Virus record (IMG/VR): IMGVR_UViG_3300013383_000003 | Direction: 5' to 3' (one strand) | Source of the DNA: an uncultured virus (IMG/VR IMGVR_UViG_3300013383_000003) | Taxonomy: Duplodnaviria; Heunggongvirae; Uroviricota; Caudoviricetes; Crassvirales | DNA length: 37,962 nt | Shown here: positions 1 to 37,962 of the stretch, piece after piece | How the letters are laid out: every line of letters starts with the position of its first letter | How positions within the stretch are numbered: the stretch's first letter is position 1 | Notes under the pieces: generated by a model | The model's database searches: none | What the model was told of the DNA's origin: nothing | Seen by the model: only the letters and a program-made list of their open reading frames with translations | Position numbers and translations under genes: made by a program

Positions 1-634
1 AAGCTACTCCAATATTACCAAAGTAATTTTTAGAAAGCCATTGTGCAGAGGCTACATGCAATCCAGGGGCACATTCTACATTACTATCACAATTACACTT
101 CTTTCTGTCAAGTATTACCATTTCTCCCATTTTAATAACAGTAGAATGACTATAATGGTCTGTATATACTCTTTTTTTACTAGTAGCTTCTACATTTCTA
201 TAAGCTACAAAGAATCCACACTTGGCAAGTTTTATACCAAAGTTATTTAGAAATTTATAAAGATTCTCTCTACATTGTCTATTAGTATTAAGAGACATAA
301 GAGTCCAGAAGTTTTTATAAGTCTCTAATAATAGCTTATTTTTAGCTTTCTCTGCTTCTATAATAGACGATACTAAATCTGCTGGTAATGAAAGTGGTGA
401 CACATTCTTCCAATATATACAGCCATTCTTTACAGTAAGTATTTGAGAGCTTTTTATAGTTCTCTCAGTATTTAATATCTCCTTATAATTAGGGTCAAGT
501 AATGCTTTAATTTCTTCATCACTCTTAAGAGTAACAAGTTCTTTAAATTGCTCTTCTGTAAGCTGCTGCTCAATAATTTCTCCTGAATCTAGGAAGATGC
601 ATGCCTTACTTCCTACTTTAATTATTTTTTGCAT
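1..634 (-). CDS. rIIB: rIIB-like protein, partial (runs off the left edge)
   Basis: Not in the ORF track; translated by hand from ATG at 634: MQKIIKVGSKACIFLDSGE...NFWTLMSLNTNRQCRENLYKFL...CGFFVAYRNV...YTDHYS...MGEMV..DRKKCNCDSNVECAPGLHVAS. These motifs are typical of rIIB, and the start overlaps the end of an rIIA-like gene. Confidence 0.8.
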   Translation of the reverse strand, partial: MQKIIKVGSKACIFLDSGEIIEQQLTEEQFKELVTLKSDEEIKALLDPNYKEILNTERTIKSSQILTVKNGCIYWKNVSPLSLPADLVSSIIEAEKAKNKLLLETYKNFWTLMSLNTNRQCRENLYKFLNNFGIKLAKCGFFVAYRNVEATSKKRVYTDHYSHSTVIKMGEMVILDRKKCNCDSNVECAPGLHVASAQWLSKNYFGNIGVA

Positions 635-2838
635 AATAGTTTTATTAAATCATTATTTATCATTGTATTATAAGCTTCTGTTCCAACTCTAAAAGCTTTA
701 GTTTTAATTATTGCTTTTGTAAGAAAAATATTAGAACTACCTACATTTAATTGTGTAGACTGTAGTAGGGCTGTTGGTAATAGTTTTTCTACTTTCTGTA
801 TGGCTTCTTCATATTTTACTAATTTAGTAATTAAGGAGTCATACATACTCTTCTTATTAATAGTTGATATGTTCTCTATGCCTAAATACTTACCCCAGAA
901 AAGACTAAATTTTTGTAGTATTTTTATTAGTAGTATAGTCTCCTGCTTTATAGATTCTGGCAAATAGGGGAGTAGTTTTCTTACTTTAAAATAAGATACA
1001 GGTATATCATATGAAGATAATTCACATTTTACTCGTCCCAATAGCTTAAATTCAATAAGTTCTTTATCTTTAAATATATCTTCTAAAGTAACAAATCTAT
1101 TAGGAATTTCTTGTAATATCTTAGGTATCAATGTCTTGGGTGCTTGACACAAATTAAATCCTTTAAAGTCTGCTAAGTTTTTATACACTTCAAGATTTCT
1201 ACTATCAGTTAATAATATTCCTCCCCTAATTTCAGTCTTTATACTATGTTTTAATAGCTTTATACTATTGTAAATACTAGCATTATGAATATTGGTCTTG
1301 TAATGTACATTACTATACATTACAATTTTAATATCTTTTTGTGTACTAGTCTTAGTTTTCTTTTTCTTGAATTTTAGGTATTCTCTATCTGTTTTTACAT
1401 CTAATACTATAGCATTTTTTACAAATTCTTTGGTTATCTTAGTTCTAATATCATTAAAGGCTTTAAAGTCTGAATTAATAATGGTAGTGAATACTCTATC
1501 TAGTACACCAATATCTCCAGTAAGTATAGAATCATCACATATAACATAATAGCCTTGAAAGTTTTCAATAAGATATTTTCTTAAGGTTGGAGAGATAGTT
1601 TTAGTTCCAGAAATAACCAAATATTTTTTATTTATTTCTAGGAATTGGCAATAAGTCTTATAGTCTTGTGTTATTATTCTGTTATTATTAATTAATCTAA
1701 TAGCATTATCTGATAATCCATTTGCATGTGTTACACTACAATATAATACATTTTTAATGATGTCAATTTGTGATGTATTAAGAGTATATCCATATAATTG
1801 TATATTATCTGAAGAAATACAACAAGGGTAACCAAAGCTTGAACAAGCTATTTCTTTATCAGATAATAGATTAAATACACATTTTTTATTTGCAACATGT
1901 AAATATTCTAAGACATTATTATAGTTTTTATGAAATTCTTGAGTTACAATATCATCCAGCTCTTTTTTAGCCTCTTTTAGTCTTTTCTCTATTATTTCTA
2001 TACTTCTATTAGTATAGATAATATCTTCTCTATTTGGAGTTACATCAAGTTCTCCTATATTAAACTTAATAAATATTCCTTTATTTACAATAGATGCTAG
2101 AAAATCCTTAGCTTCTTTGGATAAACTATCACATGTGCAAGGATATAATACATTACCTAAAAGAAATATATTTTCTGTACGATAATTAGCAGCTTTAAAA
2201 GCATGATAATCTACTATTTTCCAATAAGTATTATAATCAAAGTCTGATATAGTATTATCAATATAAATATTAGGAAAGAATAGTAACTTTCTTAATGGTA
2301 ATGAAAATCTATAAAGGTCAGTTCCTTTAATAGTTACTTCAAGACCATTTTTTTCATCAGTATTAATAGTACTAACTAAGTTAATAGTAATATTACCAGT
2401 ATCTTTAGTCATTACATAACTATACTGTTTACCATTATAATAAGAAGTTATATAACCTATTGAAGTACAAGCCATTATACTAAATCTGCCTATACCAAAG
2501 CATCCTATAAAGTTATTACTTTCTCTTTTAGTACTACTTCCTATATTACAATATATTTCTTTAAATCTTTCAGGACTTAATCCTGTACCAAAATCTCTAA
2601 TACTAATAGAGTTTTCAGTAACCTTAATAATAATAGGAATATCAGTAGTTCTTGCTTCTACATGACTATCCCAAGCATTACTTACTATTTCTCTTATAAA
2701 GGAATCTTCCGGCTTTGAATATAAATTAGATGATAACAATGTAGTTATAATATCTAAATTCTTGGGGTCAATACTTGTCTTATACTCTTGAATATCTCCT
2801 ATTAATTGTATATCACTTTGTTGATTTTGTAGTATCAT
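622..2838 (-). CDS. rIIA: rIIA-like protein with N-terminal GHKL/Hsp90-type ATPase domain
   Basis: 738 aa; GHKL motifs REIVSNAWDSH, IRDFGTGLS, GCFGIG and the later GELDVTPNRE; paired with rIIB. Confidence 0.8.
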   Translation of the reverse strand: MILQNQQSDIQLIGDIQEYKTSIDPKNLDIITTLLSSNLYSKPEDSFIREIVSNAWDSHVEARTTDIPIIIKVTENSISIRDFGTGLSPERFKEIYCNIGSSTKRESNNFIGCFGIGRFSIMACTSIGYITSYYNGKQYSYVMTKDTGNITINLVSTINTDEKNGLEVTIKGTDLYRFSLPLRKLLFFPNIYIDNTISDFDYNTYWKIVDYHAFKAANYRTENIFLLGNVLYPCTCDSLSKEAKDFLASIVNKGIFIKFNIGELDVTPNREDIIYTNRSIEIIEKRLKEAKKELDDIVTQEFHKNYNNVLEYLHVANKKCVFNLLSDKEIACSSFGYPCCISSDNIQLYGYTLNTSQIDIIKNVLYCSVTHANGLSDNAIRLINNNRIITQDYKTYCQFLEINKKYLVISGTKTISPTLRKYLIENFQGYYVICDDSILTGDIGVLDRVFTTIINSDFKAFNDIRTKITKEFVKNAIVLDVKTDREYLKFKKKKTKTSTQKDIKIVMYSNVHYKTNIHNASIYNSIKLLKHSIKTEIRGGILLTDSRNLEVYKNLADFKGFNLCQAPKTLIPKILQEIPNRFVTLEDIFKDKELIEFKLLGRVKCELSSYDIPVSYFKVRKLLPYLPESIKQETILLIKILQKFSLFWGKYLGIENISTINKKSMYDSLITKLVKYEEAIQKVEKLLPTALLQSTQLNVGSSNIFLTKAIIKTKAFRVGTEAYNTMINNDLIKLLCKK

Positions 2839-2851
2839 CTTTTTTAAATTT

Positions 2852-2883
2852 AAAAGGGGAAATAGTAATATACTACTTCCCCT
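2852..2883 (-). terminator. Probable intrinsic terminator or stable hairpin upstream of rIIA
   Basis: Minus strand AGGGGAAGTAGTA-TAT-TACTATTTCCCCT followed by a short T run. Confidence 0.55.
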
Positions 2884-2910
2884 ACATCATAACTATTAAT
2901 CACACAAAAA

Positions 2911-3153
2911 CTAAGAATTAATATACTTTACTTCAGAATCAAGTAAAATATGTTTCTTCTTCAATATTTCTATAAGCTTATCACATTTACAAGTGTTTTT
3001 AGCTTTAGGAGCTTTAAGTTTAGCATTATACTTCTTCAAGAACTCCTCTAAATTTGCACTACTTACATTGGTAAAATTCTTACCAAAAGTTCTGTTTACT
3101 TCTTCTTTTAAATTCTTTGCAGTAATCTCTGCATACATTTCTTTTCTATCCAT
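2911..3153 (-). CDS. Hypothetical protein (80 aa)
   Basis: ATG-started ORF abutting the primase gene in the same operon. Confidence 0.7.
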   Translation of the reverse strand: MDRKEMYAEITAKNLKEEVNRTFGKNFTNVSSANLEEFLKKYNAKLKAPKAKNTCKCDKLIEILKKKHILLDSEVKYINS

Positions 3154-3155
3154 AC

Positions 3156-4118
3156 TTATTTAAATAAAGGTGTTATATATTCTTTGAATTTTTCCTCTCC
3201 CATAATTTTTCTTGCATCACTTATATCTTTTCCTCCTTCAAATTTAGGTAATACTACATTAGTGAATCCTGTAGATTCAGCGAGCTTTATAGCATCTTTT
3301 AATCCTACATCATCATTATCAAGACATATAAATATTTTATTATATCTTGATTTAAGATTATTGATAGCAGTTTTACTCATACTATATCCCTCTCCTTGTA
3401 TAGCTATTGCAGGTATATTAGTATGTATTGTAAGACATAAAGCATCTTTTAGAGAGGAGCATATACACAGTTTTTCTCCATGTTTAGGGATTTTAGTCCA
3501 TAAAGAGATTACTGATTTATCATGACCATTAGACCATTTAAATCCTTTAGTATTGAGAGGCTGATATATTTTTATAGAAGCATTATTCTCTTTAAATTCT
3601 ACATAAGCATAAGCTAATTTATCAGCTCCAAAGATATATGTCTTCCCATCTTTAATAACTATTTTATGAGATATAGGATATACATCAGCATATTTAAGCC
3701 ATTCAAGAGTAATACCATAAGATTCCCAATAGTCTATATCATATTTTCTCCACTCTCTAACTTTACATTTTATCTTTATATTCTTACTTACACTACAGAT
3801 AACCCGATGCTTTGGGGTATTAATAGTAATATCAGTAGATTTGAACTCTTTTTGTACCCTATCATACACTTCTCTAAAGCTACAATGCCACAGTTTACCT
3901 AATAAATCCCATAAATTACCGGATTCTCCTGTACTAAAGTCGGTATACCTAATATCAGTACCTTTAGGGCAATATAAGCCAAAAGAAGGCCTATTATCTT
4001 GCCTTAAAGGACTGTTTATTAGTATTGGTATCTTTGATATACCTAAGTAAAAAGCAGCAATTTCTGCCTGATTAAAGGATTCTATTGGATATAGAGCTTT
4101 GCTGCCTTTACTTATCAT
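3156..4118 (-). CDS. DNA primase (TOPRIM domain)
   Basis: N-terminal SPLRQDNRPSF...YTDFSTGESG, TOPRIM-like ICSSLKDAL, ICLDNDDVG (DxD) and KDISD; replication-module context. Confidence 0.8.
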   Translation of the reverse strand: MISKGSKALYPIESFNQAEIAAFYLGISKIPILINSPLRQDNRPSFGLYCPKGTDIRYTDFSTGESGNLWDLLGKLWHCSFREVYDRVQKEFKSTDITINTPKHRVICSVSKNIKIKCKVREWRKYDIDYWESYGITLEWLKYADVYPISHKIVIKDGKTYIFGADKLAYAYVEFKENNASIKIYQPLNTKGFKWSNGHDKSVISLWTKIPKHGEKLCICSSLKDALCLTIHTNIPAIAIQGEGYSMSKTAINNLKSRYNKIFICLDNDDVGLKDAIKLAESTGFTNVVLPKFEGGKDISDARKIMGEEKFKEYITPLFK

Positions 4119-5024
4119 TTATGCCCAAGGGTCTGAGTTATTAGTATCAAAAGGCATATCTCCTGTAGTATTTTGTTGGAATGTAGTAGGAGTTACTACA
4201 TATTCTCTTACAGGAGTTATTGCATATTCAGTATCTATACTTCTACCATTATCCATAGCATATTTAATATCTGAATTAATAGCTTTCTCTATCTTATTAA
4301 AGTTCTTAGATTTAATAGAAGCAAACTCCTTAGTATAAACAGTTTGATATTGTTTACCATCTTCTCCTGTTCTTACACCTAAACATACTCTAATAGGATT
4401 GTTAGGCTGATACCCTATAATGTCTCTAATATCACTAAAATCTCCTTTAGCAAGTTTAGAGAAAGTAGAAATATCTAATCTACATTCGCATAAAGAGGGG
4501 TCTATTTCAGTATTAAGAACATAAGAACCTGTAGCTTCATCCCGTTTTTCTATAGAAGGAATGCCAAGAAATATCTTAATAAACTTAGTAAGATTTTCTT
4601 CTCCTTCATAAGCTATCCTATAGTCTTTATCTATTTTAGCTTGGCTACCATTACTAAATGTAGGAATTATTCCATTTCTAATCTCATCTTCTGTAGCCCA
4701 AGTAGTTCTACCATATTTATCTATTATTTGATATTTACCAGACTTAGTACCCTGTACCTTGTTACTGGTAATAAAGAAAGACATAGTAAAAAGAGGCATA
4801 TCTTTATGAGTAGGCTTCAATACTAAACTAATTCTAATATTCTTAAATTTCTTACCATCTCTTTCTACATCTTCTACATAGGAAGGTTCTTTTTCAAGTG
4901 TATAATTAAACAATTTCTCCAGTTCTTCTTTATTAGGATTAACTGCTACTACACATACTGGACATACACCAATATATCTTTTATACTCTTTTTGTTCTAA
5001 TGATTGACCTTTTGCTATTGCCAT
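4119..5024 (-). CDS. Replication-module protein, possibly ssDNA-binding
   Basis: 301 aa; acidic and aromatic C-terminal tail (GDMPFDTNNSDPWA); lies between the AAA NTPase and the primase. Function is inference. Confidence 0.5.
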   Translation of the reverse strand: MAIAKGQSLEQKEYKRYIGVCPVCVVAVNPNKEELEKLFNYTLEKEPSYVEDVERDGKKFKNIRISLVLKPTHKDMPLFTMSFFITSNKVQGTKSGKYQIIDKYGRTTWATEDEIRNGIIPTFSNGSQAKIDKDYRIAYEGEENLTKFIKIFLGIPSIEKRDEATGSYVLNTEIDPSLCECRLDISTFSKLAKGDFSDIRDIIGYQPNNPIRVCLGVRTGEDGKQYQTVYTKEFASIKSKNFNKIEKAINSDIKYAMDNGRSIDTEYAITPVREYVVTPTTFQQNTTGDMPFDTNNSDPWA

Positions 5025-5052
5025 TTTTTCTAGTTTTTAAATGATTAATGAA

Positions 5053-5421
5053 TTAAAATGTTATTGTATTATTAAATGAATCTTCGTTATTTGCTTCTTC
5101 TTTACGTGGTTCTTCTATATCAACAGGAGGTACTATAGTATCTGGATAAATAAACTCATAAGTAGTTTTCTTGATAATCTTGCCATTTTTATCAACTTTA
5201 TCAGTAGGAGTAATTACTTTCCTAATAATATCTTCAGTATGATACCCTGTTAGTGCTACAGTAGGAGCATCAGTAACTTCAATAAGTTTATTAAGTTCTT
5301 CTACTTCTTTTGTAAGCTCTGCAATCTGTTCTTGATACTTGTTTCTTTGCTTAATAAAAGCTTCTACATTTTGAGCTGTTCTTTTAATTCTAGCCAACTC
5401 AAAGCTACTAAATTTCTTCAT
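5053..5421 (-). CDS. Hypothetical coiled-coil protein (122 aa)
   Basis: Heptad-like N-terminal half; in operon. Confidence 0.7.
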   Translation of the reverse strand: MKKFSSFELARIKRTAQNVEAFIKQRNKYQEQIAELTKEVEELNKLIEVTDAPTVALTGYHTEDIIRKVITPTDKVDKNGKIIKKTTYEFIYPDTIVPPVDIEEPRKEEANNEDSFNNTITF

Positions 5422-5442
5422 TTGTCTTTGTGTTTTTAGTTA

Positions 5443-6243
5443 TTAAATAAATATTCCATTACAATTAAATTTTACATTTCCCTTATCATCAGACTCTCCT
5501 ATAAGAAATTTCTTTCCTCTTAAATGAGGACTTCTTGCTTCTCTTATAGTGCCTTCTCCTCCTATGAAAGAAAGATATGTTTTATTACTACTTCTATAGA
5601 TTACTCCGACAGCATCAGCTTCTCCACAAAGAATGTCTGATGTCTTCCCTGCTAAATCAATACTCAGCTCTGAAATTTCTTCACTATCTTTTAGTACAGT
5701 CTTATCTTTTACATGAGTAATTAATATAAGAGTATCACATAAAGGTCTAAACATATCTATAAGTTTTCTAAGAGCCTTTCTCATATAAGTATAACCACTA
5801 CCATTTGGTAGCTGTCTTACATCAGCTTTAGGGTCTAAAACAGGTTGTCCTGTCTTAGGATTTATTACTGTCATACCATTAGCATCTTTAAGATAGCCAT
5901 ATTTAGCACCCATAGGAGTTTCTCTATATAGTTGATTAGCTACAGCAACACTTAGTTCTTCAAGCCTTGTAGCATTATCTATAGTAATTCTTTTAAAGGG
6001 GGCTTTATGAAGCTCTTTGCCCTTAGCTATAATAGCATCTCTAATTTCTTCAAGGTCTTTAGCTGTTCTAGCTTGTACTTTCATTACAGATAGTGCTCTA
6101 TAGCCATTCTCAAGGTCTATAACAAGATTATCTTCTATAGAAGATATAAAGGAACTCTTGCCACATTTGGGCCTCCCGCCAATTATTAATAAACTAGGGT
6201 TATAATTTTCTACTTTACTTTTTTCTGTAGGTAATTCTATCAT
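5443..6243 (-). CDS. AAA_24/Sak4-like P-loop NTPase
   Basis: Walker A GRPKCGKS, IDLENG, ITIDNAT, GSGY and LILITHVKD motifs. Confidence 0.75.
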   Translation of the reverse strand: MIELPTEKSKVENYNPSLLIIGGRPKCGKSSFISSIEDNLVIDLENGYRALSVMKVQARTAKDLEEIRDAIIAKGKELHKAPFKRITIDNATRLEELSVAVANQLYRETPMGAKYGYLKDANGMTVINPKTGQPVLDPKADVRQLPNGSGYTYMRKALRKLIDMFRPLCDTLILITHVKDKTVLKDSEEISELSIDLAGKTSDILCGEADAVGVIYRSSNKTYLSFIGGEGTIREARSPHLRGKKFLIGESDDKGNVKFNCNGIFI

Positions 6244-6946
6244 GTTTTTGTTTGTTAAAAATGTTATTTATTCTTGTAAACATGAAGGCTAGTAGAGTAA
6301 CCTTGGACACTTTTGTCTGTTTCTTTCTCTCTAGTACTTCATAAACTTTTTGTATACCATTATAATCATTTGGTTTAGGCAATTCCTTGAAGAAAGAAAC
6401 TGCACCATCGAAGAACAAGGGACATATGTTGCCATTAGCTCCGTAGTCTCTATCCTCAATGATTTCCATAAACCTAATATGATTTCTAAATTTGGTAATA
6501 TCATACTCTTCATACTTAGTAAGACCATACTTGAATGGGCTATAAAGACCTATCACCATATTAGCATCTCTGGTGGTAGTCTTACAGTCTGCAAGTCCAT
6601 CTGATGATGGTTTAATCCTATTGAGTTTGAAGTTCTCAATACCTTCCTGTGCTTGTGCTTGATGCTGAATCATAACAATGGTATAATTAAGTTGGTCTCT
6701 GAGAGTAATGCAATATTTTGACATTTTCTCTACAGTTTCCATCTTTTTCATACCACTTTCAGTAGACAAGTTAGAAGTATTATCAAGTAACATTATCCTA
6801 TACTCTTCAGGGTCATCAGGAGTGTAAGGGTTTACTGGGTCTACAATCTTTATTTTGGTCATAGTACCATCAGCTTCCTTACTATCTACCTCTTTGAAGT
6901 TAAGATGCCCATGACTTAAAGCATAGTCTCTACATTTCTTATTTAT
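6215..6946 (-). CDS. dnaB: DnaB-like replicative helicase, exon 3 (spliced product about 403 aa)
   Basis: Starts INKKCRDY directly after the terminal G of intron 2; contains IMLLDNTS (Walker B-like), IQHQ and RDANMVIGLY. Confidence 0.85.
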   Translation of the reverse strand: MNKKCRDYALSHGHLNFKEVDSKEADGTMTKIKIVDPVNPYTPDDPEEYRIMLLDNTSNLSTESGMKKMETVEKMSKYCITLRDQLNYTIVMIQHQAQAQEGIENFKLNRIKPSSDGLADCKTTTRDANMVIGLYSPFKYGLTKYEEYDITKFRNHIRFMEIIEDRDYGANGNICPLFFDGAVSFFKELPKPNDYNGIQKVYEVLERKKQTKVSKVTLLAFMFTRINNIFNKQKHDRITYRKK

Positions 6947-7156
6947 CATACTACTACTAGTTTCCTAGCCATATCTGTTTGTAGTCTGGACTATTTCTTC
7001 AACCTTATCAAGGCTGCATCTGCATCTAGTCTCTGGGGCTGAATCTATTATTAATTTCACAATATATAATAGCCTATGCCTCCTCAAGTTAGCATATCAA
7101 TTTCTTGACTTAGCTTTCGAGGATATTCAGATGTTATAATGTAACCAATTACTTAG

Positions 7157-7825
7157 TTACACGGCATTAATGGATTTCACATGTTTTATAGTTTTTCTAC
7201 CAAAATCCTCTGTTAAGCATATATGTTTTATATCTTCTAAACTTAATGAGTTTATTGATATAATATGTCCTTCAGTAGTAAGAGCCACACCATTATGTTT
7301 TCTTGTACTGTTATTCAAACTATGATAAGACACTTTACCTGTGTAAGAAGCTACCTCAGGCATAGTAATATTTTCTTTAATAACATTAAAGCCTGTATCA
7401 TAGATATTATATCTTTTTCCAACTCCTTTCCTAGGATTTGTATAACCTTTCTTTGTATAAAGCTCCTTAGTGGCCAGAGATATTCTATCTTTCCAACTTT
7501 GAGTCCTTTCACAAAGTACTGGAGTTATAATATTAAAAGCTGGTTGGTACTTTTCTATGTAATACCACTCTAAATCTCTTAGTACTTCTTCATTAAACTC
7601 AATTAACTTAACTAAAACTTCAAACTTGAAAGAATCCTCTCCATATTTATTATAGGCGTTCTGTAAGTACTTAGAAGAATGCCTATTACCTCTTAGTAAT
7701 GCAAGGTGTTGTTGCCATCTTTCTTTAATATTTACAGAAGAGCCAATATAAATTTGAGAGTCTTTAATACAAGTTATTCTATATACTCCACACCAATTTT
7801 CGTAGTCTTTACCTATATTCTGCAT
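7157..7825 (-). CDS. GIY-YIG homing endonuclease (intron 2)
   Basis: CGVYRI...IYIGSS..IKERWQQH motif, later E and N residues; lies inside the intron. Confidence 0.9.
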   Translation of the reverse strand: MQNIGKDYENWCGVYRITCIKDSQIYIGSSVNIKERWQQHLALLRGNRHSSKYLQNAYNKYGEDSFKFEVLVKLIEFNEEVLRDLEWYYIEKYQPAFNIITPVLCERTQSWKDRISLATKELYTKKGYTNPRKGVGKRYNIYDTGFNVIKENITMPEVASYTGKVSYHSLNNSTRKHNGVALTTEGHIISINSLSLEDIKHICLTEDFGRKTIKHVKSINAV

Positions 7826-7844
7826 ATCTATTATTTTAGTTATG

Positions 7845-7876
7845 CAAAGGTACTAAAAATTTAGCAAAAATCCAAA
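7845..7876 (-). promoter_or_regulatory. Bacteroidota sigma-A-type promoter for the intron 2 endonuclease
   Basis: TTTG-N20-TACCTTTG matches the -33/-7 consensus TTTG-N19-21-TAnnTTTG. Confidence 0.75.
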
Positions 7877-7879
7877 TTT

Positions 7880-8198
7880 ACCTGTAGGATTTTTCTCACT
7901 ATCAATATACTCTACTATATCTTCAAACTTCTTGATATATCTCTGGTATTTCTCAGAGTCTAATTTATTAAGAATTTCCTGTGGCACAGGATAGTTTTTA
8001 TCAGTACTCTCAAGCTCTGTAGGAGATATTTCTATTCTATCTAACCTATAAAGTAAATGACATAGAAACTCAATATATTTCTTTCTAGGACTTTCCTCAA
8101 GACAGAAATAAAGTATCTTTACTCTTACCTCAGGATGTTCCATAATAAAGAACAGAGTTTCATAGACATAAACAAAGTCACAGAACTTGGTTTTTCCT
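7880..8198 (-). CDS. dnaB: DnaB-like helicase, exon 2
   Basis: Supplies GKTK of Walker A and ILYFCLEES; the track ORF 7853..8218 overshoots both splice sites. Confidence 0.85.
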
Positions 8199-8405
8199 CT
8201 TACCACTATAGTTTTCACTACCTATAAAATAGTTTGTGGTCTGGACTATGTTTTCAACCTTAGTAAGGTTGCACCTGTATCTAGTCTCTGGGGCTGAATC
8301 TAATCTTATAGTTTCACAACTAAGATTAGCCTATGCCTCCTCAAGTTGGCATATCAATTTCTTGACTTAGCTTTCGAGGATATCCAGGTGTTATAATATG
8401 AATAA

Positions 8406-9044
8406 TTACTCATTCACACGGCAGTGCCTATAATTCTCATATTTAGCATTTTGTTGGATAGACCTAATAACTAAGGGAGTAAGTTTTTCAAATTTATATG
8501 AAAACCTATAACCTTTGCATTGCTGGTATGTACCGTTTAGTACTCTACAAATACTTGAAGCAGCTATATTTAACTTATTTGCTGTATCTTTTACACCATT
8601 AGAATTTACAAAGAGGAAATTCCCATCTAGGTTATACACATATATTGGTATTGGATTGAAATTCCATTCCAATTTTCCTTCTTTGTGCAGTCTCCTTCTA
8701 GTTTCTCCTTGCTTAATCCTAGACTCTTTAGACAAAACATTTCTTTTTACCTTTTTGGTAATATTATACTCTGCTCCAAATAAGTCAATACAATATTGTT
8801 CTCTCCTAGTTAATATAGTAATATCACATTTTTCAATTACAGACCATTCAAATGAAGATTCTCCATATTTATTCCAAGCATTTTGTAAATAAGCATTTTC
8901 ATGCTTATTATGTCTCAACAGAGCAAAATGCTTCAATAGCCTTTGATAAATATTCTTTGAACTTCCTATATAAACTTTATAATTTACTACATTCTCTATA
9001 CAATAAATGCCAGATACTTTTAACTCTTTTGTAATCTTTTCCAT
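8406..9044 (-). CDS. GIY-YIG homing endonuclease with C-terminal NUMOD1/HTH-like module (intron 1)
   Basis: SGIYCI...VYIGSSKNIYQRL..H; C-terminal PIYVYNLDG...ASSICRVLNG...GYRF. Confidence 0.9.
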   Translation of the reverse strand: MEKITKELKVSGIYCIENVVNYKVYIGSSKNIYQRLLKHFALLRHNKHENAYLQNAWNKYGESSFEWSVIEKCDITILTRREQYCIDLFGAEYNITKKVKRNVLSKESRIKQGETRRRLHKEGKLEWNFNPIPIYVYNLDGNFLFVNSNGVKDTANKLNIAASSICRVLNGTYQQCKGYRFSYKFEKLTPLVIRSIQQNAKYENYRHCRVNE

Positions 9045-9064
9045 ATTACTTTATTTTTGGACTG

Positions 9065-9097
9065 CAAATATAAAGTAAAAATTTCCAATTATACAAT
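9065..9097 (-). promoter_or_regulatory. Bacteroidota-type promoter for the intron 1 endonuclease
   Basis: ATTG-N21-TATATTTG, ending about 20 nt before the ATG. Confidence 0.65.
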
Positions 9098-9122
9098 AGA
9101 ATAAATGAATTATTCAGCTTTT

Positions 9123-9283
9123 ACCTTCTGATTGGCTGTACATATAATAAACTTTCCCATTTGAGTTCCAGGCAGAAACATTCTAAACCTAGGAAATGGA
9201 AATGGAATACAGTTATATAAACCACTTAAAGCTCTTTCCTGTCTTCCAATCAGATAAGACTTAACACTATTAAAGTAGCTCAT
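9123..9283 (-). CDS. dnaB: DnaB-like helicase, exon 1
   Basis: ATG at 9283 overlaps the upstream stop (ATGA); CIPFPFPRF...ICTANQKV leads into Walker A. Exons 161+319+732 = 1212 nt, in frame. Confidence 0.85.
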
Positions 9284-9876
9284 ATCATTGTAGACATCCA
9301 ATCATCTCTTTGATTACCAACTTGACCACTATTTTCAATAAGAGACATAAGCTCTGACTTTACCTCAATATTGCCATCTGCATCCCTAATAGACTTCAAT
9401 ATGAAGTATTTAAGTAGCTGCATATATCTGTAGTTACCATTGAATGAGCTTATATAGTCTTTAGTAGCCTTTAACACTTCCTCCTTGTTAAGAGTGTAAC
9501 CATACTTTACTACAAGGGTTTTTAATTTCTTAGCTATTTCTACTGTAGTTCCTCTCCACATATAATTAGTTCCTGCTTTTCTTCCTCTAGGATAGAGTTC
9601 TTTAAGTTGCTTAGCTAAATCTATATAAAATTCTTCAGAAATATCTTTAGTATCTGTAGAATCTATTATAATATCTTCTAATAGCTTTTTTACTTCATTA
9701 CTTAGAATAAGCTTATTATCATAGAACAGGTCTTTATTAGCAAAACCTTTAGCTATTACGGATTGTTGTATTTTACCAATATCCATATCTTTAGCAGCTA
9801 TATAGAGCACAAAATATTCTTCAATAGTCATATTATATTGCTCTAGTATAGCTTCATTAATTACTAAATTCATCAC
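9280..9876 (-). CDS. Hypothetical replication protein (possible initiator or helicase loader)
   Basis: 198 aa, translationally coupled to the helicase. Function inferred from position only. Confidence 0.5.
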   Translation of the reverse strand: MMNLVINEAILEQYNMTIEEYFVLYIAAKDMDIGKIQQSVIAKGFANKDLFYDNKLILSNEVKKLLEDIIIDSTDTKDISEEFYIDLAKQLKELYPRGRKAGTNYMWRGTTVEIAKKLKTLVVKYGYTLNKEEVLKATKDYISSFNGNYRYMQLLKYFILKSIRDADGNIEVKSELMSLIENSGQVGNQRDDWMSTMI

Positions 9877-11050
9877 TATTCATTAAATCATTAATATTAA
9901 ATATAGTAGTTATTAAAGAAGGATTATAGTTTTCTGACATCTTCTTTATTAATTCTGCTTCTCTAGTACCTTTAAAATAAGGTATTATTATTACAGGTTT
10001 ATTATGTCTAAGAGTTCTGCCTTGTCTTTGCTTAATAATAACATCAGAACTATTAAGATTATTATATATACCTACTTTACAATCTACTAAATTAGCAGAT
10101 TCATTAAGCATATTACAAGCTGTTATATGATTTATCTGTTTATCATTAAACATATTATAATATTCCATAGAATGCTCTTCTTTACTATTAATACAGTATT
10201 TACCAAGAATCTTAGTTTGCTCTATATTATTACAGAAAGTAATAGTTCTATAGTTATCCAGTAATTTTAAAATCTCTTGTGTATAAGGAATTTTTTGGTC
10301 ACTAAGAAATTTAAGTCTATCACCACAAAGCTTTAACCATTTAAACTTAAATACATCATTTCTTGTTCTCATATATTTCTCTTTAAACCAATCTATCTGT
10401 CTATCAAGTTCTGAGATATACTGAAATGGTGTACATTTAATAACTATCTTTCTATTCTTTATAGCACTTACAGTAAATCTATTGTTATAAAATACTGTAA
10501 CAGGATTTCCTTTCTTAGGATTCTTTACTATTTCCTCTGTATATAAACTATTGTTAAGTTGCAATGGTATTAAGAATACTTTAGGGTCAGGAAGTATAGC
10601 ACTATCTATAGCATTTCTAAGGGTTTTTTTATAAGTATATATATTACTAAAAGTGTTACAAAGAATTTCTTTTGCTTCTTTAGGTAAGGTAGCTGTAAGA
10701 AATATATTATACTTAGATGAATATCCTGTATTTACAATCTCTGCACATCTTTCAGTAAAATGATGTACTTCATCCCATATAATAGCATCATAATTACCTG
10801 CATATTTATGTAGTGACACATAAGTAGTCATAGTTATATTAATGCTATTATTTTTCCACCATTTATCTATTTCCTCTTGCCATACAGTTTTATGTACTAC
10901 TCTATTAACTACTATAAGTAATGTCTTAATATTCAAAGACTTTACTTTCTCTATAGATAACCTTGTCTTACCAAATCCTGTTGGGAGTTCTAAGATAATA
11001 TTATGAGATGGTATCTTCAGTATTTCTTTTAATATTTTTTCTCTTGTCAT
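9857..11050 (-). CDS. Superfamily 2 DExH helicase
   Basis: LPTGFGKT, DEVHH, TAT and QRQGR motifs. Confidence 0.9.
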   Translation of the reverse strand: MTREKILKEILKIPSHNIILELPTGFGKTRLSIEKVKSLNIKTLLIVVNRVVHKTVWQEEIDKWWKNNSINITMTTYVSLHKYAGNYDAIIWDEVHHFTERCAEIVNTGYSSKYNIFLTATLPKEAKEILCNTFSNIYTYKKTLRNAIDSAILPDPKVFLIPLQLNNSLYTEEIVKNPKKGNPVTVFYNNRFTVSAIKNRKIVIKCTPFQYISELDRQIDWFKEKYMRTRNDVFKFKWLKLCGDRLKFLSDQKIPYTQEILKLLDNYRTITFCNNIEQTKILGKYCINSKEEHSMEYYNMFNDKQINHITACNMLNESANLVDCKVGIYNNLNSSDVIIKQRQGRTLRHNKPVIIIPYFKGTREAELIKKMSENYNPSLITTIFNINDLMNSDEFSN

Positions 11051-11531
11051 TGACTATTTTCTTTAAATTCTTAGTATAATTCTTATCTTCTGCATAATTA
11101 ATTCTTTTAAGAAATACATAATAATCTATAGGAGGTTTATGCTTACTTTGTATATTTCTTTTATAGAAATCAACAGAGTGTGACCAATGGTCAAATTTAT
11201 AATAGTCTTTCTTCTTACTGTTATATAAGCCAAAAAGATTATTATATTTAAGGCATACTTTAGACTTAAAATTCCCTGTTTCAAGGATAGCTTGTGCTAA
11301 AACAATGTCTTTATGAGATATATTGTAGTAATGCAGAGCTTCTTCAAGTCCTTCTTTAGGGCTTTTTGATAAAAACTCTGGTTTTACTACAATAGTATCT
11401 CTTTTTAATTCTATCTTTATTATTTCTTTCTTTACTTCTTGCATCTCTATAGTAATATGCAGTAATACTGTCATTATGATTAGTAAAACTACAAAATTAA
11501 TAAGAGATGTAACATCTTTAAATCCTCTCAT
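11001..11531 (-). CDS. Glucosaminidase (GH73-like) peptidoglycan hydrolase with N-terminal membrane anchor
   Basis: VLAQAILETG, NNLFG and YAEDKNY motifs; hydrophobic stretch at about residues 10-28. Confidence 0.8.
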   Translation of the reverse strand: MRGFKDVTSLINFVVLLIIMTVLLHITIEMQEVKKEIIKIELKRDTIVVKPEFLSKSPKEGLEEALHYYNISHKDIVLAQAILETGNFKSKVCLKYNNLFGLYNSKKKDYYKFDHWSHSVDFYKRNIQSKHKPPIDYYVFLKRINYAEDKNYTKNLKKIVNDKRKNIKRNTEDTIS

Positions 11532-11830
11532 TTTTTAAATTTACAACGTATGTAGCCATAATGCTCTTCATCTGTAGATTCTTTTGGGTTTCTATAGAGT
11601 GAGAGATATAAATACCAAAATATCATTGCCTCTATAATATTTACTATAGGTATCATACTAGTACCTATAATAAGACCTATAGTAATTTTATCTACTATTA
11701 GAGGTGTTTTAATACACTCTTTCTTAGAGATAATTACTGATTCTGTATGTTTTAGTATCAATAATTGCAGTATAGCAGATAATATACCTATAGGTATGAG
11801 TAACATAGTAACAAATAAAAATTCTATCAT
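11528..11830 (-). CDS. Small membrane protein (2 predicted TM segments)
   Basis: Two hydrophobic stretches; ATGA overlaps at both ends. Confidence 0.65.
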   Translation of the reverse strand: MIEFLFVTMLLIPIGILSAILQLLILKHTESVIISKKECIKTPLIVDKITIGLIIGTSMIPIVNIIEAMIFWYLYLSLYRNPKESTDEEHYGYIRCKFKK

Positions 11831-12033
11831 AGTGTTATAAGATGAATATAATTTCTCTTAACTATCATAGTTTCTTCTTGGTTATCCCATTTTCTCTTGT
11901 TATACCATAGTATTATTTTATACCTATTGTTACTTAATACAACATCTATAGTAGGTCTATAATAAATCAATAGAGCTACTATAATTATAATATTCAGTAG
12001 TAACAGCTTAATAATCATAGCATTTTTAACCAA
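11827..12033 (-). CDS. Small single-TM protein
   Basis: Hydrophobic N-terminus; overlaps its neighbours. True start may be the later ATG. Confidence 0.6.
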   Translation of the reverse strand: MVKNAMIIKLLLLNIIIIVALLIYYRPTIDVVLSNNRYKIILWYNKRKWDNQEETMIVKRNYIHLITL

Positions 12034-12365
12034 TTAAAATGTTTTCTATTCTCTATATAAGAGTAATTATCTTCATACATATAAGCTTCTTTCTCAAAGG
12101 ATAAACTATAGTATACTCTATCAGAATATCTTCTACCTGTAGTATTAGTTATAAAACAGGGGAATAAGAATCTTACAATATACTCTAAAGCATATAATAC
12201 TAAGAATCCTATAATAAGAAGTTCTTTATATTGTTCCCAATGTATAGCCTCATGATTAAGGTCTTTCTTACTAAGTTTAGTACCTTTCTTTACAAAGATA
12301 AAAGGCCCTATAGTAAGAGCTTTAAATCCTTTAGGAGGTAATATATTATTCTCTATTATTTTCAT
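12015..12365 (-). CDS. Small HExxH zinc-metallopeptidase-like protein
   Basis: LNHEAIHWEQ plus downstream SFEKEAY. Confidence 0.65.
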   Translation of the reverse strand: MKIIENNILPPKGFKALTIGPFIFVKKGTKLSKKDLNHEAIHWEQYKELLIIGFLVLYALEYIVRFLFPCFITNTTGRRYSDRVYYSLSFEKEAYMYEDNYSYIENRKHFNWLKML

Positions 12366-12368
12366 CTA

Positions 12369-12695
12369 TCAAAAATATTTAGGTTTATAACTACAACATC
12401 TATAATCTTCATTTGTTGGATAATTATATTTTGTACAATAATAATTATGTCCAGATAATGCATATTCACAATTACTACAAGTTTTAAGAGCTTCTTTTAC
12501 TATGGTTTCTATAGTAGCATTATATTCTATAGCATCTAGTTCATATATATCTTTAAATGTTAATGCCTTAATAGTACCATATGGTAAATTTATCATTTTA
12601 CCAGACGCTTTCCAATTACCATTTTCATCTTTTATTGGTTTATTTTCATAAGCATACTCATCGTGAGTATAATCATCAATTGCTAAATATATCAT
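12369..12695 (-). CDS. Hypothetical protein with C-terminal cysteine cluster
   Basis: CSNCEY...C...CC; in operon. Confidence 0.65.
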   Translation of the reverse strand: MIYLAIDDYTHDEYAYENKPIKDENGNWKASGKMINLPYGTIKALTFKDIYELDAIEYNATIETIVKEALKTCSNCEYALSGHNYYCTKYNYPTNEDYRCCSYKPKYF

Positions 12696-12707
12696 TTATA
12701 TTCTATT

Positions 12708-12905
12708 TTATAATCCTAGACCATCTAAATACTCTACCATACTATCAGGATTTATATAGTTTATAAGACTGGTAGCAAGTTTTTCTTTTTCATCCTGTGA
12801 TAAACCATTTATATAATCATCTACTATATTCTTTTGCTGCTTATCAGTAAAGCTATTCCATACTTTATTTATATCAGCTTCTACTTGTAAATATATTTTG
12901 CTCAT
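12708..12905 (-). CDS. Hypothetical protein (65 aa)
   Basis: ATGA overlap with the upstream gene. Confidence 0.65.
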   Translation of the reverse strand: MSKIYLQVEADINKVWNSFTDKQQKNIVDDYINGLSQDEKEKLATSLINYINPDSMVEYLDGLGL

Positions 12906-13144
12906 AGATTTTTCTCTTGTTTTAATTTTTTATTTTTCTCTTCTAAATATCTTTTTCTCTCTAAAGTTTTCTCTAGTGCAAACTCTTCATAATCAGTGGC
13001 ATCTTGCAATGTATTAATTAATGAGCCATCTCCATAAATATTAGTGTACCAAGTACATAAATATTCTATAGCTTGTCTATGCTCCTCAGGAGAACAATCT
13101 TCTAATTCCTGAGACCAATTAAATAATCTTTCTGAATCTAACAT
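12902..13144 (-). CDS. Hypothetical protein (80 aa)
   Basis: ORF in a tightly packed operon. Confidence 0.65.
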   Translation of the reverse strand: MLDSERLFNWSQELEDCSPEEHRQAIEYLCTWYTNIYGDGSLINTLQDATDYEEFALEKTLERKRYLEEKNKKLKQEKNL

Positions 13145-13154
13145 ATTATTTTAT

Positions 13155-13715
13155 TTATAAAAAATCTGACCAAATAGTTAAGTTATATGTATCTTCTAAT
13201 TGTTTAAAGCCTTCAAACATTCCTCTATAAGCTTTATTCCACCAATATTTAGGTGAAGGAAACCAATGTTTTTTTCTAAATTTCCAAAAGCATTCTATAC
13301 AAGTAGTATAAGGAATGTTATTATATACTTCAGTCCATTCTTTTTTACTGCTTATTATTTGAATGTAAAAATTCTTTTTAAGCTCATCAGTATTAAAATC
13401 AGTAATAAATTTTTTACACATAGCTTCTCTATAAGCTTTTGTAGCAATATAAGTATCTTCATGTATTATCCTTACATAGAATCCTACAGATAGCATATGT
13501 TTTATACACTCTATTATATCATTTCTTTTAAACATAACTATACCATGAGCAAATCTCCAGCATTTATTTATATTATCCCATCTTACTCTAATATCTAATA
13601 TATCAGCTTGTTGCTCTATAAAAGGTTTAGTTTGAGTTTGATATACCCACCTAAAGAGCCTAAATATAGAATACTTAGGCTTTAGATAGGTCATTGTATC
13701 ATGAGAAGCTATCAT
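13155..13715 (-). CDS. PI-PLC-like phosphodiesterase (short X-box-like domain)
   Basis: IASHDT, QTQT..FIEQ, LDIRVR and FAHG match the two-histidine pattern of the PI-PLC superfamily. Confidence 0.6.
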   Translation of the reverse strand: MIASHDTMTYLKPKYSIFRLFRWVYQTQTKPFIEQQADILDIRVRWDNINKCWRFAHGIVMFKRNDIIECIKHMLSVGFYVRIIHEDTYIATKAYREAMCKKFITDFNTDELKKNFYIQIISSKKEWTEVYNNIPYTTCIECFWKFRKKHWFPSPKYWWNKAYRGMFEGFKQLEDTYNLTIWSDFL

Positions 13716-13718
13716 GCT

Positions 13719-14108
13719 CTATGGTACTAATTTATTTATAGTATAATTTAAATTATCTCTAGCACTTCCATACTTCTTAATTAATTTTGACATTTGCTCA
13801 TGATAATCTGCCAGATTGGAAGCTTGTTTTTTAGTAAATTCTTTATTAATTCTCTGCTTCATTTCCCCATTAAGATTAATAAGAGCTCTATTATAAGCTA
13901 TTTTAGCTCCTATAGTTTCATTAAAAGTGTCTTTAGGGTCACAGAATGCTTGGCCTATAGTAGTTATTATTTCGTCTTTGGCCATAAAGTTATTATATAT
14001 AGATACTATTGCTTGTATAATACAAGTAGTAATAATAACTCCATTCTTTTCTTTTATATTATAGGAGACTTTTTTCTCTTTTACAGTGAGTTCTTTATAT
14101 GGCATCAT
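13719..14108 (-). CDS. Small phage protein with G-x-A-x-C-x-P-x-D-x-F-N-x3-G-x2-IA-x2-RA motif
   Basis: GQAFCDPKDTFNETIGAKIAYNRA, a motif recurrent in small phage proteins. Confidence 0.6.
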   Translation of the reverse strand: MMPYKELTVKEKKVSYNIKEKNGVIITTCIIQAIVSIYNNFMAKDEIITTIGQAFCDPKDTFNETIGAKIAYNRALINLNGEMKQRINKEFTKKQASNLADYHEQMSKLIKKYGSARDNLNYTINKLVP

Positions 14109-14338
14109 TGTTCTATATTATTTAAAGTGTTAATAATTTGTTGAAGTTTAAGTATTTCTTTTCTCATTTCTATAGCATTATTCACTATTTGTTTTTTAAA
14201 GCATTGAATACTAGCTATAGAATCTTCTGCTTGTTGTAAGGTTTTAAAAGCTCTTACTCTCATGTCATACTTAGGTGTTTTCACCTGTTTTTTGTTAAAG
14301 TCTTTACTTGAATAGACTACTAAAGTGTAATACTGCAT
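14105..14338 (-). CDS. Hypothetical protein (77 aa)
   Basis: ATG ORF overlapping the next gene. Confidence 0.6.
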   Translation of the reverse strand: MQYYTLVVYSSKDFNKKQVKTPKYDMRVRAFKTLQQAEDSIASIQCFKKQIVNNAIEMRKEILKLQQIINTLNNIEQ

Positions 14339-14366
14339 CTTGTTATAGTTTTAAAGATTAATAATT

Positions 14367-14400
14367 AAGTAAAGTAGAGCAGTATAAAAACTGCCCTACT
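14367..14400 (-). terminator. Probable terminator hairpin
   Basis: AGTAGGGCAGT-TTTTAT-ACTGCTCTACT followed by TTACTT. Confidence 0.45.
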
Positions 14401-14537
14401 ATAATGTATATGAAAAACAAAAGATTTGTCTAAATAAAAAGAGGTGTATCACTACAGCTCTTTTGTAATCAATAAATTAAAGTCAAAGTGTCATACCATC
14501 ACTATAGTATGAAAAACATCAAAAATCAAGAAATATA

Positions 14538-14834
14538 TTAATTCAAACCTAAAAGTCTTTTTATTTTAGACCAAATGTTACTCTCCATTCTTTGTACAGT
14601 AGTCCTACTGTTGCTTATCTTTCTATTCTTTAAATATTCTTTGTCTGCTATAGTAAGGAAAGTAACTCCTACTTCTGGTTTATCCTTTATTTTAGCCCAA
14701 CGATTAGCACAGGCAATTGGAGTTCTATTAATAACTTTTGAGGCTTCTACATAAGCATTTGCCATTTTAAATGGAGAGGCTTTAATACATTTTATAAGTA
14801 TATCCTCTTCTTCTACTGTCCACTTTTTATTCAT
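14538..14834 (-). CDS. Myb/SANT-like helix-turn-helix protein
   Basis: KKWTVEEEDIL...INRTPIACANRW pattern. Confidence 0.65.
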   Translation of the reverse strand: MNKKWTVEEEDILIKCIKASPFKMANAYVEASKVINRTPIACANRWAKIKDKPEVGVTFLTIADKEYLKNRKISNSRTTVQRMESNIWSKIKRLLGLN

Positions 14835-14860
14835 GGTTTTAACTATTTATTAAATTATTT

Positions 14861-15487
14861 TTATATAGATGTTATTTCAACATTCTTTCCTATAATGCCT
14901 CCATATATAGCCATAGCAATATAAGTACCAAAATAATAGCTTAAATGTTTTGCTATCTCTTTAGTGGCACAATCAAACAGTACAAAAGAATTACCTATAT
15001 TATGTAAATCTCTTGCTTTAGAAGAGGTAGCACTATTACCATATATTTCATAATGGCAATCATTTATTGACATATTACCTATAATAGAATAATATTTAGA
15101 ATAAAAATCTTGCCTATCTTTACTTGCTGCTTTTATATTAGGTCCAACTTTTATTACAAATATTAAAGGTATGAATATTAAATCTGTAGAAGTATTATCA
15201 CTATCTTCAATTTTTATAAATTTGTGTAAAGCTTTTCTTACTAGATTAAGTACAAACATTGCTGCTGTTGCTTTGCTTATTGTATTTATATTATAATAAA
15301 TAGTGAATATCTTAGGAATATCTAGATTTAAAACTTTACAAGCATCTTCAAAGGTTTTTATTTTTCTAAATGGTTGTAACTCTTCTATAGTGTAAGCTTG
15401 TAAAGCTAACTCCTTTAAAGATTCATTACTCCCATTATACCACTCTCTTGCTTTCTCTAAATTTAATTCTAATGTTTTTGTTTTCAT
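14861..15487 (-). CDS. Hypothetical protein; start reassigned to MKTKTLEL
   Basis: The track's extension to 15556 runs through a TA repeat; N-terminus LEKAREWY...IKTFEDACKVL resembles Bacteroidota phage proteins. Confidence 0.65.
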   Translation of the reverse strand: MKTKTLELNLEKAREWYNGSNESLKELALQAYTIEELQPFRKIKTFEDACKVLNLDIPKIFTIYYNINTISKATAAMFVLNLVRKALHKFIKIEDSDNTSTDLIFIPLIFVIKVGPNIKAASKDRQDFYSKYYSIIGNMSINDCHYEIYGNSATSSKARDLHNIGNSFVLFDCATKEIAKHLSYYFGTYIAMAIYGGIIGKNVEITSI

Positions 15488-15488
15488 G

Positions 15489-15505
15489 TATATATATATA
15501 TATAT
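15489..15505. repeat. (TA)8 microsatellite
   Basis: Read directly; ends 1 nt from the ATG at 15487. Confidence 0.9.
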
Positions 15506-15579
15506 TAATTGGTTTTTAATTAAATAGTATGCTCTAAACCAGTGGAAAACTTGCATACTGATAGTTTTTTACTAACCAT

Positions 15580-15783
15580 TTAACCAAACCTATTGAAACC
15601 TCTAAAGGTTAATAGTCTTACTATATCTCTCTTTGTAAGAGTATATCTACAAATGAATAGCAAAGTTACTACTATTCCTGTACATAATAAGAATAGTAGT
15701 GCACTTTTTGCTATTAAAAAATCCAAACTACATATTAATACTATAGTAAGGAATATTGTTGTATGTAAAAGGAAGAACTTCAT
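15580..15783 (-). CDS. Small 2-TM membrane protein
   Basis: Two hydrophobic segments and a basic tail; A-rich leader. Confidence 0.55.
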   Translation of the reverse strand: MKFFLLHTTIFLTIVLICSLDFLIAKSALLFLLCTGIVVTLLFICRYTLTKRDIVRLLTFRGFNRFG

Positions 15784-15839
15784 TCTTTAAATGTTTTTGT
15801 GGGTTAATAAAATTGTTTTGTTGATTTGTAATTAAAGTT

Positions 15840-16121
15840 TTATCTTATAGTTAATATATCTTTTTGATATTCAAGCTTTCCTATCACTGTGTAGCATTCT
15901 ACTTCTCCTAAGATTGGGTCAAAAGAGTCTGTAGTATACCAGCTTTTTGTAGCTTTGATTATTTTGGCATCAGTAGTGAGAAGATATACTATATATTCTC
16001 CATTATAATTATCATTATAAGAGGCAGCTATAATGTCTAATATTTTAGCTCTTATAGGTTTTTCTTGATTAGAATAATATACTTCTGTAAACTTTCCTAT
16101 TTGTAAGGGTGTGGTTTCCAT
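15840..16121 (-). CDS. Hypothetical protein; start reassigned to METTPLQ
   Basis: ATG at 16121 follows an A-rich leader; the track start at 16178 lies within a hairpin. Confidence 0.6.
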   Translation of the reverse strand: METTPLQIGKFTEVYYSNQEKPIRAKILDIIAASYNDNYNGEYIVYLLTTDAKIIKATKSWYTTDSFDPILGEVECYTVIGKLEYQKDILTIR

Positions 16122-16230
16122 TTTTTCTTGTTGTTTTATGGTTATTATTTTGTATTTTTTGTTGAGTATTTTAAGCACCTACTCCTTTATTTAAGGAGCA
16201 GGCACTTTTTAATGTGGGAATTTAAAGGAA

Positions 16231-16426
16231 TTATCCTTGGTTATTCAAGAATTTTTGGGATAATAAGTCTTGTAAGTTAGTGAGGGTGTGGTAGTTAGCT
16301 AAAAATTTCATCTTATACCACTCTACATGTTTATTAATTCTATCTGCTAATTCTTCTATAACTAATTGTTTAATTTTATACTTTAGTTGCTAAGGCTTTT
16401 AAATCTTCTAAATCTTCTTGTTTCAT
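16231..16426 (-). pseudogene. Small gene apparently broken by one extra A (or a sequencing error)
   Basis: MKQEDLEDLKALATKV* continues as YKIKQLVIEELADRINKHVEWYKMKF...NNQG* if one A of ACTAAAGTAT is removed. Confidence 0.4.
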
Positions 16427-16483
16427 GGTGTTTATTTCTTTGTGGTTATATATTTATTAAATGGTATCTCCTTATTACTTTAT

Positions 16484-16609
16484 TTAGCTATTATCCTTCT
16501 TAATATAATTAACCAATAAGCAAAGAATTAAGTAACATATTAGCATTAATATTCCACCAAATATACTTTTCATTAAGTAATAGAATGCTTGTATTAAGAA
16601 GTCTGTCAT
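16484..16609 (-). CDS. 41-aa hydrophobic peptide
   Basis: MTDFLIQAFYYLMKSIFGGILMLICYLILCLLVNYIKKDNS; AACCATG start context like neighbouring genes. Confidence 0.5.
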   Translation of the reverse strand: MTDFLIQAFYYLMKSIFGGILMLICYLILCLLVNYIKKDNS

Positions 16610-16622
16610 GGTTAATTTGTTT

Positions 16623-16661
16623 AAAAAAAAGCTTAAGGCTGTGTTTTTCACAGCCCTAAGC
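16623..16661 (-). terminator. Intrinsic terminator
   Basis: GCTTAGGGCTGTG-AAAAA-CACAGCCTTAAGC followed by T8, 8 nt after the stop codon. Confidence 0.85.
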
Positions 16662-16669
16662 CTTAGTAG

Positions 16670-16993
16670 TTAGAAGTGGAGGTTTACAGTCTGCCAAGCA
16701 TCTGCACCTTGCTTACAGAGTTTGAATTTGCCATTATCAAGCTCAACAACTTGCAAAGAATCTTGTTGCATAGCAATTTGTTTTGCTGAGAGTTCACCAA
16801 GGTTACTGCTGAAGTTAACAAGGGTAATTGGTTTGCCAGGTGCTGTAAAGGCACAGGAAGTAAAGGCTTCGCCAGTTTCTTTGTTAACAAATGGAGCAAC
16901 CTTCATTGTTCCATGTGATTTAGCAAAGTCTACTAATGTCCAAGACTGCTTAATACCAACTAAATTACCGTTGTTTTGTGTAAATTTAGCCAC
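16670..16993 (-). CDS. Hypothetical early protein (107 aa from GTG, MAKFTQNN...)
   Basis: GTG at 16993 aligns with ATG in the duplicated leader copy; the 20-codon extension to 17053 is not kept in frame in the other copy. Confidence 0.7.
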   Translation of the reverse strand: MAKFTQNNGNLVGIKQSWTLVDFAKSHGTMKVAPFVNKETGEAFTSCAFTAPGKPITLVNFSSNLGELSAKQIAMQQDSLQVVELDNGKFKLCKQGADAWQTVNLHF

Positions 16994-17138
16994 GATGTTT
17001 AAGCCCATTTCAGAGCCTGCTGTATAACTAAAGTGTATACTACCTAACTGCATTACTACTAATTTTAGCTTTCTGAGGGCAGTTAATTCTCAGTTAGCTT
17101 TTATCTATCAAGATATAAGAATAGTGTTGTTTAGATTA
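16981..17138 (-). repeat. 158-bp direct repeat, copy A (leader of gene 16670..16993)
   Basis: Aligns end to end with 17177..17334, with scattered substitutions and small indels. Confidence 0.95.
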
Positions 17139-17145
17139 TTTATTT

Positions 17146-17174
17146 AAAAAAGAGTAGTATTATACTACTCTTTT
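17146..17174 (-). terminator. Intrinsic terminator between the repeat copies
   Basis: AAAAGAGTAGTA-TAA-TACTACTCTTTT then TT. Confidence 0.75.
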
Positions 17175-17176
17175 GT

Positions 17177-17334
17177 TAAATTTAGCCATGACGTTTAAGC
17201 CCATTTCAGAGCTTTGCTATATAACTAAAGTGTATACTGCCTAACTGCGTTACTATTATCAGCTTTTCTGAGGGCAGTTAATCCTCAGTTAGCTTTTTAT
17301 CTATCAAAATATAAGAGGAGTGTTGTTTAGATTA
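17177..17334 (-). repeat. 158-bp direct repeat, copy B (followed by a 9-aa mini-ORF and a terminator)
   Basis: See copy A; period 196 bp. Confidence 0.95.
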
Positions 17335-17441
17335 AAAGATTATCAATGAAAAGCACTTTACTTCATTAAAGTACTGCACTAAAAAGCTATATAATAAGTA
17401 TGCTTGTAGAATAGTAGTTACTAAAAATAATAGTACAGAGA

Positions 17442-17690
17442 TTACTCTGCACTACTATTTAATAGTTTGTCAAGCTCATCCTTACAGTCATAATAGTCAC
17501 TATCAAAGGAATCTACCCAATTATATTCTTCATTAAGAGTGTCTAAGAGAGTTTCAGTAGCTTTGTAGTAATTGCTGTAAGAGTTTATTAACTTTTCATC
17601 ACTAACTACAGTATTTTGACATACTGTAAAGCCTGTGATTATACCTACTATAGCAGATATAATACATGAAAGTAATAACTTTTTCATCAT
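17442..17690 (-). CDS. Hypothetical protein with signal-peptide or anchor-like N-terminus
   Basis: MKK followed by a hydrophobic stretch and an acidic C-terminal part. Confidence 0.7.
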   Translation of the reverse strand: MMKKLLLSCIISAIVGIITGFTVCQNTVVSDEKLINSYSNYYKATETLLDTLNEEYNWVDSFDSDYYDCKDELDKLLNSSAE

Positions 17691-23721: not shown

Positions 23722-26115
23722 ATGAGTGAAATTGTTCAATTTCCACCTCAGCAACTTCCTATGAGTGAGAAGACTAAGACTTGGAGAAAGCAGATTCTTG
23801 ATTGGGGTTCAAGCAGAGCTACAATAGATAGTTCCTTAGTTAGGAAGAGTGTTATACACAAGAGAATAAATTATGATTTGCTAAATGGTATTATCCATAT
23901 GGATGATATGGTGAATATCATTAATCCTGATGATATACAAGCATCATTTGTTCCTAAGAGAGTACAACACTATCCTATAATAAACTCAAAACTTAATGTC
24001 CTTAGAGGAGAGGAAACTAACAGAATCTTTGATTATAAAGTAGTTATAACCAATCCTAATGCAGTCTCAGAGATTGAGGATAATAAAAAACAAGCTTTAC
24101 TCCAAGACTTGCAGCAAGCTGTTGCTGATGTCTCTCAATCAGAGGAAGACTTTAAAATGAGGATTGAGAAATTAAGTGATTACTATATGTATGATTGGCA
24201 GGACATGAGGGAGGTGAGAGCCAATGCTCTGTTAAATCATTATGTCAAAGAGTATAATATGCCTCTTATTTTTAATAAAGGATTTGTAGATGCTTTAGCA
24301 GTTGCAGAAGAGATATATCAATGTGATATTATAGGAGGAGAGCCTGTAATAGAAAAACTAAATCCTAATAAGGTAAGAGTTTATAAATCAGGTTATTCTA
24401 ATAGAATAGAAGATGCTGATGTTGTAGTGATAGAAGATTATTGGAGTCCTTCTAAGATTATTGATACTTATTATGATGTTCTTACTAAGAAAGACATTGA
24501 TTATATAGAAACTCTCCCAGGAAGTTCTAGTGATGATTTTGGATATTCAGACCCTAGAGATGAATTTATTAGGGTAGATAACCTATCTACAGGAGATGCT
24601 ATATTTAAAGATGAAGTGTTTTGGTCTCCTGAGGGTGCTTTTGGAGGTGTAAGTAACTCTATGATGCCTTATGATATGGAAGGCAATGTAAGAGTTTTGA
24701 GAATGTACTGGAAGTCTAGAAGAAAAATCAAGAAGATAAAATACTATGATGAAAAAGGTGAAGAGCAATTTAAGTTTAGAGATGAAAAGTATGTTACTAA
24801 TGAAGCTTTAGGAGAAGAGGAACAAGTATTATATATTAATGAAGCTTGGGAAGGTACTAAGATAGGAAATGATATTTATGTTAATATGAGACCTAGAGTA
24901 GTACAATATAATAGATTATCTAATCCTTCAAGATGCCATTTTGGTATAGTAGGTTCTATATATAATCTTAATGATGATAAGCCGTTCTCTCTTGTAGACA
25001 TGCTTAAGCCTTTTAACTATTTATATGATGCTATACATGATAGGCTTAATAAACTCTTATCTAAGAATTGGGGTAAGATAATAAATTTGGATTTAGCAAA
25101 AGTTCCTTCTGGTTGGGATATTGAGAAGTGGCTATATTTTGCTAAAACAAATAATATAGCTGTTCTTGACAGCTTTAAAGAAGGAAATATAGGTGCTGCT
25201 ACAGGTAAACTTGCTGGAGCTCTTAATAATGCCTCTAATGGTGTTATAGATGCAGAGTTTGGTAATTCCATACAGCAATATATTAATATACTTGAATTTA
25301 TAAAGATGGAGATGTCTGATGTTGCAGGTATCTCAAAACAAAGAGAAGGTCAGATTTCTAATAGAGAGACTGTAGGAGGAGTAGAAAGAGCTACTTTACA
25401 GTCTTCACATATTACAGAATGGTTATTTGCTGTCCATGCTGATGTTAAAAGAAGAGCCTTAGAGTGTTTCTTGGAAACTACTAAAATAGCTCTTAAAGGT
25501 AGAAATAAGAAATTTCAATATCTTTTATCTGATGGCTCTATGAGAATTATGGATATTGATGGAGATGAATTTGCTGAAGCTGATTATGGTCTAGTAGTAG
25601 AGGATGGTAATGGAATACAAGAGCTAAAACAAAAGATGGATTTATTGGCTCAAGCAGCATTACAGAATCAAACATTAAATTTCTCAACTATTATGAAGTT
25701 ATATAATAGTAGTTCTATGGCTGAGAAGCAGAAGATTGTAGAAAGAAATGAGAAGGAGTTACAGCAAAGACAACAAGAAGCACAGCAGCAACAAAACCAG
25801 TTGCAACAGCAGCAAATAGAGGCTGAAGCTCAGTCTAAAGAAAAGGAGATGCAGCTAAAAGATTTGTTAAATCAAAGAGATAATGAAACAAAGATTCTTA
25901 TAGCTACTATGCAGCAGCAAGATAAGGAAGGTGATGGTATAATAGAGCAACCTTTCTCAGAGGAAGCTAAAGCTAATCTACAGGAAAAGATGAGAGAGTT
26001 TGATGAAAAACTTAAGCTTGACAAAGATAAATTAGCTCTTGATAAACAAAAAGCTGGTAATGACTATTCTATAAAGAAACAACAATTAAAACATAAGACA
26101 ACTAATGAAAAATAA
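23722..26115 (+). CDS. Portal protein
   Basis: About 797 aa after terL; HYPIINSKLNVLRGEE, WEGTKIG, GISKQREG and a Q-rich coiled-coil C-terminus. Start moved to ATG 23722. Confidence 0.88.
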   Translation: MSEIVQFPPQQLPMSEKTKTWRKQILDWGSSRATIDSSLVRKSVIHKRINYDLLNGIIHMDDMVNIINPDDIQASFVPKRVQHYPIINSKLNVLRGEETNRIFDYKVVITNPNAVSEIEDNKKQALLQDLQQAVADVSQSEEDFKMRIEKLSDYYMYDWQDMREVRANALLNHYVKEYNMPLIFNKGFVDALAVAEEIYQCDIIGGEPVIEKLNPNKVRVYKSGYSNRIEDADVVVIEDYWSPSKIIDTYYDVLTKKDIDYIETLPGSSSDDFGYSDPRDEFIRVDNLSTGDAIFKDEVFWSPEGAFGGVSNSMMPYDMEGNVRVLRMYWKSRRKIKKIKYYDEKGEEQFKFRDEKYVTNEALGEEEQVLYINEAWEGTKIGNDIYVNMRPRVVQYNRLSNPSRCHFGIVGSIYNLNDDKPFSLVDMLKPFNYLYDAIHDRLNKLLSKNWGKIINLDLAKVPSGWDIEKWLYFAKTNNIAVLDSFKEGNIGAATGKLAGALNNASNGVIDAEFGNSIQQYINILEFIKMEMSDVAGISKQREGQISNRETVGGVERATLQSSHITEWLFAVHADVKRRALECFLETTKIALKGRNKKFQYLLSDGSMRIMDIDGDEFAEADYGLVVEDGNGIQELKQKMDLLAQAALQNQTLNFSTIMKLYNSSSMAEKQKIVERNEKELQQRQQEAQQQQNQLQQQQIEAEAQSKEKEMQLKDLLNQRDNETKILIATMQQQDKEGDGIIEQPFSEEAKANLQEKMREFDEKLKLDKDKLALDKQKAGNDYSIKKQQLKHKTTNEK

Positions 26116-27076
26116 AAATATAGTACAATCTTCTGTAGAACCGAATAAAGAGAATTTATGGTTTAATAAAGGAGATATAAAATATTATGGCAGTAAAGGA
26201 TGGAAGTCTATCACTGATACTGTAGAGAGTGAGTCTCTTGAAGGTAAAGTAGCCACTTTAGAAAATTCAGTAAAAACAAATACTGCTTCTATAAAGGCTA
26301 ATACTGATGCTCTTGCTACTAAAGTAGATAAAGATGGTTATATAGCTTATACTCAAGATGAGAAAACAAAACTTGCAGGACTTAAAAATTATACTTTACC
26401 TGTAGCTTCAGCTTCTGCACTTGGAGGTATTAAAATAGGCACAGGTCTTACTATAAAAGATGGTATAGTTAGTGCTACGGGGACTTCAAGTTTAGCTTGG
26501 ACAGCTATTACAGATAAACCTACATTTGCTACAGTAGCTACTTCAGGAAGTTATAATGACCTTGATGATAAACCTACTATACCTGCTGCTCAAGTACAGT
26601 CTGATTGGAATGCTACTACAGGATTAGGGGTTATTAAAAATAAGCCTACTAATCTTGTAACTACTACAGCTCTTACTACAGCCTTAGCTAAAAAAGTGGA
26701 TGCAGTAGAAGGCAAAGGCCTTTCTACTAATGATTATACTGCTGCTGAAAAAACTAAACTTTCAGGTATAGCTACAGGAGCTACAAAAAATACTACAATG
26801 ACTGCTGCTACTGCAAGTGCTGCAGGTACAGGAGGATTAGTTCCTGCTCCTGCTGCTGGTAAGCAATCTTCTTATTTAAGAGGTGATGGTACTTGGGCAG
26901 TTCCTACAGATACTAAATATACTCTTCCTGCTGCTAGTGCTGCAGCTTTAGGAGGTGTAAAAGCAGGAGCTGCTATTGCTGATGTGGCTGCTGATGCTGA
27001 ACTTACAGCAGTAGTTACTGCATTTAATACATTATTGGCTAATTTAAGAACAGCAGGTATTATTTTAAAAGCTTAA
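26105..27076 (+). CDS. Head fibre-like protein
   Basis: A/T-rich; two YTLPxAS..ALGG.K repeats, QVQSDWN, GKGLSTNDYT; C-terminal FNTLLANLRTAGII. Confidence 0.7.
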   Translation: MKNKNIVQSSVEPNKENLWFNKGDIKYYGSKGWKSITDTVESESLEGKVATLENSVKTNTASIKANTDALATKVDKDGYIAYTQDEKTKLAGLKNYTLPVASASALGGIKIGTGLTIKDGIVSATGTSSLAWTAITDKPTFATVATSGSYNDLDDKPTIPAAQVQSDWNATTGLGVIKNKPTNLVTTTALTTALAKKVDAVEGKGLSTNDYTAAEKTKLSGIATGATKNTTMTAATASAAGTGGLVPAPAAGKQSSYLRGDGTWAVPTDTKYTLPAASAAALGGVKAGAAIADVAADAELTAVVTAFNTLLANLRTAGIILKA

Positions 27077-27082
27077 TATAAT

Positions 27083-27541
27083 ATGAAGAAGATAGGAAAT
27101 ATTACAGTAGTAGAAGGTAATCCTAATGAGGTACAAGATGAGATACTTCTACAGAAAAATCATAAAACAGGTAAGGTAATTTTATTAAAAAGAAATGCAA
27201 AAGGCAATATGGTATCTATAATGGATTATAGTAACATTACTGCTAATCCTAATATAGAGCTTTCTGCATTATCTTCTACAGACCCCTTAGGTAATGCTTT
27301 AATTTATATAAGTAATGCTGTAGGAGAAAACATTGCAGTAACTCATTTATTGCTCAGTGCATTATCTACAGTAATGCTGTATCTTCCTTATAAGAGTGAT
27401 TCTGTAAATAAAGGGAGTAATAAGATTAATGTTGCTGGGTGGAAAGATGAGACAGGCTTTGTAATTTATTATAATTCTTCTGTCATTAAAGTGGTTAATG
27501 GAGAAGGAGATACTGTTACTATCACTAAAACAACATTTTAG
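27083..27541 (+). CDS. Hypothetical structural protein
   Basis: Lies in the fibre operon. Confidence 0.55.
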   Translation: MKKIGNITVVEGNPNEVQDEILLQKNHKTGKVILLKRNAKGNMVSIMDYSNITANPNIELSALSSTDPLGNALIYISNAVGENIAVTHLLLSALSTVMLYLPYKSDSVNKGSNKINVAGWKDETGFVIYYNSSVIKVVNGEGDTVTITKTTF

Positions 27542-27543
27542 AC

Positions 27544-29943
27544 ATGTTTTTTACACAAGAGGATATACAAAAAATAAGTAAGGGCTTGGCAGAGTTGAGT
27601 ATAAAAGATACTCAACTTCCAGGCACTGAAGAAGTACTAGAGCAGGATTGTCTTGCTATAGTACAGGATGGTAAAAATAAAAAGGTTTCTGTAAGAGATT
27701 TTCTTAACAATCTTGGTGTATTGAAGAAAAGTGATTTTATAAATATTTCAGCTCTTACAGACAATACTTATAATAATATAGATGAAGTAGTACATGAAGT
27801 TCCTGTTAATTGCAGAAAGCCAGGACTTTGTGTTACTTTCCAAGATACTGATTATAATTGGAAGATATATCAGTTTAGGGGGGAAGCTAATCAATGGGAT
27901 GTACTTACTTTTTGGGTAGATATACTTGATTATTCTTCTTATGTAGTTAATGGTATTCTTCCAGATGAAGAAGATTTAACGGTTTCTGGTAAAGATGAAA
28001 AAGATAATCTCTTATTGTCTTTAAAGGATAGAAAACCTTCAGAAGATTTTGTAGGTAAAGGTTATAAGATTCTTAGAAGAAATATAGTAAAGAAGCAAGT
28101 AACAAAGACAGGCATATTAATAAATAAAGCCGCTACTACTACTGGTACTGTTGGTATTACTATTAGTGGCATTACTACTATGATTACCTTGACTACTTCA
28201 GATAATACTGTAGAAGCTGTAGCAAAGACTATCTATGATGCTCTTATAGATAATGAGAAGATGTCAGGATTTTATATTACTTATGAAAGTAATACTGTCT
28301 TTGTAGAAAATAAATTCACTCTTAATCCTTCTATATCTACAGTAGGAAAAACTTCTTCAGGAGCAGAGATTTATGTTAATGATGAAGATATTGAAGTAGA
28401 TAAGAATATTCTTACACAAGCTGCTATAAATCAACCTAATACTATCTATGAGATTAGGTATGATTTTGATTTATATGGAGCAGAGATAGTAATACCAGAA
28501 GATTGTGTATTAAAGTTTGAAGGTGGTAGTTTTAAGAATGGTAAAATCATCTATAATAATACTTATGTAGAGAATATAGTATCTTCTGAAATAAATTGTA
28601 GTGTTTCTGGGGCACTAAGTAATAATATCCTTAAACCTGAATATTATGGGGCGAGGGGGGATGGTAAAAAAGATGATACTAAAGCACTACAATGTTGTAT
28701 TCAAAGTAATAAAGTTGTATATCTAGAGGGTATATATTATATCACTAACAGTATTAACATTGAAAATATTAATAATCTTTCTATTATTAATGGAACAATT
28801 ACTCGTCCTATAGATACTAAATTTACTACGTTTTTAGGGAGCAACTCTTACAGAATATTTTTTAAAAATATTATTTTTGAGGGTAATGGTAATAATAGAA
28901 ATATGACTTATGCAGAGAGTCCCTGGAAAGACAATGTTCAAGGATGTATTATTTTAGCAGGATATTGTAGAAACATTTATGTAGATAAATGTGTAATTAG
29001 GAATCATAATTATGGAATTTATATATTAGGTACAGATAAAAATGAGAAGTCCTTTGCAGGGAACTATGATAATATTGCTTATAATGGTACTATTACAAAT
29101 TGTATTTTTAATAATTGTAATTCCGCTATAGATACATATGGAAAAAGTATTTTAATACAGCATAATACATTTTTAAATGATACAGAATATTGTGTTCAGA
29201 TTGAGCCTAATAGTGTAACTACTCAAGATTCTCTTATAGATGACCCAAATTTTTATCAATCTGCTATGGGAGTAAATATAGACAATAATACTTTTATAAG
29301 CTGTGTAGGAGCTTGTATTATACATAGCAATGCTACTCATGTAAAGTTTACTAATAATAATATTACAGATTTTGACTTTGGGATAAGAGCAAATAAATCA
29401 AGTATTTTACAATATATAGCAGGAAATTCTTTTTCTAATCAAAGAAAACCAGAAATAACTAAAGACAAACGTCCTTGGCATTATGACGCTACTATACTGG
29501 TGTCTAGAGCTGTTGTACAAAATAATATGCTATTTGATGTATATTTAGGTATATATTTATCAGGGGCTAGAGTAAAAATTGCAAATAACCAAATAAATAA
29601 GTGCTATATAGCAGCCATTTGTACTACTTCTAACCCACCTGATTCTATATATGAAAATATTATTAAGAGTAATACAATCACACGATTTAGTAAAAATTCT
29701 GAAGCTTGGTGGGCGTGCTCTCCAATTGTTATAAACAAAGCTTCATACACAATTATAGAAGATAATTTTTTGGAGTTTGATAGTACTTATGGCATTTATA
29801 GTATAGACTCTAATAATATAGTGATTAAAAATATTCAGAGTAATAAAGAGATAGATGTGTCTAATATAATGTTTTCAAATTACTACTCTACTGATAATAC
29901 AACTAAAACAGAAGATACTCATCCTTATTGTATAATACTCTAA
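27544..29943 (+). CDS. Tail spike with pectate-lyase-like beta-helix (putative capsule depolymerase)
   Basis: NTIYEIRYDFDL...VLKFEGGS linker, YGARGDGKKDDTKALQ, then N/I-rich beta-helix repeats. Confidence 0.75.
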   Translation: MFFTQEDIQKISKGLAELSIKDTQLPGTEEVLEQDCLAIVQDGKNKKVSVRDFLNNLGVLKKSDFINISALTDNTYNNIDEVVHEVPVNCRKPGLCVTFQDTDYNWKIYQFRGEANQWDVLTFWVDILDYSSYVVNGILPDEEDLTVSGKDEKDNLLLSLKDRKPSEDFVGKGYKILRRNIVKKQVTKTGILINKAATTTGTVGITISGITTMITLTTSDNTVEAVAKTIYDALIDNEKMSGFYITYESNTVFVENKFTLNPSISTVGKTSSGAEIYVNDEDIEVDKNILTQAAINQPNTIYEIRYDFDLYGAEIVIPEDCVLKFEGGSFKNGKIIYNNTYVENIVSSEINCSVSGALSNNILKPEYYGARGDGKKDDTKALQCCIQSNKVVYLEGIYYITNSINIENINNLSIINGTITRPIDTKFTTFLGSNSYRIFFKNIIFEGNGNNRNMTYAESPWKDNVQGCIILAGYCRNIYVDKCVIRNHNYGIYILGTDKNEKSFAGNYDNIAYNGTITNCIFNNCNSAIDTYGKSILIQHNTFLNDTEYCVQIEPNSVTTQDSLIDDPNFYQSAMGVNIDNNTFISCVGACIIHSNATHVKFTNNNITDFDFGIRANKSSILQYIAGNSFSNQRKPEITKDKRPWHYDATILVSRAVVQNNMLFDVYLGIYLSGARVKIANNQINKCYIAAICTTSNPPDSIYENIIKSNTITRFSKNSEAWWACSPIVINKASYTIIEDNFLEFDSTYGIYSIDSNNIVIKNIQSNKEIDVSNIMFSNYYSTDNTTKTEDTHPYCIIL

Positions 29944-29948
29944 AAACT

Positions 29949-30893
29949 ATGGCAAATACACAAGAAATAATGCAATATGCTTGTATAGCACATAATAATA
30001 CAGCGTTAGTAGGTAGTACTAAAACAATACAAGCAGGGGTTAATATAGGAAAATATGGCTTCTATAAGAATGGTAAACAATATAATATAGAACTTGATAG
30101 TAGTGATGAGTTTACTAATACTTACTTTAAGCTATTAGATGATAGTAGTGATGCACAAGCATTCTGTGATGTCTATGCTAAAGTAGATATTCCTTTAGAG
30201 CAAGCTGTAAATAAGCCTTTTAAAATTAAGTTTAGTGATGCAGGTACTGATGTTAATGTAGTAGAACTATACTTATGGAAAAATACTGTAAATCCTGAAT
30301 TATGGTTGCAACCCATTAAACCTACTGTAACTACTGAGGGTAATGAGCTTGCCTACATACAATGTGATACAGTCTCTGCCAATTTATCATTAAGTAATGC
30401 TGAGTATTTCACTTTTAATAAAAGAGGTAGTGCTAATATACAGAATGACAGAAGTGCTATGGTACTTGCAGTACTAAAAGCTTTTGAAGGTAAAAAACCT
30501 TGTACTGTAAGAGCAGCAGACCTTTCGGCTACTACTGGCACTATAACTTATACTTTTGGTTATGAAGCTCCTGAGATAAAGCAAAGAATGACTAAAGCTA
30601 ATATGTGCTATGAGATTACTAAAGAGTGGGATTTAAATGGAGAAACTCTTACAGTACCTACAGGATGTACATTAAACTTTACTCATCTTGGTAAGGTAAA
30701 TAATGGTAAAATAAAATTGCAGGGTACTGCATTAGTACTTCCTGCTAATAATATTGCTAATATAGGCACTGCTACTATAGATAGTACTTCTACTTATGCT
30801 ACAGGGCAGATGCTTTATGATACTACTTTAAAGAAACCTAAGTGGTATAATGGTACTGCTTGGATAACAGCTGATGGTACAGCAATTGAATAA
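29949..30893 (+). CDS. Tail fibre/spike-associated protein
   Basis: Second copy of the YEI...DLNG.TL..P..C.L.F linker; C-terminal YDTTLKKPKWYNGTAW motif. Confidence 0.65.
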   Translation: MANTQEIMQYACIAHNNTALVGSTKTIQAGVNIGKYGFYKNGKQYNIELDSSDEFTNTYFKLLDDSSDAQAFCDVYAKVDIPLEQAVNKPFKIKFSDAGTDVNVVELYLWKNTVNPELWLQPIKPTVTTEGNELAYIQCDTVSANLSLSNAEYFTFNKRGSANIQNDRSAMVLAVLKAFEGKKPCTVRAADLSATTGTITYTFGYEAPEIKQRMTKANMCYEITKEWDLNGETLTVPTGCTLNFTHLGKVNNGKIKLQGTALVLPANNIANIGTATIDSTSTYATGQMLYDTTLKKPKWYNGTAWITADGTAIE

Positions 30894-30904
30894 AACAAAA
30901 TAAT

Positions 30905-31822
30905 ATGTCACAGAAAGTTTATGTACAAGATATTAAAGATAAGAACAATGGCTTAACTCTTAATGAGATTCTTACCTCATACAACATATACTTTCTTACT
31001 TATACAGGGAATACTGCAAGCACACGTTTGCAAGTTCCCTTTAATATAAGAAAAACAGGTTTATGGGTAACTTATGTAGATTATAAGCATAAGATACATA
31101 ATGAGTATTATGTAAGCCAGTGGGTAGATAATGTCAATTGGATTAAGGATTCTAATTGGGTAAATATAGAGTATAATCTTGCAGATGACTTATTTATCAA
31201 TGAGGATGGTTATTGGGTAATTAATGGCCAGGTTACAGGAATTAAAGCTGAGGGTAAAGATGGTATAGATGGTAAATCAGCTTACCAGATAGCAGTAGAA
31301 CAAGGCTATATAGGAACTGAAGAGCAATGGATTCAGAGTTTACATGGAGAAGACGGTAAAACTCCTACTATAGGTATTTCATCTGATAACTACTGGGTAA
31401 TCAATGGTATTAAGACAGATGTTAAAGCTACTATGCAAGATGACCCTATACTTAATACTCTTACTATAGATATAGAAACTATGGGATGTCCTATAATGGA
31501 TTGGGGAGAAGAACTCCCTGTAACTTGCACAGCATGTATTCAGTGTACTCCTGTTTCCTTACTAGAGAAATATAAAGATTATCAATGGCAGTGGAAGATT
31601 ACAAGAAATACAGGAAATGAATTATCTGATACAATATGGAATGAAGGTAGTAAAGCTAAAACATTTAATTCCTGTATAGAGAGTGTTAATAGTATTACTA
31701 TGTCATATACTACAAAGGTTAATGACTTAGGAGTAGCTACTAATAACTTTGGTACTACTTTTACTATTGAAGTAAAAGAACCTATTACTAAAACAACATA
31801 TAGTACAACAATAAATATATAA
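30905..31822 (+). CDS. Tail fibre protein with short collagen-like segment
   Basis: TRLQVP...RKTGLWVTY domain; GKDGIDGKSAYQIAV...EEQWIQSL; two YWVING repeats. Confidence 0.7.
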   Translation: MSQKVYVQDIKDKNNGLTLNEILTSYNIYFLTYTGNTASTRLQVPFNIRKTGLWVTYVDYKHKIHNEYYVSQWVDNVNWIKDSNWVNIEYNLADDLFINEDGYWVINGQVTGIKAEGKDGIDGKSAYQIAVEQGYIGTEEQWIQSLHGEDGKTPTIGISSDNYWVINGIKTDVKATMQDDPILNTLTIDIETMGCPIMDWGEELPVTCTACIQCTPVSLLEKYKDYQWQWKITRNTGNELSDTIWNEGSKAKTFNSCIESVNSITMSYTTKVNDLGVATNNFGTTFTIEVKEPITKTTYSTTINI

Positions 31823-31826
31823 AAAT

Positions 31827-33062
31827 ATGAAGACATTTGGAGCATATCTAAGAAGACAGTTCCAGCCTATGACTTTAGGAGCAAAGCTAGTATGTTATTC
31901 TCCTTATAGTCCACTAACACAGTCTTATGACCCTAAGACTAATCAATATATTCCAGATAGAACAGCTGAAGGATTTAATTTAAAGTTAGTTCCTATTATA
32001 TCGGCAAGTGTATCTGATGGTTCTTTAGATAAACTTATAGGTAATGATTATCTTGATAATCCTGTGTTTTATATGGACACAGAAGATAATATTATAGATG
32101 TTAGTAGCAATTCTAAAGACTATAATCTTGAGAGTGATGCTACTTATAAGTATATATTAAGTATAAACAAGAATTTTTCTACAGGAACTTCTCATAGTAT
32201 ATGGATGTCTGCAGACTTTAGAGACCCTAGAACTAATGAAGTTTTAAAAATAAAGACTGATATTGTAACTATTGTTACATCAGCAATGGCAGCTGATAAT
32301 TACCTCTTTACTTTTGAAGGTTCTAAAAAGATAACCTATGACCCACTAAGTGATACTAAACTAGAAGCAGAATATCTTACAGCTCATGGTACTACAACTG
32401 CAGACCCTAATGATGGTTCTGGATATATGTGTACTTTGAAATATAAGTTAATGAAAGGTACTACAGAAGTAACAGATTATACAGTTAAAGCTTTTAGTAC
32501 TGTTAATGAGAAAACTACAGAGATTACAAATATAGGAAGAGGATTAGTACAAAGCCTTACTAAAAATTCTATAACATTAGATTTAAGGTGTTGTGATTTA
32601 GATTGGATTTCTATAGCAGGCTATATTACTACTAAAGATAGTGCAGGTAAAAATGTAACTTCTGAAGTAGCAAGAGCATCCCTTTGTTCTATAGGTAGGG
32701 TTAGAAAAGCTTATAATATACAAATGCAAAATGAAGAAGATATTTATCCTACTGCTACAAGACATATAGACTGGGCTGTAGTAAATTACAATGGGCAGGT
32801 ATTAAAAGCTCCTGAGAATGTTATAGACATTGTATGGAGAACTAATACAGCTGCTAAAAGTGATGTTGTAGTAGGGTATAATACTTATGTAGACTATCCT
32901 TTAGAGAAAACAGGTGTTGGGTATAATTATGAGGAAGGATGGATAGAACAATATATAGAACATCAACATAAAGAACCTTATGCCTTGGCTACAGTAACAA
33001 ATGCTGACAAGACAGAAGATTATTATACCAATGAAAAGGGAGAATATTTTATAATTAATTAA
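31827..33062 (+). CDS. Putative tail fibre component
   Basis: 411 aa, beta-rich, in the fibre operon. Confidence 0.55.
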   Translation: MKTFGAYLRRQFQPMTLGAKLVCYSPYSPLTQSYDPKTNQYIPDRTAEGFNLKLVPIISASVSDGSLDKLIGNDYLDNPVFYMDTEDNIIDVSSNSKDYNLESDATYKYILSINKNFSTGTSHSIWMSADFRDPRTNEVLKIKTDIVTIVTSAMAADNYLFTFEGSKKITYDPLSDTKLEAEYLTAHGTTTADPNDGSGYMCTLKYKLMKGTTEVTDYTVKAFSTVNEKTTEITNIGRGLVQSLTKNSITLDLRCCDLDWISIAGYITTKDSAGKNVTSEVARASLCSIGRVRKAYNIQMQNEEDIYPTATRHIDWAVVNYNGQVLKAPENVIDIVWRTNTAAKSDVVVGYNTYVDYPLEKTGVGYNYEEGWIEQYIEHQHKEPYALATVTNADKTEDYYTNEKGEYFIIN

Positions 33063-33074
33063 TTTATAATATAA

Positions 33075-34193
33075 ATGGCAGATAATAATGAAAAACAGGC
33101 TATAGGCCATCTTACTATTAAGAGACTTAGAAAAGGCCGTAATATTATATTAGGTTTTGTTACAGATAAAGCTTTGTTTCAAGCTTGGAATCCTGTAACT
33201 AAAAAAGCAGAACCAGAGTTTGGTAATACAGCAGCTACTCAAGGTCCTACAGTAACTCCTACTGTATATACCAGTGATAATGTTACTAATATCACTATTA
33301 GTAGTGAATCTAAATGGTATTATAATTCTTTAGAAAATCCTATAGAATGGAATGACCCTAGTGGTGGTTATAGAGTATCTAAGAATGGTCTATTTAAAGA
33401 GAACACTACTACCCATGCTCTTACCTTTATAGGTAACTTAGCTTCGGCAGATAATAGAGGCACTGATACTTTTTATTTTAGAGCTATGGGAGAAGTAGCA
33501 GGAACAAATTATGAAGCTCTTGGTAGTTTTGAATTTAAAATACAAGAGATTAGTGATTCGGGTTGGGTATTAATGACTAGTGGTGGTAATCTTCTTACTA
33601 AAGATATTTCTACAGTTAACCTTACAGCATATCTCTATTGTAATGGTAAGCCTGTTACAGGAGGTTATATAGAATGGCATACTGTACAGGACTCTGATAG
33701 TTTTATCTCTGCAGGATATACATGTACTGTAGGACAGGATAAAGTTTTTGGCCAAGGCCCTGATTCTGGTGTAAGAGTATTTGCTTGGCCTAATAAAGCT
33801 AGTAAAGATGCAAAAGAAGAAGCTGTAGCCTCTACTTTTCATGCAATTAGTGACCTTACAGATGATTATGATGTAGAAGCTTTTATAATAAGTAATGCTA
33901 CTGAATGGGATGGTAAAAACTCTATATGGGTATCTTCAAGACTTAGGAATGTTAGAACTCAAGCTGTAGTAACTACAGCAGATATAGCTACTTTAACATG
34001 GAATGCTGATATTTATGATAGTAAAAAAGCAGCTCCTGTTATTAAGGATATGCTTCCTACTACCACTAAAATAAATAATGTAACTTATGACCCTGCTTGG
34101 GAATTAGGTACTACACAATGGGCTAAGATAGATGATGGTTGCGATATGACAGTATCTCTTGAAGCTCTTTGGAAAACTAATACAACTACATAA
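33075..34193 (+). CDS. Putative tail fibre component (Ig-like)
   Basis: 372 aa, beta-rich, VNLTAYLY...YIEW pattern. Confidence 0.55.
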   Translation: MADNNEKQAIGHLTIKRLRKGRNIILGFVTDKALFQAWNPVTKKAEPEFGNTAATQGPTVTPTVYTSDNVTNITISSESKWYYNSLENPIEWNDPSGGYRVSKNGLFKENTTTHALTFIGNLASADNRGTDTFYFRAMGEVAGTNYEALGSFEFKIQEISDSGWVLMTSGGNLLTKDISTVNLTAYLYCNGKPVTGGYIEWHTVQDSDSFISAGYTCTVGQDKVFGQGPDSGVRVFAWPNKASKDAKEEAVASTFHAISDLTDDYDVEAFIISNATEWDGKNSIWVSSRLRNVRTQAVVTTADIATLTWNADIYDSKKAAPVIKDMLPTTTKINNVTYDPAWELGTTQWAKIDDGCDMTVSLEALWKTNTTT

Positions 34194-34204
34194 AATATAT
34201 AAAG

Positions 34205-37962: not shown

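Follow-up and report, generated by a model that had tools for sequence, protein, structure and literature searches.

The window, a stretch of 37,962 nucleotides from an uncultured virus (IMG/VR record IMGVR_UViG_3300013383_000003), belongs to a gut-type crAss-like phage and carries terminase, portal, and primase and helicase modules. Its only DNA matches were to cr116_1 (Steigviridae). Near the divergent junction of the genome lies a gene for a 107-amino-acid protein (gene A), placed in a cluster of small units that head the replication module, each with its own promoter-like box and terminator. Two minus-strand copies of one sequence, about 90% identical, lie between this gene and an upstream gene for an 82-amino-acid predicted membrane protein. 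Both consist of a promoter-like box, a leader of about 125 nt, and a start codon. Copy A leads into gene A whereas copy B leads into a mini-ORF (Table 1). The 82-amino-acid unit has the same type of box, which would, judging by its sequence, act as a promoter there, but a different leader. Its gene is syntenic with an 80-amino-acid gene that stands ahead of a leader-plus-paralogue unit in a related phage record (G001).

Table 1. Features of the duplicated leader locus (window coordinates; helices are given as 5′ strand with 3′ strand).
Feature	Position	Strand	Evidence or remark
Promoter-like box of the 82-aa gene unit	17757..17786	-	Third copy of the AAACAACACTCC...TAT..TTTGR box; repeat search (family D1), sequence, regex scan
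82-aa predicted membrane protein gene	17442..17690	-	ORF list; 49% identity to L060:1927-2169
Copy B promoter-like box	17305..17333	-	AATCTAAACAACACTCCTCTTATATTTTG; sequence, repeat search, pattern scan
Copy B leader	17190..17304	-	Covariance-model match, 100.3 bits, E = 5.7e-17
Copy B outer P1	17294-17291 with 17264-17261	-	
Copy B P1	17288-17283 with 17273-17268	-	
Copy B PK	17281-17274 (loop) with 17248-17241	-	
Copy B P3	17237-17233 with 17223-17219	-	Last pair G.U
Copy B P4	17212-17209 with 17202-17199	-	
Copy B mini-ORF	17160..17189	-	ATG..TAA, MAKFNKRVV; ATG-GCT-AAA-TTT at 17189; first 4 codons homologous to gene A start
Copy B terminator-like hairpin and U-run	17146..17174	-	Closes the copy B unit; mini-ORF ends inside
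Copy A promoter-like box	17109..17137	-	Sequence, repeat search, pattern scan, alignment, boxes of relatives
Copy A leader	16994..17108	-	Covariance-model match, 99.6 bits, E = 7.8e-17
Copy A outer P1	17099-17096 with 17070-17067	-	
Copy A P1	17093-17088 with 17078-17073	-	Closing pair A.C
Copy A PK	17086-17079 (loop) with 17051-17044	-	
Copy A P3	17040-17036 with 17026-17022	-	
Copy A P4	17016-17013 with 17006-17003	-	
107-aa gene A	16670..16993	-	GTG start; GTG-GCT-AAA-TTT at 16993
Gene A terminator	16620..16664	-	Terminator search placed it at 16664-16628; 16 pairs, 7 G-C, then T-run

A sequence-only reading of this DNA had described two diverged minus-strand copies 196 bp apart, and both the repeat search and the alignment agreed with it. 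The repeat search returned four collinear blocks (D2 to D5) with a spacing of 195-197 bp and identities of 76-97%. In a global alignment of the two copies, spanning TAATCTAAAC to ACAAAA, about 16 of about 172 columns differed. The unpaired linker between hairpin P1 and the 3′ strand of pseudoknot PK was the most variable part, as the same reading had proposed, with a 3-nt indel in addition to substitutions. Counted from the alignment, the differences fell on 2 of 54 paired nucleotides and 11 of 73 unpaired nucleotides (one-sided Fisher p = 0.03).

Each repeat includes the promoter-like box, a feature not singled out in that reading. The box pattern matched 2 sites against 0.06 expected by chance, and the same box type was found upstream of the leaders in cr116-type relatives. 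The boxes of copies A and B differ at three positions, at all of which copy B matches the cr116-type box. Changes derived in copy A itself are these three box positions, the GTG start, which aligns with a homologous ATG in 8 of 8 outgroup leaders, and an A.C closing pair in P1. Copy B keeps every helix and has a fully paired P1, better than that of copy A; its start codon is ATG and its box is nearer to the consensus.

The ends of the two units also agreed with the sequence-only reading. Copy A runs into GTG-GCT-AAA-TTT of the 107-amino-acid gene, which has its own terminator, and copy B runs into ATG-GCT-AAA-TTT and halts after 9 codons inside a terminator hairpin. This hairpin has 12 pairs (-16.3 kcal/mol, z = -5.9, with 0 of 200 shuffles as stable) and is followed by TTTTTT. 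It qualifies as an intrinsic (rho-independent) terminator of uncertain efficiency, since only 3 of its pairs are G-C. It was listed on the plus strand because its stem absorbs the A and T runs.

Along the leader, a long hairpin (P1) is followed by an H-type pseudoknot (PK), a second hairpin (P3), a 4-bp hairpin (P4) with the loop UGARAU, and the start codon. PK is formed by the P1 loop and a segment about 25 nt downstream. Between P4 and the start codon there are 10-15 unpaired A/U-rich nucleotides, and this spacing is conserved. In both copies in the window, the hairpin is CTGAGR / CCTCAG and the sequence of its loop, TTAACTGC, can base-pair with GCAGTTAG further downstream. The leaders of relatives aligned with those of the window over the whole length, and many of their unpaired nucleotides were invariant.

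The proposal that the hairpin loop pairs with the downstream segment was borne out by covariation across 15 leaders. Taking P1 and PK together, 86.7% of the cells were paired, compared with 71.4% in shuffled alignments, and none of 500 shuffles reached the observed value. For PK itself the fraction was 96.7%, compared with 34-51% in slid controls, and three of its eight pairs varied on both sides (26:64, GC/AU/UA/GU; 27:63, AU/GC; 29:61, UA/AU). All 44 cells of P4 were paired (slid controls, 34-50%), with compensatory changes in three of the four pairs. RNAalifold picked PK and P4 without guidance. For P3, all 28 cells were paired in the 7 type-1 rows, a value reached by 56 of 500 shuffles. 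It was counted on these rows only, as the MAFFT and model-fitted alignments are out of register there between leader types; single-sequence folds of the second leader type gave a hairpin of different sequence at the P3 position. The conserved cis-regulatory RNA suspected from the window is therefore seen in several phage lineages, with P1, PK and P4 pairing through compensatory changes.

Two further measures did not beat the shuffles: that of further pair types in P1 and PK (reached by 59 of 500) and that of pairs changed on both sides in P4 (reached by 326 of 500). The nested-fold energies were ordinary (z = 0.16, -1.37 and -0.20) under a folding tool that ignores pseudoknots.

Two additional helices had been proposed, and for these the window and the relatives gave different answers. 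The pairing of the 5′ CTAACTG with CAGTTAG, suggested as one arm of a switch, is present in both window copies, but across the aligned leaders only 41.9% of the cells were paired, no better than in shuffled or slid controls. The stem of TTTAGTTAT with RTGGCTAAA, suggested to bury the start codon, can likewise form in both copies and is included in the ViennaRNA minimum-energy fold, but it is not a feature of the family (47.8% paired). It competes with the weak P3 of the window. We rejected both as family features because neither is kept in relatives; they may be specific to the lineage of this window.

G.U pairs made up 38 of the 255 helix cells in the table of 15 leaders. On the other strand they would be C.A mismatches, so that the fold is strand-specific, which points to RNA. 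This tally bears on the possibility that the hairpin and pseudoknot serve as a signal in the DNA and not in RNA: an origin element, or a folded-DNA promoter used by a virion RNA polymerase after its injection. The position of the locus near the divergent junction would suit such a signal. Against it, besides the G.U pairs on the coding strand, are the size of the structure, which covers about 125 nt between a separate conserved box and the start codon, and the fixed distance that it keeps from that codon. In addition, a study of the crAss-like phage phi14:2 found no upstream motif common to its virion-polymerase transcripts (bioRxiv 10.1101/2020.03.07.982082). We regard a DNA-level signal as very improbable.

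That preprint also describes abundant early long intergenic non-coding transcripts of unknown function among small genes of phi14:2. These are similar to the leaders studied here in being non-coding RNA from intergenic regions of a crAss-like phage. They differ in being long and intergenic and not gene leaders, and in coming from another host and phage subgroup; the comparison is one of their descriptions.

A covariance model of the leader (R1) gave 11 strong matches (E ≤ 3e-5) in 10 related phage records, and all 11 were directly upstream of a gene of the same family as gene A. In the window, R1 matched only copies A and B. Weak matches had E = 0.03 and 0.08, and another (L017, E = 0.14) was downstream of its gene. 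The leader DNA pattern was found at 2 loci in viral contigs, both cr116-type, and at none in genome contigs. In other crAss-like phages, too, homologous leaders stand ahead of genes of this family, and the leader is strictly linked to it. Two complete leader-plus-paralogue units are present in record G001, and the second of these lies behind the homologue of the 82-amino-acid gene. Paralogues within one genome may bear a different leader class, and longer 'type 3' leaders were found on other paralogues.

No known RNA family accounted for the leader. In the search of the whole window against Rfam 15, which had been suggested earlier, the gathering score was reached by 3 tRNAs only, and the leader was without a family. 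At E ≤ 10, the region 16400-18000 gave chance-level matches only (the best at 21.5 bits against a threshold of 48.4), located on the terminator hairpin. Among the literature matches listed, there was no paper on a pseudoknot, leader or structured-RNA element of this kind in crAss-like phages, and the available part of one article (PMC8375218) holds nothing on phage promoters or leaders. On comparative sequence grounds, the leader looks like a real, previously undescribed regulatory RNA that is absent from Rfam.

This RNA would act in cis on the mRNA to which it belongs, and its most likely role is that of a protein-binding translational operator or an expression tuner. One alternative is that it is a general 5′ element that stabilises mRNA or enhances translation for high early expression, in a host without Shine-Dalgarno-led initiation, and that copy B is a neutral by-product. 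The fold is indeed 5′-proximal and conserved, a short conserved A/U-rich spacer precedes the start codon, and the gene belongs to the cluster of small units that heads the replication module, in which every unit has a box and a terminator. We nevertheless consider a general element unlikely, for the fold goes with a single gene family, the adjacent 82-amino-acid unit has a different leader behind the same type of box, and paralogues in one genome can bear a different leader class. The many invariant unpaired nucleotides also suggest a specific partner.

Action on transcription was weighed as another alternative. The leader might be a put-like RNA that modifies RNA polymerase to make it pass the terminators between the small units, in which case gene A would have copies A and B as promoters in tandem; or it might be a riboswitch that senses a small ligand. 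The antiterminator RNAs from putL and putR of phage HK022 are an example of the former, and they resemble the present leader in being promoter-proximal folded RNAs of a phage early region with terminators downstream. The leader here is unlike them in having no Rfam match, in being linked to a gene family, and in its fixed spacing to the start codon. The location of the element directly after a promoter-like box, the terminators that separate the units, and the compact pseudoknot with conserved unpaired bases would all be expected of a transcription-acting leader. The relatives, however, have no terminator/antiterminator alternative that uses the conserved helices, the alternative pairings noticed in the window are not conserved, the conserved spacing from P4 to the start codon points to translation, and no riboswitch or put family was matched in Rfam. 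Either form of transcriptional action is therefore quite improbable.

The family of the gene A protein is widespread in crAss-like phages (432 homologues, 329 representatives). Nothing significant was found for the family in Pfam, PHROGs, PADLOC (0 families at E ≤ 1) or a PDB profile search. The AlphaFold2 model is beta-rich (pLDDT 79.9). Foldseek gave no match of the model to PDB at E ≤ 0.001, in a VIA wide search the Z values reached 4.2 at most, without a significant fold match, and the matches in BFVD were uncharacterised crAss-like proteins only. The OB-fold matches of the model were weak (Z ≤ 3.5, or E ≥ 0.1). In the ESM Atlas, one neighbour cluster had 23% Phi29_Phage_SSB members. An identity as a Phi29-type SSB was not confirmed, as PF17427 matched neither the family nor five related phage records.

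A phage leader with a similar architecture is that of the gene 32 mRNA of T4 and T2, where a pseudoknot serves as operator in the translational control of the single-strand DNA-binding protein of the phage. In that leader the pseudoknot is followed, ahead of the start codon, by a long unstructured A/U-rich tract on which the protein can bind cooperatively. In both cases an H-type pseudoknot lies close to the 5′ end of the leader of a phage mRNA and is tied to one gene, and the geometry is alike (a stem of about 6 bp, a first loop of one nucleotide, and a second stem of 7-8 bp), as is the location of the gene by the replication module. On the other hand, there is no sequence or Rfam relationship, P3 and P4 fill most of the interval here so that only 10-15 nt are unpaired before the start, and the protein is not recognisable as an SSB. 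By this analogy, the binder of the leader might possibly be the product of its own gene; autoregulation is an analogy here and not a finding. The more specific version, in which the leader is the gene-32-type operator of an autoregulated SSB-like early protein and copy B is a separately transcribed decoy that lifts gene A expression by sequestering the repressor, seems to us quite improbable.

For the locus as a whole, the best explanation, with a probability of roughly 55%, is a new cis-acting leader RNA together with a paralogue unit that is without its coding sequence (copy B). The cassette of promoter, leader, gene and terminator would tend to duplicate in this gene family, and the upstream cassette in the window would then have lost its coding sequence. 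Tandem duplication of 196 bp alone was rejected as a full account because about 28 nt of unique terminator lie between the 90%-identical blocks: the identity ends at ACAAAA, and what follows has the form AACAAAAGAG plus the hairpin. Similar 3′ ends are found in both G001 paralogues, and the local similarity to the terminator of a G001 paralogue is modest (10 of 500 shuffles scored as high). The loss was probably a deletion between ACAAAA (codons 5-7) and ACAAAG just ahead of the terminator. The grounds for such a deletion are thin: a short microhomology and the weak similarity of the terminators. Copy B would have been left as a leader-only mini transcription unit, giving an RNA of about 155-160 nt.

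Alternatively, copy B may function as a small RNA in its own right: consisting of the leader alone, it would act as a decoy, drawing off whatever binds the gene A leader, be it the gene A product or a factor of the host, and thereby adjusting the expression of gene A. The intact features of copy B are also the expected appearance of a functional RNA: its box is intact and nearer to that of relatives than the box of copy A, all of its helices are intact with P1 fully paired, a strong terminator follows directly, and the differences between the copies avoid paired positions. Conservation of the helices can, however, date from the time when copy B still had a gene. Compared with 8 outgroups, copy B is derived at three unpaired positions that are invariant in all 8 and at the end of P3, and at otherwise invariant positions it has more derived changes than copy A. 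The scan of 10 related phage records turned up no gene-less leader copy, and neither did the other loci examined, an absence that says little because the best relatives compared at the DNA level had a gene identity of only 62-66%. In our judgement a dedicated decoy is rather unlikely, and copy B is most likely a young relic.

A resemblance to type III toxin-antitoxin organisation had also been raised for the pair of copies, and it was not supported. In systems of the ToxIN type, an array of short RNA repeats, transcribed from one promoter, is followed by a terminator and then the toxin gene, and the RNA binds and thereby neutralises a protein that is toxic by itself. The locus is alike in having a pseudoknot-capable RNA-only unit, a terminator and a protein gene in a phage setting. 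It differs in that a promoter-like box belongs to each of two long units (about 196 bp) that stand in place of an array of short repeats, and in that the relatives carry only one leader and lack an RNA-only unit. The 107-amino-acid protein had no significant match to an endoribonuclease of the ToxN/AbiQ/CptN/TenpN type in PADLOC, Pfam, PHROGs or PDB folds.

Among the phages of the human gut the crAss-like group is dominant, and, to our knowledge, almost nothing is known about post-transcriptional gene control in it. The leader provides a concrete regulatory element, a covarying pseudoknot outside Rfam that is tied to a widespread family of small proteins, and thereby a handle on the function of that family. 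Model R1 can be used to annotate it in other crAss-like genomes. Copy B is a natural experiment, a putative leader-only RNA arising by gene loss or, less likely, an operator-decoy RNA; were the latter true, it would be a phage-encoded RNA sponge built from the leader of a gene.

There is an alternative start for gene A, an in-frame ATG at 17008 within P4. In a relative with a 93% identical protein (P0001), the in-frame translation of 31 leader codons differs from that of copy A by one residue and the first codon.

In a single gene family, the leader that runs from a recurrent box to the start codon keeps a strand-specific fold of four elements: the long hairpin P1, the pseudoknot PK (pairing of the P1 loop with a downstream segment) and the hairpins P3 and P4 before the start codon. 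The architecture seen in the window recurs in relatives upstream of the family gene: in cr116-type leaders (loci L001, L002, L014 and L016), in L035, in a second type with a different P3 sequence (L004, L020 and L038-40) and in more distant forms (L003, L005, L019, L043, L021 and L022). Ten leaders could be aligned at full length. P1 and PK were tested on the first half of 15 leaders, with P1 as nested brackets and PK as a pseudoknot. Standard pairs occupied 86.7% of the 255 cells, compared with 71.4% after shuffling; none of 500 shuffles equalled this value, and slid registers were 34-51% paired. The pseudoknot proposed in the sequence-only reading is kept across the 15 leaders. For PK alone, 96.7% of cells were paired and three of the eight pairs had changed on both sides (GC, AU, UA, GU; AU, GC; UA, AU). 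P1 showed both-side changes at all nine pairs, with 77.8% pairing. The number of further pair types in this test was not beyond that of the shuffles, 59 of 500 reaching the observed value.

P4, a 4-bp stem with the loop UGARAU, was paired in all 44 cells with three compensatory pairs (slid registers, 34-50%); its count of both-side-changed pairs did not exceed that of the shuffles (326/500). P3 was paired in 28 of 28 cells in the seven type-1 rows, with one compensatory pair, and 56 of 500 shuffles did equally well. The second leader type has at this site a hairpin of unrelated sequence with compensatory changes of its own. RNAalifold, given no input structure, recovered PK and P4. Nested-fold energies of single leaders were unremarkable (z of 0.16, -1.37 and -0.20), pseudoknots being outside the model of that tool. 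In our tally of the P1/PK table, 38 of the 255 helix cells were G.U pairs, which would be mismatches on the opposite strand; this favours an RNA fold of the coding strand. A hairpin promoter or other signal acting at the DNA level, against which both this G.U asymmetry and the reach of the structure down to the start codon speak, is very improbable. No leader match was found in Rfam, and no paper on this crAss-like leader element was among the full-text literature matches listed. In this pseudoknotted leader, crAss-like phages have a real RNA family that was uncatalogued until now; we put the probability that the structured leader RNA is real at about 0.9.

For the link with the gene, a covariance model, R1, was built from P1, P3 and P4, leaving out PK. 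In the window it found exactly the two copies (99.6 and 100.3 bits). In 10 related phage records it gave 11 strong matches (E <= 3e-5), all directly upstream of a family gene, and two weak ones (E = 0.03 and 0.08); outside the window no gene-less leader came to light in these records. In the complete phage G001, each of the two matches belonged to a full box-leader-paralogue unit, the second coming after a homologue (49% identity) of the window's 82-aa gene. Paralogues in other genomes have a different, longer leader class without an R1 match. This class, of about 200 nt (L006-L008, L025-L029, L036, L037 and L044-L052), opens with a GGGATATACCCC hairpin immediately after the box and could represent another kind of structured leader. 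A similar GGGTTAATCCC hairpin lies just 3' of the box of the 82-aa gene.

In the window, the two minus-strand blocks have about 90% identity and a spacing of 196 bp. A repeat search returned collinear families D2 to D5 (76-97% identity), and in a global alignment of about 172 columns, copy A, which precedes the 107-aa gene (gene A), and the gene-less copy B differed at about 16. Each block opens with the box AATCTAAACAACACTnnTCTTATATyTTG, a candidate promoter; the pattern derived from it matched two sites (0.06 expected), and in both copies about 125 nt lead from box to start codon. The terminator hairpin of copy B (-16.3 kcal/mol, z = -5.9, equalled by 0 of 200 shuffles) is followed by a U-run. 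The sequence-only reading had described the blocks, start codons, gene A and copy B terminator accurately. A terminator scan also made two plus-strand calls, each the P1 complement followed by TTAGCTTTTT; these probably reflect the hairpin itself rather than real terminators on that strand.

Features of the window around the duplicated leader and elsewhere
Feature	Position	Strand	Remark
Promoter-like box	17786-17757	-	looser match; heads upstream 82-aa gene
Promoter-like box	17333-17305	-	
Promoter-like box	17137-17109	-	
Copy A start	16993	-	GTG; runs into 107-aa ORF
Copy A terminator	16664-16628	-	ends 107-aa ORF unit
Copy B start	17189	-	ATG; mini-ORF MAKFNKRVV, stops within hairpin
P4 AUG, copy A	17008-17006	-	
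P4 AUG, copy B	17204-17202	-	
Terminator-like calls	17073-17093; 17268-17288	+	over P1
No ORF of at least 30 aa	17790-18514		about 720 bp between divergent blocks; tRNA genes next
Three tRNA genes	18515-19100	+	Ile-GAT, Thr-TGT, Arg-TCT
GIY-YIG-type ORFs	7157-7825; 8406-9044	-	homing-endonuclease-like

The promoter-like box recurs in tandem ahead of successive small gene units in the window and in relatives L002, L003, L005, L021 and L022. Its downstream half, CCTATAnyTTGR, is common to all of these phages. The upstream half differs by lineage (for example AATCTAAACA.., GACACAYCACCAC.. or AGCCTAAAT..GTCACT), which suggests a lineage-specific factor co-evolving with the box.

Two further pairings had been proposed. 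The 5' CTAACTG/CAGTTAG pairing, suggested as a switch, was not supported: it was 41.9% paired in 15 leaders compared with 38.8% in shuffles, and slid registers were alike. The stem TTTAGTTAT / RTGGCTAAA, suggested to bury the start codon, is present in both window copies, where it is part of the minimum-energy fold and overlaps the 3' strand of a weak P3, but as a family feature it fails (47.8% in 10 leaders; shuffles, 45.5%). Both pairings occur only in the two window copies. Start-codon occlusion is not a family feature, although a lineage-specific occlusion in the window is possible. Every aligned P4 has an AUG on the 3' side of its loop (CUGARAUGR). The window's AUG shares the reading frame of the gene (MGLNI + VAKF..); as copy A now has GTG, it may be the real start. 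In the relatives checked, cr116-type and L035, the frames differ, and translation from this AUG would yield a short uORF overlapping the start.

The leader would act in cis on its own mRNA, and such an effect on expression is probable. Its link with a single gene family, its invariant unpaired bases and its fixed P4-to-start spacing of 10-15 nt suggest that a specific partner acts on translation. The obvious candidate, on the analogy of T4 gene 32, would be the gene's own product; we hold a protein operator or autoregulatory element only tentatively. Somewhat less likely is a general stabiliser or enhancer, and an action on transcription, or a riboswitch, is doubtful. The gene 32 leader pseudoknot is the closest likeness in working, with unrelated sequence. 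That leader has an unstructured tract, in place of which the leader here has two extra hairpins; moreover, the 107-aa protein is not recognisable as an SSB, unlike the gene 32 product. A likeness to type III toxin-antitoxin systems, raised earlier, is not supported, failing on the repeat array, the single promoter and the toxin family. For the crAss-like phage phi14:2, a preprint reports early RNAs that are abundant, intergenic and without a known function, as well as tripartite middle promoters of the host type (bioRxiv 10.1101/2020.03.07.982082).

Of 434 candidates, 432 were homologous to the 107-aa protein at E <= 0.001, and 329 representatives of 50% clusters matched it. The homologues are nearly all unnamed, and Pfam, PHROG and PADLOC gave no family for any of them or for the protein itself. 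As a domain of about 95 aa, the 107-aa protein also has counterparts inside the long proteins P0121, P0130, P0140, P0146, P0179, P0189, P0202, P0229 and P0252. There it is joined to BspA-type leucine-rich repeats, protein kinase domains, MORN repeats or Sel1 repeats, implying a mobile domain found beyond phages as well. The AlphaFold2 model is beta-rich (mean pLDDT 79.9). Foldseek found nothing at E <= 0.001 among solved structures, a VIA structure search gave no significant solved-structure match (best Z 4.2), and in BFVD the model matched uncharacterised crAss-like proteins only. Several OB-fold nucleic-acid binders were among the weak structure matches, and one neighbour cluster in the ESM Atlas had 23% Phi29_Phage_SSB members. 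PF17427 matched neither the family nor anything in five related phage records, so that an SSB-like nature is a lead only. Another viral contig has an arrangement resembling PK some 500 nt upstream of a distant homologue (41% identity): a hairpin (L009:941-999) whose loop, TTGACAGC, is complementary to a GCTGACAA further downstream.

High identity between the copies extends from TAATCTAAAC to ACAAAA (codons 5-7). Copy B then has about 28 nt of unique, terminator-bearing sequence before the copy A box; a plain tandem duplication was rejected as the full account because it would not insert a terminator. This terminator, AACAAAAGAG plus a hairpin, is similar to the 3' ends of the two paralogues in G001, ACAAAGAGGGAG... 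and ACAAAGGGGGAGC... (local alignment score 20; shuffle mean 13.7, with 10 of 500 as high). A whole cassette was probably duplicated, as happened in G001, after which the upstream coding sequence would have been deleted between two short direct repeats. We judge best, and reasonably probable, that copy B is the relic of a lost paralogue, a cassette minus its gene. That copy B serves gene A as an additional promoter, through read-through past this terminator, seems unlikely.

Differences were polarised with eight outgroup leaders. Derived in copy B are three otherwise invariant unpaired positions and a C to U change at the P3 end, giving G.U; copy A has derived changes at its start codon (GTG in place of ATG), in the closing pair of P1 (A.C) and at three box positions. 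PK and P4 are unchanged in both. By our own count, differences fell on 2 of 54 paired and 11 of 73 unpaired nucleotides (one-sided Fisher p = 0.03), which shows constraint since the duplication but not constraint since gene loss. That copy B serves as a functional decoy seems improbable, a little less so than the extra promoter. In the closest relative, P0001, the protein (93% identical) starts with ATG, and the leader, read as an in-frame translation of 31 codons, differs from copy A in one residue and the first codon.

The window has a G+C content of about 30% and two divergent gene blocks, with terminase, portal and tail genes on the plus strand and helicase, primase, a Sak4-like annealing protein and a RIIA-like gene on the minus strand. 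Its only nucleotide match among deposited phages was the crAss-like cr116_1 (Crassvirales, Steigviridae). The repeat therefore belongs to a group of small units that carry a box and a terminator apiece and stand at the head of the replication-side gene block in a crAss-like phage. The two GIY-YIG-type ORFs (PHROG E-values of 1e-18 to 1e-19) lie inside the replication block.
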